Source: Patescibacteria group bacterium | GTDB lineage: Bacteria > Patescibacteriota > Microgenomatia > UBA1400 > UBA12028 | Direction of reading: 5' to 3' | Length of the DNA stretch: 64,000 nt | Assembly: GCA_035479015.1 (NCBI GenBank) | Contig: DATIJC010000020.1 | Coordinates: 4,365-68,364, forward strand | Shown here: piece by piece, positions 1 to 64,000 of the stretch | Position numbering within the stretch: the first letter of the stretch is position 1 | Layout of the letters: each line of letters opens with the position of its first letter | The notes under the pieces: generated by a model | Told to the model about the DNA's origin: nothing | Databases searched by the model: none | What the model saw: the letters and a program-made list of their open reading frames with translations, nothing else | Made by a program: the position numbers and the translations under genes

Positions 1-135
1 GTACGGCCTAGATGAGAGCGCCTGTTCTTGAGCTCTGCGCATCTTACTGGCTGCCACCATTTCCATCGCCTTGGTAATCTTGGCGATGTTGGTCGCTGAC
101 TTTATTCTGGATTTAATCAGTCTTGCTTGCGCCAT
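1..135 (-). CDS. atpG: ATP synthase F1 gamma subunit, N-terminal part only (gene runs off window start)
   Basis: Reverse-complement of 1-135 translates from ATG at 135 as [45 protein letters not shown], matching the canonical AtpG N-terminus ([14 protein letters not shown]). Not in the ORF track because it is truncated by the window edge. Confidence 0.8.
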
Positions 136-424
136 CAGAATCTCTCCGAATTGTTTTTGCTAGTATATTGTCAATAACCTCATAGCCAGGCGTTATTACA
201 GATCGAATTCCGCCGTGGTGGGCCGCCCTACTAACTACCTCAATGAGTGTTGCACTCGGTAAGTCAAAATAGTTGTTTCTCTTTGCAAACAGGTACCCTA
301 CATGTAGTAAAACTAATATTGGATCATCCGTGGTCAGACGATCCAGATCAAGCTCTTGCTGTCCTGTTACGACTTCACCATTAATCACCAGTTCAATTTC
401 AAAACTTGTCATACGCCTTGTCAT
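113..424 (-). CDS. hypothetical small protein (103 aa, possibly starting at second Met, codon 5) lying between atpA and atpG
   Basis: Open frame directly downstream of hairpin-doublet element copy 1. It overlaps the atpG start by 23 nt in another frame. No motif recognised. Confidence 0.35.
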
Positions 425-512
425 TCCTGCGTAGGCAGGAATCCAGTCAATAAGTAAAATTCAATAATGTATTATTTGTTGTCTGGATACTTGCCTACGC
501 AAGTATGACATT
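417..512. repeat. two-hairpin TGTCAT...ATGACA element, copy 1 (hairpin attcctgc-GTAG-gcaggaat at 421-444; AT-rich 38-nt spacer; hairpin tacttgc-CTAC-gcaagta at 488-505)
   Basis: Seen directly. The left 26 nt are 25/26 identical to 11274-11299. The overall architecture is shared with 11272-11367 and 61770-61876. Confidence 0.65.
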
Positions 513-513
513 C

Positions 514-2016
514 CTATTCCTGTTCGATCTGTAGATCTTTGTGCAATTCATTGAATTTTTCGATCAAATTTTTCAAATCTTTTTCAATGTCTTCAGTTAA
601 TTTTTGTTCTTTCAAAATCGCGTCATAAACTTTCTTGCCACTTGTATCCATATATTCAAGGAAAAGCTCTTCCCATTTGCCGACATTTTCTTTTTTAACT
701 GTGTCAATGTGGCCACGGGTACCAGCATAAATCACAGCAATCTGCTCGGTGACTTCCATGGGTCTATCCCAAGCTTGTTTCAAAAGTTCGGTGAGCCGTT
801 GTCCCCGGTCAATGCGTGCTTTAGTCTTGGCATCCAAGTCACTGGAGAACTGTGCAAAGGCTTCAAGCTCGCGGAATTGTGCGAGATCTAGTTTCATAGT
901 GCCGGCAACTTGTTTCATTGCTTTGATTTGTGCGCTGCCACCCACACGTGAGACGGAAAGTCCTACGTTAATAGCTGGTTTGATTCCGGCGTTAAATAGG
1001 CCTGATTCCAAATAAATTTGACCATCTGTGATGGAGATGACATTGGTCGGAATGTATGCTGAGACGTCATTTGCCTGTGTCTCGATGATCGGCAATGCGG
1101 TGATGGATCCACCACCATGCTTTTCATCCAAACGGCACGATCTCTCAAGTAGTCGGCTGTGCAAGTAGAAAACATCCCCCGGATACGCTTCGCGGCCAGA
1201 GGGGCGCCGGAGTAGCAGTGAGATCTCACGGTAAGCAACGGCATGTTTAGACAGATCATCGTATACGATCAAAACATCTTTCCCTTTGTCCATGAAATAC
1301 TCAGCGATAGAGGATCCAGCGTAAGGAGCCAAGTACTGCATAGAAGCAGGATCTGATGCACTGGCGTTTAGTACCACGGTGTACTCAGTTGCACCAAAGT
1401 GCTCAAGTTGCGCCATGGTTTGGGCCAGATACGCTTCTTTTTGACCGACGGCGACATATACACAGATGACATTCTTGCCTTTTTGGTTGACGATGGTGGT
1501 GAGAGCAATTGCGGATTTACCGGTACCACGGTCACCAATGATGAGTTCGCGCTGACCACGTCCGATCGGGATCATAGCGTCAACCGCTTTAATACCAGTC
1601 TGAAGTGGCACGGTCACGGATTTACGTGACATGACGCCGGGGGCTATTTTTTCCAACGGTTCCCACTTCTCTATTTCAAAAGCTGGTTTGCCATCGAGAG
1701 TCTTTCCCAATGTATTGACCACACGACCCAGGATTCCATCACCCACACCCACAGACATGATGCGTCCGGTGGTGCGTACGTCCTGGCCGGCAGTAATACC
1801 TTTTCCATCAGCGAGCAGAATAACGCCGATTTCAGTTTTACCTAAGTTGAGCGCCAATCCTTCCTGACCGTTGGAAAATTCGACAATTTCTCCCATCATG
1901 ACATCAGAAAGCCCGGAGACTTTGGCGATTCCGTCACCAAATGTCAGTACTTTGCCAATAGAAACTGGCTTGTTGCTAAACTCAATGGTTGAAATGGAAT
2001 CTAAGAGTGATTTCAT
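514..2016 (-). CDS. atpA: ATP synthase F1 alpha subunit
   Basis: 500 aa with Walker A GDRGTGKS and conserved alpha-subunit blocks along its length. Confidence 0.95.
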
Positions 2017-2018
2017 AA

Positions 2019-2231
2019 TTACAAAAGTTTCTCAATTTGTGACAAGCGTCCGCGCACTGATAAATCAATACGCTCTGATCCGTTTATTGTGACTCGTAGT
2101 CCACCGATCAGATCGTTGTCGACCTTAAAATCAGCAGAAATATCATTGCCAAATTTCTTATTCAAGACTGCAAGGATCTTTTCTTCTTGTTCTTTTTCTA
2201 GTTTTACGGCTGATTCAATTAATATGTTCAT
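2019..2231 (-). CDS. atpH: ATP synthase delta subunit, C-terminal domain fragment (70 aa)
   Basis: ...[37 protein letters not shown] matches the delta C-terminus (compare E. coli VIDGSVRGRLERL). A TGA stop lies in-frame immediately upstream. Confidence 0.7.
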
Positions 2232-2485
2232 AAAACTTCATCTCTTATGCGCCTTGCAAGCACTCTTGCTTGGTCGGTTCCAACCCGGTTTTCTAAAGTG
2301 TACCAATTCTCTATCAGAGGTGTAGCGCACTGCATACCTCGGCGGAAGAAATGTATAAGTGACAGTACTAACGAGACAATTATTCTTTGTTCGCCTGGAT
2401 CTATCGTCACAGATTCCACTCTTCTTCTAACTCGCTGCAGCTCTTCCACTGCATCTCTTGGTCCAATAAATACATCTTGAAGCAT
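2228..2485 (-). CDS. atpH: ATP synthase delta subunit, N-terminal domain fragment (85 aa); its stop overlaps the start of the C-terminal fragment in an ATGA arrangement
   Basis: Position is between atpF and atpA. DAVEELQRV and DPGEQRIIVSLVL resemble the delta N-domain (LDAVEEEL, NPSVSAEEKKALL). Frame is -1 relative to 2019-2231. Confidence 0.5.
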   Translation of the reverse strand: MLQDVFIGPRDAVEELQRVRRRVESVTIDPGEQRIIVSLVLSLIHFFRRGMQCATPLIENWYTLENRVGTDQARVLARRIRDEVL

Positions 2486-2488
2486 ACT

Positions 2489-2980
2489 TTATGCTAATGC
2501 CTTCTCTAGATCCTTTACGGCCGCTTCGACTAATTTGCTCTGTGCTTTTTTGTCAGACAGCTCGCTGCCCAAAATCTTTTCTGCCACAGCAACTGCAGTT
2601 TTACTTACCCGGCTTTCCAGCTCGGCCTTCATGCCGGCAAGTTCTGACTGCCATTTCTCCATCTCATTCTCACGAACTTGCTTCATCTCTTCTTTGACTT
2701 CTTTGGAGAGTTTGACTTTGAGCTGTTTGGCTTCATCACGTGCTACTTCCAAGAATTTGCTCGCCTCTTTCTCAGATTGAGATTTTGCTTTTTTCTTGAG
2801 TGTTTCGATTTCCTCTTTTTCACGGATTGAGACCTCAGCAGCGTGTTGTCCCTCCTCTACTTTGGCTCGTCTGTCATCTAAAACTTTAAGTATTGGCTTG
2901 TAGAGGAATTTAACCAACACAGCGAAGATGACGCCGAAATTAATCACTTGAAAAAGGATTTGTAGTCCATTGATTTCCAT
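2489..2980 (-). CDS. atpF: ATP synthase Fo b subunit
   Basis: 163 aa with an N-terminal TM helix followed by a long charged coiled-coil. Operon position between atpE and atpH. Confidence 0.85.
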   Translation of the reverse strand: MEINGLQILFQVINFGVIFAVLVKFLYKPILKVLDDRRAKVEEGQHAAEVSIREKEEIETLKKKAKSQSEKEASKFLEVARDEAKQLKVKLSKEVKEEMKQVRENEMEKWQSELAGMKAELESRVSKTAVAVAEKILGSELSDKKAQSKLVEAAVKDLEKALA

Positions 2981-2989
2981 AAATATCCT

Positions 2990-3235
<246 letters not shown>

Positions 3236-3997
3236 TTAATGTTCTTCCCCACCATGACCTACAGTAGCCAGGTTGAAAAAGACAAGTGAAAGCATAGCGA
3301 ATACCAGTGCTTGAATGACGCCTACAAACAATTCCAGACCATAAAACGGCATAGGAATAATTACAGGCACAAGGAATGTCATCACAGCAAGCAGCACTTC
3401 TCCGGCGAAAACGTTACCAAATAAACGGAAACCGAACGACATCACCTTTGCTAACTCCAGGATAAACTCCAAGATTCCCACAAATGCGTTCATTGGGTTT
3501 GAAAAATTAAAATATTTTTTTAAATAAGATAGCCCTAGTGCGCTCAGGCCAAAATATTGAGTTACCACGACACTCACAAGTGCGAGCGCAATAGTTGTAT
3601 TAAGGTCTGCGGTGCCCGCCCGCATATACGGAACAAATTCACTTACTCCTTCTTTGATTTCACGGAAACCGATCGCACCAACTCCAGGGAGTAAGCCAAA
3701 CCAGTTATTGAACAAAATGAAAAGGAAGAATGTCGCAATGAGTGGAAAAAAAAGAGCAGTCTTTTGACGACTGCCGGTGATATCGAGCGTTAAGTTGTAG
3801 AGACTCTCAATAATCATTTCCATCATTGCTTGAAAGCGGCTGGGTTTACCCTTTGCTTTCAGTTTCGCATGGACGGTGAGAGCCAAAATGACAAGAAGTA
3901 CGGAAACGACCAGACTAGTAAAGATAGAATTGCTTACAGCAAGCGGACCCACATGGGCAATTGTTTCGGCGGAGATCGAGATATGTAATGCGGACAT
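3236..3997 (-). CDS. atpB: ATP synthase Fo a subunit. The start is probably Met25 of the track ORF (ATG at 3997), because a promoter-like site lies inside the 24-codon upstream extension.
   Basis: GNVFAGEVLL motif, multi-TM protein, first gene of the operon. Confidence 0.85.
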   Translation of the reverse strand: MSALHISISAETIAHVGPLAVSNSIFTSLVVSVLLVILALTVHAKLKAKGKPSRFQAMMEMIIESLYNLTLDITGSRQKTALFFPLIATFFLFILFNNWFGLLPGVGAIGFREIKEGVSEFVPYMRAGTADLNTTIALALVSVVVTQYFGLSALGLSYLKKYFNFSNPMNAFVGILEFILELAKVMSFGFRLFGNVFAGEVLLAVMTFLVPVIIPMPFYGLELFVGVIQALVFAMLSLVFFNLATVGHGGEEH

Positions 3998-4041
3998 ATG
4001 TGACCTGTAAACGCCAGTACTTTTCCGGTGCTTACTGTAGT

Positions 4042-4069
4042 AGTATACCCCTAAATTTTTTAGCCGCAA
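4042..4069 (-). promoter_or_regulatory. candidate sigma70-type promoter for the atp operon (TTGCGG-16nt-TATACT on the minus strand)
   Basis: Seen in sequence: -35 at 4069-4064 and -10 at 4047-4042, about 45 nt upstream of the atpB Met25. Confidence 0.35.
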
Positions 4070-4092
4070 GATAGCACTTGAGAGGATTTCTG

Positions 4093-4122
4093 GTTGAAAT
4101 GAGTAAATTCTTGTTGCTACAA
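4093..4122 (+). promoter_or_regulatory. candidate divergent promoter (TTGAAA-18nt-TACAAT) for the 4129 lipoprotein gene, possibly giving a leaderless mRNA
   Basis: The -10 ends 6 nt before the ATG at 4129. Confidence 0.3.
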
Positions 4123-4128
4123 TGAGAA

Positions 4129-5235
4129 ATGCCTCTCAGAGCCCGTGCCGTCTATCTTGCCCTCGCCAGCACGCTGCTCTTTTCAGCGTGTACGCAAAAC
4201 GGTCAAGTAGCTACGCTGGAACAAAAACCTTCGCTCCTGCAAGCATTGATCTCCACCGCCACGAAATCAGGTGCAACTCCAGTTCCAGAAAAATTACCTG
4301 CATACAAGAGTCCAGGACGTGAGTTTTCATTACCAGGTGCTAAATGGGTGCCTCAGAGTTACAACAACTGCGCGCCTGCCACTACATCTATGATCCTTCA
4401 GTACTTTGGTCATAGTGTCAGTCAAGTTGAGACCAAACAGGCTTTGCGAACTACCTCAGGTGATAAAAATGTATTTACTCCGGAAATTCAAACATATTTA
4501 AAAAATACCTATAACTTAGAGTCCAAGCTTGGATTTGGGGGCGATTTGCAAATGCTTAAAACGTTGTTTACGAACGGTTTTTATGTGATGGTAGAAGATT
4601 GGTTACATCCTGGTGAAGACATCGGACATAATACAATTATCCGGGGATTTGATGACGATAGGCAAGTGGTGATTTCCGATGACTCATTTATTGGCGCAGG
4701 AGTCACTTTTCCCTACGATGTTTTCGTAAATAATCAATGGAAGGCCTTTAACCGCGAATACTTGATCGTCTATACCAAGGATAAAGAGCCTCTGCTCAAA
4801 GCAATACTTGCCAGCCGCTTTGATGACAAGGCCATGTGGCAGCATGCGATCGATATCAATACGAGTGAGACAAAGAGTGCTCCAAACGATATGTATGCGT
4901 GGTTTAATCTCGGCAGTAGTTATTATGGGGCGGGAAGTTTCTCACAAGCAAAAACTGCCTTTGATAAAGCGAAAGCTATCGGGTGGCCCCGTCGTATGTT
5001 GTGGTACCAAATCCAGCCGATTCAAACTTACAACAAGGTTGGTGAATATCAAAAAGCGCTTGATTTAATTGCCGAAGGCCTGGCTGGTAATCAAGAATTT
5101 GCGGAGTTGCATTATGAGGCAGCTGTTGCCTATAAAGGACTTGGTCAGCTTGACCGAGCGCGTAGCGAAGTTCAATTAGCTCTTAGCTTTGCTCCCAAAT
5201 ATGCACCAGCGCTAGTTTTATCAAAACAGCTCTAA
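4129..5235 (+). CDS. lipoprotein with a peptidase C39-like (papain-fold) domain and C-terminal TPR repeats
   Basis: Lipobox LLFSAC. The motif Q..NNCAPATTSMILQYFGH matches the C39-like Cys block. TPR-like helices AWFNLGSSYYGAGSFSQAKTAFDKA and YEAAVAYKGLGQLDRARSEVQLAL. Confidence 0.65.
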   Translation: MPLRARAVYLALASTLLFSACTQNGQVATLEQKPSLLQALISTATKSGATPVPEKLPAYKSPGREFSLPGAKWVPQSYNNCAPATTSMILQYFGHSVSQVETKQALRTTSGDKNVFTPEIQTYLKNTYNLESKLGFGGDLQMLKTLFTNGFYVMVEDWLHPGEDIGHNTIIRGFDDDRQVVISDDSFIGAGVTFPYDVFVNNQWKAFNREYLIVYTKDKEPLLKAILASRFDDKAMWQHAIDINTSETKSAPNDMYAWFNLGSSYYGAGSFSQAKTAFDKAKAIGWPRRMLWYQIQPIQTYNKVGEYQKALDLIAEGLAGNQEFAELHYEAAVAYKGLGQLDRARSEVQLALSFAPKYAPALVLSKQL

Positions 5236-5489
5236 TTTTGAATAATTCTTTCTAAAAAAGAAGTAAGTTCGATATCTACGCCAGTTCCCCGCTCTTGGCG
5301 GGCGACATACAGCATGTGGATTTGGCCGTTCTTGATACTGCCCACTCCCACAATCTTCTTGCCGATCTTGGCTACATAGATATTTTCGCGTCCGGCAAAC
5401 CATAACACATTGGGGACATTGTATTCAGGTGTGCCGATGAGGCTTGATACAGCCTCGGCGTCTTCCAGCTCAAATGCACGTATTTTCAT
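5232..5489 (-). CDS. short GNAT-like acetyltransferase domain protein (85 aa)
   Basis: MKIRAFELEDAEAVSSLI...GVGSI...HMLYVARQERGTGVD resembles GNAT motif A. It is unusually short. Confidence 0.35.
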   Translation of the reverse strand: MKIRAFELEDAEAVSSLIGTPEYNVPNVLWFAGRENIYVAKIGKKIVGVGSIKNGQIHMLYVARQERGTGVDIELTSFLERIIQN

Positions 5490-5491
5490 AG

Positions 5492-5908
5492 TTACTCTTC
5501 AAATACCCAGATCTTTTTATTCATTTGAACGAGGTCTGTAAACTTACCGACAAAACGGGTAGCCTTGACTGTCCGGTCATCAATCCAGTGGTAATTTCCC
5601 CCACGTGGTTTGCCAAACATGATCCCATGATACTTGAAACCATGATCAGCAAGCCATCTCTCTGTATTTGGCCGGTGCTCTTCGATCCTGGAAGTAAAAA
5701 AAGTGATGACATGCCCCTGGTCGTACCAGTTGTTTATTTTCTCTTTGGCTCCGGGAATCTCATCTGCTGTGAGCATACGCTCCGGTTCTTCATTTGGTAC
5801 GTCTTCACAAATAGTGCCGTCAATGTCGATCAGGAAGTTTTTGATTCCGTCAGGTAATGAAGGGCTTAGGCGTTTACCATTTGCGTCTACTTTGGCTGTG
5901 AGTTTCAT
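5492..5908 (-). CDS. HAD-superfamily phosphatase (subfamily III-like)
   Basis: Motif I LIDIDGTI, a capless architecture, and a KPRGG block. Confidence 0.55.
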   Translation of the reverse strand: MKLTAKVDANGKRLSPSLPDGIKNFLIDIDGTICEDVPNEEPERMLTADEIPGAKEKINNWYDQGHVITFFTSRIEEHRPNTERWLADHGFKYHGIMFGKPRGGNYHWIDDRTVKATRFVGKFTDLVQMNKKIWVFEE

Positions 5909-5993
5909 GGGGATAAGTGTAACACGGGCAACTTGCCAGGGGTAAGTGCTACCGTACTCGATTTGAGAATGATATACTATAGTGTCGAAATTT

Positions 5994-6065
5994 GAGTCCG
6001 TAGCTCAGTGGTAGAGCAGGAGCCTTTTAAGCTCTGTGTCGTGGGTTCGATCCCCACCGGACTCA
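5994..6065 (+). tRNA. tRNA-Lys (anticodon TTT)
   Basis: Cloverleaf folded by hand: acceptor GAGTCCG/CGGACTC, anticodon loop CTTTTAA, T-arm GTGGGTTCGATCCCCAC. Confidence 0.85.
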
Positions 6066-6070
6066 CTAGT

Positions 6071-6144
6071 GGCCCCATCGTCTAGCGGCCTTGGACGCTT
6101 GGTTTTCATCCAAGAAATCGTGGGTTCGAATCCCACTGGGGTCA
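6071..6144 (+). tRNA. tRNA-Glu (anticodon TTC)
   Basis: Acceptor GGCCCCA/TGGGGTC, D-arm GTCTAGCGGCCTTGGAC as in E. coli tRNA-Glu, anticodon loop TTTTCAT. Confidence 0.85.
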
Positions 6145-6186
6145 CATGCAGAAAATATAGGCCTAGGGTGATATAATATAGGCCTG

Positions 6187-7296
6187 ATGATATACATATA
6201 TCTGCCGGCTGTTCCAGCTGAGCCTATTGGGGGTATCCAGACCCTGTTTGACTATGCCAACACGCTCAATGGGATGTCGGGCAAGACAATTGCCACCATT
6301 GTCAGCAAAGTCAACTATATACGTCAAATTCTCCCGAGATCCTATCCATTAGTTCCGGTCCTCTATAAAGAACCTGAGCTAGTTACCAGTGACATTTTAG
6401 TTTTCCCAGAGGTTCTGCTTGAGAGTGTCGATAAGTACCCAACAGAGAATAAAAAGTATTTAGCAGTTTTAAACTGGCAGTACTTTGAGTTTTATACAAA
6501 ACGTCTCAAGCGCCCAATGCCAAGGATTGAAGGTATATTAACCAATAGCCAGTTCGCCAAAGACAAAATCGAGAAAGTTGTAGACGTACCAGTGTTTGCC
6601 ATTCCCCACATTATCGACGCTAATTTCTCAGTCAAGAATTCGTTTGCCAAACGTGAGCCAAATTCAATCCTTATTTTAAATCGCAAAAACACTCATCACA
6701 TCGGCAAAATCTTATCATTCCTCCAAGCCCTGCCGCACAAAGTTACAATTGTGAACAACGTGACTCCAACAAAGTTGGCAAAGTTGTATAACGAGCATCA
6801 GATCTTCATTAGTTTAGGCTACCCTGAAGGATTTGGTCGCCCAGCTGCAGAGGCAATGGCCTGTGGATGTGTTGTAGTTGGTTTTACTGGGGGTGGAGGC
6901 AGTGACTTCATGAGTGACGGTTTTAACAGCTTTACGGCAAAAGATAGCAACGAGGACGAGTTATTGCAAAAATTGTCACACGTTCTTCACAGATTAAACA
7001 TTCAACAGAAATCAGACATTTCTGCCCTGGCCGCACACACTATTAAGTCCCGCTATAACCCAAAAACACAGTCTAATGTAATTGGTGCAATTTTTGCCAA
7101 AGATGTGGGCAAGACAATAAAAATACTAAAGACCGCGAAGAGTAAGGCGGTTACCCCACTATACGCGGCCAGCTCAAAAGAGACACTAGAGATATCACTG
7201 TTTCATGAGCGGCAAAAATACCAGGATATTGTCTCGTCCAAGTACTTTAAGATTTGGCAGTCACTGAGTTCACTGCGAAGCATAATCCCAAACTAA
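6187..7296 (+). CDS. glycosyltransferase family 1 (GT4-like)
   Basis: EGFGRPAAEAMACGCVVVG matches the GT4 EX7E region. Confidence 0.7.
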   Translation: MIYIYLPAVPAEPIGGIQTLFDYANTLNGMSGKTIATIVSKVNYIRQILPRSYPLVPVLYKEPELVTSDILVFPEVLLESVDKYPTENKKYLAVLNWQYFEFYTKRLKRPMPRIEGILTNSQFAKDKIEKVVDVPVFAIPHIIDANFSVKNSFAKREPNSILILNRKNTHHIGKILSFLQALPHKVTIVNNVTPTKLAKLYNEHQIFISLGYPEGFGRPAAEAMACGCVVVGFTGGGGSDFMSDGFNSFTAKDSNEDELLQKLSHVLHRLNIQQKSDISALAAHTIKSRYNPKTQSNVIGAIFAKDVGKTIKILKTAKSKAVTPLYAASSKETLEISLFHERQKYQDIVSSKYFKIWQSLSSLRSIIPN

Positions 7297-7300
7297 CGGA

Positions 7301-7331
7301 AAAAAACAGGGGGTTGCCCCCCTGTTTTCAA
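7301..7331. terminator. bidirectional intrinsic terminator (12-bp stem AAAAACAGGGGG/CCCCCTGTTTTT, loop TTGC) between convergent genes
   Basis: Perfect hairpin with an A-run on one side and a T-run on the other. An identical 27-nt core occurs at 8106-8132. Confidence 0.7.
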
Positions 7332-7349
7332 GTTTTCCCAAAACACCAA

Positions 7350-7982
7350 TTAGTCACCTACAGTGAAATAGGCATAGGGAGTATTGCTACTAGCTCGCGA
7401 TGATCTCCATGCAACCGCGTCTGTACTGCCATCTTTAACGATAACAGTCAAGATGCCACTGTTATATGCACAGGCATTGCTAATGCTATCAAGTAGGCTA
7501 AAAGTTGTCCAATCATTTACAGAATCTTCCTGCGTAGACAGAGTCGGATAATCTGTCAGTAGTATTGGATTGCTATTTATTGTTCTAATTGCTGGCATGT
7601 TGTTCCAAGTAACGCCAGTCTCTGTCCATGTTGAAGTTTCACCCAACCAAGCATTGTGTCCACCATCTGAAACTGCATCAACTTTCATGTACATACTGCC
7701 GCCTGGAGTTCCTACATACTGCGTACATGGATTATTTCCATCCGTATCTACTGCGCTTGTCAAATCGAATTTCAGAAGAGAATAATTTTGTTCAGTATCA
7801 TTCTGCGACCAAAGCCGAACTGAGGTACCATAGTTAGTATTTGGATGCGCACTAGACACGTACGTATCGGCAATTGGATATATTGGGCCCACCGATTGGT
7901 CCAATGCCTGTACCAGTCCTGGCGTCATTGCAAATGCAAGCGCAGAAATCGTCGCTGCTATCGAATACTTTTTACCAATCAT
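7350..7982 (-). CDS. secreted protein, DNRLRE/CBM96-like domain, paralog 1
   Basis: Signal peptide. PIADTYVSSAHPNTNYG...LLKFDL...ETSTWTETGVTWNNMP is the hallmark pattern of that family. This is recalled knowledge, not a search result. Confidence 0.6.
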   Translation of the reverse strand: MIGKKYSIAATISALAFAMTPGLVQALDQSVGPIYPIADTYVSSAHPNTNYGTSVRLWSQNDTEQNYSLLKFDLTSAVDTDGNNPCTQYVGTPGGSMYMKVDAVSDGGHNAWLGETSTWTETGVTWNNMPAIRTINSNPILLTDYPTLSTQEDSVNDWTTFSLLDSISNACAYNSGILTVIVKDGSTDAVAWRSSRASSNTPYAYFTVGD

Positions 7983-8102
7983 AGGCCTCCTTCAGGCTAC
8001 GCTTTTCTATTAGAATTTAGTATACGGTCATCTCCGGTTAGCGGGTCAATGCACAGTTCATTTCGTGATGGTATTATTCAGACTGTGTTCAGTTTAGTTA
8101 CC

Positions 8103-8135
8103 AAAAAAAACAGGGGGTTGCCCCCCTGTTTAAGT
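8103..8135 (-). terminator. intrinsic terminator downstream of paralog 2, the same hairpin as 7301-7331 followed by T8 on the minus strand
   Basis: Seen in sequence. Confidence 0.7.
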
Positions 8136-8158
8136 AGTCTACAGAATATAGAAATTTG

Positions 8159-8797
8159 TTAGTTTCCTACGTCAAAATATGCATACGGTTTTTCGCTCGA
8201 TGCATCATTTGACTTCCAGGCTATTGCATTCGCTCCGCCATCCTTGACGATCATGGTCAAAATCCCACTGTTATAGGTACATGCACTAGTAAAATCACCT
8301 GACAGGGCTATGTGAGTCCAGTCATTGACAGAGTCTTCTGATGTGGAGGCAGTCGGATTGTCTGAAAGAAGTACTGGACTACCGTCATTTGAAGGGTAGT
8401 CATAGTTACGCACGGCTGGCATGTTATTGCACGTTACTCCTGATTCAGTCCACGTAGAAGTCTCGCCAAGATACACTTGATGTCCCCCATTCGATACTTC
8501 GTCCACTTTCATAACGAGCTCTCCATCAGAACCACCATTGGTGCAGGGAGTGGCACTAGTTCCAGGTTTAATAACCTGAGTTAGATCAAATTTCAAAATT
8601 GAGTAGTTTTGCTCGGTATCATTTTGTACCCAAAGCCTCGACGAAGTACCATAATTGGTACTGGGGTGCGCGCTCGACACATAGGTTGCCGCAGTTGGAT
8701 ACACTGGCCCTACACTAGTAGCCATCGCTAAACTAGGCACCGCCAAGAATGAAAAGGCAGATACTGTTAGCACACATAGTTTCGTTTTACTGCTCAT
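8159..8797 (-). CDS. secreted protein, DNRLRE/CBM96-like domain, paralog 2 (a tandem duplicate of 7350-7982)
   Basis: Roughly 55-60 percent identical to paralog 1 across its full length. Signal peptide present. Confidence 0.6.
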   Translation of the reverse strand: MSSKTKLCVLTVSAFSFLAVPSLAMATSVGPVYPTAATYVSSAHPSTNYGTSSRLWVQNDTEQNYSILKFDLTQVIKPGTSATPCTNGGSDGELVMKVDEVSNGGHQVYLGETSTWTESGVTCNNMPAVRNYDYPSNDGSPVLLSDNPTASTSEDSVNDWTHIALSGDFTSACTYNSGILTMIVKDGGANAIAWKSNDASSEKPYAYFDVGN

Positions 8798-8882
8798 GCT
8801 CCTCCTTTTAGATTTTCCTAACTTTCAGACTTCAGTATACATTCAGTAATACATAAACTGTCAATACATAAAAAGTTTCGCC

Positions 8883-8906
8883 TAATAAAACAGGGGGTTG
8901 CCCTCT
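8883..8906. repeat. degenerate third copy of the CAGGGGGTTGCCC terminator hairpin
   Basis: ACAGGGGGTTGCCCTCTGA has one stem mismatch. It is probably a remnant of a third duplication unit. Confidence 0.3.
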
Positions 8907-8957
8907 GACAAAATTTAGATTTGACCCGAAGGGGTAGAATTTGCCATACTACACACA

Positions 8958-9317
8958 ATGAATACAGTTTCTCTTGGGCCCGATAACATCATCATGGCGG
9001 CGTATGTCGGTGACCAAACGGAAGATACCATCACCCAAACGTGGAAAGAGACCATCCCAATGGTCAAAGAGTTGCGGGACAAAGGTCTACCCATAAAAGT
9101 TATTCTCGATCTCTCGAAACTTACAGGTCAAAATTCCAGCGCCAGAAGAGCTGCCAGAGATGTGCTGTTGCAGTTAGCTCCAGACAAAATGGCAGTGATC
9201 GGCGCCAATACCTTCATCCGCTACCTTGCAGGATTTATCTTTAAAGCCACCAATATGGAGAAAAATATTAAACAATTTCCTGAAATGAAGGATGCAGCGG
9301 CATGGATAAACTCATAG
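8958..9317 (+). CDS. STAS-like (anti-sigma-antagonist fold) small protein, translationally coupled to the kinase
   Basis: VILDLSKLTGQNSSARRAARDVLLQL fits the STAS pattern loosely. It overlaps the downstream kinase gene by 16 nt. Confidence 0.4.
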   Translation: MNTVSLGPDNIIMAAYVGDQTEDTITQTWKETIPMVKELRDKGLPIKVILDLSKLTGQNSSARRAARDVLLQLAPDKMAVIGANTFIRYLAGFIFKATNMEKNIKQFPEMKDAAAWINS

Positions 9318-10567
9318 AACTGTTAAACCCAATTTTTGCCGATGCTACGGTCGGTGAATTTACCAAGGACGTGGATCTTTCCCAAGTGGAGCCGCAATAT
9401 TTAGAGCTCTGTTCTGGAATACAAATCATCATTGACGTGATCCGGGAAAAAATAGCAGATCTTGAGCGTCTTAATTCTGAATTGCTTCAGGAAAGTGTGG
9501 AGCGGCAAGCAATACTTGATAGCATTGGTGAAGGCGTAGCCGTACTCAATGAACATGGTATTGTGTTATTTTTAAACCCTGTTGGTCAGCAGATTTTGGG
9601 TTGGAGTGCCAGTGAGATCGAAGGAAAGCCATGGGTCACTACAGTACCGCTTGAATATGAAAATGGTACGGAGATAGACACAAGCAAACGTCCGTTTGAA
9701 AGTTTTACCTATAGCCAAGAAGCAGACAATTTGGCACAAGCTCTCTACTATCGGCGCAAAAATAAATCTCGCGTACCCATTCAAACAACAGTTTCTCCAG
9801 TGCTCTCTAATGGGCAAAATCACGGAACGATCATCGTCTTTAGAGACGTCTCAAAAGAATGGGAGATAGAAAAACTAAAAGAGGAATTTCTCTCGATTGC
9901 AGCACATCAATTGCGAGGACCCCTGGCTACCATGCGCTGGACAACGGAGACTCTGCTCTCCACCTATGCATCACTTCTTGACCCCGTGGTACGGGAGAAA
10001 ATTGAGTGGGTATACCACAACAACCAAGATCTCATAGGCCTCGTCAACGATATCTTAAGCATCACCAGACTCTCTAAAGGCACCATAAGCGAAGAAGCAA
10101 TTCCGACAAATGTGCGGTTACTCATAACGAAAGAAATCGATGATCTTTCACATCAAATTAAAAAGAAACATATGAATATCGATCTGCGAACTGACCAAAT
10201 CATCAGCGATGGAAAGTTTGCGCTTGATCCAAACCATTTTAAACAGGTACTGCGTAACATCATTGATAATGCGATAAAGTACGGTTTTAAAGATTCAACC
10301 ATTCAAATTTCTGCAACTTTTGACGGCTCAGGGATAACTATAGTAGTATCTGATCAAGGCATGGGAATTGCACCTAAAGAGAAAACCATGGTTTTTCACC
10401 GGTTCTTTCGTGGTAGCAATGTCATTCATTCTGGGATTAGTGGTACAGGATTGGGGCTCTATGTTGTGAAACAGTACATCGATCTGTGGAAAGGCAGCGT
10501 CAATGTGGAAAGCACGCTGAATAAAGGAACAAGCGTCACCATTCATTTACCCATACATCCGTTATAA
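9302..10567 (+). CDS. sensor histidine kinase with PAS domain (cytoplasmic)
   Basis: PAS block ILDSIGEGVAVLNEHGIVLFLNPVGQQILGW. H-box AAHQLRGPL. N, G1 and G2 boxes IIDNAIKYG, DQGMGI, GTGLGLYVV. Confidence 0.85.
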   Translation: MDKLIELLNPIFADATVGEFTKDVDLSQVEPQYLELCSGIQIIIDVIREKIADLERLNSELLQESVERQAILDSIGEGVAVLNEHGIVLFLNPVGQQILGWSASEIEGKPWVTTVPLEYENGTEIDTSKRPFESFTYSQEADNLAQALYYRRKNKSRVPIQTTVSPVLSNGQNHGTIIVFRDVSKEWEIEKLKEEFLSIAAHQLRGPLATMRWTTETLLSTYASLLDPVVREKIEWVYHNNQDLIGLVNDILSITRLSKGTISEEAIPTNVRLLITKEIDDLSHQIKKKHMNIDLRTDQIISDGKFALDPNHFKQVLRNIIDNAIKYGFKDSTIQISATFDGSGITIVVSDQGMGIAPKEKTMVFHRFFRGSNVIHSGISGTGLGLYVVKQYIDLWKGSVNVESTLNKGTSVTIHLPIHPL

Positions 10568-10575
10568 GGAGGATT

Positions 10576-10941
10576 ATGCAAACAATTCTGATCGTGGAAG
10601 ATGATACACAGACACAGGGGTTATACAAGGAAGCGCTGACACAAGCGGGGTTTGAGACGACAGTTGCTGGCAATATCGCTCAAGCACGGACGATGGTGAA
10701 TGAAAAACCGCCAGATTTAGTGCTTCTGGATATTATGATGCCGGGTGGTGAAAACGGATTTGATTTCCTGGAAACATTACAGAAAGATCCCCACTTCAAA
10801 ACAATACCGGTCATCGTTCTTACAAATCTAGACAGTGAGGAAAAAACCGCAAAAGAGATAGGAGCAAAAGAGTATCTGATTAAGACAAACGTCTCAATAA
10901 ATGAGATTATTGCTGCGGTGAAGCGACATCTAGCTTCTTGA
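10576..10941 (+). CDS. single-domain response regulator (receiver only)
   Basis: ILIVEDD...LVLLDIMMPGGENG...IPVIVLTN...K. Confidence 0.85.
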   Translation: MQTILIVEDDTQTQGLYKEALTQAGFETTVAGNIAQARTMVNEKPPDLVLLDIMMPGGENGFDFLETLQKDPHFKTIPVIVLTNLDSEEKTAKEIGAKEYLIKTNVSINEIIAAVKRHLAS

Positions 10942-11248
10942 TCTTCATGGCATTCTTGCCGGCGCGGCCGCGCATGTAGTACAGTTTGCCACGGCGAACG
11001 TCACCCTTGGTAACTATCGCCAGATCAGCAATAGCCGGACCATCCAGAGGGAGGATGCGTTCGACACCTACACCAGAAGCAATTTTGCGCAGTGTGATGG
11101 CCTTACCGCTCTCACGATTGGAGACGGCGATGACTATGCCCTCGAATGCCTGTTGGCGGGTTTTCTCGCCTTCAGTCACGTTGAGCATCGCCTTAACAGT
11201 GTCTCCCACGGAGTATTCGACGTTTTTATATGTAAAGTACTTGGCCAT
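10907..11248 (-). CDS. rplS: 50S ribosomal protein L19
   Basis: GDTVKAML...QAFEGIVIAVSNR...KLYYMRGRAGK matches L19. Confidence 0.9.
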   Translation of the reverse strand: MAKYFTYKNVEYSVGDTVKAMLNVTEGEKTRQQAFEGIVIAVSNRESGKAITLRKIASGVGVERILPLDGPAIADLAIVTKGDVRRGKLYYMRGRAGKNAMKIKKLDVASPQQ

Positions 11249-11271
11249 AGAGAGGGTATTTTATCACATTC

Positions 11272-11367
11272 ATGTCATTCCTGCGAAGGCAGGAATCCAT
11301 GCAACAAAGAAAATACAAAAATGAGTTATTTATTGACTGGATCCCTGTCTACACAGGGATGACAGAC
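11272..11367. repeat. two-hairpin TGTCAT...ATGACA element, copy 2 (attcctgc-GAAG-gcaggaat at 11277-11296; 37-nt spacer; tccctgt-CTAC-acaggga at 11341-11358)
   Basis: Left hairpin is 25/26 identical to copy 1. The spacer is about 70 percent identical. The right hairpin stem differs from copy 1 by fully compensatory changes. The CTA of the loop is the stop codon of the upstream phosphoribosyltransferase gene (read as TAG on the minus strand). Confidence 0.65.
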
Positions 11368-11927
11368 TTATACCCCAACTTGGCTAGGTTCTCTACAATT
11401 TGAATTTTTGTATCTCCCTTTTTCCCCCAAATATCGGACAAAAGAGTGGTAGTCTCCCTGGTTTCCCAGGGCCAGATTATCCATGCCTTGGATGTGTGGG
11501 AGTAAAAGTCAGGAATGACTTTGGTCCAAGGTTTAATGACTAGGGTCGCCGTCTGAACCTCACTGGCTCCATGAAAGCCCAGATAAGATCTGGCCATGGC
11601 TAGGGTTTCTCCGCTATCGGCAATATCATCAATGATGAGCACTTTCTCTCCGCGGATTGAGATTGGCAGGGACTGGGTGATGACAGGAGTACGGTTGGTC
11701 GTAGCGATCCCAGAGTAAAATTCGATTTGAATCGAACTTAGTTCTTTCATGCCAAGCAGGTCTAGTATGGGTCTGGCTATCGTCGTACCGCCCTTGGCTA
11801 GTGCTATCACACGGTCAAAACTCTCCTTCTTGTCGATTATTTTTACTGCAAGTGTCTCTACACCTTGGCCAAAATCTTCCCAAGAGAATACTTCGTAAGT
11901 TTGATCGTGGATGAGGCTTCTGATCAT
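11349..11927 (-). CDS. purine phosphoribosyltransferase (Gpt/Hpt-like)
   Basis: PRPP loop VLIIDDIADSGETL. The C-terminal block WIIWPWE resembles Gpt WIEQPWD. The last 3 codons are supplied by repeat copy 2. Confidence 0.7.
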   Translation of the reverse strand: MIRSLIHDQTYEVFSWEDFGQGVETLAVKIIDKKESFDRVIALAKGGTTIARPILDLLGMKELSSIQIEFYSGIATTNRTPVITQSLPISIRGEKVLIIDDIADSGETLAMARSYLGFHGASEVQTATLVIKPWTKVIPDFYSHTSKAWIIWPWETRETTTLLSDIWGKKGDTKIQIVENLAKLGYKSVIPV

Positions 11928-13606
11928 TTTCTACATGCCTCTAGGAATGCTAAAAAGATTGCATGGGGTTTGAGGGGGGTCGATTTATACTCAGGGTGGC
12001 CTTGCGTACCTACAAAGAACGGATGCACATTTTTTGGCAACTCTATCAATTCGACTAGATTTTCCTTGACGCTCCGTCCAGAGATGATGACGCCCGCTTG
12101 TTCAAATTGGGGTACGTATGCATCATTAACCTCATATCTATGGCGGTGCCGCTCAGCAGTTAACCCTTTTTTCTCGTCCACCATTTGGTCATACTTTTTG
12201 TAAATTTCAAAAAGCCGCGTACCCGGCTTGACTATGCACTCCCATGTTCCCAGTCGCATAGTTCCACCATATGCCCGGTTTTCCAAAATCCGTTTTTGTT
12301 CTGGAATCATATGAATGACTAAATCAGTAGTTTTTGGATCCACCTCCTGTGTGTGGGCATCCTTGATATTCAACACATTTCGCGCAAATTCCACCATAGC
12401 TAGCTGCATGCCATAGCAAAGACCTAAGTAGGGAATTTTCGCTTCACGGGCATACTGGATACTGCGGATCTTGCCCTCTACGCCGCGTGTGCCCCAACCG
12501 ATCGGTACAATTAAGCCATCCAGGTGTCCAAAGAATGTTGCTAGATCTTTGTTAGAAAGTTTGGAATTATCCTTTTGCAGTTTTTCAATTTTCGAAGCAT
12601 CCACCCAAACAATCTCCGTCTCAGTGTCTTTTGCGTCACTAGCATGATGCAGTGCATCGATAAGCGCAGCGTAGGAATCTTTGAGTTGGTATTCACCTGT
12701 TGCCAGGTACTTGCCGACGATCGCTATGCGGGCGGTGTGTTTTTTCTTCCGCCGCGCAATTTTTACCATATTTTCCCAAGCTTCAAGCCTGAGAGTTTTT
12801 TTGGGTAAAGATAAGTCATCTAAAATCAATTCATCAAAGTGCTGCTCCCGAAACAGGAGTGGGATCTCATATATGTTGGCTACATCCGGGCTCTCAATAA
12901 TATGGTCACTCTGTACATTACAAAACAGCGCAAATCTGTCACGGCGGCGCTGATCCATTCGCTGATCGGCACGTGCCACGATAAAATCGGGCTGGATGCC
13001 TAGGGAATTGAGTGTCTGCACTGAAAGTTGAGTCGGTTTGGTTTTGGGTTCGCCGATGTGAGCTGGCGTCGGTAAATAACTGACATGGATATGGATGACT
13101 TGTTGCTTGTGCGTCAGCCGCAAGACGCGGGCAGTCTCATAGTACAAAATGTTGAGGTACTCCCCCGCCGTACCGCCCAATTCAACTATCACAATTTCGG
13201 CGTTATCTTTTTTGGCTGCAGCATTGATGCGTCCAATGATCTCATCACAAATATGGGGCACTTCCACATCCTCTCCGTCATACCCGAAGGCACGTTCACG
13301 ATCGATGACAGCTTTATAGATCTGACCCATGGTCACGAAATTACTCTTTCCCATCTCTTGACCGAGGAACTTTTCATAGGTCCCGAGGTCCATGTCGGAT
13401 TCGGTGCCATCTTCACACAAAAATGGATCGCCATGTTCAATGGGGTTTATGAGTCCGGAATCAATATTGAGATAGTTTTCACACTTTACGATGGTCACCC
13501 GATAACCACGGGACTTGAGGAGCAGAGCGATAGAGCCAGTAACGATTCCCTTACCAAGGGAAGAAAGCACACCTCCGGAAACAAAGATGTATTTTACTTG
13601 GGGCAT
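11924..13606 (-). CDS. pyrG: CTP synthase
   Basis: N-terminus KYIFVSGGVLSSLGKG, a DPY-like block, and the GATase triad region GLCYGMQ. Confidence 0.95.
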   Translation of the reverse strand: MPQVKYIFVSGGVLSSLGKGIVTGSIALLLKSRGYRVTIVKCENYLNIDSGLINPIEHGDPFLCEDGTESDMDLGTYEKFLGQEMGKSNFVTMGQIYKAVIDRERAFGYDGEDVEVPHICDEIIGRINAAAKKDNAEIVIVELGGTAGEYLNILYYETARVLRLTHKQQVIHIHVSYLPTPAHIGEPKTKPTQLSVQTLNSLGIQPDFIVARADQRMDQRRRDRFALFCNVQSDHIIESPDVANIYEIPLLFREQHFDELILDDLSLPKKTLRLEAWENMVKIARRKKKHTARIAIVGKYLATGEYQLKDSYAALIDALHHASDAKDTETEIVWVDASKIEKLQKDNSKLSNKDLATFFGHLDGLIVPIGWGTRGVEGKIRSIQYAREAKIPYLGLCYGMQLAMVEFARNVLNIKDAHTQEVDPKTTDLVIHMIPEQKRILENRAYGGTMRLGTWECIVKPGTRLFEIYKKYDQMVDEKKGLTAERHRHRYEVNDAYVPQFEQAGVIISGRSVKENLVELIELPKNVHPFFVGTQGHPEYKSTPLKPHAIFLAFLEACRK

Positions 13607-13612
13607 AGGTAA

Positions 13613-16600
13613 TTATACCAATGCTTCGGCCAAAATGCCAGATACCTCATTTTGCGTCTGCTCGTCCCAAGTGATGGTATAGGGCAGGCGCATCGACGTA
13701 TGTGATTCGCCATTGGGGATAAGCACGGTCAATTCATCTTCGCCTGGCCGAGTCTTTAGATATCTTCCGATCTCCTGCAACTTCTCTTTGGGAGTGCCAC
13801 GCGGAATGACAAGCGTGTTGGTTGGCTTATTTGATTCTTGTGGATTAACCGCTTCTGGCTCACGGACTTTATCTACCTGGAGAGAAAATTTTCCCTCACG
13901 AAGTGCTAGCTTGCCCTTCATGATCACTACTTTGTCTACGCCAAGGAAGTCTTTATACACTGTGTAACTTCTTGGAAATATGACAAAGTCAATTGTGCCT
14001 GTGCCATCATCAAGAGTGCCAAAACACATCTCTTCTTGTTTCTGCTTGGTGAGCACTTGCCGCTGAGTCGCTATGAACCCACCCAGAGATACTACCGCCC
14101 CCTCATGCAACTGCTCATCCAAATTTTTGATTTGATGCGTAGACAGTTTGGATACTTCATCCAAGGCATCTGCCATAGGATGCCTGGTGAGATAAAAACC
14201 AAACAACTCTTTTTCAAACGATAACAGTTCTGCCTGAGGGTACTCTTCAATGTTCCGGAACGTATCTTTAGTTTCATGCGCTTGGGCATGTGCTTCACCA
14301 GTAAATAGGCCATCTTGACCCTCAATTGTGTCAGCAACTACGCCTATGCCGCTGCGGATTTCTTCCAACTGCTCCAATATTGATGCCCGTGTGCAAAACG
14401 AATCAAAAGCTCCAATTTTTGCTAAACTCTCCAGCACCTTTTTATTTACTTTTCTCGCATCAGTTCTGCGCAAAAAATCAGTAAATGATGCAAAGGGTCC
14501 ATTTTCCCTAGCAGCTTGAATACTTTCAATTGCAGCTGACCCTACATTTTTGACTGCACCTAAACCAAAGCGTATTGAACTTTCTTCGATACTGAAATCA
14601 TCGCTGGATTTATTAATATCGGGCGGTAGTACTGTGATCCCAAGACGTCTGCACTCACTGATTGCTTGTGAGACCTTCTCTTCCCGATTTGCGCCCATTG
14701 AGTGGCTCTCTACGGAGAGCAGTGCGCACATATACTCAGCAGGGTAGTTGGTCTTCATGTACGCGGTTTGGTAGGCAATCATGGCATAGCCTGCGCTATG
14801 TGCACGGCCAAAACCGTAGCCAGCAAATTTCTCAATAAATCCCCATACCTTCTCGATCGTCTTTTCGTCGTATCCTTTGGCTTTAGCGCCCTTTTTAAAT
14901 TTTTCCTTCTCTACCATCATGATCTCAGTTTTTTTCTTTCCAATGGCACGGCGTAATTCATCCGCTTGGCCCATACTAAAACCTGCCATGACGTTAGCAA
15001 CCTGCAAACACTGCTCTTGGTACAAGAGAACACCGTATGTATCTTTCAGCACCGGCTCCAAATCAATATGTGGGTACTTGATACTCTTGGGATTATTTTT
15101 ACTAGCTACGAAATCATCAATCAGCGCCATAGGACCAGGTCGGTACAGCGCCACCATAGCTGCCAGGTCAGAGAAAACACTGGGCTTGAGTGATCGTGCG
15201 AGTTTTCGCATACCGCCTGATTCCATTTGAAACACACCTGTCGTCTCGCCGCTGGCAATCATTGCATAGACCTTTTTATCATCGATAGGAATACGGGCCA
15301 AGTCCACCACTTCGTCGCGTGTTTCTTTCACTACTCGGATTGATTCTTCTAGGATAGAAAGATTTCGGAGGCCTAAAAAGTCCATCTTCAGTAGTCCGAT
15401 AGCATCAGATGAAACGTTGAGATCCAATACTTTCATGTCATATTGTGTAATAGTCTTACCCGACTTGCTATCTCTTTGAATTGGCGTGTACTCCATGAGT
15501 GGCTTATCGGCAATAATCACACCCGCGGCGTGCACACTTGTGTGCCGTGCGCTGCCTTCCACCTTCATCGCTAGATCGAGGAGCTCTTTGTACTTGGGCT
15601 GCTGATAGTAGATACCGAGTTCAGCCACGCTTGCCAGCGCATCCTTGATATGCACCACATGTCCTTGTACTGGCTCCGGAATAAGTTTGGCCACATGATC
15701 GACTTCCGTATATGACATGCCAAGCACTCTACCGACATCGCGAACAGCGGCCTTGCTCTCCATTCGCCCAAATGTAATGATCTGACCCACTTTGTCCGCT
15801 CCGTATTTTGCCGTCACATAGGCGATCACTTCATCACGGCGCCTATCTGCAAAATCAATATCGATATCAGGGGTGGATTCACGCTCCGGATTCATGAAAC
15901 GCTCAAATGGCAGCGCGTGAACAAGTGGATCAATTGTCGTGATATTTAATGCAAATGAGAGCAGAGATCCGGCGGCAGATCCACGGCCCGGGCCCACGAA
16001 TATGCCTTGAGATTTTGACCAGTTCACAAAATCCTGCACAATCAAAAAGTACGTGAGGTAGCCTTTATCCTCAATCACTTTCATTTCATATTGGAGCCTC
16101 GCCGCCGCTGAAGCGGGATCAAAAATATTGTTAGGATTAGCAGTCGCTTTCTTCTTTTCAAATTCTTTTACGCCGGGATAGATTGAATCCAATCGCTCAA
16201 ACGCAAGCTTGGCGACATAAGATGACACAGTTTCCCCTTCCGGAATATCAAATTTTGGGAAAATCACCCTGCCCAATGGGATTTGCAAATCACACTTATT
16301 GGCAATTTTTACAGTATTCTCTAGAGCGTCCGGGTACTGTCCAAACTCTGCTTCCATTTCTTTGATGGTTTTGAGGTAAAAATCATTGGCTCCCATTTTC
16401 ATGCGATCTGTATCTGAAATAAGCTTACGTGTTTGAATACACAAAAGTGCGTCTTGTGCCCGCGCATCGTCTGGTGAAATGTAGTGAACATCGTTGGTAG
16501 CGACTAAGGGTATTCCTAGTTCTCTGGACAACTTCACCATCTCTTCACGCATGTTTTCAACTTCTAGGATCTCCGGATGTGACTGTATCTCGATATAAAA

Positions 16601-17107
16601 ATCACCTTCAAAAAGTTCATAGTATTTTCTCAGTTCTGCTTTTGCTTCATCGCGCTGATTATTCATGATGAGCTTGCTAAAGCGGCTAGCGAGACACCCA
16701 CTGGTAGCGATAATTCCCTCATGGTGTTTTTTAAGCAGATCAAAATCAAAACGGGGTTTATAGGAAAATCCATCCAAGTGTGCAAATGAGGTGAGCTTCA
16801 TGAGGTTTTGGTACCCAGTAAAATTTTTAGCGAGCAATAATATGTGAAATTGGTCGGCGCCCATTTTCGCTTGCTTCTCTCGCATGTCACCAGCTGACAT
16901 GTAGCCTTCCATACCGACGATGGGTTTCATTTCCTTGGCGCGAAGCTTGTTATAGAAGTGAACCGCACCGTGCATGACACCGTGATCGGTTATAGCCAAC
17001 GCATCCTGGCCGTCATCATGTGCGCGTGTTGCTAATTCTGGGATTTTTGACAGCCCATCTAGGAGTGAAAACTCTGTATGGACGTGCAGATGGACAAAAG
17101 AAGACAT
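13613..17107 (-). CDS. dnaE: DNA polymerase III alpha subunit
   Basis: PHP domain HLHVHTEFSLLDG, palm/fingers conserved blocks, 1164 aa. Confidence 0.95.
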   Translation of the reverse strand: MSSFVHLHVHTEFSLLDGLSKIPELATRAHDDGQDALAITDHGVMHGAVHFYNKLRAKEMKPIVGMEGYMSAGDMREKQAKMGADQFHILLLAKNFTGYQNLMKLTSFAHLDGFSYKPRFDFDLLKKHHEGIIATSGCLASRFSKLIMNNQRDEAKAELRKYYELFEGDFYIEIQSHPEILEVENMREEMVKLSRELGIPLVATNDVHYISPDDARAQDALLCIQTRKLISDTDRMKMGANDFYLKTIKEMEAEFGQYPDALENTVKIANKCDLQIPLGRVIFPKFDIPEGETVSSYVAKLAFERLDSIYPGVKEFEKKKATANPNNIFDPASAAARLQYEMKVIEDKGYLTYFLIVQDFVNWSKSQGIFVGPGRGSAAGSLLSFALNITTIDPLVHALPFERFMNPERESTPDIDIDFADRRRDEVIAYVTAKYGADKVGQIITFGRMESKAAVRDVGRVLGMSYTEVDHVAKLIPEPVQGHVVHIKDALASVAELGIYYQQPKYKELLDLAMKVEGSARHTSVHAAGVIIADKPLMEYTPIQRDSKSGKTITQYDMKVLDLNVSSDAIGLLKMDFLGLRNLSILEESIRVVKETRDEVVDLARIPIDDKKVYAMIASGETTGVFQMESGGMRKLARSLKPSVFSDLAAMVALYRPGPMALIDDFVASKNNPKSIKYPHIDLEPVLKDTYGVLLYQEQCLQVANVMAGFSMGQADELRRAIGKKKTEIMMVEKEKFKKGAKAKGYDEKTIEKVWGFIEKFAGYGFGRAHSAGYAMIAYQTAYMKTNYPAEYMCALLSVESHSMGANREEKVSQAISECRRLGITVLPPDINKSSDDFSIEESSIRFGLGAVKNVGSAAIESIQAARENGPFASFTDFLRRTDARKVNKKVLESLAKIGAFDSFCTRASILEQLEEIRSGIGVVADTIEGQDGLFTGEAHAQAHETKDTFRNIEEYPQAELLSFEKELFGFYLTRHPMADALDEVSKLSTHQIKNLDEQLHEGAVVSLGGFIATQRQVLTKQKQEEMCFGTLDDGTGTIDFVIFPRSYTVYKDFLGVDKVVIMKGKLALREGKFSLQVDKVREPEAVNPQESNKPTNTLVIPRGTPKEKLQEIGRYLKTRPGEDELTVLIPNGESHTSMRLPYTITWDEQTQNEVSGILAEALV

Positions 17108-17145
17108 GGGGATATCCTACGGCAAAACTTGAGAAAGATGAAGAG

Positions 17146-20100
17146 TTAGAGTGTTGCAAGTACGTAATCCTTCAAACCCTCATCTGAAACACTATTATAG
17201 AGCGCCAGCTTAATTGAAAATTTTTCACCAGGGTGGTTCTGCAACCAAAGGTTTGCTGCACTATCAACATCCACCTCATTTTTTATTCCATTTTTGAATT
17301 CAGTTTTGATCCAGGTTTCTGGAGTTATATCTTCATTTTCAAGACTTTCTTCCTCTGGGGTTAATTCTTCAGTCGCTTCTGTTTGAGGAGTAACACGCGG
17401 CATTACAATAGTTGGTTGACTCACCTCACGCAAAACTTGCGTCGTGCTCTTTCCTTCGAAGGGAGGCATATGAAAGAACATTTTTACTTTATTCACTTCG
17501 GCATTATGCCGGATATCGTTGGGATCTACAGCTGGTACTCTCCATCCGATTGCTTGTTCAGGAAATTGAAAAGCCTCACTAGCCTGGCTCTCATACACCG
17601 AATAAACCTCTGCAACCATCTCAGCTCTATTTGACTCAATTTTCCCTACATTTTCGATCAAGCGTGCTAAGTATCTAGGGGTATCAAGTAGTTCGGCAAC
17701 AATCTTTGGTGAAACTTTCTTCTCTAATACAAGTTGAGCTATTACTTCTCTCAGTTTTTCCAGGGTATTTTTGAAATCGTCTTCTTGAAGCTTTCTATTA
17801 ACTTTGACACCTTCTGACATTGCATTAACTGATTCCATTATTTGCTCAGGCCAACTAGAATTTGCCACAAAAAGTGGCATGGTAAAAACTTTTTCAATCT
17901 TACTAAGTACTTCCGACGAATCACCGCTCACCCCTTCCCCGAAGACCTGTATCGCATACTGGAGCGCTTCCGCTGGTGTTACTTCGACATCTTCTGGAAT
18001 TAGACTGAGTGCACGTTCAAACTCCGGCTTATAACTTTCGTTGGATATGTTGAGATCAACTTGTTTCAACCGTACCACGTTGGCCTCAAAAGTTTCTTTT
18101 AATTCGTTGTCTTTTTCAGATTTCTTTTTCTTGTCTCCAATATGCCTAGCTTGATCCTGTGCGTATGAAACAGCTGACTCAATGGCGCTATAGAAATCGC
18201 TCAGAGGACTATTGAATAGTAAGCTCTCTTGTCCTTCAGGTATCCTTCCCTGTCCCATTGCCACTAAAAATAAACTTTGAGGATTATTGACAAGCAATAA
18301 ACTAGACAATAAGCGTTGAGACCGCTCTTTGGATGTCTGCATATTCGCACGTGTCTTTTTAATCCTATTAAGTTCTTTTCTTTGTTCTCTGACTTTATCC
18401 TTCTTATCACTTTCTTTATTTTTGGACAACCATGTTTCAATCTTAGTGATCTCTCCTGTCAATCTTTGCACATCTTGTAAGTCGTCACTAAGTGACATTT
18501 CAATCAGTAATTGTGACGCTTCAACTGCTTCCGCTATGTCCTCAAGCACATGGTTCACAACTTCATTAAATTCATCCTCCTTAGCAATTGCGTCCAAGAG
18601 CTTCGAGTATTGCTTCCTGCGCAGTTCTAACAACCTATCTGATAACTGTGATGTATATGTAGTTTTGGGATATGCTGCTTGATCAATTAAGTCGAATAAC
18701 GCCTGATGTATTGAGTCCAAATCGTATGTTTTACCCCAGAGTAAGATTTTTCGTCCTCTGTCAGTCAGGCTTTCAGGCATTCCTGCAAGGAACATCTCGT
18801 TCTCTTGTTCGGATAATGGATGATTTTGAATTTGAACCACCTCTGTAAAGAATGCGACTGAGTATGTTTCAACCATTGCGTTATCAAGATAACCCTCTAG
18901 TGCGCTTAGGTAATGCAGAAGTTCTACAGTGCGGCTGCCTAAACTCTCCAGTATCCTTTCGGCAGGAAGCCCAAGATGCTCTAAAATGTTGCTGATCCGT
19001 ACTAATGCTTGGTCGGAATGGCCTTCAAGTTGGTTCGCTGCAAGTAGCTGTTGAATATCCTGGTGCAATATCTCATAGCTCTGTATCTGCAAACGGGCTC
19101 GGTCCGAAGCGTCGATTCGCTTTTTCTTGGTATTATTCTTTCTTGCATCAGTTTCCAACCTTTTCTCTTCAGTGACTAATAGTTCCTGGTAACCTTGCTG
19201 TAATTTTTTTACAAAAAGCACCTGGACATAGTTTTCAGGATAGCAGATGAACTCTTGGCAACGCTCTTCAACTAACCGCTCCTTTGTTGCCCGTTTTTCT
19301 TCGCGGGTTTGTCGGCGCTGTTCTCGAGCTGCTTGTTCTTGCGATACTAAATGGACATATTCTTCTGTAGATCCTCCCTCAGCGTGCATCACCCAAAACT
19401 TTCCAGGTACGTCTGTCGGCGCGTAGCGTGATCCTTCGTCGGCGAAAATTGAAGTGAACTCGGCAGTGGTCAAAGATTCAATGAGGTCGTCATTGCTCGC
19501 CCCAGGTTGAAAATTGTAACGGTCAATGCGCGCCGCACCATCAAATTCAGGGGTTTCAAAAAGCTTAGCTAGAGGCTGACCAGGTATATCCGCTTCCGCA
19601 GCCTCTGGTTCCGTTATTTCTTCTACCTCACTATCTGTCACATCATCTTCGGGCTCAACATGATTTCCCTGTTCAGCGGGAAGTTCAATAATTTGTCCGA
19701 ATATTCCCTCTCTACCACGCCAAGAATGTATAACATCAATTATTCTTGGATCAGAATTGACTTCCAAACGAGCGTCGGGCTCATTTTCCTCAACAAACGC
19801 ATACAGAGAATCTAAGTTCCCCAAGATCTCAGACATTGTTCCATGCTTAAAAACAAGTTGCATTCCATCGTCCAAACTTTTCTGAAGAAAATCAAATGCC
19901 AGCTTCGTTTCCTCTCGTTTTAATCTATCTTGCTCAGAAAGTGCTGTGGCCTGCTCAGGCACTTTTGGAATAGGTGGTAGTCTCTCTTCTCTAACTCCCT
20001 CAAAATCACCAGGGTTAGCGCGTGTGTCGTATGGGCGTGAGGAGGCCTCTCCCCTATCCGGTAAAGGTTGGAGTGGGACCATTCTACTTTTCTTAGATTT

Positions 20101-20187
20101 GGACGGTAACTGTTCAACCCCCATACCTTGGTCCTTACTGGCCATGTAACTCCTTTTGGATCGATTCTTGCACTCTTTCTCTATCAA
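17146..20187 (-). CDS. large orphan protein (about 1000 aa), acidic with coiled-coil-rich stretches and no recognisable domain. The true start is probably a downstream Met (for example MASKDQ at 20145), which would avoid the 53-nt overlap with gatB.
   Basis: Uninterrupted 1013-codon frame. No Walker, HExxH or other motifs seen. Confidence 0.55.
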
Positions 20188-21430
20188 CTCTGCCTGCTTT
20201 TTTAAATACCATGCCGATTATAAACCCTAGCACCTGCTGTTTGCCAGCTTTATAATCACTGACAGCCTTTGGATTCTCAGAAAGCACTGTCGCAATCACC
20301 TGGGACAATTTACTATCATCCATTTGCACCGTACTTTCAAGAGCTGCCATCTGTTCCAGTAGTATTTCTTTTGTATCACCTGTTATTTTCCCATTCACCA
20401 CCAAGTTAGCTACTCTTGCAGCACTACCTCCCAATTCTTCCATAACAGCCACTAGTTTTGGATTTTTGGCAATAATTTTTGCATCTGATTCTTTCAGTCC
20501 AAGCTCTTGTAAATGAGCGACAGTTTCCTGTGGAAGCCGCGGTAGAGCAGACATGATCCCCTCAACAAACTCTTTTGTGAAGTGTAATGGCGGTAGGTCT
20601 GGATCTGGGAAATAGCGATAGTCTTCCGCGGACTCTTTACTTCGCTGGGCAAATGTTTCACCCTTGGATTCGTTCCACCCACGTGTTTCTTGTCTCGGCA
20701 ATTCGCCTTTTCTCCGAATCTCTGATTGTCTCACTGTCTCAAAAGCAATTGCTCGTTCTATGTATCTGAAAGAGTTTAAGTTTTTGACCTCTACTTTATA
20801 TGGTGGTAAAGATTTATCAAAGGTTACGCTGATATTTGCTTCTAGGCGCATGGAACCCTTTTCCATGTCAGCGCTACTAACTTCTAGTGCTTTGATAATT
20901 TCAGCAATTTTTTTGGTATAGGCTTTGGCAGCCTCAGGAGAATGAATGTCAGGCTCACTAACTATCTCTACTAGTGGTACTCCAGAGCGGTTAAAGTCGA
21001 TCAAGGATTCATTATTTTGATGAAGTAATTTCCCTGTATCTTCTTCCAAATGAACGCGAGTAATCCGTACTGGACCAAATTCAGTATCTACGCTACCTTC
21101 GTAGCACAGCGGCTGATCATACTGGCTGATTTGATAGCCCTTTGGGAGATCCGGGTAAAAATAATGTTTGCGGTCAAATTTAGAAAACAAATTGATCTTG
21201 CACCCGAGAGCTAATCCAATCTTAATCGTCCACTCAATCGCCTTTTTATTCGCAACCGGTAGTGCTCCGGGCATCCCTAGACACACTGGACAGGTGTAGA
21301 TGTTAGGTTCTGGTGCAAAAAACGGATCATTCTTGCAGCCACAAAACATCTTGCTCTTTGTCGCAAGTTCGACGTGAATCTCAATCCCCACAACTGGTGT
21401 AAATGTACTTATTTTATCCATGCGTTCCAT
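20135..21430 (-). CDS. gatB: Asp/Glu-tRNA amidotransferase subunit B
   Basis: [20 protein letters not shown]...[15 protein letters not shown]. Confidence 0.9.
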
Positions 21431-22785
21431 TCTGTCGCTTGTTCATACGCGTAGGCGGCCTGGATCATGCGCTCTTCTTGCCACATGGGGGCAACAATGT
21501 TCAAACCAAGATACAAATTCGTTTTCTGATCGTGATACATTGGCACGTTTATTCCAGGTAAACCAGAAATAGAACTCGGTTCTACCAACATATCCGCCAA
21601 TTCTCCAAACATCGGGTTATCTCCGAGAGCGCCAATTTTTTGGGCAAACCCAGGCGATGTTGGTGAGATCAATAAATCGTATTTTTCAAACAGCTCGTTG
21701 TAGTTTTGAATGTACATTGAGCGAACTTGTTGCGCCTTCACATAGTACTTATCTGAATATCCTTTTGAAAGTGTGAAGGTTCCCAGCATGATGCGTCGTC
21801 TGGCTTCTTCGCCAAAGAACGAACGGTCATTGCCATAACGCACACCGTCATAGCGGGCTAAATTACTGCTCACTTCGCTGCGCTGTACCACTGTGTACAC
21901 AGCAATCGCTAGATCCGGTTTCATTGCCTTCGCAGTTTCTACTGTTGCGCCCAAGTTTTCAAATACTTTGCCGGCTTGCTGTAGCGCATTGGCAACTACT
22001 GTACCCTTAATTTTCTCATGTTCACTATAGAGAAGTCCGATACGCAACCCTTTCACCCCTTTTTTTATCTCCTTTGTAAAATCAGGAACGGGCAGCTTGG
22101 AAGTGGTCCCATCATATTTATCACTCCCAGCGATAATATTTAAAAGAATAGCCGTGTCATCTACTGTTTTTCCCATTGGCCCTGGGCTATCAAGTGACGA
22201 GCCCATCGCTACAACACCTGCACGGCTAACGCGTCCATACGTTGGCTTCAATCCGACGATCCCGCACCAACTAGCTGGTTGGCGTATAGATCCAGCCGTT
22301 TCTGAGCCAATGGCGGCGATACATAAATCTGCGGCTACCGCTGCAGCGCTCCCGCCAGAAGAGCCCCCTGGCAAATACTCAAGATTTCGGGGGTTTTTAG
22401 TCGGACCAAAGTCGGATGTCTCTGTACTGCTCCCGTGCGCCCAAGCGTCCATATTGGTTTTACCAATGATTGCTGCACCAGCCTCTTTTAGTTTCTTCGT
22501 GACAGTTGACTCGTATGGTGGTTTAAAATTTTCTAAAACTTTCGAACTCGCAGTCGTTACTAATCCCTTAGTCAAAAAGTTATCTTTAATTGCCAACGGT
22601 GCTCCTAACAAACTATTTGGATTTTGGAGTTTGGATTTTGGATTTTTGTTCCTCGCTAAATATATGTTTAGTTTTGGATTCTCTTGGTCAATCGCTTCGT
22701 TAATTTCAGCCAGTACGTCGTCCGGCGAAATTTCTCTTGCTTTCACTTTATCCAAATACTGTTTTAAGGTTAAATTTCTTAGCAT
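21409..22785 (-). CDS. gatA: Asp/Glu-tRNA amidotransferase subunit A (amidase signature)
   Basis: [13 protein letters not shown]...[13 protein letters not shown]. Confidence 0.95.
22619..22646. repeat. heptanucleotide tandem array (GGATTTT/GGAGTTT) x4 inside the gatA coding sequence; encodes [11 protein letters not shown]
   Basis: Seen directly. The same unit occurs inside ileS at 50692-50721. Confidence 0.7.
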
Positions 22786-22787
22786 AA

Positions 22788-23087
22788 CTACTCACCAATC
22801 AATTGCGGTACCACAAAATATCCATCGTGTTTATTTGATGCATTACTCAGCGCTTCCTCCTGTGTAAACATGCGCTCCTCGTCTACCTCATCTTCTCGCA
22901 ATACATTTTCCAAGCCAGTCACCTGATGTGTGGGCTCCACTCCGGATGTATCTACGTCCATGAGTTGGTCAACTACCTTGAGAGTCGTGACAAAACCCGA
23001 AGCTAATTTTTCCTCTTCAGCCTTCGTGACAGGTATGTTTGCGAGATTTGCAATGTGCGCGACAAGCTGCGCATTCATGACGGACAT
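22788..23087 (-). CDS. gatC: Asp/Glu-tRNA amidotransferase subunit C
   Basis: 99 aa, immediately upstream of gatA, with a GatC-like sequence. Confidence 0.8.
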   Translation of the reverse strand: MSVMNAQLVAHIANLANIPVTKAEEEKLASGFVTTLKVVDQLMDVDTSGVEPTHQVTGLENVLREDEVDEERMFTQEEALSNASNKHDGYFVVPQLIGE

Positions 23088-23099
23088 ATGGGTTATATT

Positions 23100-24032
23100 C
23101 TACATCGATTTTAATCTTTTGATGCGGTCAGCAAGGGGTGGATGCGTAGAAAAAAGTCCAGAGAGAAATCCGACAGCACCATTGCCTTCAAACTTCATAT
23201 TTGGGGTGTCCAAATGAAATGGGCTGTGAATATACAGATGTGCCGTGGCTTTGTTAGCAGCTTCAAGAGGTTCACGGTCAGCGCCAAGCTTGGCAAGGGC
23301 CGACGCTAGTCCTGGTGGATACTTAGTCAGAGCCGCTCCGGAAGCATCAGCTAAGTATTCGCGCTCTCTAGAGATAGCTAGCTGGATCAAGGTTGCGATA
23401 ATTGGCGACAAAATAGCAAAGACAATTCCCAGGACAAAGAAAATCATCTGTGAATCTCCACCTTCGCGGTTGTTACGCCGTTTGCCCCCGCCAAAATAGG
23501 TAATGCGCAAAAACCAGTCACCAAGCAACGCGACCAATCCCACTAGGATCGAAACGATAGACATCAAGCGCGTGTCATAGTTTCTTACATGTGATAGCTC
23601 GTGAGCGATCACACCTTCAAGTTCTGTACGATCAAGACGAGAGAGAATTCCTGTTGTTGCACACAAAGCTGCGTGTTGTGGATCACGACCCGTAGCGAAT
23701 GCATTCATTGCGGTGTCGTCTATAACATAGAGCTTTGGCATTGGTAAACCTGCTGCCAAGCATAAGTTTTCAGTGACTGTATAGAACATGAAGTCGTGTT
23801 TGCGGTCAGCAGGACGTGCGCCTGAGATACCCAAAACTATTTGATCGGAAAAGTAATAACTGCCCAAAGACGTAGCTCCAGCGATGACCAGCGCAAAGCC
23901 TGAAATAGAGAGCGGATCATACCCCAAGCCTTGGGCCATGACGTATGCGACAGCAACCACGAACACCACAAACAAGATCATGATGATCCAGCTTTTACGT
24001 TTGTTCTGGTCAACCGCCTGATAAAAATTCAT
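23100..24032 (-). CDS. htpX: M48 zinc metalloprotease HtpX-like
   Basis: TM helices plus HELSHV (the HExxH motif). Confidence 0.85.
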   Translation of the reverse strand: MNFYQAVDQNKRKSWIIMILFVVFVVAVAYVMAQGLGYDPLSISGFALVIAGATSLGSYYFSDQIVLGISGARPADRKHDFMFYTVTENLCLAAGLPMPKLYVIDDTAMNAFATGRDPQHAALCATTGILSRLDRTELEGVIAHELSHVRNYDTRLMSIVSILVGLVALLGDWFLRITYFGGGKRRNNREGGDSQMIFFVLGIVFAILSPIIATLIQLAISREREYLADASGAALTKYPPGLASALAKLGADREPLEAANKATAHLYIHSPFHLDTPNMKFEGNGAVGFLSGLFSTHPPLADRIKRLKSM

Positions 24033-24811
24033 TACTTCCTCTTTCGTTTGCCTTCTTCTTTTATTTTATCTCCTCGCATGAGCGGCTGTATACTTTGTTC
24101 ATACTCAATAACAAAGTTGTCTACCTGGTTGCCAGAGAACCCTATTCTTGTATATTTTCCACAAATGTAGAGCCCGTTAAGTACTTGCCGTCGCTGTCCA
24201 CCTCTGATTATCCCTTGTTTAGGTATTTCTGAAACACCATATTCCCTAGCAATCCACCAAACAAACTCTTGAATCAGATAGAAGCAATATCCAACTTCTG
24301 AAATCTGCTTTTCTCTCACCTCAACGAGAACCTTAGACACGATTTTTTCATCATAAAAGTTTTGTTCATATGATATTTGGTGAACTATATCATCCGGGTC
24401 TCGAACTCTTCCTTCCTCACGATATATTTGTTGATCCAGATAGAACTTCACCAACAGATCAATATATGTTCGAATTTCATTCAAGTGATCAACTACTTCC
24501 TGATCCCTTACTTCTTCACCTTCTGTATTTAACAATTCATATAGCGCAACAATATTCTCATACGTATCAGAAACTTTGTTGAAATGCTCGAGATAACTTA
24601 GAGCATTTCTAGTTACAATATCAGCACATAAATTGCGAAATTCAGAAAGATTCTCAAAACCAATTTGTTTTGCGTATGTTTGAAAGTGTAAATATTCATC
24701 AAGTATTCGCCCATAACGTGTGCCAGAGATGCTATCGCTATACAAAGTAGCAAGTTGCTCAATTGACGCGACACGTTGATCAAACTCAACTTTAGAAATA
24801 TGGTTAGCCAT
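24032..24811 (-). CDS. hypothetical protein (259 aa)
   Basis: Intact ORF in an operon with htpX and lemA. No motif recognised. Confidence 0.45.
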   Translation of the reverse strand: MANHISKVEFDQRVASIEQLATLYSDSISGTRYGRILDEYLHFQTYAKQIGFENLSEFRNLCADIVTRNALSYLEHFNKVSDTYENIVALYELLNTEGEEVRDQEVVDHLNEIRTYIDLLVKFYLDQQIYREEGRVRDPDDIVHQISYEQNFYDEKIVSKVLVEVREKQISEVGYCFYLIQEFVWWIAREYGVSEIPKQGIIRGGQRRQVLNGLYICGKYTRIGFSGNQVDNFVIEYEQSIQPLMRGDKIKEEGKRKRK

Positions 24812-24837
24812 GTCTACTCACTTATTTCGCCATAAAT

Positions 24838-25449
24838 CTACAAACTGACCTTAACATCATGTGTTTCTTCTTCCGAAACTTCCACGTGCGCCCCAGTAGA
24901 AGGAGTTGCAATCCCGGGTTTCTTAATAAAACCAAAAACGCTGCCAAAAATATTGCCTGGGAAGGTAACAAGTGACTGGTTGTATTGCTGAGTCAAGTCA
25001 ATCACAGAGCGCCTGGCATACATCAACTTATCTGCAGTATCGCGCAGCTCATTCATCAGATCACTGACAACCCTGTCAGCTTTAATCTCTGGGTTACTTT
25101 CAACAATGACCTGCAATTTGCTGGCCAAGCCGTTCATAGCGGATTCCACTTTATCCAAGGCCTTCCCACTCGTACCACCATCAGCAGCTTCCACCGCCTT
25201 ACGGGCATCCGTCAAGCTCGCAAAAATTCCTTTTTCGTGCTTCATGTAACCTTTGACGCTGGCTTCAAGATTGGGAATGAGTGAAGCTTGGCGCTTCAGT
25301 TGGTTGCCGATCTCTTGGATTGCGGCATCGATGCGCGTCGACGTAGTCTGAAATGAGTTGTAAACACTGGCGATATAGAGCAGTGCGACGACAACAATAA
25401 TGATTGGAATAAACATAAAATACCCCCTGCATTTGATTATACGCTTCAT
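24838..25449 (-). CDS. lemA: LemA family membrane protein
   Basis: N-terminal TM helix, YN-rich region and C-terminal FPGNIFGSVFGF block typical of LemA. Confidence 0.8.
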   Translation of the reverse strand: MKRIIKCRGYFMFIPIIIVVVALLYIASVYNSFQTTSTRIDAAIQEIGNQLKRQASLIPNLEASVKGYMKHEKGIFASLTDARKAVEAADGGTSGKALDKVESAMNGLASKLQVIVESNPEIKADRVVSDLMNELRDTADKLMYARRSVIDLTQQYNQSLVTFPGNIFGSVFGFIKKPGIATPSTGAHVEVSEEETHDVKVSL

Positions 25450-25472
25450 CCCACGAAGGTGGGGACCCTTAG

Positions 25473-25751
25473 GTGTATAGTCATCAAATGTCGACCGAAA
25501 CTGAATCTGTCATCGTGCATATTTCTTTAGAGCAAGCAGGGATTACTTTTGATAAATTATTTAAATCAAAACTGGGGAGAGAGTTTAACGGTAGTGAAGA
25601 TGATATTATGGCCGTGGTTCCAATGATTTTGCTTGAGTTAAGTTCGCCATATTCAAGTAACCCATTTTACTTACGCATTATCGGTGATAAAGCTGAGGTG
25701 CAGATATTGCACGTCTTGCCTGCGGGAGGAGACTCGAATGAATGGGATTGA
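25473..25751 (+). CDS. hypothetical small protein
   Basis: ORF only. Confidence 0.3.
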   Translation: MYSHQMSTETESVIVHISLEQAGITFDKLFKSKLGREFNGSEDDIMAVVPMILLELSSPYSSNPFYLRIIGDKAEVQILHVLPAGGDSNEWD

Positions 25752-25797
25752 CCGACTCATATTGAGACAGGGTATAAGTATATAAATAGAAAGAAAT

Positions 25798-26037
25798 ATG
25801 CCGACAGAGCTAATTGGAGAAAATAAAAGTGTTTCATTGCGGGATTTGCACGCCATCAAAATACCAAGCAAGAAAGAGATCGAGTTTGACAATGCCTGGT
25901 ACAAGAGAATTACGGCCAAACTTCAAGAATATTTTGCAGAGCAATTACAGGATGGAGGGCATGTCTCAAGTTGGGCTTTGAATCGAACCGAAGGGACACT
26001 AAGCGTCATCCTCGCCAGACCTAAGTCAAGAAAATAA
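25798..26037 (+). CDS. hypothetical small protein
   Basis: ORF only. Confidence 0.3.
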   Translation: MPTELIGENKSVSLRDLHAIKIPSKKEIEFDNAWYKRITAKLQEYFAEQLQDGGHVSSWALNRTEGTLSVILARPKSRK

Positions 26038-26170
26038 GGCGGGCGCACCCAGTATCGAACTCTTCGAACACTTATTCCTGGGCTACCGGGAAATATAATC
26101 CCCCCTCTCACTGTAAGGGGCAGGGCGAAATTTTCGCAACACTCCGTGGTGATAAACCCGAAGGATAAAC

Positions 26171-26584
26171 CTATTTTCGTTTGAATAAAGATTGGGCTCT
26201 ATGGTATAGCCAGACCCAGGGATATTGTTCTGCCTTTAGACGATTTAATTCTGCAACCGCATCTTGAATTTCTTCGTTGCTTAAAGGTCTTAATGATTTA
26301 TTTATTTCTTCATCTGTACTTCCGGCTTCCCTCATTTTTTGACGCACCTTGCTAGTCTCTTTTTTGTTAATTTCCAGTGCTTTTTGTAAATCTCGGTCGC
26401 CTTCCAAGTACGTCTGATACAGTTTGTTGATCTCTGCCGCTGAAACATCTTCTGTCAAGAGTTTAGCTGACAGCTCCTCTTTACCATGTTTCAAGAAATA
26501 CTTGGACACGACAACTCGTTTGTCTTCAAGCGAAATTGTAGAAATTGAAGGATCACCGCCTGGCTCATTTATTAACCCGCTCAT
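26171..26584 (-). CDS. hypothetical protein (137 aa)
   Basis: ORF only. Confidence 0.4.
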   Translation of the reverse strand: MSGLINEPGGDPSISTISLEDKRVVVSKYFLKHGKEELSAKLLTEDVSAAEINKLYQTYLEGDRDLQKALEINKKETSKVRQKMREAGSTDEEINKSLRPLSNEEIQDAVAELNRLKAEQYPWVWLYHRAQSLFKRK

Positions 26585-26628
26585 TGCTACATTGTACAGA
26601 ATAATAGAAAATTTTCACTATTTATTGC

Positions 26629-26703
26629 GCTCCGGATCGGATTCGAACCGACGGTCTTCTCCGTGACAGGGAGACGTGTTAGGCCAGCTACACCACCGGA
26701 GCT
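26629..26703 (-). tRNA. tRNA-Asp (anticodon GTC)
   Basis: Reverse-complement folds as GCTCCGG...CTGTCAC loop...GTCGG-TTCGAAT-CCGAT...CCGGAGC-G. Confidence 0.8.
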
Positions 26704-26750
26704 CAAGATATATATTCTATCATGTGAAAATAGTATTTTCGGGCATTAAA

Positions 26751-26789
26751 AACCCGCTCCTTGCGGAAGCGGGCTTTCAAAAAACAAAT
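26751..26789 (-). terminator. intrinsic terminator on the minus strand (AAAGCCCGCTTCC-GCAA-GGAGCGGGTTTTT)
   Basis: Hairpin with one bulge followed by a T5 run, downstream of the 26792-27217 ORF. Confidence 0.5.
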
Positions 26790-26791
26790 GA

Positions 26792-27217
26792 TCAGCCCCA
26801 CGGTCCACTCTGCGGATTGCCGAGTGTGTGATTGACCATTTCCTGGCCCGTAATCAGAACCCCCTCGCCGGGACGTGTTTTCCATGGTCCCGAAAGGATC
26901 GGTCCGAATACGGAGACGCCGAACTTCCATCCGCTGCCGATTTTCTTCGGCACTTCCATCAAGACTGCACTGACACCAAACCTGTTGGCATGGGTCTTTG
27001 CAAGCGCCAAAGGCTTCAGGTATCCGCCTTTCCACATCTCAGCCCCGATAGTTTCACCGGGTTGAGAGTTGAAAACCAAAACCAATACCCTACTTCGCCA
27101 CAGCGTCAGATTGACGAAGAGTACCTTGCGGTACTCTTTTGGTGCCGGGATCAGCACCAAATTGGCGTAATGAACCTCTGGCTCAGTGTCTTTCACGTTC
27201 TTCTGTTGGCTACTCAT
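26792..27217 (-). CDS. hypothetical protein (141 aa)
   Basis: Followed by a terminator. Preferred over the overlapping antisense ORF 26828-27271. Confidence 0.4.
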   Translation of the reverse strand: MSSQQKNVKDTEPEVHYANLVLIPAPKEYRKVLFVNLTLWRSRVLVLVFNSQPGETIGAEMWKGGYLKPLALAKTHANRFGVSAVLMEVPKKIGSGWKFGVSVFGPILSGPWKTRPGEGVLITGQEMVNHTLGNPQSGPWG

Positions 27218-27340
27218 CGTAGCCTCCTTTTTCTAGAGGACCCGCCGCGTGGAGCGGTGAGCCCTACGTAGCGAGGCGATTATTATAAGCCTATAACTAT
27301 ATAAAGTCAAAACACCACATTTGGTATACTATCGCCGAAT

Positions 27341-27640
27341 ATGACAAATAATAGAAAAGAGACCTCCAGAGTTGTAGCTAAAATTCTGCCAATTAATCCA
27401 CTCGATCAGGATGCCGCCAAAGATCTGCATATGAAACCAGATCCAAAGGGTCTGCGTCTGAGATGGTCACAACCGCTGCATAAACCACTTTTCGTTGAGC
27501 GATTTGACCCTGATGTTGAGGATGACTCACTAAGGGTAAAAGTCGGTGTCAGTGAGAAAGTTCAAGACTATATTGCCACCTTTGGTAAAGAATCAAACAC
27601 AGCACACGCAATGCTGGTTCGCTTACGCAGACGCACATAA
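27341..27640 (+). CDS. hypothetical protein (99 aa)
   Basis: Extended -10 TGGTATACT lies 13 nt upstream. Confidence 0.4.
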   Translation: MTNNRKETSRVVAKILPINPLDQDAAKDLHMKPDPKGLRLRWSQPLHKPLFVERFDPDVEDDSLRVKVGVSEKVQDYIATFGKESNTAHAMLVRLRRRT

Positions 27641-27748
27641 TTCAGATAACATTCGTCTTTCATTCAAACTCCCCCTTGACTCTTTCTGTATTTATTCGTA
27701 GTGTGTGTATCAACATTCGGGTCCTAGAGTATATAGAAAGAGGATACT

Positions 27749-28342
27749 ATGCCAAAAAAACAGCCTAGCTTCACTGAAAAACTGCAGCAATATGAAACGG
27801 AGATCAGTAGTCTTCTTGGAATGCTTGTCGTCCTCGTCCTCGCGGGCGCCATTTTCTTTTTCATCAAGCGTTCAGTCCCTACCCCTCAGGTATCACCCAA
27901 TGATCAAGCCAGTCAAATTGAAGATCTTATGAAGCAACAGCAAGCCGAATCCTCAAACACGTACACCGTCAAACGTGGACAAGGCCTTTCACAAGTAGCC
28001 AAAGAGGTGTACCACGATGGTAAGAAGTGGACGCTGATTGCCGAGGCGAACAATTTGAAAGCTCCGTATGTCTTGGAAGCTGGACAGAAGTTAAATGTGC
28101 CAGACGCGCCAGGAGCAACTGCTGCACCTACTTCTGAACCCGAGAAAGGAGAGGAAACAGAGCCCGTTGGAAAATCTGATACCACCACATATACCGTGCA
28201 AAAGAATGATAACCTGTGGGAAATCGCTGTCGCGCAATATAAAGATGGGTACAAGTGGACAAAGATCTATGCAGCCAACAAGAACTTGATCGGCAAGAAC
28301 CCTGGGATTATCAACGCAGGACAGGTACTAACGCTCCCATAA
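27749..28342 (+). CDS. membrane-anchored protein with two LysM peptidoglycan-binding domains
   Basis: YTVKRGQGLSQVAKEVY...AGQKLNVP and YTVQKNDNLWEIAV...AGQVLTLP. SD GAGGA upstream. Confidence 0.85.
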   Translation: MPKKQPSFTEKLQQYETEISSLLGMLVVLVLAGAIFFFIKRSVPTPQVSPNDQASQIEDLMKQQQAESSNTYTVKRGQGLSQVAKEVYHDGKKWTLIAEANNLKAPYVLEAGQKLNVPDAPGATAAPTSEPEKGEETEPVGKSDTTTYTVQKNDNLWEIAVAQYKDGYKWTKIYAANKNLIGKNPGIINAGQVLTLP

Positions 28343-28410
28343 TTATTAATTTTGAAATAATCCAAGGGCATCTATATCAAAAGGTGCCCTTTTGGTATAG
28401 TAATTAAATT

Positions 28411-28677
28411 ATGGCAAATGAAACATTAAATATCATTGATGCTGCAAAACAAGCGAGAGATGATAAGAAATTAACACCTGAGGGCTTCCTGACAATCTTA
28501 CAAGCTGTTCAACAAAGAAGTGAAGATGTACTCTCTCAAACCGAATCTAGTTACCCGGATACCGCAAACTCATACGAAGCTCTAGCGCTACTCGAAATAA
28601 TAATTGATCTAGAAACGTATGCTGGAGTACCAAATAACTTCTACATGCATAAGGTAGCATTGCCTCATGATTTATAA
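28411..28677 (+). CDS. hypothetical small protein
   Basis: ORF only. Confidence 0.3.
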   Translation: MANETLNIIDAAKQARDDKKLTPEGFLTILQAVQQRSEDVLSQTESSYPDTANSYEALALLEIIIDLETYAGVPNNFYMHKVALPHDL

Positions 28678-28700
28678 GTTCTGGTAGAATATCCACAATA

Positions 28701-28771
28701 GCGGGATTAGTTTACCGGTAAAATATCTCCTTCCCAAGGAGAAGTAAGGGGTTCAATTCCCCTATCCCGCT
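28701..28771 (+). tRNA. tRNA-Gly (anticodon CCC)
   Basis: GCGGGAT/ATCCCGC acceptor, anticodon loop TTCCCAA, T-arm AGGGGTTCAATTCCCCT. Confidence 0.8.
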
Positions 28772-28794
28772 CTTGCCTTTCTTCTTCGGGTATA

Positions 28795-29748
28795 ATGCAT
28801 CCCAATATGGGACAAGAGCGGATAATGCTTCGAAAAGCTTCTCGGTTATTAGGTCTTCGCGCAGATCGAGTTCTTGCAGCCGCCCAAGAAATTTCAGAGG
28901 AAGATCCCACAGTCACTATCGAAATGATTGGAAACGGAACATATCTGCCGCACGCCCTGCTCGAACGAATTCGCAAACACTTGGGGTTACTAAATGAAGA
29001 GGAAGAGCGGGAACTACGCGATACTGGGTACATGACAGTACAAGAAACAGCAGATTTTCTGGGAATACATCATGCGGTCGTTTGTGATTTTCTCAAGGTT
29101 GTGTGTCCAAATTGGAGGACCTCGCACCCGTATATTAGAAGTGGAAAAGCATGGATGAGCTTGCTTTCTACAGACACAGTCCAAAAAGTGACTAGATACC
29201 GCAAGCTTTCAGAAGAACGACAAGTACTTGGAAACTGGAGATGGCAAAAACGTCACCGAACCAATCACGTCAATGTGCGCGACATTGACCTAAACCCAGA
29301 TTCTGATCCTACATTAAAAAAAGCCTTTGAAGGCAGTGTAAGCGACCTACGATACCATTTTAGATCTGGCACTTTACAGAGAATATCCGACTCGCTCCAA
29401 GTATACAAAGACAAGCAGAGAATCGCCCAGACCATACTTCAAAACTCAGATATTATCCCCTTGGAAGAAGCCGACATAGAAATGCTGTCTAACATTGTTG
29501 AATCGACCGCACTTTCCCGAGATCTCATTATCATCAGTCTTTTACCTGTTCTTGTCGATCGCGTAGAACGACGAAACATTGATGATACTAAGAGAAATAT
29601 ATTGATTGCGCAAGGCTACAAGTATCTTCATGAAGAAATTTCAAATTTCACGGATTATGATATTCTCCAAGAAAATTTGGAACGATTTCTCCTGCTCTAT
29701 ATGTTCGACGTCACCAAAAATGTCTTTCAAAAATTGAATAACCTATGA
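28795..29748 (+). CDS. hypothetical protein with a putative helix-turn-helix segment (YMTVQETADFLGIHHAVVCDFLK)
   Basis: ORF plus an HTH-like motif only. Confidence 0.45.
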   Translation: MHPNMGQERIMLRKASRLLGLRADRVLAAAQEISEEDPTVTIEMIGNGTYLPHALLERIRKHLGLLNEEEERELRDTGYMTVQETADFLGIHHAVVCDFLKVVCPNWRTSHPYIRSGKAWMSLLSTDTVQKVTRYRKLSEERQVLGNWRWQKRHRTNHVNVRDIDLNPDSDPTLKKAFEGSVSDLRYHFRSGTLQRISDSLQVYKDKQRIAQTILQNSDIIPLEEADIEMLSNIVESTALSRDLIIISLLPVLVDRVERRNIDDTKRNILIAQGYKYLHEEISNFTDYDILQENLERFLLLYMFDVTKNVFQKLNNL

Positions 29749-30197
29749 CGGATCTCCAATCTACCCTCATTTTTGTCTATGGTCTCGCAAATTTCATACT
29801 TTTTATACGTGGATTTCACGAAACCAAAAATAAGAAAAATGCGTATGGCTTGACACCTTGGTTACTGCCGGTGGGAATGTTCGCCTGGGCAGATTCAATA
29901 TCAATTGGTATATTCTGGACACTGACTTCATTCATCGCACTATTTCGTGATGATTGGATATTATTTCTACTTATAGTTTCCCTATTTTGGGCTGTGCGCG
30001 CTTTTGGAGAGATGACTTATTGGTTTCACCAGCAGTTTTCATCAAAGAACCTCAATCCCATCGAGAAAATTCCTTGGCATAGCATTTTTCATGACGATTC
30101 GGTGTGGTTTTTTGTACAAACTATTTGGCAATGCATTTTGGTGACGACGCTCATTACTTCTGTGTACCTAGCACATCTTTGGTTACGCGGTAAATGA
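29745..30197 (+). CDS. hypothetical integral membrane protein (4 TM helices)
   Basis: Hydrophobic helices. Start overlaps the upstream gene by 4 nt. Confidence 0.45.
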   Translation: MTDLQSTLIFVYGLANFILFIRGFHETKNKKNAYGLTPWLLPVGMFAWADSISIGIFWTLTSFIALFRDDWILFLLIVSLFWAVRAFGEMTYWFHQQFSSKNLNPIEKIPWHSIFHDDSVWFFVQTIWQCILVTTLITSVYLAHLWLRGK

Positions 30198-31275
30198 CAC
30201 CTGCCTTATCATCACTGATAAACAGATTATCATGGCTATCGTACTCAACATCTACAGGTCGGCCGATCACAGCGTTACCTGAGATAAATCCAGTAATGAA
30301 ATCTTGTGATCCTGTGATTGAATTACCCTTCACGGTCAGTTTCACGATCTTATAGCCATCAGGTACTGACCTATTCCAAGATCCGTGGTATGCGACTAGC
30401 AAATTGCCATCGGGATCAAATGTCAACCCAAGCGGGGCTGAATGTGCAGGAATTTTATAGACCGGTGGAATTGTATTTGCACACACACTCGAATCATGTG
30501 ATGCTCCCTTTGTATCAAATACTTTGTCTCCATAACAATTGGGCCAGCCGTAATTACCTCCTTCACTGAATATATTAATTTCGTCCGGCGGAATATCATC
30601 TCCTAAGAAATCTCTACCCATCTCTGTTCCCCAAATTGCACCAGTTTTAGGGTTCTTAGTGATAAACACGCTATTTCGAAGACCTTTGGAAAAGATTTTT
30701 ACACTCTTCCCATCCGTGCTCGTCTGCATAATTGCCGCCAATCGATCATCTTTTTCATTACACACATCGCAAGTAGAGCCTACTGAAACATAAAAATTTC
30801 CCTGGTCGTCAAAAACTAGTGAACGCGTGAAATGCCTGCCGCCAGTAGGCAGAGACAGTACTTTGTTATCATAGATTGCGGTCAGATTTTGCTCGTCAAG
30901 CACATACCGGTTCACAGATGTCTCTTGCGCAACATATAAAAATCCGTCACGGATAGCTAGGCCATGGGGTCGCTTCAAGTTGGATAATAGTGTGTGCACT
31001 GAAAAATCAGAAAGATTTATCGCATCCACTTTGCCACCATTCATCTCTGATACATAGAGAATGCCGCCATGCACTAGTAGATCGCGGGGAGTATTTAAAT
31101 TTTCGACCACGGTTCGAACTGCGTATCCGGTAGGGACTTTCAGAGTGGACACTTCCCTACCAAATAGTTTTGTGGGCACAGGAATTACAGGAGAAACAGC
31201 TACGTGCTGGTTTCTAGCCACCACGCCTACACCCAGCAAGAAAAGAAGAATGACTAGAAGTGCTATCTTTTTCAC
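30154..31275 (-). CDS. soluble PQQ-type glucose/sorbosone dehydrogenase family beta-propeller protein (secreted)
   Basis: Signal peptide. RPHGLAIRDGFLYV and GGNYGWP blocks are typical of the GSDH family. Confidence 0.75.
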   Translation of the reverse strand: MKKIALLVILLFLLGVGVVARNQHVAVSPVIPVPTKLFGREVSTLKVPTGYAVRTVVENLNTPRDLLVHGGILYVSEMNGGKVDAINLSDFSVHTLLSNLKRPHGLAIRDGFLYVAQETSVNRYVLDEQNLTAIYDNKVLSLPTGGRHFTRSLVFDDQGNFYVSVGSTCDVCNEKDDRLAAIMQTSTDGKSVKIFSKGLRNSVFITKNPKTGAIWGTEMGRDFLGDDIPPDEINIFSEGGNYGWPNCYGDKVFDTKGASHDSSVCANTIPPVYKIPAHSAPLGLTFDPDGNLLVAYHGSWNRSVPDGYKIVKLTVKGNSITGSQDFITGFISGNAVIGRPVDVEYDSHDNLFISDDKAGVIYRVTKDVLGTQK

Positions 31276-31327
31276 AATTCCATAATAGCTAATTTAGCAA
31301 AAGATTGCTAGAATTCCCTCTAGAAAA

Positions 31328-31398
31328 GCCCTTTTAGTTCAGTGGCAGAACAGCGGTATCGTAAACCGCGGACGTCAGTTCGATTCTGACAAAGGGCT
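31328..31398 (+). tRNA. tRNA-Thr (anticodon CGT)
   Basis: GCCCTTT/AAAGGGC acceptor, anticodon loop ATCGTAA, T-arm GTCAGTTCGATTCTGAC. Confidence 0.85.
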
Positions 31399-31430
31399 CA
31401 CTCTGGCAAGCTGGGTGCTACAATGATCTT

Positions 31431-32141
31431 ATGTCCTATTCCCGTCTTGAAACCCACGAACGAACCACGCTTATCCGCCAGATAGTATTTTTCTTAGGTG
31501 CCGGTGCCGGCTTGATCCTTGTGTTCATGCTGGTAGTCATGCCCTTATCCATCCAGATCCTTGCACGGATGCACGTGTCATCCAAAATTACAGTGGATAA
31601 TCAAAGCTCTGTACCACCGAGTAAACCTTTTTTGGAACAACCGTTTAATGCCACAAATAGTGCACAGATTAGTTTGCGAGGAGTAGCTCAGTCGGGCAGC
31701 AAGATCCTATTGTTCCAAAACAATTCGCAGATTCAAGAGTCCACTGCATCTGATGACGGTTCATTTACATTTGACAACATAACGCTTGCGACAGATTCCA
31801 ATGTATTCAATGCATATGCAGAAAATGAAAAAGGCCTGCGCAGCACACCTTCAGAGAGTATAACTATTGCCTACATCACTAAGGCTCCCTCTCTTGCTAT
31901 TGATTCGCCTGCAGACGGTACAGTAATCACAGCTAGCAAACAAAATCCGATAACTATTAAAGGCAAGACAGATCCTGGCAGTAAGATACTCATTCAAGAT
32001 CAAGTCACCTTTGTATCTTCAGATGGATCATTTTCGGGCCAAGTGCAATTAGTTCAGGGAGTAAATGCCATCGTTGTGAAAGCAATCAACGCCGCGACTT
32101 TGGAGACCGACCAGACACTAAACTTGCGCTATATCCCATAG
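31431..32141 (+). CDS. membrane-anchored protein with two Ig-like (bacterial Ig) repeats
   Basis: N-terminal TM helix. Two roughly 75-aa internally similar beta-rich repeats (GSKILLFQNNSQ.../GSKILIQDQVTF...). Confidence 0.5.
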   Translation: MSYSRLETHERTTLIRQIVFFLGAGAGLILVFMLVVMPLSIQILARMHVSSKITVDNQSSVPPSKPFLEQPFNATNSAQISLRGVAQSGSKILLFQNNSQIQESTASDDGSFTFDNITLATDSNVFNAYAENEKGLRSTPSESITIAYITKAPSLAIDSPADGTVITASKQNPITIKGKTDPGSKILIQDQVTFVSSDGSFSGQVQLVQGVNAIVVKAINAATLETDQTLNLRYIP

Positions 32142-33210
32142 TCAGTGAGAGAAACAATAGAACTGCTGGGTAAAAAAGCACATTACTAAAAAGAGAGCCA
32201 ACTGCAAAAGTAGCCCCTATTAGCATTGCGTCTTTACCCCAACGAGCGGTCTTTAGCTGAACCAGTAGTAAACCCACCCACAAGATCATTCCAATGATCC
32301 CAAGTGAAGAAAACAAAAATAAAAGCGAGTTATCAGGAGCACTGGCATGGTTTGGAACAATGATTCGCTGGTATGAGCTGACGGGTTTAACATCACGCAG
32401 TGAATACCAACCGTTACCCAAAATTACAGTGGATAAATTTAAATTGGAAACAGACGCGCTCATGCTCTCCACCCGTGAGTTAATACTAGCAGTTCTCTCT
32501 AACCTTGCTCCCTCACTAGAGGGTCTGGGGAGCAGCAAAATTCCAATCATAAATGCTGCCAACAAACCTAGATAAATCTTTTGCCTGTAGATGATAAACA
32601 ACCCTATCATCCCGACTGCGAACGCCACGTATCCGGCACGGGAATACGTAAGCAGAAGTGCGACGATACAAAGAGCCAAAGGGACTTTCAAATTCTTTTT
32701 TGTGATAATAATTCCGCCGACCAAGAGTGCTGCAAAGAAATTCGGATCAAAAATCGTACTGATAGCGCGGAAGTAATGATCATCCCAACCTAAGAATTTT
32801 AAAAGCCGTACGTCCGGCACAAAAATGTATTGGAGGATTCCAATAATTGCCAAACCCATTATCCAAAAAACAATACTTTTCTTAATCTCATCACCTAAAA
32901 TAATCTTTTGTTTCACGCTTTCTACTAACAGCCACCCAAAATATACGTATATCCCAAAGCGCATCGTATATGCTGCTCCTGCTAGAGAGAAATGACCCAT
33001 GATAACTGTCCACGCCAAGAATACGATCAGTGCTGCAGGAGGAATCACTAATTTTTTAAATAAAACAAAATACACATCAAACAGTAAGATTAAAAAGTCT
33101 GCGAGTGTGAAGGCAATAGAGTTCGTGATTTGCACTCTACCCAGTTGGCCTAGGACAGACACTCCTATCAGGAGTAAAAATAACACCCGTACTACAGCGT
33201 TATGCTTCAT
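32086..33210 (-). CDS. O-antigen ligase / Wzy-like polymerase family membrane protein
   Basis: Ten or more TM helices. LLTYSRAGYVAF block and a large periplasmic loop. Confidence 0.65.
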   Translation of the reverse strand: MKHNAVVRVLFLLLIGVSVLGQLGRVQITNSIAFTLADFLILLFDVYFVLFKKLVIPPAALIVFLAWTVIMGHFSLAGAAYTMRFGIYVYFGWLLVESVKQKIILGDEIKKSIVFWIMGLAIIGILQYIFVPDVRLLKFLGWDDHYFRAISTIFDPNFFAALLVGGIIITKKNLKVPLALCIVALLLTYSRAGYVAFAVGMIGLFIIYRQKIYLGLLAAFMIGILLLPRPSSEGARLERTASINSRVESMSASVSNLNLSTVILGNGWYSLRDVKPVSSYQRIIVPNHASAPDNSLLFLFSSLGIIGMILWVGLLLVQLKTARWGKDAMLIGATFAVGSLFSNVLFYPAVLLFLSLTMGYSASLVSGRSPKSRR

Positions 33211-33937
33211 ATTTTTCTAATATAAAAATCCGCACACAGAGCGAGTGCAGGCTCATGGCCCATGCATAGATGAGTCCTGGTACTCCGTCCAAAAAACCTA
33301 ATCTTAAAAAATAGTTATGCACAAATTTTGCTGGTGGGAATAGAATTAATTGCACGAAAGTAATAACCTGAGTTTGTTGCCGGTTTTTGGATTCAAGTTC
33401 CGCATACATTGTAATATCAGAAATAAACTCAGAAACTGTTTGGTGCGGGTAATGCTGTAATGCTCCATCGAGTTTACCGATTCCGCCCGTTATTTGCCAA
33501 ATCTCATGTACATTTCGGATCCACTTTCCTGCGGATTTTTTAGCGAGGCGCAGTATCCACACATTTCCTACCTCCCCGTGCAAGAGTTTTCTGCCCATAA
33601 AAATGTCTGTGCGTCGTATCAAGTAACCATTCAACTCCGACCCAATAGACTTTTCGATTGACTGGACCAACTGATCGCTTACTACTTCATCTGAGTCGAC
33701 AAACAACACCCATTCATGGGTTGCGTGCTGCATAGCAAAGTTCCGCTTGGCGGCAAACCCAAGACCCGGAGGGAGATGCAAAATCTTTGCACCAAACTTT
33801 TTAGCAATTTCCGTGCTATTGTCCGTCGACCCATCATCAGCCAGAATAATCTCGTCACAAAACTCTAAGGATTTTAGTGTCCGCTCTAGAGAGTTAGAAG
33901 CATTTTTACAGAGAATGATCGCAGATATATTTATCAT
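33200..33937 (-). CDS. glycosyltransferase family 2
   Basis: ISAIILCKNASNSL...ILADDGSTDNS...FVDSDE. Confidence 0.85.
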   Translation of the reverse strand: MINISAIILCKNASNSLERTLKSLEFCDEIILADDGSTDNSTEIAKKFGAKILHLPPGLGFAAKRNFAMQHATHEWVLFVDSDEVVSDQLVQSIEKSIGSELNGYLIRRTDIFMGRKLLHGEVGNVWILRLAKKSAGKWIRNVHEIWQITGGIGKLDGALQHYPHQTVSEFISDITMYAELESKNRQQTQVITFVQLILFPPAKFVHNYFLRLGFLDGVPGLIYAWAMSLHSLCVRIFILEKYEA

Positions 33938-35340
33938 AATGCTTTAAACATGTACGGACCGTTAGTAGAAAAACTCTTATCCTCTGCCCACGGCGCAATG
34001 GCCGGCTCAAGTTCGATGGTTCGGCAAGGCTTGTACCCTCTGTCAGCCAACAAGAAGCGCACATTATCCCAATAACTAGGGAATGTTTGTTCTTGCTCCT
34101 GTGAGACTACATTTATGCATTGGCCATTTGAAAGGGATAGCATCGACGTCACTGTCTGTTGCTGCAAAGATAGCGCCGCCCCAAAGCGCCTACTCGCAGC
34201 ATCAGTTTCACCTCGTTGTAATAAGAAAAAGTGATTACTCAAAATCACCTGAAGAGATAATCCTAAAAGCACAATTGCCACAAGCAGTGTTGCCCAACGA
34301 ATCGCCCGCACGGTGTTCGCCAGTGCAAATCCAATAATGATTGGTGCCAAAGTTATGAGAGGCGGAAAGTAGGCTTCCGATGGTGACGAATGTATAAAGA
34401 AGGACGCGAATAACAAACAAAAAGCAACGAATGATAAACGAATTACTTCATTCATTCGTTTCCAAAGAAGAATACACAAAGTAAGTGAAAAAACCGTGAT
34501 GAATATCCAGAATGACATATCTTCAAGTGTTCCCCTCTCAGAAAATATTTTCAGGTAGTATGTGAGGATCGAAGTGCTAGTTTCGGCAACCGTAGCTTCA
34601 CGTATGTGGGGAATAAATGCACTGACTATCCGATATCCTACCCATATGATAAATAATCCCAGCTGTGAAAATTTATGGGTGAAATCATAAATAATTTCAG
34701 GAAGCAGTCCCAACACAATTCCTATAATCCATGATCTGCAATCTACAATCTTATGTCCTTTACTCCACCAAACAAATGCAACTAAAAGTACCAGCGGAAA
34801 AGTAGCAAGCTCACTGTTAAACAGCAGCGCAAATAGTAATCCTGATCCGAAAGCACCCCATTTTTTATTCTCAAAGAAGCGCTGTAACTGCCATAGATAC
34901 AACACGATGAGTAAAGGAATGGGGTTAACCACAAAAGGCATCCGACTATGAAGTATGGCCATTGGTGAAAGTGCCAGCAACAGACTTGCGATTTGTGCAG
35001 CTCGCTTTTTTATTGGTAAGAGCAAGAGATACACTGCTATAATTGCCGAAATTCCAAAAAGAGTAGACATCACACTGACGGCGAAAATGCTTCCATTGCC
35101 TATCCATAGTGTGATAGCACTAATCCAAATATACAGCGGCCCCTGACGAAAACGGGGCAAACTGGAGGGAATACCTAATAAAGGAATGTAATGGTCCGTT
35201 AGCATGCGCCGCGCTTCTAATAAATCTCTTCCCTGATCACCGATAAATATCATGTCGCTGTTTAAATGGTAGAAGCGGATAGAGACCGCAACGATCAGTA
35301 TGAGAAAGAATACCCAGTGACGGAGAAAGACGGCTTTCAT
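33934..35340 (-). CDS. ArnT/PMT-like membrane glycosyltransferase (GT39/GT83-type)
   Basis: Multi-TM protein with an N-terminal periplasmic loop motif FIGDQGRDLLEARRM, similar to dolichyl/undecaprenyl-phosphate sugar transferases. Confidence 0.6.
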   Translation of the reverse strand: MKAVFLRHWVFFLILIVAVSIRFYHLNSDMIFIGDQGRDLLEARRMLTDHYIPLLGIPSSLPRFRQGPLYIWISAITLWIGNGSIFAVSVMSTLFGISAIIAVYLLLLPIKKRAAQIASLLLALSPMAILHSRMPFVVNPIPLLIVLYLWQLQRFFENKKWGAFGSGLLFALLFNSELATFPLVLLVAFVWWSKGHKIVDCRSWIIGIVLGLLPEIIYDFTHKFSQLGLFIIWVGYRIVSAFIPHIREATVAETSTSILTYYLKIFSERGTLEDMSFWIFITVFSLTLCILLWKRMNEVIRLSFVAFCLLFASFFIHSSPSEAYFPPLITLAPIIIGFALANTVRAIRWATLLVAIVLLGLSLQVILSNHFFLLQRGETDAASRRFGAALSLQQQTVTSMLSLSNGQCINVVSQEQEQTFPSYWDNVRFLLADRGYKPCRTIELEPAIAPWAEDKSFSTNGPYMFKAL

Positions 35341-35344
35341 AACC

Positions 35345-36580
35345 TTACGTCCTTGGATTCAAATCTATCATTCTATAGGCACGCCAAAAGAAAAATGGCT
35401 GGATGAGTACTTTCGCAACTAGCACTGCAGTAGCAGCGCCGGTTATACCAAATCTTGAAGTAAAAAGCAGCAGAGCGGTGATCAGACATACTAAACCTAT
35501 GGAGTAAATGACCGTTAATTCCTTAATATGATTTTTTGCCAGGAACAACGGGCTAAAGAGTATATCCATACCATTGAGCCACGCCGACAGTGAAAGGAAT
35601 GCGAATAACGGTAGTGCTGGCCGCCACTTATCATGAAGGAAGAAAATAATGAGTTCTTGAAAAATGTGAGTGTTTAAAAGAATGACTGGAATCAACATCA
35701 CTAGAGCGGCAGGCAAAATCACACGAATAACTGCTTTGCGGATACGGTGCTCATCGCCAACAATTCGTCCATAGATTGGCAGCAACACCTGCGAGAATGA
35801 CGTGCCTACTTCCGTTACTGCTGAACGGGTAAAGTTAAATGCAGTTTGGTAATACCCAAGTTGCGTAGCTCCGAGCACTCGGCCCACGATAATGTTATCG
35901 ATATTTTGTTCTGCAAATGTCACTACACCAGCGAGATTCACCCACTTGCCCGGGTTAATGATCTCCATTGCGATTTTTTTATTAAATGAGAATTTGGGCC
36001 AAGGTCGCAGTAATACGTATGAGCTGATTACTTCAGCGACTGCTGCAATCAGCATTCCCCAGATTAAGCTCAACGCATTATGAAATCTATATACAAGTAG
36101 TATCGAAGATACTACATCAACCAATATCAATCCTAACCGGAAAAATGCTTCTTTATGATATTTTAGGTCTTTTACAAATGATGCCTCAGCCGGATTGATA
36201 AAGCCTTTCGTGATAGGAATGACTGCGGCCCAAATAAGCAGGATGAAAAGTCCGGGATCGCGGAAGAATTGCGGCAGTACAAATGATGAGCTAAACAGAA
36301 TGAGTGAAATGATGATTCCACGGGCAACAGATACAAAAAAGGCTGTGTCGATAAAGTGCGTCAATGGTTTTTTGTCGCGGATCAAGACTATGTTTATTCC
36401 GGTCTCAGTCAGCATTTCTAAAAAACCAAGTGCAATGGCAGCGAGACCAAATAGTCCCACTTCGCGAGGCGAGAGGAATCTGTACGCTACAAGTACCTTA
36501 AAAAAGACAATCGCTTTCGCCCCGAAGCGGAAAAATCCTATCCATCCCAAACCCTTGGCTACGTCACGTGTATATCCCAT
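35345..36580 (-). CDS. Wzx-type oligosaccharide flippase (polysaccharide biosynthesis protein family)
   Basis: About 12 TM helices and Wzx-like N-terminal blocks. Confidence 0.75.
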   Translation of the reverse strand: MGYTRDVAKGLGWIGFFRFGAKAIVFFKVLVAYRFLSPREVGLFGLAAIALGFLEMLTETGINIVLIRDKKPLTHFIDTAFFVSVARGIIISLILFSSSFVLPQFFRDPGLFILLIWAAVIPITKGFINPAEASFVKDLKYHKEAFFRLGLILVDVVSSILLVYRFHNALSLIWGMLIAAVAEVISSYVLLRPWPKFSFNKKIAMEIINPGKWVNLAGVVTFAEQNIDNIIVGRVLGATQLGYYQTAFNFTRSAVTEVGTSFSQVLLPIYGRIVGDEHRIRKAVIRVILPAALVMLIPVILLNTHIFQELIIFFLHDKWRPALPLFAFLSLSAWLNGMDILFSPLFLAKNHIKELTVIYSIGLVCLITALLLFTSRFGITGAATAVLVAKVLIQPFFFWRAYRMIDLNPRT

Positions 36581-36584
36581 AGCA

Positions 36585-37559
36585 CTATTGTAACAGTCCT
36601 ACTGCAGTTGCGGTCATGACACAGAGATCACTTAATATTTGCAGGACCGGCAAGATGAACACTGCACGCCCGTCACGCACATATCTATAATTCTTCACTA
36701 TGCTGTAGACGATATAGACAATGCTCAGCTGAAGCGTGAAAAACCAGAGAGGCCAGAAGTATAGTGAAAGTAGCATAAGTCCAATAAAAAAGAAATAACG
36801 GACAAAAATAAATGCTACTTTGGGGCGGAAGATTTTGTTATACGCATCACCATACGCATGCTCATAAATCATCCTTGCAAACGAAGAAAGATTGCCCCGA
36901 GGCCTCCAGTAGACGACAGCATCAGCCACTACGTGAATCTTAATTCGTGAATCGTGAATCTTCCGCGCTAATGCATAGTCTTCAGCATAGCGGAAATCTT
37001 CGTCAAACTTCCCTATTTCCTGCCAAACTTTTTTCGTGATACCCATGCTACGGGTAGCCGGCAGGAAAGTTTTGACATTTAATTTATCTGGCATGACCAG
37101 AGCATAAGGCGCTACACATTTTTCAAATGTATTTTTGCAGTCAGCCGCGTAGTAGCCCGCAACCACATCTGCCTTCTCAAATCCCTCCTTCATCCGCTCT
37201 ACCCAGTGTTCTTCCAGCGTGCACCCAGCATCAGTGATTAAAATATGTTCATGCTTTGCCGCCGTTATCGCTTTATTTCTCCCCACAGATCTATTTGCAT
37301 CTGCCGGCAAATCAATAAAACGAACTGTTTTTTTGTTTTTATATTTTGTCAGCCATCCGACGGATTGCATTTCAGAATTGCCTCCAGCATCTGTAAACAC
37401 AAACTCATCAGGTCCGATTGTTTGTTTCGATATCGATTCCAAAAGACTAGAGATGTCTGCCTCGTTCTTTATCGTAATAATCAGTGATACTTTCATTTTA
37501 GTTTCCATAGTTTGTAGTACGTCTCCGCTGCTTTCTCCCATGTTTGTTCCTTGGCCCAA
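36585..37559 (-). CDS. glycosyltransferase family 2 with C-terminal TM anchor
   Basis: VSLIITIKNEADIS... DAGCT... and a C-terminal hydrophobic region. Confidence 0.8.
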   Translation of the reverse strand: MGQGTNMGESSGDVLQTMETKMKVSLIITIKNEADISSLLESISKQTIGPDEFVFTDAGGNSEMQSVGWLTKYKNKKTVRFIDLPADANRSVGRNKAITAAKHEHILITDAGCTLEEHWVERMKEGFEKADVVAGYYAADCKNTFEKCVAPYALVMPDKLNVKTFLPATRSMGITKKVWQEIGKFDEDFRYAEDYALARKIHDSRIKIHVVADAVVYWRPRGNLSSFARMIYEHAYGDAYNKIFRPKVAFIFVRYFFFIGLMLLSLYFWPLWFFTLQLSIVYIVYSIVKNYRYVRDGRAVFILPVLQILSDLCVMTATAVGLLQ

Positions 37560-38512
37560 TTGTAGGCGGCATTGACATCAGTTTTCGTTTTTTTCTTGTC
37601 CTTAGTAATTTTTTCTAGATTTGATCGTATTTCTTCTGATGTGTGCGCAATGTTCACCCAAGAATGAAATGGGGTGGTCATCAGATAATCATATTTAATC
37701 TCGTTGTTGTAGTGTGCGATCACAGGAACTTTAGATATGAAGGCTTCAAGTATAGATAGGTATCGGGAAACAAAAGCTACTTTATAATTTTTAACTTTAT
37801 CTGCCGCAACAGCGACAAATCCAAAGAAGGTAACATCTACTTTTAGCTCCATCGCCAATTTCTTCGCCTCTTCCATTTGCGGACCATCACCGAATACATC
37901 CAACGTTAATTTCGTGCCCTTTAATGATTTAATGTACTCGGTAATTCCGGTATCTTCTTGTAATCTGCCGATAAAAATGGCTTTTGGATTTTTTGATTTG
38001 TTTAGTTTACTGGCCGGATCAACCCCACCAAAGATCACATAATTAGGACTAGTCCCATACCATTTTGTGTAGAACCCACCCACACAAATATTACCAACGG
38101 TTAGCTTTTCGCCCAGCTTATGCCAAAATTTTTGTTTCAATGTGGGTAATTCGAACCCCTCATATCCATGAAATGTTATAAATAATTTGGGCAACTTGAA
38201 AATTAGTAATGGTATTATCCAAAAAAACACATCGTGAAAATGAATTACGTCAAACCCTTGCAACCAAGTCTTGTGTTTTATCATCCATTTCCAGATTTTC
38301 CATTTTTTGTTTTTTTCATTAGTACCTGAAGTATCGATGCGATGAATTTTTATACCTTGATATACCTCCTCATTGCTAAGCTTGCCTTCGTTGTCTTCTG
38401 TCAACACGAAAACCTCGTTATTTCTCATTAATAGCTTGGAAAACTCCTCTATATGTTTTTCTATACCTCCGATGTTTGGATAATAAGATCGTGTAATGTG
38501 AAGGATTTTCAT
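37493..38512 (-). CDS. glycosyltransferase family 1 (GT4)
   Basis: MKILHITRSYYPNIGGIEKHI... N-terminus and GT4 fold blocks. Confidence 0.8.
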   Translation of the reverse strand: MKILHITRSYYPNIGGIEKHIEEFSKLLMRNNEVFVLTEDNEGKLSNEEVYQGIKIHRIDTSGTNEKNKKWKIWKWMIKHKTWLQGFDVIHFHDVFFWIIPLLIFKLPKLFITFHGYEGFELPTLKQKFWHKLGEKLTVGNICVGGFYTKWYGTSPNYVIFGGVDPASKLNKSKNPKAIFIGRLQEDTGITEYIKSLKGTKLTLDVFGDGPQMEEAKKLAMELKVDVTFFGFVAVAADKVKNYKVAFVSRYLSILEAFISKVPVIAHYNNEIKYDYLMTTPFHSWVNIAHTSEEIRSNLEKITKDKKKTKTDVNAAYNWAKEQTWEKAAETYYKLWKLK

Positions 38513-38564
38513 ACTGCAACTCTGCCTATTGACACACAGCTAAACATCAGTATTACTTAATCTA

Positions 38565-40343
38565 ATGTTAAGTAAATATTGTACAGTTAATGCTTTCATT
38601 TCTTTTGCAATAGTTTTCTTTCTGTTCTTATTGATTATACCTGGTCTGAGCCTAGCTTGGGCCTCAAATATCGTATTTAGCGATAACTTTAGCTCTCCAA
38701 CAAACGGCATTCTGCTTGAATCATATAATCCTCTTTGGCATCGCTACGATACCTCTACTTCCCAGGTTCATATAATAAATAATCTTGCAGTAAGTGATGA
38801 CGGGGCAAACAGTCTATACACTCTCCCTTCAGTCCAGTCTCAAAACCTCTGTGTTCAAGTTGATTATATGGTCAAACAAAATTTTGAAGAATTTTTAGAC
38901 TTATCTACCCGCTACCACGGAGTAAGCGGTCAGCCGCTCGTGCAGTTTATGTTTTATGGAAATGGACAAGGATTCACCCATGCTTATGGAACAGGTGTCG
39001 ACTTTACTGGTACTTTCCCAATAGGTGTCTCTAATGGAATTCACACGCTAACTTTTTGCGAGATATCAAATAATTTAACTTGGTATATTGATGGAACAAT
39101 ACATGGAAACTTCACGGATCCCAATCCAATAGCCGTAGGAGTAACTGATTTTTCTGCCTCACATGCTTCAAACTTTGATAACTTCAAAGTCTTTGATGGG
39201 ATACCCGCCTTCGAACAAATGCAACCGGGGGCGATAGAGCCCCCAGCACCAACTCCTTTCCCCTATTATCTTCAAACAGACCCGCGTTGGAAAAACGAAA
39301 TCTATGATAAGGCAGATATTTGGTCGCCAACAGCGGTGAGTTTTGAGCGATGGGGCTGCGCCGTCACAGACATGAGCATGATACTCAAATATCATGGCAT
39401 CAATACACTTCCAGACGGTCATGAGTCAACACCAGGCAACTTAAACGCCTGGCTCAAATCCCAACCTGATGGATACATTCGTGACGGAATGCTTAATTGG
39501 CACGCAATCAGTAGAGCAACAAAATGGGCGCACACGCAAGATAGTGCCGTCCCTACACTCGAGTATCAAATTGGGGGTAATTCATTAAGTGAATTGCAAA
39601 CAGAACTTGATGCTCATAGACCTGCGATTTTGGATGTGACTGGTCATTTTGTCGTCGGATATAAATTTACATCTCCCGCGACCTATCTAATCCGTGATCC
39701 GTTCTATGAGACGAAGACAACACTAGGAAGCTATTCAAATACATTCGCGTCTATACGTAAATTCTATCCTACTAGCTCTGATTTAAGCTATATCAGCGTG
39801 TATGCTGACCCAGACATCAGCGCTACTCTTGATCATGGAGCGCCGCAGGTCGGAATCCAAGACCCCATCACTGATCCGTTAACAGGCAATAGTTCATCCC
39901 CTTTTTCGTATCTTGAGCTATACCAACCAAACGATGGCATATACGAATTAACACTCACTCAAAATAGTCCGGGCGAAGGCACTTTTGTGATATACGCATA
40001 TAATGAATTCGGGGAACAAACCAATCTCTCCCAGACGGTCTTATTCAGGCAATCACCGATCTCGTTTCGTATTCATTTTTCTAAACAGGGAGCGTCTACA
40101 ATCGAGCGTGAGCTGAATTTCCGGTATCTTCAGGCGGAAGTCTCACAATTTTATGGACCCGGGAAAAACCTGCTTGCATTACTTGCCAACAGTGAACGTG
40201 AATATCCAAGTAACACTCTGCTTTCATCACGGTCATTCAAACAATTCATGATGAATTTACAGGTACATCAGAAGCAAATTCTTCCCGCTGACTATGCACT
40301 ACTTCTGTCAGATTCTCAGTTGCTCTACAACCAACTGTATTAA
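38565..40343 (+). CDS. secreted 592-aa protein with a central peptidase C39-like domain
   Basis: Signal/TM at the N-terminus. Q..WGCAVTDMSMILKYHG Cys block and downstream HFVVGY. Confidence 0.6.
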   Translation: MLSKYCTVNAFISFAIVFFLFLLIIPGLSLAWASNIVFSDNFSSPTNGILLESYNPLWHRYDTSTSQVHIINNLAVSDDGANSLYTLPSVQSQNLCVQVDYMVKQNFEEFLDLSTRYHGVSGQPLVQFMFYGNGQGFTHAYGTGVDFTGTFPIGVSNGIHTLTFCEISNNLTWYIDGTIHGNFTDPNPIAVGVTDFSASHASNFDNFKVFDGIPAFEQMQPGAIEPPAPTPFPYYLQTDPRWKNEIYDKADIWSPTAVSFERWGCAVTDMSMILKYHGINTLPDGHESTPGNLNAWLKSQPDGYIRDGMLNWHAISRATKWAHTQDSAVPTLEYQIGGNSLSELQTELDAHRPAILDVTGHFVVGYKFTSPATYLIRDPFYETKTTLGSYSNTFASIRKFYPTSSDLSYISVYADPDISATLDHGAPQVGIQDPITDPLTGNSSSPFSYLELYQPNDGIYELTLTQNSPGEGTFVIYAYNEFGEQTNLSQTVLFRQSPISFRIHFSKQGASTIERELNFRYLQAEVSQFYGPGKNLLALLANSEREYPSNTLLSSRSFKQFMMNLQVHQKQILPADYALLLSDSQLLYNQLY

Positions 40344-40357
40344 CGTATAATACAGGC

Positions 40358-41407
40358 ATGGCTTTTTCCTGGAACTCGCTTCCCAAACCCATCATTGGTC
40401 TATCCGCAATGGATGGTGTGACGGATGCCGCAATGCGGGAGATTACAAAGGAAGTTGGCGGGCCTGACTTCATGGTGACAGAATTTACCAGCGCCGATGG
40501 CATCGTGCACGGAGTCGCTAAACTACTTCGTGATTTTTATTACACTCTCAAACAGCGCCCTATCATCGCGCAAATTTTTGGTACGAACCCAGAAACTTTC
40601 TATAAGACTGCCATCATCTGTGCTTATTTAGGATTTGATGGAATCGATATCAATATGGGCTGTCCAGCCGACTCTATAGCCAAAAAAGGCGGCGGAGCGT
40701 GTCTTATCCAAACACCAGAGCTTGCGCAAAAACTGATTAGAGCAGTACAAACCGGCATTGCTGATTGGGCAAATGGAAAAAGTATCAACGATTTGGGTTT
40801 GCCACCTACCTTTGTAGAATTATTGAAATTGCGCGCCCCTAATCTCCAATCTCTAACCCCTAATCTCTTACCTGTCTCGGTAAAAACTCGTATTGGTTTT
40901 GATAAGCCTGACACAGCTAATTGGCTACCTAGTTTGCTAGAGACCCATCCTGCAGTTATTACCTTGCATGGGCGCACGCTGGAGCAGCAGTATAGCGGCA
41001 AAGCCAACTGGGAAGAGATTGCTAAGGCAGTAGAGATCGCAAAGGGAAGTGGGACGTTGATTTTTGGCAATGGAGATCTGACGTCACAGGAAGTGATACA
41101 TCAGCGTATAAGTGAGAGCGGCGTGGATGGAGTGTGGGTCGCACGAGCCGCGATGGGTAATCCGTGGATATTCACAAATCACAGCCCTACGACACAAGAG
41201 CGCTTTGCAGTAGCGATCAAACACTGTGAAATATTTGAAGAATTTAACCGTACAGTGTTTGCCAGTGACCCTTATCCGTTTTTGAATATGCGCAAACACT
41301 TGGGTTGGTACGTCAAAGACTTTCCCGATGCTGCTCTCATCCGAGCCAAGCTTTTTCAAACAAATAATTCAGTGGAGGTGAAACAAGTACTTGCAGAAGT
41401 GTTGTAG
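40358..41407 (+). CDS. dusB: tRNA-dihydrouridine synthase
   Basis: LSAMDGVTDAAMR...DINMGCP...GGGACL. Confidence 0.9.
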   Translation: MAFSWNSLPKPIIGLSAMDGVTDAAMREITKEVGGPDFMVTEFTSADGIVHGVAKLLRDFYYTLKQRPIIAQIFGTNPETFYKTAIICAYLGFDGIDINMGCPADSIAKKGGGACLIQTPELAQKLIRAVQTGIADWANGKSINDLGLPPTFVELLKLRAPNLQSLTPNLLPVSVKTRIGFDKPDTANWLPSLLETHPAVITLHGRTLEQQYSGKANWEEIAKAVEIAKGSGTLIFGNGDLTSQEVIHQRISESGVDGVWVARAAMGNPWIFTNHSPTTQERFAVAIKHCEIFEEFNRTVFASDPYPFLNMRKHLGWYVKDFPDAALIRAKLFQTNNSVEVKQVLAEVL

Positions 41408-41413
41408 AATCCC

Positions 41414-41752
41414 TTGAAAGGAAAAAATATGTCGGTTTTTAACATCGAATCCCGTGAGCAATTTATCTCAGAAGTATTCCCTGATGGCGTTCCTGCCCTA
41501 CAATCTAGAGATTACTTAAAAGAGAGTGCAATCGACTGGTCTGTTTCACGTAGCAGGTTGTTGAAGACGGCAATCAGAAATGGCGATGAGGAACAAGCAA
41601 AAACAGTTATTCGTGAGTACGCTGCCATCGTTGGTATAGACAGAGCAATACAAGTATTTCTTGAAATTTGGGGAAACGTGGTCACTGAGAACATGGAAGA
41701 TGAACCAATTGTTGAAGACTTAGATACTGGTTTCCCGCCTGCGCGGGAATGA
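41414..41752 (+). CDS. hypothetical protein (112 aa)
   Basis: ORF only. Overlaps the tsaD 3' end convergently. Confidence 0.35.
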   Translation: MKGKNMSVFNIESREQFISEVFPDGVPALQSRDYLKESAIDWSVSRSRLLKTAIRNGDEEQAKTVIREYAAIVGIDRAIQVFLEIWGNVVTENMEDEPIVEDLDTGFPPARE

Positions 41753-42766
41753 AAGATTCGATTGACGATCTAACGTAGAAAAATCTGTAACAAAGTCGTT
41801 GGCCTGGGCCTGAAAATATGCTGCAACGCCAATCATCGCCGCATTATCTGTATACAGTTTTTGTGAGTAGGGAACTAGCAGGGGAATTTTATGGGTACGA
41901 GCAACCGAACGTAGAGCATGGCGCACTTCCCTATTGGCTCCTACTCCCCCGCCCAAAATAATACTTTTCACCTCTTTATCTTTTAGCGCAAATTCAAGTT
42001 TCTCAATCAGGTGTGTGATCGCAGAAGTTTGGAATCCAAGCGCAATATCTGCTATATCTTGTTGTGTTAGTTTGTCGTATTTTTCAATGATGCGGGAAGC
42101 AGCAGTTTTTAAACCTGAAAAACTCATATTAGCGTCTTTGACTTGTCGCATTGGCACTGGAAAAGGAATTTTTCCAACTATTCCTTTGCGGGCCATCAGC
42201 TCTACTAACCTGCCAGCTGGATATCCTAAGCCCAACATGCGACCGACTTTATCAAAGGCTTCGCCCATCGCATCGTCTTGTGTCTGCCCGACGATTTCAT
42301 ACTCCCCAATTGCTTTGGCATACACAAACTCGGTATGACCTCCCGATACCAATACGGCCAATGCTGGAAATTGATCAGCCCATGGCTGACCCGCCTTGGG
42401 CGGGTTTGCAAGAAACGAAAGCAAATGTCCTTCCATATGGTTAACTGCAATCAACGGCTTGTTGTATTTAGTCGCAAGCTCTTTTGCATATGCGATACCA
42501 ATCTCTAATGCTATCGCGAGTCCAGGACCGACCGTCACGGCGATTGCGTCAAGATCGCTAAGATTTACTTTTGCTTTTTTCAATGCTTGCTCTACAACCG
42601 TCGGCAAATTTTGTTCATGCGACAAGCGGGCTAGTCTTGGCACAACACCACCATAAATCTGTAAATCAGAAACCTCGCTAAAACGTATATTTGAACGAAT
42701 AGCTAAGTTTTCGATTACTGCGGCTGCAGTATCATCAAATGAGGTGTCGACAGATAAAATAATCAT
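41720..42766 (-). CDS. tsaD: tRNA N6-adenosine threonylcarbamoyltransferase
   Basis: HMEGHLL ... LVSGGHTEF. Carries an extra NPPKAGQPWAD insert encoded by the 30-nt repeat. Confidence 0.95.
   Translation of the reverse strand: MIILSVDTSFDDTAAAVIENLAIRSNIRFSEVSDLQIYGGVVPRLARLSHEQNLPTVVEQALKKAKVNLSDLDAIAVTVGPGLAIALEIGIAYAKELATKYNKPLIAVNHMEGHLLSFLANPPKAGQPWADQFPALAVLVSGGHTEFVYAKAIGEYEIVGQTQDDAMGEAFDKVGRMLGLGYPAGRLVELMARKGIVGKIPFPVPMRQVKDANMSFSGLKTAASRIIEKYDKLTQQDIADIALGFQTSAITHLIEKLEFALKDKEVKSIILGGGVGANREVRHALRSVARTHKIPLLVPYSQKLYTDNAAMIGVAAYFQAQANDFVTDFSTLDRQSNLSFPRRRETSI
42377..42407. repeat. 30-nt GC-rich palindromic repeat, copy 1, inside tsaD (encodes KAGQPWAD)
   Basis: 28/30 identical to 42779-42809. 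Contains CCCGCC-N3-GGCGGG. Confidence 0.7.
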
Positions 42767-42774
42767 GTTTGTAG

Positions 42775-43851
42775 TTAGTCAGCCCAAGGCTGACCCGCCA
42801 TGGGCGGGTAATTAATTGTAATTTTACGTGAGAACTCCCCAGTGTCTTCTAGGGAAATCCAAATAATCTTTGCTCCTCTACAGAGTTTTTCCAATTCTAT
42901 GGCAAATCGGTCTGCCCACTCTATGGCCAGCACGCAGTTGTTTTCAATATATTTTTTGATACCAATCAGCTCCAGTTCCTTTGCTTCGCTCATCCTCCAT
43001 GTATCGATATGCACGAACAAACTTGGCCGTGACTCGCTCTCAAATCTATACTCACTTGCCATCGTGTAGGTAGGACTAACAACTGGATCCCCTATGGATA
43101 GACCTGCAGCTAAGCCCTTCACAAAGTGCGTCTTCCCAGCCCCCATCTCACCCGTGAGCGCAAAAACGATTGGGGTATATGTATAAAAGGATCGGTACTG
43201 CGTTGCCAAACTTTGCGCCGCAGCAACCGTCTCCTGTACTGAATCCGTTTCAATAATTTGTTTTTTGGCAAACTGGATTTGACCCATTCGCTGTACTTTT
43301 ATGTCATCCAAAGTTGTATCAATTACTGTAGACGGTTCATTGTGCGGCAATTCTCCTGCGTCCAAAACGAGATCAATGAGATCCTTTTGTGATCGTGAAA
43401 TTGCCGTGAAAATATCGCTAATAGTGTACGGGCGCTTTTGATTGGAGGCATTAGCCCCGGTAGCAGTTATTCCGTGTCCAAATTTAGAAATAATCTCTAA
43501 AATTAGTGGGTACTTAGGGATACGGATCCCCAGCGTACCACCAGTAATTTTGTGTGAAACTACGGTCACCGGACCTGGTAAAAACGTCTGGTAGACATTG
43601 AGTGCAGTATCATTGAGCTCCACATACTTTTGGGCCATCCGGACATCGGATACAGCCACAGAAATTGGTTTATTATTGCGCTTCCCTTTATAGTCCAAGA
43701 GTCTTTGCATCGCGGCTGGATTTTCACAATCCGCCCCTATGCCATAGGTAGTTTCGGTGGGGTACACTACAAGACCGCCAGCTTGTAATACAGCTACGAT
43801 TTTCTTAATCACTTCTTCTTTTGAGATTTTTCCCAGGTCCAGTATTTCCAT
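42775..43851 (-). CDS. tsaC: fused L-threonylcarbamoyladenylate synthase (TsaC/YrdC domain) and TsaE (YjeE P-loop) protein
   Basis: N-terminal half VVYPTETTYGIGAD is a YrdC domain. C-terminal half LTGEMGAGKTHFVKG...SPTYTM...HIDTWR is TsaE. The C-terminus ...MAGQPWAD comes from the repeat. Confidence 0.8.
   Translation of the reverse strand: MEILDLGKISKEEVIKKIVAVLQAGGLVVYPTETTYGIGADCENPAAMQRLLDYKGKRNNKPISVAVSDVRMAQKYVELNDTALNVYQTFLPGPVTVVSHKITGGTLGIRIPKYPLILEIISKFGHGITATGANASNQKRPYTISDIFTAISRSQKDLIDLVLDAGELPHNEPSTVIDTTLDDIKVQRMGQIQFAKKQIIETDSVQETVAAAQSLATQYRSFYTYTPIVFALTGEMGAGKTHFVKGLAAGLSIGDPVVSPTYTMASEYRFESESRPSLFVHIDTWRMSEAKELELIGIKKYIENNCVLAIEWADRFAIELEKLCRGAKIIWISLEDTGEFSRKITINYPPMAGQPWAD
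42779..42809. repeat. 30-nt GC-rich palindromic repeat, copy 2, forming the last 8 codons and stop region of tsaC/tsaE
   Basis: Seen directly. Confidence 0.7.
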
Positions 43852-43876
43852 ACCCCTGGTATTATACCCGACTTAC

Positions 43877-44086
43877 CTACTTTTTCCGTAGAGTCTCGAC
43901 AATAGAGGGCGGCATACTGCCATACAGGGAAAGGCAACAAGTTACCAAGAAGATGAGCATCCGCTTATTGCTTAACTTTTCGGTCTTTTCCAACAAATGC
44001 GGGGCAATCTCTTTTTCCCGTCCAGGAGCGCTGTCAAAATCTTCGACGTTTTCAAATTCAGGGATTTTCATTTTCTTTGTCCTCAA
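43877..44086 (-). CDS. hypothetical small protein
   Basis: ORF only. Confidence 0.25.
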   Translation of the reverse strand: MRTKKMKIPEFENVEDFDSAPGREKEIAPHLLEKTEKLSNKRMLIFLVTCCLSLYGSMPPSIVETLRKK

Positions 44087-44087
44087 G

Positions 44088-44161
44088 TGGACCCGAGAGG
44101 AGTCGAACCTCTGACCTCATCAATGTGAATGATGCGCTCTAACCAACTGAGCTACGAGTCC
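44088..44161 (-). tRNA. tRNA-Val (anticodon CAC)
   Basis: Reverse-complement GGACTCG...TTCACAT loop...AGAGGTTCGACTCCTCT...CGGGTCC-A. Confidence 0.85.
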
Positions 44162-44181
44162 AAGAATGCTATTATATCAGG

Positions 44182-44523
44182 ATGAAGGCGGCTATTGTTG
44201 AAGATTTCCCCGATTGGAAAGAAAAGATAACCAAAGAACTAGAATCTCATGGGATTAATGTTGTGGCAAAAGCTACCACAAAGGCTCAAGGAATTCAGTT
44301 GGTTTCTCAGCTTCAAAAATTGGGTGTTCAAGTGCTCATACTCGATGGGGCACTCGATCAAAGTAGTGATGACGGAAACGAGATAGGTAAACTGTGTAAA
44401 CAAATTGCGCCCGATGTTTTACGGGTTGGGATGTCGCGATACCCAGATGGGGTGACCGAGGTGGATATTGTTGTTGGAAAAGAGAATTTAAATGAACTGG
44501 CCGAAACAATTCTCTCGTTTTAA
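44182..44523 (+). CDS. receiver (REC)-like single-domain protein, degenerate
   Basis: AAIVEDFPD ... VQVLILDG ... secondary-structure pattern of a CheY fold. Confidence 0.4.
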   Translation: MKAAIVEDFPDWKEKITKELESHGINVVAKATTKAQGIQLVSQLQKLGVQVLILDGALDQSSDDGNEIGKLCKQIAPDVLRVGMSRYPDGVTEVDIVVGKENLNELAETILSF

Positions 44524-44617
44524 GATTTTGCCATCCAAGAATGGAATTTGTCGTACAACATTCAATTTCAGGCACTCGACTCTAGGGTGAGATATAAGGA
44601 TTTCTTATAGTTCGAAA

Positions 44618-44863
44618 TTAGAGCAAGGGAGACTCATTTCCTTCCTCGTCAACAAAAGACCAGTTTTCAGTAGTCATTAATCGAGTCATCATATCCATAA
44701 CCATCTTTTCTACTAATTCTGGAGGATAATGTTCACTCATCCTCTCCATTACGGTTGAAAGCGACTCCGGGTCATGACTTCTCAAGGCGATTTTAAGTAA
44801 ACGTGATGTATCCGCTTCCCATTGAAAATTGTCCTTCCCTGGGTACCATTGTTCCTCAGCCAT
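44618..44863 (-). CDS. hypothetical small protein
   Basis: ORF only. Confidence 0.3.
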   Translation of the reverse strand: MAEEQWYPGKDNFQWEADTSRLLKIALRSHDPESLSTVMERMSEHYPPELVEKMVMDMMTRLMTTENWSFVDEEGNESPLL

Positions 44864-44963
44864 ATTTTTCTCCTATTTTTGTGCATTCTATCATCCAAAC
44901 TAACAACAGCTCAACGTGCTACTCTACTGAGAGTATTTACAAGTAAAGAGGTGTTTTCTGTAT

Positions 44964-45617
44964 TTGGCGGGATCGGGTCCACATTCCCCACCCTTGCTTT
45001 CGGCACTATACCCAGTAGAATTATTGCTTATGGAAGAAACCTCAATTGCCCATCGAATTGGTGCATTTTTTTTGGACATGATCGAGACAATCGTCATCGC
45101 TCTCTCCATCTTTCTCGTCATCTACCTCTTTTTAATGCAACCTCACCAGGTGAGCGGCCTCTCTATGTTCCCAACCTACCATGATAAAGAGTACCTATTA
45201 ACTGACAAAGTTTCTTATAAATTCGGCAATCCGAAGCGTGGCGACGTGGTTGTGTTTCACGCTCCACCGGCCGCAAATTGTCCCGCCGGAACCGGTTGTG
45301 ACTTCATCAAACGCGTGATTGGTCTACCTGGCGAAACTCTAGAGATCAAAGACCACGCCTGGTACATTAATGGCAAACAGTTGCCTGAACCTTATATTCC
45401 TCCCGAGAACATATTAAATGATGGTGCCTTCACAGAAGGGCGTGCCGTCACCCTAGGACCCGATGAATATTTAGTAATAGGAGATAACCGTCCTCACAGT
45501 AGTGACGGCCGCGTCTGGGGTCCAATCACCAAAGAGGAGATTGTTGGGAGAGTATTCTTCCGTTACTTCCCATTTAATCGGGCTGGCCTTACAGCGCCCG
45601 TAACGTATCCGTTTTAG
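44964..45617 (+). CDS. lepB: signal peptidase I (likely start at the internal Met near 45030)
   Basis: S26 boxes SGLSMFPT, GDVVVF, IKRVIGLPGETL, VIGDNRPHSSDGRVWG. Confidence 0.85.
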   Translation: MAGSGPHSPPLLSALYPVELLLMEETSIAHRIGAFFLDMIETIVIALSIFLVIYLFLMQPHQVSGLSMFPTYHDKEYLLTDKVSYKFGNPKRGDVVVFHAPPAANCPAGTGCDFIKRVIGLPGETLEIKDHAWYINGKQLPEPYIPPENILNDGAFTEGRAVTLGPDEYLVIGDNRPHSSDGRVWGPITKEEIVGRVFFRYFPFNRAGLTAPVTYPF

Positions 45618-46509
45618 GTTCTTCCGGTTTTCCTATGGAAAGCAGTTTATTAAGCACTGGCTGCGTCTCTTCGGGTGAGCCTTTTAGGAGAATAGTTACG
45701 CGGGTTTGTGAGCGTGACCTGGTGAGTTTCACCAGTGACTTACTTCCAAATGAATTCTGCAGTTTTGCTTGCCACGAATCGATTTGGTCAGACACCATAA
45801 ATGCCGTCTTGTACTGTCCTGACTGCGTTTGTTTGGGTGCTGCTTGTTCCTTCATGCGCCGCGCCAAGTCTTCTGCTCGACGCACTGAGCCATCTTCACG
45901 CAATAGTGTTTTGTACGCTTCTACCATCAGCTTTGTGTCTTCTATGGCCGATAACGCACGCGCATGACCTTCTGTAATCGCCCCACTCAACAAACCATCT
46001 TTTATCGCATCGGGTAGCGTCAGCATGCGTATTGAATTAGATACATACGCCTGAGATTTTCCAATTCTCTCTGCTACCAAACCCACCGTTAATCCAAACT
46101 CATGAAGTAATCTATCAAATGCTTTTGCGCGGTCTAGCACATGTAGATTTACGCGCTGCACATTTTCAATGAGTGCCATCTCCAACATTCCTTTTGGACT
46201 GGTTTCAAGAATCATTGCCGGTACTTCTTTTAGACCAGCGAGTTTTGCTGCTCTCCAACGGCGTTCTCCCGCAATTATCTGATATCCCGCCGGCGTGTGA
46301 GCTACCACCAATGGTTCCAAGACACCATGCAGCTGAATAGATTGCATTAGGTCATCCAGTTCTTCCTTATCCATACTTGCTCGCGGCTGTAGCGGGTTTG
46401 GTTCCAAACTATTGATAGGAAGGTGTTGGATTTGTGATTGAATAGTATCTGGCATAGTGTGCACACTGTACAATACAGGCATGCCTTCTGCAACCCTCCG
46501 TAATTTCAC
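45589..46509 (-). CDS. parB: ParB/Spo0J-like partition protein
   Basis: GVLEPLVVAHTPAGYQIIAGERRWRAAKLAGL (ParB box) and a downstream HTH. Confidence 0.85.
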   Translation of the reverse strand: MKLRRVAEGMPVLYSVHTMPDTIQSQIQHLPINSLEPNPLQPRASMDKEELDDLMQSIQLHGVLEPLVVAHTPAGYQIIAGERRWRAAKLAGLKEVPAMILETSPKGMLEMALIENVQRVNLHVLDRAKAFDRLLHEFGLTVGLVAERIGKSQAYVSNSIRMLTLPDAIKDGLLSGAITEGHARALSAIEDTKLMVEAYKTLLREDGSVRRAEDLARRMKEQAAPKQTQSGQYKTAFMVSDQIDSWQAKLQNSFGSKSLVKLTRSRSQTRVTILLKGSPEETQPVLNKLLSIGKPEEPKTDTLRAL

Positions 46510-47158
46510 GGTTTCCTACCACGATAAACTTGAGTACGATACACTGGTCAATGAGATTTTCAAAAAAAACGAATATTACGTTGATCTTGAAAACCCGGAA
46601 CCCGTAATCATTGATTGTGGAGCCCACATTGGACTGACTTCTCTCTACCTACTTTCGTTATATCCAAAGGCGAAAATCACCGCAATTGAACCTAATCCTG
46701 CAAACCTAGCACTACTTCGTGAAAACATTAGTCAAAATGGATTTGAATCTCAGGTAAACATCCTGCCCAAGGCACTCGCGAGTTTTGAGGGTAAGGTGCC
46801 TTTATTTGTCAATCCAAATTGGGGAGTTTTTTCATCTCTGAAAAAAGGCGGTTGGACCGGCGAGCATGCGCCAAATTCAGTGCCAATAGAGACTATCAAA
46901 TTCTCATCGCTTCTAGATAAACCAATTGATTTTGTCAAAATGGATATCGAGGGCCTAGAACTGGAAGTGCTACGGGAAGCAGGTCCAAAGTTGAAACTCA
47001 TTTCCCACCTAACCCTAGAATTTCATGAAACCAAAAAACAAAAAGTAGATACGCTGGTAAAACTACTCCAGCAGTTTTTTAAATCGGTAGAAGTGGAAAA
47101 GGACGATAGACGGGAGAAAGATAAAGCCAATCAGCTGTATTTAGTTACCGCACATTAA
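46457..47158 (+). CDS. FkbM-family SAM-dependent methyltransferase
   Basis: IIDCGAHIG ... [15 protein letters not shown]. Confidence 0.7.
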
Positions 47159-47390
47159 CGAGCGTGCGGCCGAGGCGCTTGGAGAAGGCGACTACTCCGT
47201 CCATCATGGCGAAAATTGTGTGATCACGACCCAAACCCACACCTTTTCCTGGTTTGTATTTTGTCCCATGTTGGCGGACAATAATTTGACCAGTTTTCAC
47301 GGCTTGATTCCCGGATTTCTTCAGTCCGAGTCGTTTGCCATGACGCTGATGATGTTGTCTGGTGGAACCACCAGCTTTAACGTGTGACAT
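47145..47390 (-). CDS. rpmA: 50S ribosomal protein L27
   Basis: KAGGSTRQ...IIVRQHGTK...GRDHTIFA. Confidence 0.9.
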
Positions 47391-48510
47391 ATTCTAAAAC
47401 AAATATTTGTCGTTTTACGATCGTATCTGGACGATCATACACAAATACAGAACTCGTAGTATATCCAATATCCTTTACCCTGTCAATGACGCTCTCGAGA
47501 GAAAAACGCTGTCTCCCTGTTTCCTCTATCAGAGGCAGGGCGATGCATATCTTTCCGCCGTCTTTGAGAATTTTGGTCCACTGCTTAAATGTCCCTATGT
47601 AAAGTTTTTCCAAACCTTTAAATATTCCTGGGAGTGCGCCTTTTGCTGGTGTTTGTGGTCCCAATAAGCCTTCTACGACGATTGCATCTACCTGCCCTCC
47701 AAGCTGCTCAACAGTCACATGTGTTGCATCGGCACAGAAAACTAACGCATCATTTGACAAGTGATACTCATCTTTGAGCCATTTGGTATTAGCGCTAGCC
47801 TGGTCGGCAGCTTCTTGTCGGATATCCGACCCGATTGCAGTCATATCTAGCGTCATTGCCTCCAAAAGCACTGTACCCGTTCCACACATAGGATCGTACA
47901 CACGTAAGTTGGGTTTTCCGCCGGTAGCAAGATTTAACATCATTCGTGCGAGCTTAGGTGGCAACATCCCACGTTTGCGGTCAGACTCAGGCTTGCGCCG
48001 GTCCCGCAGCGTCCATTGATCAATATTTTGCACACCTATCGTGTACGCAAAAGTGACCATATCCTCTGAGAAAACCAACCAAACCTCTTCCACGTTTTGA
48101 TGAAGCAGGACACTGGCAGACAATCCTTCACGGGGTGATTCCACAAATCTCCCACGTATATCTGACTCTGAGAGCTTTTCTTTGATAGCAGCGAGGTCCA
48201 CACTGGGGACATTTGTACGGCCAAATTCAGCGACACCAAAGGAAATCTTTGTTTGTCCCGCGGTTACTAATCCCTGCAGCACCTCTGTCACTTGGTTGAT
48301 CAAGTCACTTTCATCCAGAACGGGTATTTTTTTGACTACTTGAGCCACTTTGATGCTACCGCCTAGAGCATTCTGCAGTTCAATTGCTTCTTTATCTCCT
48401 GGTAGTTCTACCACGGCAACATTGGACAATAGTAATGTAGCAGGACACAGAGCCTGTAGCTCAGCAAACGACAGGTCGGCGAGCCGGCCTAATAAAAAGA
48501 GGAATTGCAT
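47377..48510 (-). CDS. putative RNA methyltransferase (UPF0020/THUMP-associated class I MTase) located between rplU and rpmA
   Basis: Motif [16 protein letters not shown]. No clear NPPY. Confidence 0.5.
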
Positions 48511-48516
48511 AGAAGT

Positions 48517-48828
48517 TTATTGTATCGCGGTTATCTCAATGGTGGACAGTGACTGTCGGTGACCATGAACCTTACGGAATCTTGACTTGGCTTTAAAGAC
48601 TGCGACGCGGATCTTGTCACCTTTTTCGTCAGAAATGAGTTTGGCTTCAACCTTTGCATCCTCGACTAATGGGGTTCCGATTTGGCGTTTCTCTCCATCG
48701 ACAACCAAAAGGACGTCTTTTATCGTAAGTTTCTCACCTACGTCTTGGGGCAAACGGTCGATTGTGAGCTTCTCGCCTTCAGAGACGACATGCTGTTTAC
48801 CATTAATCGCTATAACTGCGTATTTCAT
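48517..48828 (-). CDS. rplU: 50S ribosomal protein L21 (start taken at MKYAVIAINGKQ)
   Basis: YAVI..GKQ..V.EG block and a basic C-terminus. Confidence 0.85.
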   Translation of the reverse strand: MKYAVIAINGKQHVVSEGEKLTIDRLPQDVGEKLTIKDVLLVVDGEKRQIGTPLVEDAKVEAKLISDEKGDKIRVAVFKAKSRFRKVHGHRQSLSTIEITAIQ

Positions 48829-49889
48829 AGAGTGGTAGTATACCAGATCAGACGCATTGTGTGAAGCCGCATGATAAGCCCTAAACCGATACACGTAGCC
48901 AGAAAAGAGCTGCCCCCAGCTGAAAGAAGGGGCAAAGGAATTCCTGTTACGGGAAAAAGACGCATATCCATACCCGCGTGAATAATGGCTTGAAATAGAA
49001 TCGAAGTACCTATCCCAATGATAGCCAGACGTGCAAAGGGATCCAGAGATTGAGTACCTCGCAAAGCCAAAATACCCAAGAATGTATATCCCAGTAGCAC
49101 AATCGCTCCACCTACAAATCCAGTCTCTTCTACCATGGATGCAAAAAAGAAGTCAGTCTGGCGCTCTGGCAAAAACCGTAGTTGCGATTGGATACCATGC
49201 CCCAGACCCCTGCCCTCCAGTTTGCCAGAACCCACAGCGATCATTGCCTGCTGGGCATTGTAACCTGAGGAGCGTATCGCATCATTTGGATGGGCAAACG
49301 CGAGAATGCGCTGTTTTTGATAGGGATACAGCGCAAAATTCCAAATAAGAAGTACCCCCAGTGTTCCCAACACTATCCAAGGAAGTAACAAACGTAACTT
49401 TTCAATGGCAAAAAACAGAATTGATGCCGACACAGCAGTCAAAACCATCGCACTTCCAAAGTCTGGTTGCAAGAATACCGGTATGCAAAAGGCGAGCGTA
49501 AGTAGGAAATAGACAAATACCCGCCGCTGGGTACGCAACGGATACTTGCGGACGAAGTACGCCAAAAGTAGAGCTAAAGTCGGCTTGGCAAATTCAGAAG
49601 GTTGCACGGATATCTGGCCAAGGGTAAGCCAACGGACCGAGCCCTTCGCATTCCTGCCAGCAATCATGGTGAGCATGAGTAGAACGAATATGATTCCAGC
49701 CACACCGGGAGCCAGCCTCTTAAAAAACTGCGGATCCGGTATCTGCAAACCTAAAAAAACTAACCCTGAAAAAAGTGCTGCTACAGCTTGAGCTTTTACT
49801 TCGTTGCTGGCTACGCTCGCAAGCACAGTGACAGAGAATATACCGAATAATATGATGAGGATGAGTGTAAACAATACTCGAAATCTCAT
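48825..49889 (-). CDS. SEDS-family peptidoglycan glycosyltransferase (RodA/FtsW-like)
   Basis: About 10 TM helices. GSAMVL... and a C-terminal SEDS block. Confidence 0.75.
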   Translation of the reverse strand: MRFRVLFTLILIILFGIFSVTVLASVASNEVKAQAVAALFSGLVFLGLQIPDPQFFKRLAPGVAGIIFVLLMLTMIAGRNAKGSVRWLTLGQISVQPSEFAKPTLALLLAYFVRKYPLRTQRRVFVYFLLTLAFCIPVFLQPDFGSAMVLTAVSASILFFAIEKLRLLLPWIVLGTLGVLLIWNFALYPYQKQRILAFAHPNDAIRSSGYNAQQAMIAVGSGKLEGRGLGHGIQSQLRFLPERQTDFFFASMVEETGFVGGAIVLLGYTFLGILALRGTQSLDPFARLAIIGIGTSILFQAIIHAGMDMRLFPVTGIPLPLLSAGGSSFLATCIGLGLIMRLHTMRLIWYTTTL

Positions 49890-52741
49890 ACCTTCTCTAC
49901 TTTGGGAGTGCCTCGAAGGAGCGTTCCCACATGAGCCCGGCGGCGAATCTCTTCCGTATACTCATCCGGCCACTCCGGTAGCCAAGCATTTACATGGTCT
50001 CCCACAGCTATCGATACATCAGCCTTGCGCATATCTTGGATTTGACGGACACACTCGCGCATTTTCCCTTCCGCTATCAATTGATCTGTCAGCGTAGTAT
50101 CTAGATCCACTTCTAGTAAACTTGCAGATTTTTGCAGCCAATCTATTTTTTTGACGTTCACTTCAACAGAAATAAGTTCCTGTAATTTCACATCAATAGC
50201 TGGGAACTCACTGACGACGTGAAGAATGGACAAGGGTTGGCGCACTTTGAGTGACTTGAGTTTACGGATAGACAGAGCCTTTTCCACAATTTGGGCGGTC
50301 AGTGCCATATCTGCTTCTAATTTCTCATCACGTAGTGCCAACAGATCAGAGACCTCTGGCCAGTCAGCCAAGTGCAATGACTCTCCACTCCCAGTGATAC
50401 CTTGATAAATCGTCTCACTAATAAACGGGATAAATGGTGCAAACAATTTGCATAGTAGTACTAGCGCACGCCTATATATCTCGCGGGCATCGCTACTTTC
50501 TTTCAAACGCTCACGCGATAACCGGACATACCAGGTGGAGAGAAGTGTAGTAAATTCCATGAGTGTTCTACTGGCGTTAGTGAGGTCATACCCATCCATA
50601 TAGATAGTCACCTCTTGGGTCAAGTTGGCGAGTTTTGACAGCAGCCAGCGATCCATTACATGTAGAGTTGATAGTTGATAGTTGACCGTTTGGATTTTAG
50701 ATTTTAGATTTTGGATTTTGGAGTCCTGTAAGTACATTGCGTAGAATCCATACATATTCCACAATGTGTTCACTACACGATTTTGGATTTCATGCACTCC
50801 TTTTTCGGAAAAATTCAAATTTTCACCCTTCATGAGAGGGCTACTCATCATGTAGAGGCGCAGTGAGTCTACTCCATACTTATCGATGAGTAAGTTTGGG
50901 TCGGGATAATTGTGCTTGCTCTTACTCATCTTTTGGCCGTCCTCAGCGAGGATTGTCCCGGTGGTCAAACAGTTTTCAAACGCTTGCGAGCCAAATATTC
51001 CCACAGATAAGACGTGCATACAGTAAAACCACGCACGTGTCTGAGCGATGTACTCGGTGATAAATTGCGCAGGATAGGAAGAATCAAATTGCGGTTTATT
51101 TTCAAAGGGGTAATGCATTTGGGCAAACGGCATGCTCCCGGATTCCACCCAACAGTCAAATACTTCAAAAACGCGTTTTCCTTTGATCGTCTTCTGGTCA
51201 TCCACCCAAACTTCTATTTCGTCCAAAAATTCCCGGTGTAGATCTGTCAGTTTTTCCACCTGTTTTGGATCTACCGCCCAGTGTTTCAATTCTTCGATGC
51301 TTCCTACAACCCGGCGCAAATTTCCGCTTTGCCAGATGGGCATCGGTGTTCCCCAGTATCTACTGCGTGAAATGTTCCAATCAGGTGCAGTCTCTAGTCC
51401 CTTGCCGAAGCGTCCGTACTTTAAATGCTCCGGGAACCAATTGATGTATTCGTTAGCTTTTATCATTTCAGGCCGCAACTTGGCAACGTCAATAAACCAC
51501 GCGGGTAGGGCATTAAAGTACAGTGGTGTTCCACAGCGGTAACAAAATGGATATGAGTGCGTGAAACGACTCGTGTGAAAAACAAGATCTCGTTGAGTTA
51601 AGTCCTCTACTACCCACTTCTCTGCTTTTTTATAGAAGACTCCCGCAAGTGGTTCCACAAATTCTAAAAATTTCCCCTGATCATCCAAGGTTGGTACACA
51701 AGGTAATTTTCTCTCCTGTGCAAGTTTATAGTCATCCTCACCAAAAATTGCAGCAGTATGAACGATACCGGATCCTTCCTCTAAGCTCACAAAGTCGGCA
51801 GTCATGACATAGTGTGCTTTTTTCCCATCAAGAGGCATGTAGGTGTATAGCGGTTCGTACTCCAATCCTTCCAACTCTTTCCCTTTCGCAGTTTTAAGTA
51901 CGGTTGGCTCCTTGATGCCAAGCAAGTGTGCCATCGCGCTTAAACGGTCTTTAGCCACCCAAAAACTCATGTCCTGGAATTCGAACAAAACATATTTTGC
52001 TTCAGGAAGTACTGCCAGAGCTACATTACCAGGAAGTGTCCAAGGAGTAGTTGTCCAAGCTACAAAATAGGTATTTTTTTCACCAACTACTTTAAACTTT
52101 ACAAAAAGTGAATAATCTTCAGTATCTTGATAGCTATTGTCCATAGCTATCTCAAAATTTGAGAGCGGTGTGGAGCAGCGCGGACAGTATAAAATTACTT
52201 TTCTACCTTGATATATCAAACCTTTTTTGTAGAGCTCGCTAAAACCCCACCAGACACTTTCCATGAAATTCTTATCCATGGTTTTATACGCTCTATCAAA
52301 ATCAACCCAACGTCCCAGGCGGCGGATAGTTTTCTTCCATTCTTTGTCATAAACCATGATAGATGCAGCACAGGCTTGGTTAAATTTATCGATTCCAAGT
52401 TCTTCGATTCCTTTTTTTCCACCTTTCAGACCCAGCTGCTTCTCAATCGCATTTTCGATCGGCACGCCGTGACAGTCCCATCCCCAAACACGTTCGACGT
52501 GCTTACCTCGCATCGTCTGGTAGCGTGGAATGACGTCTTTACTCGTAGAGCTGAGAAGATGGCCGTAATGAGGTAAACCGTTGGCAAAGGGTGGCCCGTC
52601 GTAAAAAACGTAGGTATCGTTTTTAGGACGGTTGTCGACCGATTTTTTAAATGCGTCCGTATCATCCCAGAACTGCAACACTTCTTCTTCAAGTTTGGCA
52701 AAGTTCGGACGACCTTGCGAAAATTTAGATAATTTTTTCAT
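49886..52741 (-). CDS. ileS: isoleucyl-tRNA synthetase (type 2-like)
   Basis: PPFANGLPHYGHLL (HIGH region), GWDCHGVPIE, KMSKSKHN. Confidence 0.95.
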   Translation of the reverse strand: MKKLSKFSQGRPNFAKLEEEVLQFWDDTDAFKKSVDNRPKNDTYVFYDGPPFANGLPHYGHLLSSTSKDVIPRYQTMRGKHVERVWGWDCHGVPIENAIEKQLGLKGGKKGIEELGIDKFNQACAASIMVYDKEWKKTIRRLGRWVDFDRAYKTMDKNFMESVWWGFSELYKKGLIYQGRKVILYCPRCSTPLSNFEIAMDNSYQDTEDYSLFVKFKVVGEKNTYFVAWTTTPWTLPGNVALAVLPEAKYVLFEFQDMSFWVAKDRLSAMAHLLGIKEPTVLKTAKGKELEGLEYEPLYTYMPLDGKKAHYVMTADFVSLEEGSGIVHTAAIFGEDDYKLAQERKLPCVPTLDDQGKFLEFVEPLAGVFYKKAEKWVVEDLTQRDLVFHTSRFTHSYPFCYRCGTPLYFNALPAWFIDVAKLRPEMIKANEYINWFPEHLKYGRFGKGLETAPDWNISRSRYWGTPMPIWQSGNLRRVVGSIEELKHWAVDPKQVEKLTDLHREFLDEIEVWVDDQKTIKGKRVFEVFDCWVESGSMPFAQMHYPFENKPQFDSSYPAQFITEYIAQTRAWFYCMHVLSVGIFGSQAFENCLTTGTILAEDGQKMSKSKHNYPDPNLLIDKYGVDSLRLYMMSSPLMKGENLNFSEKGVHEIQNRVVNTLWNMYGFYAMYLQDSKIQNLKSKIQTVNYQLSTLHVMDRWLLSKLANLTQEVTIYMDGYDLTNASRTLMEFTTLLSTWYVRLSRERLKESSDAREIYRRALVLLCKLFAPFIPFISETIYQGITGSGESLHLADWPEVSDLLALRDEKLEADMALTAQIVEKALSIRKLKSLKVRQPLSILHVVSEFPAIDVKLQELISVEVNVKKIDWLQKSASLLEVDLDTTLTDQLIAEGKMRECVRQIQDMRKADVSIAVGDHVNAWLPEWPDEYTEEIRRRAHVGTLLRGTPKVEKV
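50665..50721. repeat. two adjacent heptamer arrays (AGTTGAT)x3 and (GATTTTR)x4 inside the ileS coding sequence; encode SKIQNLKSKIQTVNYQLSTL
   Basis: Seen directly. Confidence 0.7.
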
Positions 52742-52744
52742 AAT

Positions 52745-52769
52745 TTGTCCCCGCGTAGGCGGGGATCCA
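52745..52769. repeat. left-type hairpin (TTGTC-ccccgc-GTAG-gcgggg-ATCCA) between GIY-YIG stop and ileS start
   Basis: Flanks TTGTC...ATCCA and loop GTAG match the left hairpins of the doublet elements. Confidence 0.55.
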
Positions 52770-52780
52770 CGTATTGATAG

Positions 52781-53071
52781 TTAGAATAAACTTAAATCTA
52801 TCCACTTAGGATTCATTTCCCAGATTCTTCTCAATTTCCATGCTCTATTCCATTTTTTCATTTGTTTTTCTTTAATCCTTGCTTCTCTTAAACTCCCGGT
52901 TTGTTCAAACCATACTAAAATATGAGTTTCATACTTTTTAGTAAAATTAGAGTTGTTATGCTTATGCTGATATATTCTTCTGTTCAAATCCTTTGTACTA
53001 CCAATATAGAGCGTTCCACATTTTTTATTTGCGAGCATGTAAACATATCCATATTCTTTTTCATCAACCAT
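52781..53071 (-). CDS. small GIY-YIG nuclease (UPF0213-like, 97 aa, start at MVDEKEYGYVYML)
   Basis: GYVYMLANKKCGTLYIGSTKDLNRRIYQH is a canonical GIY-YIG motif. The upstream 14 codons of the track ORF run through a hairpin and a terminator, so Met15 is preferred. Confidence 0.75.
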   Translation of the reverse strand: MVDEKEYGYVYMLANKKCGTLYIGSTKDLNRRIYQHKHNNSNFTKKYETHILVWFEQTGSLREARIKEKQMKKWNRAWKLRRIWEMNPKWIDLSLF

Positions 53072-53072
53072 A

Positions 53073-53104
53073 CTGGACCCCCGCCTTCGCGGGGGTGGAC
53101 ATAA
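53073..53104. repeat. right-type hairpin (CTGGA-cccccgc-CTTC-gcggggg-TGGACAT) 2 nt upstream of the GIY-YIG start
   Basis: Flanks CTGGA...TGGACA and the CTWC loop match the right hairpins of the doublet elements. Confidence 0.55.
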
Positions 53105-53150
53105 AAAAACCACGCTACATGTCCATTGTAAAGGACGCTGGCGCGTGGTA
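53101..53150 (-). terminator. imperfect long hairpin (CCACGC...GCGTGG) followed by T7 on the minus strand
   Basis: Seen in sequence. Ends the 53271-54018 gene pair. Confidence 0.45.
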
Positions 53151-53270
53151 CCACCTTTAATACTTCTCGTACTGCTGTGTCGGGCTTACCCGGAGGGATT
53201 TACTTAGTTTCTCCCCTCATGCTCATCTAGTGATAGCTAGACTCAAACGCAACTAGAACTAATTATACAC

Positions 53271-53657
53271 CTATTCCCGTACTCTGATCGACCCCGCAAG
53301 TAAAACTATTTCTTTGAAAACATCGCCAATTCTAAATGGGTTTTCGATGCCTGCAATGTTTGAATTAAACTGTGTAGTATCAAACTCTCCTTTTCGCGTG
53401 AGTACTATCTGGTAACCGCCCAATCTTCCGAGATGATGCACGTAATTTATCAGAATACCTTCGTTAGGGCGAAGATCTACGACCAGTTTTCCGCTCGGTC
53501 CAATTTTCAATTCATATCTGCCATTGACCAACTTCCATGAGGAATCACTGCTGGGCCTACGTTTTGCTTCAAAACCACTCATTATTTGGGTAACCGACTC
53601 AGGATCAATCATTTCCATAGTCTTGATCACTTCCCAACGATAGAGCAAGCACAGCAA
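53271..53657 (-). CDS. hypothetical protein
   Basis: ORF only. Confidence 0.35.
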   Translation of the reverse strand: MLCLLYRWEVIKTMEMIDPESVTQIMSGFEAKRRPSSDSSWKLVNGRYELKIGPSGKLVVDLRPNEGILINYVHHLGRLGGYQIVLTRKGEFDTTQFNSNIAGIENPFRIGDVFKEIVLLAGSIRVRE

Positions 53658-54018
53658 TCCATTGAACTAATTCCTTAATAGACATTGCATGATATTCATT
53701 CATTTGTCGAGAATAATCATCAATACTGAGAATTTGTCCAAATGTATCGATTACAAACGAAACAGTGCACGGATTACCGAGCATGGCAAAATATTGCACG
53801 CGTATTCCAGTGAATGGCATCTCAGTAACGATAATTTTAGAGGTACCATTTGAACCCTTTTCATATGTATCACCCACTCTAACCCATCCAATAGAGTCAG
53901 CTTTTTCGCCTCTTCTTAAGCCGCTGATTATTTTTCCTACGTTGGCCTCGTTTAATATTTCCTTCATATTATTTGTTCCGTAAGAATGCTGGGATGTCAA
54001 ACTCGTCATCCAGATCAT
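53605..54018 (-). CDS. hypothetical protein
   Basis: ORF only. Confidence 0.35.
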
Positions 54019-55225
54019 CAGATTTGGGTTTTGGAGCTTGTGGTTGCTCGTGTATTGGCGCAGGTTGAATAGGAGTGAATCCGCTGCTCACAGGTTGCTG
54101 GGCCGATGAATACACGGGAATAGAAGACATCGGACTTTGTTGGGTTCTGGGGGGTAGGTTTTGGGTAGTGGGTTGCAGATTAGAAGCAGCAGGAGACTCA
54201 CCGTACGCTCCAAAGTTGCGGCGCATGAAACCGCTTGCATACTTTAATCTGTTTTCATCAAAGCCAGTAGCAATGACAGAGATTTTAAGATTTGATCCCA
54301 TTTTCTCATCGATCGTCGCACCAAAAATAATGTTCGCATCGGGATCAGCCGCTTGCGTGATCACTTGCGATGCTTCAGCAATCTCGGGCAGTGTAATATC
54401 TCCACCGCCAGTAATGATGTATAGGATACCCTTCGCCCCTTCTATGGACACCTCTAAGAGAGGTGAAGAAATTGCGCCACGTGCTGCAGTCGTAGCACGG
54501 TTTTCGCCACTGGCTTGCCCAATTCCCATCAGGGCAGTACCGCTGTCAGCCATAATCGTCTTTACATCCGCGAAGTCGACGTTTACCAAGCCTGGTACTG
54601 TTATGAGGTCAGAGATTCCCTGCACACCTTGTCCAAGTACGTTATCAGCTAGATGAAACGCATCAAGCAATGTCATTTTTCGATCAACCACGTCCAACAA
54701 TTTTTGATTGGGGATCACGATGAGCGTGTCCACTTTTTCTTTAAGGTTCTCGATGCCTTCTTCCGCTACGCGTCCGCGGCGCATTCCCTCAAAGCCAAAT
54801 GGCTTTGTCACGACGGCTACTGTCAGCGCACCTGATTCTTTGGCCACTTCCGCGATGATTGGTGATGCTCCAGTTCCCGTTCCACCTCCCATACCGGCGG
54901 TGATGAACACCATGTCGGTGTCATATAAGAGCTCTTTGATTTTTTCACGCGATTCCTCTGCGGCTTCATGACCCACATCAGGATCTGCACCACTTCCTAA
55001 GCCTCTCGTAAAATTATTTCCAATTTGTAGTTTTGTCTGTGCTTTATTATTCAAAAGTGCTTGAACATCTGTATTGATCGCCACAAACTCAACTCCTTGG
55101 ATCAATTCTGACTCAATCATTGAGTTGATGGCATTGCCACCACCACCGCCGATACCTAAGACTTTTATTTTTGCGAATGTATTATTAGTTGGTTTAACGA
55201 GTGCCATAGGGATATATGAATACAA
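53969..55225 (-). CDS. ftsZ: cell division GTPase FtsZ
   Basis: [14 protein letters not shown] ... [14 protein letters not shown] (tubulin signature). Confidence 0.95.
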
Positions 55226-55315
55226 TCAGTATACGAAATTCGCGTTTTTCCGAATGTATACCAAATTCGGCCTCATCATAAATGCGCTAAAATTTAATTG
55301 CAAGAGGAGAAAAAA

Positions 55316-55891
55316 TTATTTACTCTTTCCACCATGAACTCGAACACTGCCAGTAGGAGGTATGTTTACACCACGCAGACCAATTTGTTCCGATAGAGGA
55401 AAGAAACCACTTACTGTTTCTGTACCATCACCTATTGGAATGGTAATCTCTGCCCCCTCAGGCATGCGATTGTCTCCAAACACAAGAGAGTCTACGGGAA
55501 TCCCCTCATTTCGTAGTGCCGGCGCAGATGTATATTGAGGATTATTCCCTGTCAACATATCTTGACGGGACTTGAAATACACAAGATTTTCTCTACTTAC
55601 CAAAGCAACTAGGTGATGAGACTCCAAATATTCGCGTGATAATGAATGTGAAGTGTCAATAAATTCAGGCCGAGAACCTTGTTCTTGCTCTGTTGTTTGT
55701 TTCGCGCTTGCCGTCATCTCACCTCTCTGGCCTCCTAGATTCAATGCCGTTGTCGCGCCCAGAAGGATAGTGCTACCTACTAAGCCCAATCGAGTCAACA
55801 ATGGAAGCTTACTATTCTTTTTCTTTTTATCTTTTAGAAGATCAAGCTCTTCAGGATCACCTTCTTTGTAAAAAATCTTGTCGCGGTCCAT
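55316..55891 (-). CDS. hypothetical single-pass membrane protein between ftsA and ftsZ
   Basis: One TM helix (LLTRLGLVGSTILLGATTAL). Confidence 0.4.
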   Translation of the reverse strand: MDRDKIFYKEGDPEELDLLKDKKKKNSKLPLLTRLGLVGSTILLGATTALNLGGQRGEMTASAKQTTEQEQGSRPEFIDTSHSLSREYLESHHLVALVSRENLVYFKSRQDMLTGNNPQYTSAPALRNEGIPVDSLVFGDNRMPEGAEITIPIGDGTETVSGFFPLSEQIGLRGVNIPPTGSVRVHGGKSK

Positions 55892-55893
55892 AT

Positions 55894-56385
55894 TTAACTC
55901 CTATTGGATGATTCGAGCATTCCGGTCATAGTAATCCCTGCGGTAAGTATCCCATCTTGACTCAACAGAATCGCTCCACCATCAGCATCATGCGGGATAC
56001 GCATGTACACCCCGCCCTGATAGTCAAATATATTGTCACTATCTGCTACGACAAAGAAGTGCGTCCCAGCAGCAAGAGTTTTACCAGAGTCATACCTGCC
56101 TACATACGACGACGGTAAATGGTATATAGGAATATCTGCAGTAAACTCCAATTTAAATAACTTGGGCCTTTCTGATGTGTCGACACCAAATTGCGCTGCT
56201 ACGTCAAATATAGCAGTATCCACTACCGGGGTGGGGGCATATGGAGATTCGACAAATGGAACATCTGGCGATGGGGTTTGTTCCTGTGCTTGAGCAGGTA
56301 GAGCTGACAATCCAAACAGAATAGCAATTTCAGCAACAGATAATTTCAAAAACTGTCTGCGATCGATTTCGGGCGACTTATTCAT
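55894..56385 (-). CDS. secreted hypothetical protein with a twin-arginine-like signal (start taken at MNKSPEIDRRQFLKLSVA)
   Basis: RRQFLK motif followed by an h-region and AQA cleavage site. The upstream part of the track ORF overlaps ftsA by about 130 nt, so the internal Met was chosen. Confidence 0.45.
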   Translation of the reverse strand: MNKSPEIDRRQFLKLSVAEIAILFGLSALPAQAQEQTPSPDVPFVESPYAPTPVVDTAIFDVAAQFGVDTSERPKLFKLEFTADIPIYHLPSSYVGRYDSGKTLAAGTHFFVVADSDNIFDYQGGVYMRIPHDADGGAILLSQDGILTAGITMTGMLESSNRS

Positions 56386-56389
56386 ATTT

Positions 56390-57694
56390 TTATGGGAGCA
56401 GTGATTTAAACAGACTAATAATCTTTTCCGGAAGCTTGCTGAAATTTTTTGGCAGTAGCGATGCAACCGAGAAACCAGAGCCATTGGCGCGAACTTCTTC
56501 TCCCCCGTTCTTAGCTCCATAGAGGATCAAACCCATTGCTGTGGTAAAGATCGGCGACTCTACATCTTCTATAAGTCCACGCACTCCTGTGGGTACGCCT
56601 ACTCTCGTAGACAGTGAAAGCGTGCGTTTGCAAACATCGGTCATGCCTACTGTCAGCGCACCACCGCCAGAAAGTACAATGCCCGCTGGAATCAATGGGA
56701 ACAATTTTTCCTTCTCCAATTCTTTACCTACAAGTTCAAACATCTCTTTCATACGCGGCACCATGATGTTTTCTACTACCATCTTGCGTGACAGGGTATC
56801 TCCCTCATCTATTCCTAGACGCTTCAAATCCATTTCGTCTTCACGCTTTAATCGCTCCCGGCGCTGCTCGCGCGTTTCTCCAGAAGGTGCATCCGATTCG
56901 GGTGGCATATCGGCCAATGCTAGTTTGATTTTTTCCGCTGCTGCTAGACTTAGGTGCGTGCCAAGCGCAATGTCTTGGGTGACATGCCGCGCGCCTATCG
57001 GTAGCACTGCTGAATATGTCAGCGCACCTTCGACATAGATCGCCATAGATGTCGAGCCTGCACCAATGTCCAGTAACACCACACCCAGCTCTTTCTCTGT
57101 CTCTGACAATACAGCAAGCGATGATGCAAGTCCGGCAAATACAAATCCGGAGACAGTTATCCCTACCTCACTCAAACATTTTGTTAAGTTGCGCAGAGCC
57201 GTAGCAGAGCCAGAGATAATATGCGCTTCAGCTTCTAGGCGGATACCGCTCATGCCTACTGGATCTTTGATGCCACTTTGGCCATCCACTTGAAACTCCC
57301 GCGGTATGACGTGAATAATTTCACGTGCCGAGGGAAGTGATATTGCGCGGGCAGCCTCGATCACGCGGTCAATATCAGTAGCCGTGATTTCACCATCTGG
57401 GCTGGCTACAGCTACTACTCCCTTAGAATTTTGTGAACTAATATGTGTCCCAGACACAGAGACGTATGCGCTGGAGACACCAAATCCTGCCATGCGCTCC
57501 GCACCATCTAATGATTGAATGATGGCCTCAATAGCCTCTTCCAAATCGACGATTTGACTCTTTTTGATGCCTTTGCTGGCAATTGAAGAAATACCTAAAA
57601 TCTGCAGAGCCCCCTCAGGGGATTGTCCCGCAATTACCGTACACACTTTTTCCGTTCCTATATCGATCGCAGTGATCACTTTAGTTTTTGCCAT
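56390..57694 (-). CDS. ftsA: cell division protein FtsA
   Basis: Actin-like ATPase blocks IDIGTEKV, DIGAGST. Confidence 0.9.
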   Translation of the reverse strand: MAKTKVITAIDIGTEKVCTVIAGQSPEGALQILGISSIASKGIKKSQIVDLEEAIEAIIQSLDGAERMAGFGVSSAYVSVSGTHISSQNSKGVVAVASPDGEITATDIDRVIEAARAISLPSAREIIHVIPREFQVDGQSGIKDPVGMSGIRLEAEAHIISGSATALRNLTKCLSEVGITVSGFVFAGLASSLAVLSETEKELGVVLLDIGAGSTSMAIYVEGALTYSAVLPIGARHVTQDIALGTHLSLAAAEKIKLALADMPPESDAPSGETREQRRERLKREDEMDLKRLGIDEGDTLSRKMVVENIMVPRMKEMFELVGKELEKEKLFPLIPAGIVLSGGGALTVGMTDVCKRTLSLSTRVGVPTGVRGLIEDVESPIFTTAMGLILYGAKNGGEEVRANGSGFSVASLLPKNFSKLPEKIISLFKSLLP

Positions 57695-57710
57695 ACACCT
57701 TTAACCCACT

Positions 57711-58355
57711 CTACTGTTTCAGTACCGGATTTGCAAACCGCAAATCAATGACCGTAAATCTATTCTCTATTGTAGAGTTACTCAAGATCGATTGTAAAGA
57801 CTCTAGTTCTTTTCCAAAATCTTGTGTATCGACAACGGCTTTCCTTCCGTCTCTGCTAAAAATAGTGATTTCCGTATCATCTTTCACTTCAATCCGCAGG
57901 ATCATATCCCGCAGACCAGGAGATATGTTACTCAGTGAGCGGTACATAGATATGACGGGAGAGCTCACCCTATCTCCCGGGTGAAGCGGCGCAAACCGCT
58001 GATCTATCACTTCAATTTTGAGTTGGGGTGGCGCTTCCACTACTAACCCTGCATCACCTATTTGGCGATACTCCCCGTTTGGCGCAACCCGTACCGAATA
58101 CAACACACTGGGATTTTCAATCTTTACCCAAATCGTTTGTGGATATTGTTTTTCAATATGCACGATATATGGAGTTAGACTGATTTTCACGGATCCAAGT
58201 ATTGTGCGCCGCTGCAGTCCTTCCAGCTTGCGTAACTGTTCTTGTGTGCATGTAGTCTGTTCAAATGTGCAATTGATGTGACGTATTTTGAATTGAGAAG
58301 TGATCAACAGAACTAATAGTATGCAAAAGACAACGGGGATTAAAACTCTATACAT
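57711..58355 (-). CDS. ftsQ: FtsQ/DivIB-like cell division protein
   Basis: Position between murG and ftsA. Single TM helix plus POTRA-like region. Confidence 0.55.
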   Translation of the reverse strand: MYRVLIPVVFCILLVLLITSQFKIRHINCTFEQTTCTQEQLRKLEGLQRRTILGSVKISLTPYIVHIEKQYPQTIWVKIENPSVLYSVRVAPNGEYRQIGDAGLVVEAPPQLKIEVIDQRFAPLHPGDRVSSPVISMYRSLSNISPGLRDMILRIEVKDDTEITIFSRDGRKAVVDTQDFGKELESLQSILSNSTIENRFTVIDLRFANPVLKQ

Positions 58356-58359
58356 GGGG

Positions 58360-59457
58360 CTATTGTAACGAATCAGTGATGAGTTTAGTGAAACGTCTGG
58401 TACCATCAAGTACTAAGTGTTTTTGAAATTCGCTCATATTGCGCTTCAAGGTTGGGTAACGCCGCTCCATCGTCTGGATAGCGCTCCACAGGGTGCTGGG
58501 CAATAAATTCTTTTGCAGCAGTAGCAGGCTTGCTCCTGCGCGTACAACCTCAGCGCAGTTTTTGTACTGTTCATCGTTATAGGCAAATGCTAAGGGTATA
58601 TAGATAGCCGGCGTCCCTGCTATCGACAACTCCTGCACTGTGTTCGCACCGGCTCGGCTAATCACAAACTTTGCATGCCGCAATAGAAAGCTCACCTCTT
58701 TCGCTTCAATCCATTCACGCGCCACATATGATCCCTGTTCCAAATCTGCGGATACATGTAACTCAAGTTCTCCTTTTCCGCACTGGTGCACAACTAAATA
58801 TTCTTTGGCTAACTTCGGGAGTATTGCCCGCAAGGTTTGATTGATAATATGCGAACCCTGAGATCCACCAGTGACATAGACAAATGGCTTCTTCGTAAAC
58901 GAATCCGGCAGCCAAGTAGGTGGACGCGTGTATTCCCGAAATAATGATTCTCGGATCGGGTTACCCGTAAATTTCACCTTCGCTTTTGGGAAAAACCGAG
59001 CAGATTCTGGATATGAGACTGCGACATGATCAGCAAAGAGAGCGATTGCCTGGTTTGCAAGTCCTGCGACCCGCGTTTGTTCGTGTGTAAGGACTTTGGC
59101 GCCAAAAAGCTTTGCTATCAGTGCGACTGGAAGTGCGACATATCCACCAAATGAAACCACCAAGTCCGGTTTATTTTTCCGGAACATAGTAAATAATTTT
59201 TGAAGTGTTGGTAGGATTTTAGGAATCTCTGAAATGTTTTCCCACCAGAGGGCGCGGTGAAATTTTGGCGCATCAATTGATATGAACGGAACAGAACGGA
59301 CCTCCATCTCTTCCCGTTCTCTAGAGTGCATGCTCTTCCCTTGGGCATACTCTCTGCCGATAAAAATGATCGACAAATTCTCTTTTTTCTTTATCAATTC
59401 ATCGATGACGGCGAGCGCGGGAGTCAGGTGCCCGCCCGTTATATATACGTTTTTCAT
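58360..59457 (-). CDS. murG: undecaprenyl-PP-MurNAc-pentapeptide GlcNAc transferase
   Basis: ITGGHLTPALAV N-terminus and GT28 blocks. Confidence 0.9.
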   Translation of the reverse strand: MKNVYITGGHLTPALAVIDELIKKKENLSIIFIGREYAQGKSMHSREREEMEVRSVPFISIDAPKFHRALWWENISEIPKILPTLQKLFTMFRKNKPDLVVSFGGYVALPVALIAKLFGAKVLTHEQTRVAGLANQAIALFADHVAVSYPESARFFPKAKVKFTGNPIRESLFREYTRPPTWLPDSFTKKPFVYVTGGSQGSHIINQTLRAILPKLAKEYLVVHQCGKGELELHVSADLEQGSYVAREWIEAKEVSFLLRHAKFVISRAGANTVQELSIAGTPAIYIPLAFAYNDEQYKNCAEVVRAGASLLLLQKNLLPSTLWSAIQTMERRYPTLKRNMSEFQKHLVLDGTRRFTKLITDSLQ

Positions 59458-60511
59458 TTTTTAATCCCAACAATATTCCTATTCCAAATAATTCAGTTGC
59501 TAGTGCGGACCCTCCATAGGAAATGAAGGGGAGCGGTACGCCAGTAAGCGGGATCAGTGCAAACACAGACCCTAGGTTTACAATCGTTTGCGCACATATC
59601 CATGCTACTATTCCCCCACCCAGCAAAATCTCCTGTGCCCCGTCAAGATTTGACACAAATTCCGACATGCGGCGGAATAATGTTATATAGCCGATAATAA
59701 TGATACCACAGCCCAAGAAGCCAATCTCTTCGGCAATCACTGCGAAGATTGAATCCGTGGTCGCCTCTGGAATGTAGCGGTATTTTTGCAAAGATTTGCC
59801 CAAGCCTCGGCCAAACAAGCCACCGTTGCCAAGCGCCAGTGTGATCTGGTGGATGTGATAGGAACGCCCCAGTGGATCAGATTCTGGATCAAGATAGGTC
59901 TTCAACCGGTCCAGTCTATACGGCGCCACTACAATGATAATAAGTAGCGAGAAAAGGGCTGTGGCAAATAACCAAATAAAATGCCTAATTGGTTTGCCGC
60001 TCAAAAAATACATGCTGCCGGCAGTGATAGCGAGAATCAGCGCTGTTCCCAGATCAGGCTCTATTAATACGGTAATAAAGATGCCCGCCACTAATAGTAG
60101 AAAAGATAGAAATCGGCGGCTTTTTGAAAGCCAAACAGACAAGTACATAGTGAGGGCCAATTTCATCAGCTCTGAGGGCTGAATGGTAAAACCAGCGAGA
60201 CGTATCCAGCGGCGTGCACCACCGACACTTGTGCCGATATGAGGAATAAGTACGGCTAGCAGCAACACAAAAGAAAAAGAAAAAAAGAACGGTGCCATCT
60301 TAAACCAAAAACGTGTCGGGATCTTTGCGGCAACCAACATACCCATGAGACCGACTATTGACCACATGACCTGCTGGCGTAAAAAATATAATTTGTCTCC
60401 AAACTGGGTTGCAGCCTCGACAATAGAAACATCATAGACAAACAATATGCCAACTAAAACAAACAGGATGACGAGTCCGACTATTGGTGTTGTGAGAGAT
60501 TTTCTATGCAT
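59399..60511 (-). CDS. ftsW: SEDS-family FtsW (lipid II flippase/polymerase)
   Basis: SEDS blocks. Sits between murD and murG. Confidence 0.85.
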   Translation of the reverse strand: MHRKSLTTPIVGLVILFVLVGILFVYDVSIVEAATQFGDKLYFLRQQVMWSIVGLMGMLVAAKIPTRFWFKMAPFFFSFSFVLLLAVLIPHIGTSVGGARRWIRLAGFTIQPSELMKLALTMYLSVWLSKSRRFLSFLLLVAGIFITVLIEPDLGTALILAITAGSMYFLSGKPIRHFIWLFATALFSLLIIIVVAPYRLDRLKTYLDPESDPLGRSYHIHQITLALGNGGLFGRGLGKSLQKYRYIPEATTDSIFAVIAEEIGFLGCGIIIIGYITLFRRMSEFVSNLDGAQEILLGGGIVAWICAQTIVNLGSVFALIPLTGVPLPFISYGGSALATELFGIGILLGLKNEKRIYNGRAPDSRARRHR

Positions 60512-61758
60512 TGTCGGAACTGCGCGCTTCGGTCACGATAATCTATAAATATTCCAAAACTTGGGGCGCCGGCAGATAGCAATACTATTCCTTCGCCCAC
60601 CTCCTTATACGCTATTGCTACGGCCTGCTTCATTGAGTCAACATGAAAAACCTTTTGCTCAGCTTGTATCTGTTCCAGCTCATCCCCAATCCGCTTACCC
60701 GTCGATGGAAAACAGATGACAGTTTTCACGCTGGAATTTTTAATGCGCGCCGCAAGCTCGCTATAATCCTGGGCGCGTTCATGTCCGCCGACAATGAGGA
60801 CACTGACTTTGTCACCTAGAGTATCCAGCGCCGCGATCGTAGCCTGTGGGATCGTGGCGAGTGCATCATCATAAAATTCTATGCTGCCGACTGTCGCTAT
60901 TTTTTCCAGTCTTCCCGGCAATGGAGTGAAAGTTTGAGCGTGCTGCAAGACTTCTTCACGTGTGTATCCCAAAACACTTACTGCCGTTACAGCTAAATTG
61001 ATATTAGTTTGATGGACTGAAGGCGCTCTTTGCACAGTAATGATTTTTGCCCGTGAGGACACTAAGGGAATAATTGCCGGATCGTTGGGAACAACTGCAA
61101 TATCCTGCGCAGTTTGCAAGTCAAATACATGTTTCTTGGCTGCTCTATAGGCATCGTAATCTTTGTAATAATCCAAATGTTCTGGATATAGTGACGTGAA
61201 CACCGCTATGTGCACCGGCGCCGTAATGGTCTCACTTTGAAACGCTGAGAGTTCTAATACTACATGAGTGTTCACTTCGATTTGGTCAAGAATTTCAAGC
61301 ACTGGCAGGCCAATATTTCCTGCAAGGATTGCGCTCTGGCCCAAGCTGTTGAGTAAGTGCGCTATGAGAGCGCTGGTCGTACTTTTACCCTTGGTGCCCG
61401 TAACGGCGATCACCTGTTTGCCATATATTTGCGTGAACAGATCTACCTGCGAAGTAACTGTTCCCGCACGTCCATTTTTATAGTGCAGTTTCGACTGCGC
61501 TATTCCCGGGGTTTTAAAAACTACGTCAAATGGTGGGAGTAAGAATATCCCCAGAGAGTATTTTAGGTTAATGTCATTATCATGCAGATGAATAAGCGTT
61601 GGTTCCAATTTTTTGTCCTCATCAAAAATCCAGATCGGAACTTGTGGAAAGAAGTTGCGGATGAATCGATATGTACTTTGTCCCTCACGGCCAAATCCAA
61701 CGATTGCAATAGATTTTGCACTGTGTAGCCAAGATGGTAATCTTTTCAAATCAAACAT
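60481..61758 (-). CDS. murD: UDP-N-acetylmuramoylalanine-D-glutamate ligase
   Basis: IAVTGTKGKSTT P-loop and Mur ligase domains. Confidence 0.9.
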   Translation of the reverse strand: MFDLKRLPSWLHSAKSIAIVGFGREGQSTYRFIRNFFPQVPIWIFDEDKKLEPTLIHLHDNDINLKYSLGIFLLPPFDVVFKTPGIAQSKLHYKNGRAGTVTSQVDLFTQIYGKQVIAVTGTKGKSTTSALIAHLLNSLGQSAILAGNIGLPVLEILDQIEVNTHVVLELSAFQSETITAPVHIAVFTSLYPEHLDYYKDYDAYRAAKKHVFDLQTAQDIAVVPNDPAIIPLVSSRAKIITVQRAPSVHQTNINLAVTAVSVLGYTREEVLQHAQTFTPLPGRLEKIATVGSIEFYDDALATIPQATIAALDTLGDKVSVLIVGGHERAQDYSELAARIKNSSVKTVICFPSTGKRIGDELEQIQAEQKVFHVDSMKQAVAIAYKEVGEGIVLLSAGAPSFGIFIDYRDRSAQFRQCIENLSQHQ

Positions 61759-61769
61759 ATGGTTTCATC

Positions 61770-61876
61770 TTGTCATCTTGAGCATCCTGGTAATCCAGGA
61801 GGTCGAAAGATAGTTTGTGCGATTAAAACTATCCATTCGACTGCCAGGAATACCTGGCGCGCTCAGGATGACAAAC
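61770..61876. repeat. two-hairpin TTGTCAT...ATGACAA element, copy 3 (tcctgg-TAAT-ccagga at 61785-61800; gccagg-AATA-cctggc at 61844-61859)
   Basis: Terminal 14-nt inverted repeat TTGTCATCTTGAGC / GCTCAGGATGACAA with 13/14 matching. Same architecture as copies 1 and 2 but with different stems. Includes the TGA stop of the PP-loop gene. Confidence 0.55.
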
Positions 61877-63218
61877 TCCTTTTAAGTATGGTCAAAAACT
61901 GTGATGGCAATTCGTGTTCATTGGAGAATTGTTTTAAAATCATTTCTGAATTTTCACGAAGCATGCTTTCATTTTCACGGATCCATTTTTCATAGTGCGT
62001 GAAAACAAGCGGCTGGTTTTTCCCTTCGCGCTTTTTCCATCCCAGATAAGCGGCGGCTCCTGACTCTAGCACAGTTCCCACGCACTCAAATGGCTTGTAT
62101 GGCGTAAACCCAAGTAGTTCTTCCATAATGGGAATATTTTTTTCGGCGTTTAGTGGATTTTTTCCCCAAATCTTGAAGATCACGTCATCATCCACAAATG
62201 CTGAAAGCAACAATGCCACAAACACACACTTAGGACACTCTCCACACCAAGCGTTGGTTTTCTGTCCGCGATTACAGCTCTTAAATTGTCTAAAGTATTC
62301 TTTGTAATTTGAAAAAAGCTTCACTATCTGTAATTCATAGAGCGGCCGCATAAAACTAAAATATTCTGGCACACCTGCCATCGAATGCTCTACGTAGTTT
62401 TTAAAATCTTTTTCAAACTCAAACGTCTTTGAGTACTGATGATTGACTGGAATTCCTTCATATTGTGCAGTCGGCTCGTTGGCACTACCTTCGTTGGAGA
62501 GCACGATATACTTTGAACCCGCTAGATAGCCCACTAAGAGTGTTTCAAATGCAAGAACTGATGAAAACGGTGTATGGCCATTGGGATGACCAGTTCTGTT
62601 GAGCTCAAATAGATGGGGATCCAGAATCCGTTTGCCAACATAATCTTTTTCTAATTTATGAAGTTCGGCGTAGGTTTGTATGACATTTTCACTTGCACCC
62701 ACATGACCTGAGTATGTAGAAATTTTAAAATCATGTTTGCTTATTAGTTCCAGACTGACTACCGAGTCTTTGCCACCACCGACTGGAACAAGCACACTCG
62801 ATTCGTCTAAAGAGCCGTTAAATTTCACGGAGGTATCTTCATGGCTTTGACTCACGATTTCAGTTTGAAAAGGTTTGAAATGATTCATGAAGAAAAATTC
62901 ACCCATGCCAAAGAAAAACAATTTCTGCCAAAATTTTGTTTGTTCACTATCGAGTTTCCCAGCTTTGATCACGATCTTTGGCGAACAAAAAGCTTTCCAA
63001 TATGATGGGATCTCAGCCATGCCAATATGAAAGGCTAGTCGTTTAATTGCCTCCTTGTTTTCATCGGCAACTTTGGCATTCTCTAGGATGTATTTAGAGA
63101 CAAAACTTTGCTCTCCACATGAGAAGTAAAACCTCAGCTCCAGATCAGCCCCAAAATCTACTTCCGTCTTTTCAAACACGAACTCGGGATACGTAGTTTG
63201 TAGATCATCAAGATTCAT
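61863..63218 (-). CDS. PP-loop superfamily ATP pyrophosphatase-like protein (SGGKDS) with a C-terminal CGECPKC motif; function unknown
   Basis: VPVGGGKDSVVSLELI PP-loop at about residue 145. CxxCxxC near residue 330. Confidence 0.55.
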   Translation of the reverse strand: MNLDDLQTTYPEFVFEKTEVDFGADLELRFYFSCGEQSFVSKYILENAKVADENKEAIKRLAFHIGMAEIPSYWKAFCSPKIVIKAGKLDSEQTKFWQKLFFFGMGEFFFMNHFKPFQTEIVSQSHEDTSVKFNGSLDESSVLVPVGGGKDSVVSLELISKHDFKISTYSGHVGASENVIQTYAELHKLEKDYVGKRILDPHLFELNRTGHPNGHTPFSSVLAFETLLVGYLAGSKYIVLSNEGSANEPTAQYEGIPVNHQYSKTFEFEKDFKNYVEHSMAGVPEYFSFMRPLYELQIVKLFSNYKEYFRQFKSCNRGQKTNAWCGECPKCVFVALLLSAFVDDDVIFKIWGKNPLNAEKNIPIMEELLGFTPYKPFECVGTVLESGAAAYLGWKKREGKNQPLVFTHYEKWIRENESMLRENSEMILKQFSNEHELPSQFLTILKRSLSS

Positions 63219-63654
63219 TCTTACCTTCCGAAGAAATTACTTTTGCCGGGGCGGGCTTGAGTTCCGTATAACGCCACCATTTTGGAACAAATTTAAGCAA
63301 TACGCTATCAGCAAGATCCTTATACTTTTCCGATCCTTTAAATTTCTCACTATATACTCTCCAGGCTTCATCCAACTGATCTTCTTTAGTAAGTATCCGT
63401 ACCTCACCTTCCATTTGTAGTGTCACCCACTCCTCTTCACTAAACCCAATGACGAGGGATGCTGGGGTGCTCCCGCTATTTATAAGCTTCTGATTTTTAC
63501 GGCTCTCTTTATCTGTCATGAAGATAAAATAGAAGGATGAAAATGATGCGCTATAGTGCAGGGTGCTACTGTGTGGAGTTCCATCCAACAACATAGTAGT
63601 CAGCACACTTATTCGGTGCTTGGTGACAAAATCAATAATTTTTTTATCCCTCAT
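63208..63654 (-). CDS. pyridoxamine 5'-phosphate oxidase-like FMN-binding split-barrel protein
   Basis: N-terminal ISVLTTMLLDGTPHSSTLHY pattern typical of the PNPOx-like family. Confidence 0.55.
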   Translation of the reverse strand: MRDKKIIDFVTKHRISVLTTMLLDGTPHSSTLHYSASFSSFYFIFMTDKESRKNQKLINSGSTPASLVIGFSEEEWVTLQMEGEVRILTKEDQLDEAWRVYSEKFKGSEKYKDLADSVLLKFVPKWWRYTELKPAPAKVISSEGKNES

Positions 63655-63666
63655 ACCCGGTCCTCT

Positions 63667-64000
63667 CTATATCAGAGATATCCACAGTCCAATAATGGTC
63701 AATATGATACCAGCAAGCCAGGCACGTGCAACAATCTTGGGTTCTTCCCAGCCAATGTACTGTAAGTACAAGTGAAATGGAGCGACGGGATATAACTTCT
63801 TCTTACGGATCGCCTTCGACAGTAGCTGTGTGCCGCTGGTAAAGATCTCTACAAAGAATAACCCACCGATGACTACTAAACCGCCAACTTTGCCAAGCAG
63901 CAGCCCGACTACTGCGAGAGTTGCGCCAAATGAGAGCGCCCCCACATCACCCAGCCAGATACGGGCCGGGTGCACATTAAAGTACAGGAATGCAATGAGT
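63667..64000 (-). CDS. mraY: phospho-N-acetylmuramoyl-pentapeptide transferase, C-terminal part (gene continues past window end)
   Basis: APFHLYLQYIGWEEPKIVARAW matches the MraY C-terminal block PIHHHFEL.GW.E..VV.RFW. Confidence 0.8.
   Translation of the reverse strand, partial: LIAFLYFNVHPARIWLGDVGALSFGATLAVVGLLLGKVGGLVVIGGLFFVEIFTSGTQLLSKAIRKKKLYPVAPFHLYLQYIGWEEPKIVARAWLAGIILTIIGLWISLI

Follow-up and report, generated by a model that had tools for sequence, protein, structure and literature searches.

A GIY-YIG nuclease gene bracketed by inverted SRM hairpins in a likely ileS T-box leader, a very probable Patescibacteria member of the Ssn/SRM system

Does the small nuclease gene that lies between two hairpins just upstream of ileS belong with those hairpins, and with the hairpin doublets found elsewhere in the same DNA, or are gene and repeats merely neighbors? 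An earlier note on this 64-kb window (the whole stretch of Patescibacteria DNA that was analysed) had described a small GIY-YIG gene between two matching hairpins, and this arrangement is present. The ssn-like gene (52781..53071, minus strand, reading from 53071 to 52781) encodes a single-domain GIY-YIG nuclease of 96 amino acids plus a stop codon, in which Pfam PF01541 (GIY-YIG) covers residues 7-80 (E=1.1e-14) with no second domain. It is the sole window match to a family profile that includes the window protein (A1; E=8.5e-41), and there is thus one ssn copy in the 64 kb. A 100% identical protein is present in a Patescibacteria metagenome-assembled genome; the closest homolog is 56-59% identical, and homologs from very distant phyla share 50-59% identity with it. 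The window protein and 44 homologs have in common the C-terminal motif MKKWNRAWK..LIE..NP.W.DL and invariant Y, Y, R, H, and E residues, retained here as Y11, Y22, R32, H36, and E68.

Searches of NCBIfam, PHROGs, and PADLOC returned no specific family for the protein, the NCBIfam matches being weak and sub-threshold, and a PDB search with the family profile returned only UPF0213 relatives. These small single-domain GIY-YIG proteins (Bacillus halodurans BH0048, PDB 1ZG2, E=1e-9; Enterococcus faecalis EF2693, PDB 1YWL, E=5e-8) are the closest solved structures, but they score 36-41 bits compared with at least 65 bits for every family member found, and they lack the KKWNRAWK...NP.W.DL motif. Weak matches to PHROG and PADLOC homing-endonuclease families through the N-terminal motif (E=2.5e-6 to 6e-4) could point instead to a phage-type, free-standing GIY-YIG homing endonuclease targeting the hairpin region. 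However, those matches span only the ~40-residue GIY-YIG motif, and unlike I-TevI-type enzymes, the 96-residue protein has no separate DNA-binding domain and no phage context in the window. Moreover, 28 related loci were found in 2.9 million viral contigs, whereas 185,579 species genomes contain at least 546, and we consider the homing endonuclease explanation very improbable.

Nucleases of this size and architecture have been described as the Ssn family (~94 amino acids; CDD cd10448; Chenal et al. 2025, Nat Commun 16:2388; PMC11893778). Ssn acts strand-specifically on the NTS/SRM hairpin CGTCATTCCCGCGMAVGCGGGAATCYRG: it binds this hairpin exclusively in single-stranded DNA, cuts immediately 5' of it, and is inactive on double-stranded DNA and on RNA. 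The insertion-sequence-like hairpin-gene-hairpin layout and its parallels with REP/BIME/RAYT and IS200/IS605 systems have already been drawn (PMC11893778). The earlier note's suggestion that a GIY-YIG-driven REP-like system may be new is therefore overtaken, as the Ssn/SRM work appeared in March 2025 with the same comparisons; our literature search found no follow-up to it. Like N. meningitidis SsnA (NMV_0044/NMB0047), the window protein is a single-domain GIY-YIG enzyme of the ~94-96-residue class, below the 150-residue limit of the family, and it shares the conserved Y, Y, and E positions of SsnA. SsnA is inactivated by mutating Y6, Y17, or E64 (PMC11893778), and Y11, Y22, and E68 of the window protein correspond to Y6, Y17, and E64 of the 94-residue family consensus, an equivalence drawn by numbering and not from a direct alignment with the meningococcal protein. 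Neisseria is absent among the homolog matches and loci listed.

We searched the window with a covariance model (R1) built from 78 hairpins flanking homologs in other phyla only, the consensus of which, CGTCATTCCCGCGAAGGCGGGAATCCAG, is the published NTS. R1 identifies exactly seven hairpins together with their strands (E=4e-11 to 7e-4), with the next match at E=0.31. Rfam at gathering thresholds reports only tRNAs in the window. Within the family, the stems covary around a conserved loop and between conserved GTC/CCAG flanks (54 two-sided change cells versus 5.6 in shuffles, a figure that is inflated because the hairpin set was chosen for pairing). All seven window hairpins fold as single-stranded DNA (-7.7 to -10.7 kcal/mol; z-scores of -3.7 to -6.0 versus shuffles), and all lie in short intergenic spaces or at gene 3' ends.

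Two of the seven bracket the gene. The 5' hairpin (53070..53104, minus strand; R1 35.2 bits, E=4.5e-8) reads ATGTCC-ACCCCCGC-GAAG-GCGGGGGT-CCAGT, with its GTC head facing outward and a 1-nt insertion after GTC; on the opposite strand, it is CTGGA-CCCCCGC-CTTC-GCGGGGG-TGGACA (53073-53100), and its single-stranded fold is -10.7 kcal/mol. It adjoins the ssn start codon as previously proposed, although at a distance of 1 nt, not 2 nt. The 3' hairpin (52745..52769, plus strand; TTGTC-CCCGC-GTAG-GCGGGG-ATCCA), also with its head outward, is degenerate: 2 nt of the 5' arm are missing, which makes the GTC head part of the stem. Its R1 match is the weakest of the seven (52747-52769, model positions 8-30 only; 21.2 bits, E=7e-4), and it folds at -9.1 kcal/mol. 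On the mRNA, its 3' arm ends 6 nt before the ileS ATG (52741). The exact string CCCCGC-N4-GCGGGG occurs twice in the window, versus 0.01 expected.

Four further hairpins form the two doublets mentioned in the earlier note, with inverted pairs at 419-510 and 11273-11365. Doublet 1 (416..513; 416-449 on the plus strand and 480-513 on the minus strand; R1 E=4.3e-11 and 3.4e-6) lies between the atpA stop codon and the start of a small open reading frame, with 39-nt arms that are 82% complementary. Doublet 2 (11270..11367; 11270-11303 plus and 11334-11367 minus; E=2.5e-10 and 4.9e-9) is flanked by a phosphoribosyltransferase gene and rplS, and the reading frame upstream of it stops at the TAG of the hairpin loop. 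Each is an inverted hairpin pair that forms a long imperfect palindrome with 39-nt arms, the flank motifs lie ~36-37 nt apart, in agreement with the 37-nt separation proposed previously, and the two doublets are 78% identical across 102 nt. As also proposed, the hairpins around the gene are oriented as in the doublets, with GTC heads outward and CCAG tails inward. The seventh hairpin is a solo copy (41724..41757, minus strand; TTCCCGC-GCAG-GCGGGAA; 37.9 bits, E=7e-9) overlapping the 3' end of a tsaD-like gene.

These hairpins escape the published search. The SRM pattern HGTCWYN(0-2)YYVSBRHN(0-5)WNVSBRGN(0-2)RNCYNB has no match in the window (shuffle mean, 0.26), the mismatches being at the W following GTC, which is C here, and at a V position of the stem, which is T here; the gene-flanking copies have GTCC or GTC-CCCGC in place of GTCAT, and the stems of the doublets read CCTGC. 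The published assignment calls for a pattern match within 500 bp on both sides of the gene. With R1, an SRM-type hairpin is found on both sides of ssn (5', E=4.5e-8; 3', E=7e-4), facing outward. Because the pattern misses these variants, surveys that rely on it undercount.

The association of gene and hairpins extends far beyond this locus. A forward SRM within 150 nt upstream together with a reverse SRM within 150 nt downstream is found at 60 of the 80 best homolog loci, in many phyla; this count is partly circular because R1 was trained on hairpins of the same 80 loci. Independent checks are provided by a stricter, model-independent rule, satisfied at 38/80 loci versus 2/276 shifted control positions, and by viral contigs, in which the same layout is present at at least 13 of 28 independent loci. 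Of 279 SRM matches overall, 198 are no more than 250 nt from the gene. The data thus support a partnership of nuclease gene and hairpins over chance proximity. The alternative that the hairpins are unrelated punctuation, either ordinary terminators or mRNA-structure elements around a nuclease gene, could account for the placement of all seven in short intergenic spaces or at gene 3' ends, and for the G-run that two of them position 5-6 nt before a start codon. Nonetheless, all seven lack a T-run after the hairpin, the locus has a single terminator-like hairpin, which is separate from them and belongs to the probable T-box (see below), the loop and flanks are conserved while the stems covary (with the inflation noted above), and the same oriented pair recurs around homologs across many phyla. 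We find this explanation, raised in the earlier note both as a possible reading and as a ground for abandoning the partnership, barely credible, the cross-phylum association effectively refuting it.

Taken with the protein, these features indicate that the window locus is very probably a member of the Ssn/SRM system, an assignment made by homology. As in the published system, inverted directional hairpins bracket the gene, the family consensus is the NTS, and intergenic DNA elsewhere contains scattered extra copies, many of them paired in inverted orientation. The locus differs in its host, a Woesebacteria-like member of the Patescibacteria, the published family being mainly from Pseudomonadati although widely distributed (PMC11893778); in hairpins that the published pattern does not recognize; and in the position of the cassette inside the leader of a putatively T-box-controlled aminoacyl-tRNA synthetase gene. 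The Neisseria dRS3 repeats and NIMEs provide a further comparison. The dRS3 core ATTCCC-N8-GGGAAT is the NTS/SRM stem, and NIMEs are short units bounded by inverted dRS3, a layout like that of the window doublets; however, a TTCCCGC stem is present only in the window solo copy (41732-41749), and the doublets have CCTGC, CTTGC, and CCTGT stems with an AT-rich spacer of ~37 nt.

Comparisons with other genomes indicate that the cassette (SRM-ssn-SRM) and the doublets are discrete units capable of insertion. In two metagenome-assembled genomes that each carry two copies (L009/L039 and L015/L047), the paralogous cassettes are 86-88% identical between the heads; the similarity begins at the G of the left GTC and stops 1-5 nt past the right GAC, with none beyond. 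Relatives with IleS proteins 91% and 70% identical to that of the window retain the ftsZ...T-box-ileS-ftsW order without ssn or SRMs, there are no SRMs across 35.5 kb of related genomes, and at the atpA junction corresponding to doublet 1, one relative (L099) has a 1-nt gap and no SRM. The junction in comparison with L086 is not clean, as 19 nt and about six codons differ, and with IleS relatives 9-30% divergent, absence in the relatives may yet reflect loss there instead of gain in the window lineage. We also considered L086 as an ancestral empty site accompanied by a switch of the T-box from translational to transcriptional control, and rejected this; L088 and L097 carry the same terminator type as the window, so L086 is the outlier.

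How such units might spread is less clear. By homology with N. meningitidis SsnA, the nuclease would recognize the directional SRM only in single-stranded DNA and only on the GTC...CCAG strand, and would hydrolyze it slightly 5' of the GTC head, at a distance of a few nucleotides. With heads facing outward in both cassette and doublets, each unit is predicted to be cut just beyond its ends, once per strand. The cassette and doublets would have entered their present sites secondarily as discrete units, and if the window protein is active on the window hairpins, nicking may have spread the units via host repair or recombination, not by transposase chemistry. An extension of the Ssn/SRM reading is that the locus is an active selfish element, with an autonomous cassette, doublets as non-autonomous REPIN- or MITE-like derivatives, and copy-in by host repair after Ssn nicks the heads. 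It accords with the exact unit limits at the heads in same-bin paralog pairs, the lack of cassette and doublet 1 at the corresponding sites of relatives, the 50-59% identity of homologs in very distant phyla, and the identity between the doublets, which includes the spacer and so suggests that doublets spread as units. In other genomes, too, head-out doublets with spacers of ~0-50 nt are common: of 50 adjacent forward-reverse pairs without the gene between them, 47 are <110 nt apart.

Several observations count against mobility of this kind. No transposition has been demonstrated anywhere (PMC11893778). At the window units, we see no target-site duplication or common target sequence. There is the one ssn copy in 64 kb, and the identical proteins P0001 and P0020 were each found in one genomic context only, which provides no indication that the unit transposed recently; the degenerate 3' SRM and the identity of only 56-59% to the closest homolog likewise give no sign of recent movement. 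GIY-YIG enzymes hydrolyze DNA with no covalent intermediate, which excludes strand transfer. Furthermore, as the two hairpins around the gene are inverted, each strand has one cleavable site. Both properties separate the locus from the systems it otherwise resembles. In REP/REPIN-RAYT (TnpA_REP) systems, a single-copy gene is also flanked by two inverted short palindromic repeats, the same repeat is scattered intergenically, inverted doublets can fold into one long hairpin, and hairpins are recognized in single-stranded DNA, but the enzyme is an HUH/Y1 transposase and not a hydrolytic GIY-YIG nuclease, and the conserved 5' GTAG cleavage tetranucleotide has no counterpart here, where GTAG is a loop variant alongside GAAG and GCAG. 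IS200/IS605 elements and their miniature derivatives similarly have subterminal hairpins that are recognized as single-stranded DNA and cut a short distance away, but their left-end and right-end hairpins are on the same strand and are acted on by a Y1 transposase through a covalent intermediate, whereas the two gene-flanking hairpins are on opposite strands and the GIY-YIG enzyme is incapable of strand transfer. With a hydrolytic enzyme and one cleavable hairpin per strand, REP/RAYT- or IS605-like cut-and-paste cannot simply be assumed.

The nuclease is thus supported as a partner of the hairpins by the homolog and viral loci and the published biochemistry of homologs, and its role as an autonomous mobilizer of the doublets is putative. 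We also note that, by eye, the doublet spacers do not obviously resemble the cassette in its subterminal parts, so an origin of the doublets as simple deletion derivatives is not supported and was set aside. Ssn recognition needs sequence as well as structure (PMC11893778), and the stems differ between the gene-flanking hairpins (CCCCCGC) and the doublets (TTCCTGC, TACTTGC, and TCCCTGT), so cleavage of the doublets by the window Ssn is uncertain. Weighing both sides, an active selfish element is a serious but tentative possibility, which we do not favor.

Alternatively, the system may be a domesticated host function in which Ssn cuts incoming or exposed single-stranded DNA at SRMs, modulating natural transformation or recombination near SRM-marked genes, with the repeats kept for this role. 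The single gene copy in the window would fit, as would its location within a housekeeping operon with no promoter of its own detected. Candidate-phyla-radiation bacteria commonly encode DNA-uptake machinery, which also counts for this explanation. Such a function is demonstrated for N. meningitidis SsnA, as an ssnA knockout increases transformation about 5-fold, and only for NTS-containing DNA (PMC11893778). The functional evidence is nonetheless from Neisseria only (PMC11893778), the lack of SRMs in the 35.5 kb of related genomes indicates that the function is not conserved in the lineage, and the seven SRMs are at unrelated housekeeping junctions (atpA, rplS, tsaD, and ileS) with no obvious logic. 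A domesticated role therefore seems possible, although on balance doubtful.

A probable T-box element precedes ileS (53101..53256, minus strand), with the leader at 53256-53128 and a terminator-like CCACGC...GCGTGG stem followed by a T7 run to 53101; the ssn cassette starts where this T-run ends. Its Rfam RF00230 score, 26.4 bits (E=1e-3 when 901 nt were searched), is below the gathering score of 93, but it contains the antiterminator motif GGUGGUACCACGC...GCGUCC. L086, L088, and L097 have a conserved counterpart of the element, and homologous leaders precede ileS in L086 and L088. Downstream of the cassette is ileS itself (49886..52741, minus strand; a 951-residue open reading frame with tRNA-synt_1 domains). 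A search of the minus strand from the T-box to ileS found no sigma-70-like promoter, and ileS is probably co-transcribed with ssn. Given the location of the cassette after the T-box terminator and before the ileS start codon, ssn would probably be transcribed only on T-box read-through, placing its expression under putative T-box control. Upstream of the ileS and ssn ATGs, Shine-Dalgarno-like purine runs are provided only by the hairpin 3' arms, in the form of G-runs, and an effect of these arms on ribosome binding is a plausible candidate; at ileS, the G-run of the 3' SRM may replace the Shine-Dalgarno sequence.

A related lineage (L097) has the same cassette arrangement at serS. In a regex scan, the T-box motif is beside ssn only in the window lineage and L097/L098, and the P0004 and P0006 loci have no T-box or synthetase context. 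A stronger proposal is that SRM-ssn-SRM is, or recently was, mobile through a hydrolytic single-strand nickase, as a GIY-YIG counterpart of REPIN/RAYT that settles preferentially after T-box terminators (ileS here and serS in L097). We regard this as unlikely; the counterpart itself has only been hypothesized (PMC11893778).

What is new here is the Patescibacteria member, the confinement of paralog similarity between the heads, the empty sites in relatives, and the T-box/ileS placement with its serS parallel. No new category is opened, because the core idea was already published. Nonetheless, the locus places Ssn/SRM in a Patescibacteria genome, where the hairpins are variants missed by the published pattern, and the exact paralog boundaries and empty sites bear on how these repeats spread. 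The nuclease cassette inside T-box synthetase leaders presents a testable wiring of a repeat element into amino-acid-starvation control; if this is correct, the nuclease would be under the control of uncharged tRNA, and its 3' hairpin would be the ribosome-binding site of the synthetase gene.

The GIY-YIG gene of the window (here ssn; 53071 to 52781, minus strand; 96 aa plus stop codon; Pfam PF01541, E=1.1e-14) is followed directly downstream by ileS (52741 to 49886, minus strand), and is enclosed by two of seven members of one hairpin family that a scan for perfect hairpins recovers in the window. Four others form doublet 1 by atpA (423-442 and 487-506) and doublet 2 by rplS (11277-11296 and 11341-11360), a solo copy lies at a tsaD-like gene (41732-41749), and the pair around ssn occupies 52748-52765 on its 3' side and 53077-53096 on its 5' side; the scan and the gene search agree with the coordinates and description in the earlier note, apart from trivial offsets. 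The common form of the seven hairpins is GTC-(A)YNCCYGY-GNAG-RCRGGNR(T)-CCAG, with the loop and the asymmetric flanks kept and the stems varying among copies. Because the flanks are asymmetric, with a GTC head on one side and a CCAG tail on the other, each hairpin has a direction, and the heads point outward in both doublets and around ssn. All seven give a stable single-stranded DNA fold, and the exact motif CCCCGC-N4-GCGGGG occurs twice in the window against an expectation of 0.01. The hairpin 3' of ssn (52747-52769) is truncated. Doublet 1 and doublet 2 share 78% identity, spacer included, and each is a palindrome with 39-nt arms. At doublet 2, a phosphoribosyltransferase ORF takes its TAG stop codon from a hairpin loop (11341-11360; GTAG on the strand of the ORF), and the tsaD-like ORF terminates within the solo hairpin (41724-41757); the native 3' ends of both genes appear to have been replaced by repeat insertions.

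The interpretation in the earlier note, a possible REP-like partnership between a GIY-YIG gene and these hairpins, is partly supported: its central idea was right, but the suggestion that it may be new does not hold, because Chenal et al. (Nat Commun 2025, PMC11893778) already describe such a system; a literature search found no later work on it. They define the hairpin target (NTS, or SRM) as CGTCATTCCCGCGMAVGCGGGAATCYRG, and report that the sole gene family associated with it across bacteria is ssnA, encoding a 94-aa single-domain GIY-YIG protein (CDD cd10448), with an SRM near 71% of the homologs and on both sides of 42%. Purified SsnA binds the hairpin as single-stranded DNA only, and one strand only, and cuts a few nucleotides 5' of it; mutants Y6A, Y17A and E64A are inactive, and homologs from three other species act alike with partly distinct specificities (PMC11893778). 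The same authors liken NTS-ssnA-NTS to an insertion sequence, draw parallels to IS200/IS605 and REP/BIME/RAYT, and propose domestication (PMC11893778).

An association between ssn and these hairpins is evident well beyond the window. In a scan with each species represented by one genome, at least 546 loci encoding relatives were found, and the best 80 of these, which were analyzed, include Alpha-, Beta- and Gammaproteobacteria, Bacteroidota, Ignavibacteria, Planctomycetota and Chloroflexota, a Kerfeldbacteria genome, a Rickettsiales genome, and others. By eye, most of the 80 have GTCATTCCCGC-GAAG-GCGGGAATCCAG ahead of the gene and the reverse complement of this sequence after it. Under a strict rule (a perfect or near-perfect hairpin with a correctly placed GTC or GAC), the forward-upstream, reverse-downstream pair is present at 38/80 of these loci versus 2/276 control positions shifted by 1.5-2.2 kb. 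We also built a covariance model (R1) from 78 homolog-flanking hairpins, none from the window; the consensus of these 78 is identical to the published NTS. R1 finds a hairpin pair within 150 nt at 60/80 loci and at least one hairpin at 77/80, with 198 of 279 matches within 250 nt of the gene, counts that are partly circular as the training hairpins come from the same 80 loci; the same arrangement is seen in an independent set, at a minimum of 13 of 28 viral or prophage contig loci. These three sets of counts establish the partnership as real, and the phylogenetic check that the earlier note had called for finds paired hairpins at homologs in many phyla. In other genomes, head-out hairpin pairs separated by spacers of ~0-50 nt are frequent. 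At six loci (L021, L028, L033, L037, L038 and L072), SRMs or doublets are repeated many times in tandem beside ssn at regular spacing (for example ~123 nt in L021 and ~156 nt in L037), resembling the NIME/BIME-like clusters of Neisseria.

Searched with R1, the window gives exactly seven hairpins on the expected strands (E = 4e-11 to 7e-4; next match E=0.31). The window Ssn is a single-domain protein of the family size, identical (100%) to a protein from a Patescibacteria metagenome-assembled genome and at most 56-59% identical to other relatives. The family consensus numbers its conserved residues Y6, Y17 and E64, the positions of the published inactivating mutants, and the gene is flanked by family hairpins in the family orientation. 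The published degenerate SRM pattern has no match anywhere in the window, where hairpin heads read GTCC or GTC-CCCGC and stems are of the CCTGC type. On this comparative evidence the locus very probably belongs to the Ssn/SRM system, with hairpins that have diverged. It belongs to neither REP/RAYT nor IS200/IS605, because its enzyme, unlike theirs, is not an HUH/Y1 transposase and its two hairpins are on opposite strands. A classical homing endonuclease was also rejected: the protein has no DNA-binding domain, is rare in viral contigs, and matches phage families through the N-terminal motif only.

Several other repeats lie in or match the window. Hairpins AAAACAGGGGG-TTGC-CCCCCTGTTTT at 7300-7327, 8104-8131 and 8884-8911, ~800 nt apart and after similar coding segments (repeat families D2 and D6), resemble terminators that follow tandem paralogous genes and are unrelated to SRMs. 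Near the tsaD-like gene, 45-nt direct repeats 404 nt apart (42361-42405 and 42765-42809) are not SRMs; each contains two adjacent small hairpins, TCAGCC..GGCTGA and ACCCGCC..GGCGGGT. A weak Rfam match to FtrB (Francisella sRNA B, RF02748) at 52719-52810 (plus strand) arises because the FtrB consensus itself has an SRM/NTS-like hairpin, GuCauuCcCGCGuAGGCGgGaauC, and the FtrB family may include an Ssn-type repeat.

Are these units mobile? Two genome bins have two cassettes each (L009/L039 and L015/L047), 86-88% identical from the G of the left GTC to 1-5 nt beyond the right GAC and with no similarity outside these boundaries; the duplicated unit thus runs from one hairpin head to the other, although binning errors could put two organisms in one bin. 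Three relatives (L086, IleS 91%; L087 and L088, 70%) keep the order ftsA-ftsZ-(small ORFs)-T-box-ileS-ftsW-rplU with neither ssn nor SRM at the corresponding ileS region. Doublet 1 fills the gap that separates the atpA stop codon from a small ORF; in L099 (AtpA 79%) the homologous genes are 1 nt apart without an SRM. The identity of the two doublets across their spacer, and the head-out pairs of other genomes, also bear on mobility. Altogether, 35.5 kb from four relatives contains no SRMs, versus seven in the 64-kb window. Against current activity are the single ssn copy in the 64-kb window, the confinement of identical Ssn proteins to one genomic context, the degenerate 3' SRM, the absence of target duplications at the units, and gene-flanking stems unlike those of the doublets, published recognition being sequence-dependent.

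Homologs bind the hairpin in single-stranded DNA and hydrolyze 5' of the head (PMC11893778). Since the heads point outward, a unit would offer the enzyme one cleavable site per strand, at the 5' boundary of that strand, and exposure of one strand (as lagging-strand template or incoming transforming DNA) would lead to one nick immediately outside the unit. As established for the superfamily, a GIY-YIG enzyme hydrolyzes DNA and is unable to rejoin it, so that spread of the units, if driven by Ssn, would have to proceed via host repair, recombination or template switching, closer to nick-induced homing than to transposition. A selfish role, in which Ssn drives this spread, is about as probable as a domesticated one, in which it restricts single-stranded DNA in transformation as in Neisseria, and the two are not exclusive; in N. 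meningitidis the enzyme reduces transformation by NTS-containing DNA (PMC11893778).

The cassette is embedded in the leader of ileS. The 170 nt on the 5' side of the cassette form a probable short T-box leader (53101-53256, minus strand; Rfam 26.4 bits, E=1e-3, below the gathering threshold), which carries the antiterminator hallmark GGUGGUACCACGC...GCGUCC and is followed by CCACGC...GCGTGG and a T7 run, the terminator 3' arm pairing with the T-box sequence itself. A conserved TGTATAAT lies upstream of the leader, and both L086 and L088 have a homologous leader ahead of ileS. The cassette extends from the end of the T-run to a point 6 nt ahead of the ileS ATG, in place of the GGAG Shine-Dalgarno region found in L088. 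Ahead of the ATGs of ssn and ileS, nothing resembles a Shine-Dalgarno sequence except the G-runs of the hairpin 3' arms, and no separate minus-strand promoter was detected between T-box and ileS. In read-through RNA (52725-53165, minus strand), the inverted hairpins are predicted to pair long-range and enclose the ssn ORF (z = -5.3 versus shuffles); such a helix could compete against local hairpin formation, with effects on the translation of ssn and ileS. In L086, the closest relative, the same T-box (1180-1235) is without the terminator 3' arm and T-run, and an AGGA Shine-Dalgarno can pair with TCCT of the antiterminator 3' strand; from its sequence, this leader looks like a translational, sequestrator-type T-box.

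The same layout recurs at serS in a related candidate-phyla-radiation lineage (L097, 4829-5340, and L098; Ssn 56% identical), in the order T-box (33 bits, E=2e-5), terminator with T8, degenerate hairpin, ssn, degenerate hairpin, serS. Among the loci analyzed, a T-box motif lies beside ssn only in these and the window lineage, and the pairing may stem from a target preference, from selection, or from recombination between paralogous leaders. For the Ssn family, the points worth passing on are this embedding in T-box leaders and the hairpin variants that the published SRM pattern misses.

Follow-up and report, generated by a model that had tools for sequence, protein, structure and literature searches.

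What is the hairpin-rich stretch of about 100 bp that fills the gap between murL and murD in a dcw-type cluster of this Patescibacteria group bacterium, how did it come to lie there, and is it likely to do anything? An earlier note on this DNA, made from the letters of the window (the whole stretch of 64,000 nucleotides analysed here), had presented it as the third copy of a hairpin-doublet element and as a diverged subfamily of the other two. These, copy 1 (419-510) and copy 2 (11273-11364), are textbook CGTC-1/NTS-like dimers: each is a head-to-head pair of motifs made of a TGTC tag, an 8-bp stem starting with AT, a 4-nt loop and a CCA tail. A phosphoribosyltransferase gene (11349-11927, minus strand) moreover owes its last codons and its stop to copy 2. 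The element at the murL-murD junction, hereafter copy 3, is very probably a gene-less, head-to-head pair of Ssn-related hairpins, that is, a miniature of the SRM-ssn-SRM cassettes discussed below, and the extra-hairpin variant of a repeat that we call sub-family B.

Architecture of the murL-murD element

Copy 3 is bounded by two 14-nt arms, TTGTCATCTTGAGC at 61770-61783 and GCTCAGGATGACAA at 61861-61874, which are separated by 77 nt and complementary at 13 of their 14 positions (93%). This agrees with the match that had been counted earlier, although the inverted repeats had at the same time been called perfect and the element had been extended to 61876; there is one mismatch, a C/T pair, and that end lies 2 nt past the repeat. 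The element proper runs from 61771 to 61873 (TGTCAT...ATGACA, 103 bp), or from 61770 to 61874 when an extra T/A pair is counted (105 bp).

It is built of two TGTC-tagged hairpin motifs placed head-to-head, with their tags outward. In the plus arm (61771-61811, plus strand) the tag occupies 61771-61774 and is followed by a base stem in which ATCTT (61775-61779) pairs with AAGAT (61807-61811). An inserted hairpin stands between GAGC and GGTCGA in its loop, and the stem is followed by A. The minus arm (61831-61873, minus strand) begins with TGTC at 61873-61870 and ATCCT at 61869-61865, holds GAGCG, an inserted hairpin and AGTCGA in its loop, and ends in an imperfect closing half, A-T-GGAT, with GGAT at 61834-61831 and again A as the next base. 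Its base stem is 4 bp long (ATCC...GGAT) and then meets a T.T mismatch. Relative to ATCCT/AGGAT, the ATCTT/AAGAT of the plus arm is a paired double change. Written out, one arm of copy 3 has GAGCG-CGCCAGGTATTCCTGGC-AGTCGA and the other GAGC-ATCCTGGTAATCCAGGAG-GTCGA.

The two short hairpins named in the earlier note are both present (tcctgg-TAAT-ccagga at 61785-61800 in the plus arm and gccagg-AATA-cctggc at 61843-61858 in the minus arm), and the AT-rich core between them proves to be a hairpin of its own, at the variable centre of the element (61809-61833; GATAGTTT and AAACTATC, 8/8 complementary, around 9 nt). However, the short hairpins are not the counterparts of the hairpins of copies 1 and 2, as the shared hairpin-spacer-hairpin layout had been taken to mean. 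They are apical insertions inside a larger arm hairpin, and it is the latter, ATCYT...ARGAT directly after TGTC, that corresponds to the hairpins of the other two copies. The kinship itself stands, all three elements being head-to-head, YGTC-tagged dimers whose stems start with AT.

Both strands of copy 3 fold into the same, very stable four-way junction. The predicted RNA folds reach -54.2 kcal/mol on the minus strand (z -7.4) and -58.3 kcal/mol on the plus strand (z -7.5), and the single-stranded DNA of the minus strand reaches -32.2 kcal/mol (z -8.25); in each case none of 200 shuffled sequences folded as well. In the window, TGTCAT and ATGACA separated by 90-120 nt occur twice, against 0.18 occurrences expected. 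At its left boundary copy 3 is 'stuttered', with an 8-nt tandem duplication (TCATCTTG twice, 61765-61780, plus strand) running across the edge of the element.

A dispersed sub-family and a probably split gene junction

Are the termini of copy 3 found elsewhere? A motif search beyond the window, of the kind that the earlier note had suggested, was run over one genome per species (596 Gb) with the pattern TGTCATCNTGAGC-N62-92-GCTCANGATGACA. The same pair of termini, 62-92 nt apart, bounds at least 132 further elements, which lie in at least 120 genome loci; 6 viral contigs matched as well. By our own estimate, about 0.1 match would be expected by chance (24 fixed bases, 31 gap lengths, 2 x 596 Gb, uniform base composition). 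The possibility, raised earlier, that the likeness of the termini is fortuitous and that no further members exist is thus rejected, because so many further elements were found, at so many loci and in many phyla. The hosts among the matches listed include Hymenobacter and other Bacteroidota, Acidobacteriota, Chloroflexota, Planctomycetota, Gemmatimonadota, Verrucomicrobiota, Firmicutes-type MAGs and Clostridia, Spirochaetes (Treponemataceae), a Bifidobacterium, Proteobacteria and Patescibacteria. The suggestion of a separate subfamily was well founded, but this sub-family is spread widely across phyla, and copy 3 is not a locally diverged form of the other two copies. Searching the literature with the string GTCATCCTGAGC returned unrelated primer matches only, and we found no paper, among those reached by sequence string, that spells out the sequence of sub-family B.

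Sub-family B can be written TGTCATCCTGAGCG...GAAGGAYC, and the exact 13-nt termini TGTCATCCTGAGC...GCTCAGGATGACA are common to the at least 132 elements. The consensus arm is TGTC-ATCCT-GAGCG(N)AGCGA-AGGAY-C, followed by a variable centre and then by the mirror image of the arm. Among the 132 listed elements, TGTCAT and ATGACA are the exact limits of conservation; just outside them, position -1 is mostly Y and position +1 mostly R, the flanks are unrelated from locus to locus and the centres are not conserved. Target-site duplications were sought in the same 132 elements, and repeats of k = 3-9 match at chance level; copy 3 has none either. About two thirds of the 254 arms taken from the listed elements have a 10-12 nt GAGCGNAGCGA loop, and the loop is longer in 73 of the 254, several of these longer loops reading GAGCG, a hairpin of arbitrary sequence, and AGTCGA. 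Inserted hairpins with unrelated stems are seen, for example, in L016, L089, L101, L197 and L180. Judged from its sequence, copy 3 is thus a sub-family B element of the less common type, each of whose arms carries an additional hairpin. When the 131 distinct listed elements were folded, 99 gave one long hairpin, 27 gave two hairpins and 4 gave a four-way junction like that of copy 3. The base after the closing pentamer is C in 235 of the 254 arms (92%), and in copy 3 it is A on both arms.

Some further observations concern the surroundings of the elements. GTCAT is found within 40 nt outside the arms in 37 of 258 cases, against 3 of 248 controls; partial duplicates of the terminus just outside the element are a family trait, with which the stutter of copy 3 fits. 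At least 4 complementary flank bases are present in 20 of the 132 listed elements, and insertion into terminator loops was considered because of them. In Hymenobacter the outer arms are alike (GT[AG]AAAA[CG]...) and seem to belong to a longer composite repeat peculiar to that genus. What resembled a CRISPR array in L075 is a plain 136-bp tandem duplication, since its 33-nt 'spacers' are identical.

How did a member of this family come to lie between murL and murD? The genes of the minus strand follow one another in the order mraY, a PNPOx-like gene, murL, murD, ftsW and murG. The upstream neighbour, introduced as the PP-loop gene, is no generic PP-loop protein but murL (61863-63218, minus strand), of the UDP-MurNAc-L-Ala-L-Glu epimerase family (Pfam MurL_N and MurL_epimerase_C), and the downstream gene is murD (60481-61758, minus strand). 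The element fills the 104-nt gap between the two. Its right arm does embed the TGA stop of murL (61863-61865, minus strand), and the element encodes the last three residues of the protein, L-S-S, as well as the stop.

Inspection of the mraY-murD interval in relatives, another of the checks proposed beforehand, showed the two genes abutting or overlapping. In the three relatives that keep the order murA-mraY-murL-murD-ftsW, the murL/murD spacing is +1, -4 and -14 nt. The MurL C-termini align through ...SQFLTILKRS, after which the protein of the window reads LSS and stops, these residues coming from the repeat. Exact removal of 61771-61873 would leave AGT-TAG, with a stop at the expected place, which is suggestive and no proof. 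Because murL and murD abut or overlap in the three closest syntenic relatives, copy 3 was most likely inserted between the two genes, without target duplication. The insertion is inferred from comparison with relatives whose MurL proteins reach only 48-54% identity, the best match being a Woesebacteria MAG; every contig with an identical MurD also carries the element. For annotation this means that the 104-nt spacer would be an inserted repeat of selfish type and would not serve the cell-division cluster as a regulatory site.

The partner nuclease and the probable state of copy 3

Which gene, if any, goes with these elements? When the ORFs of the 120 listed loci were clustered, a GIY-YIG family was the only one that recurred directly beside the elements, and no RAYT-like family recurred among them. 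The recurrent protein has about 90-100 aa and a single GIY-YIG domain, and its gene lies 22-66 nt from the listed elements. Sub-family B motifs stand as inverted repeats around such genes in L008, L077, L174, L178, L180 and L197. In the first two of these loci a complete short element precedes the gene and a lone right arm follows it; in the other four, arms flank the gene, those of L180 and L197 with the inserted hairpin. In L066 the GIY-YIG gene is bounded by a third type of motif, TGTCATTGCGAG....

This arrangement is that of the Ssn system. Chenal et al. (2025, Nat Commun, PMC11893778) described the motifs, named NTS in Neisseria and SRM in general, on both sides of ssnA, a 94-aa single-domain GIY-YIG gene of family cd10448; at least one SRM accompanies 71% of the ssn homologues and 42% have SRMs on both sides. 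SsnA binds its cognate hairpin only as single-stranded DNA and ignores double-stranded DNA and RNA. Cutting requires GTC directly 5' of the palindrome and places a nick a few nt 5' of the hairpin, while binding requires a C directly 3' of the palindrome, the most crucial nucleotide. Altering the stem sequence with the hairpin kept abolishes the activity. The specificity rules that we apply here are extrapolated from four enzymes in that one paper.

As a check on bias, 80 metagenome loci were fetched by protein similarity alone, from an alignment of three closer proteins, and hairpins were counted in the 58 that have at least 250 nt on both sides of the gene. Upstream, 34 of the 58 (59%) have an inward-facing YGTC-tagged hairpin, against 9 with one in the wrong orientation; downstream the numbers are 29 of 58 and 13, and 23 of the 58 (40%) have inward-facing hairpins on both sides. 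The stems vary by lineage with the pairing kept (ATCCT/AGGAT, ATTTC/GAAAT, ATCCC/GGGAT, ATTCC/GGAAT, ATGCC/GGCAT, ATCTC/GAGAT), and the lineages agree in the tag, in the AT with which the stem starts and in the C that follows the hairpin.

The window contains one SRM-ssn-SRM cassette, at about 52745-53098 on the minus strand. Its GIY-YIG ORF (52781-53071; Pfam GIY-YIG, E 1.1e-14) encodes 96 aa, of which residues 7-80 are covered by the Pfam domain. The upstream motif is TGTCC-ACCCCCGC-GAAG-GCGGGGGT-CCAG and the downstream one, inverted, TGGAT-CCCCGC-CTAC-GCGGGG-ACA; both hairpins belong to the type seen in copies 1 and 2, a sister type to that of copy 3. The residues Y11, Y22 and E68 of the ORF are spaced by 11 and 46, compared with 11 and 47 for the catalytic Y6, Y17 and E64 of Nm SsnA (PMC11893778), and from its sequence the protein appears to keep the Tyr, Tyr, Glu spacing of that enzyme. 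A sequence search of the PDB gave no match for it, and NCBIfam gave only a sub-threshold similarity to group-I-intron endonucleases. The label 'YhbQ/Slx1-like' is unsupported for this nuclease, the published family being cd10448.

If copy 3 is a gene-less Ssn-related pair, what could it do? The proposed course of events begins with a discrete insertion, which would have replaced the last codons and the stop of murL. Once unwound, a strand of the element would form a TGTC-tagged hairpin, or the four-way junction when both arms pair, and a cognate Ssn would be expected, by analogy, to recognise the single-stranded tagged hairpin or junction. Any action of the element would thus be limited to the single-stranded DNA state. 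Within the 64-kb window there are no sub-family B arms other than those of copy 3, and no cognate ssn gene; the only ssn gene there has different stems. Copy 3 would probably be a poor substrate, since changes in the stem abolish Ssn activity (PMC11893778) and the stems of the ssn gene in the window differ from its own. By analogy with the enzymes studied, it is most likely an orphan, an inactive relic tolerated in the dcw operon transcript, because A stands in place of C after both palindromes, one base stem is weak and the window lacks a cognate ssn.

A rival reading has copy 3 as an active non-autonomous transposon, the analogue of a MITE or a REPIN, mobilised in trans by an Ssn encoded elsewhere in the genome. 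The element has evidently been inserted at murL-murD, with sharp boundaries and no target-site duplication; its termini are nearly identical across phyla and in the 6 viral contigs, nested and stuttered termini are enriched, and the SRM-ssn-SRM layout resembles an insertion sequence, as the authors of PMC11893778 remarked. Present activity is nevertheless unlikely. The C that matters critically for binding is missing from both arms, the base stem of one arm is weakened, no cognate ssn lies within the 64-kb window, where copy 3 is also the only copy of sub-family B, and nicking, as opposed to strand joining or transposition, is the only activity shown for any Ssn.

Another explanation places the function in the RNA, copy 3 being a processing site in the murL-murD transcript, a barrier to 3'-exonucleases, or a device that would bring a Shine-Dalgarno-like AAAGGAG (61876-61882, minus strand) near the murD start. 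The element is inside an operon and presumably transcribed, its minus-strand RNA fold is very stable (the -54.2 kcal/mol and z -7.4 given above), and REP-type repeats have been proposed as RNA elements (PMC3733652). We nonetheless consider such a role quite unlikely. The conserved parts are equal on both strands and the centre is freely variable, as expected for a repeat that acts at the DNA level, the relatives lack the element and have their murL and murD abutting, and Ssn does not bind RNA (PMC11893778). The only Rfam matches, in the window and in 15 related loci alike, were to tRNAs, for which reason a known ribozyme or non-coding RNA was dropped; a hammerhead-like reading of CUGA...GAA fails, by inspection, at core positions. 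Furthermore, no terminator-like site (GC-rich hairpin and T-run) was found in 61500-62100 on either strand, and neither a promoter signature nor a U-tract at copy 3. If there is an effect at the RNA level, it would be a by-product of the insertion.

Finally, a MITE of the classical kind, descended from an insertion sequence with a DDE transposase, or a REPIN mobilised by a RAYT would account for the terminal inverted repeats TG...CA, the size of about 100 bp, the intergenic position and the many copies in other genomes, but both are most improbable and were rejected on the target-site duplication (none, k = 3-9 being at chance level), the tag (TGTC, not GTAG) and the partner gene (GIY-YIG being the only family recurring beside the elements in the 120 listed loci, and no transposase gene being flanked by CGTC repeats, PMC3733652).

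The relic of an Ssn-related hairpin pair thus remains the preferred reading of copy 3, and it leads to a wider proposal, which we regard as possible but doubtful: that SRM-ssn-SRM cassettes and gene-less dimers constitute a true class of mobile elements, which pass through a single-stranded stage and use a GIY-YIG nuclease, with no HUH, DDE or recombinase enzyme. Were this true, the murL-murD copy would be an example of clean insertion, with discrete boundaries and no target duplication, splitting a gene pair that formerly abutted, and traces of the mechanism would be seen in the identity of termini across phyla, in termini that are stuttered or nested and in copies that lie within longer palindromes. 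If Ssn cassettes are mobile, loci such as murL-murD would be the natural place to read the footprint of an insertion.

Relation to known tagged repeats

The kind of element to which copy 3 belongs has already been described, in 2013 and in 2025 (PMC3733652, PMC11893778). What is left as new is the breadth of the TGTCATCCTGAGC sub-family, the extra-hairpin variant of it that folds as a four-way junction, and a conserved pair of neighbouring genes that the element appears to have entered cleanly. The first of these descriptions is that of the CGTC-tagged REPs by Di Nocera, De Gregorio and Rocco (2013, BMC Genomics, PMC3733652). Their tag, unpaired and terminal, is CGTC (TGTC in many of them, with CCTC as a further form); the stem has 8-9 bp and begins with AT, the loop has 4-5 nt and the tail fits CCA. 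They are mostly head-to-head dimers, located downstream of genes or inside gene ends, and they include dRS3 of Neisseria and RPE-4 and RPE-6 of Rickettsia. Four families were defined, with no transposase gene flanked by the repeats and no associated enzyme known in 2013. Copies 1 and 2 show every feature listed for them. Copy 3 shares the unpaired terminal TGTC, the AT stem start and the head-to-head dimer, and differs in its base stem (4-5 bp instead of 8-9 bp), its structured loop of 27-30 nt and its tail, which is AGT instead of CCA. It thus falls outside the four families.

The comparison with the SRM/NTS motifs (PMC11893778) is closer. Copy 3 has the YGTC tag directly 5' of the hairpin, in the form of TGTC on both arms, and a stem starting with AT. 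Its sub-family likewise flanks GIY-YIG genes of about 90-100 aa as inward-facing inverted repeats, the flanked fractions found here (59% upstream and 40% on both sides) being near the published 71% and 42%, and gene-less copies are dispersed and often paired in the published system, as are those of the kind of copy 3. An SRM is a semi-palindrome of about 20-50 nt able to form a hairpin; the plus arm fits this with its 5-bp closing stem around an inner hairpin, and the minus arm is similar, with its 4-bp stem and mismatch. The differences lie in the base 3' of the palindrome (AAGAT-A and GGAT-A in place of C) and in the loop, which has 27-30 nt and its own hairpin in copy 3 against 3-4 nt in NTS. 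The published SRM pattern, HGTCWYN(0-2)YYVSBRHN(0-5)WNVSBRGN(0-2)RNCYNB, which was derived from 29 genomes and covers less than the SRM concept, matches neither copy 3, nor the sub-family B consensus ATCCT-GAGCGNAGCGA-AGGAY, nor any other part of the window. Since sub-family B escapes this pattern, the counts of Ssn-associated repeats made so far are probably underestimates. Moreover, such repeats create spurious ORFs and alter gene ends, which is relevant to the annotation of MAGs. The likeness of NTS-ssnA-NTS to an insertion sequence was pointed out by the authors of the 2025 study, in which mobility was not demonstrated.

The REPIN/RAYT system (Bertels and Rainey 2011, PMC3116915; Nunvar 2010; Ton-Hoang 2012) follows the same logic. 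There, too, a tagged hairpin forms inverted doublets that fold into a long hairpin, a single-copy gene is flanked by its own motifs, and recognition takes place on single-stranded DNA. The two systems differ in their components, the tag GTAG and an HUH Y1 transposase in REPIN/RAYT and the tag TGTC and a GIY-YIG nuclease here. They differ also in distribution, since REPIN families are specific to lineages whereas the termini of sub-family B are identical across phyla.

Gene ends shaped by the repeats

The head-to-head hairpin dimers of the window lie at the very limits of the genes beside them. The phosphoribosyltransferase gene (11349-11927, minus strand) takes its final five codons and its TAG stop from copy 2 (11273-11364), the second of these dimers. 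The first, copy 1 (419-510), adjoins the atpA stop (514-516), and its other end contains an ATG (424) that could serve the downstream ORF as an alternative start. Together with copy 3, the sub-family B element between murL and murD (61771-61873), these cases show gene ends remodelled by repeats at all three sites.

Directly 5′ of copy 3 on the minus strand, we noticed a Shine-Dalgarno-like AAAGGAG (61876-61882). Some 115 nt now separate it from the murD ATG; were copy 3 absent, it would lie upstream of this start codon by about 14 nt. In the modelled folded RNA, the ends of copy 3 are predicted to carry the AAAGGAG back close to the murD start codon.

Duplicated ends, longer palindromes and a tandem array

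Several elements are "stuttered", that is, they carry extra TGTCAT(C) ends, partial or complete, 12-40 nt beyond the element. Such termini are found in the window (407-412 and 61765-61780) and in thirteen loci from other genomes (L011, L026, L031, L035, L039, L042, L052, L064, L067, L073, L081, L091 and L099), three of which (L042, L064 and L067) show a symmetrical terminal duplication on both sides. For the elements among the matches listed, GTCAT occurs in 37 of 258 outer flanks versus 3 of 248 control stretches. Nested insertions, slippage, or repair after nicking by Ssn, the small GIY-YIG nuclease, may be the cause.

Longer palindromes, in which as many as 30 flank bases are complementary, enclose about 20 of the 132 family elements among the matches listed (flanks in L019, L021, L028, L034, L043, L044, L047, L087, L108 and L121). 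In Hymenobacter the outer arms are alike, GT[AG]AAAA[CG] on one side and [CG]TTTT[CT]AC on the other, and this resemblance between their sequences suggests either a longer, genus-specific composite repeat or arms like those of a bidirectional terminator. An Eremiobacterota MAG carries a tandem array (L075, 6308-7225) of at least 6 units of 136 bp, each made of a 102-103-nt element and a 33-nt spacer. As the spacer is identical throughout, a CRISPR-like array is ruled out.

GIY-YIG genes with and without hairpins

The window contains one complete cassette, an ssn gene between two tagged hairpins (SRM-ssn-SRM; 52745-53098, minus strand), located between ileS and the upstream genes. Its 96-aa GIY-YIG ORF (52781-53071, minus strand) is bounded by inverted GAAG/CTAC-loop hairpins. 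Neither arm keeps the canonical TGTC-AT form, the upstream one reading TGTCC-A and the downstream one TGTC-CCCCGC, without the 5′ AT.

In Hymenobacter aerophilus, a GIY-YIG gene (L066, 5850-6480) is bounded by a third motif type, TGTCATTGCGAG(C/G)...GCAATC, present as two left arms and a single right arm. This genome also harbors a sub-family B element (4630-4718), and several motif families therefore share one genome. In Flavobacterium soyae (L057, 650-1560), two near-identical GIY-YIG genes without TGTC hairpins alternate with tRNA sequences, one of them a complete tRNA gene and the other two truncated and tRNA-like (Rfam, 31.7 bits). To judge from this arrangement, it looks like a GIY-YIG gene family embedded in another manner, possibly by tRNA-targeted duplication.

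The mur gene neighborhood

Between mraY and murL lies a PNPOx-like gene (63208-63654, minus strand; Pfam PNPOx_N). Of the three syntenic relatives, L203 and the P0005 locus lack it in this interval; in L204 the interval holds an 83-aa ORF that is unrelated and runs on the other strand. MurL homologues are plentiful, with 4901 at E <= 1e-30 among the candidates scored. The murL-murD pair (60481-63218, minus strand) of this apparently Patescibacteria-like organism implies the MurD2/MurL route, in which, as in Xanthomonas, L-Glu is ligated and then epimerised.
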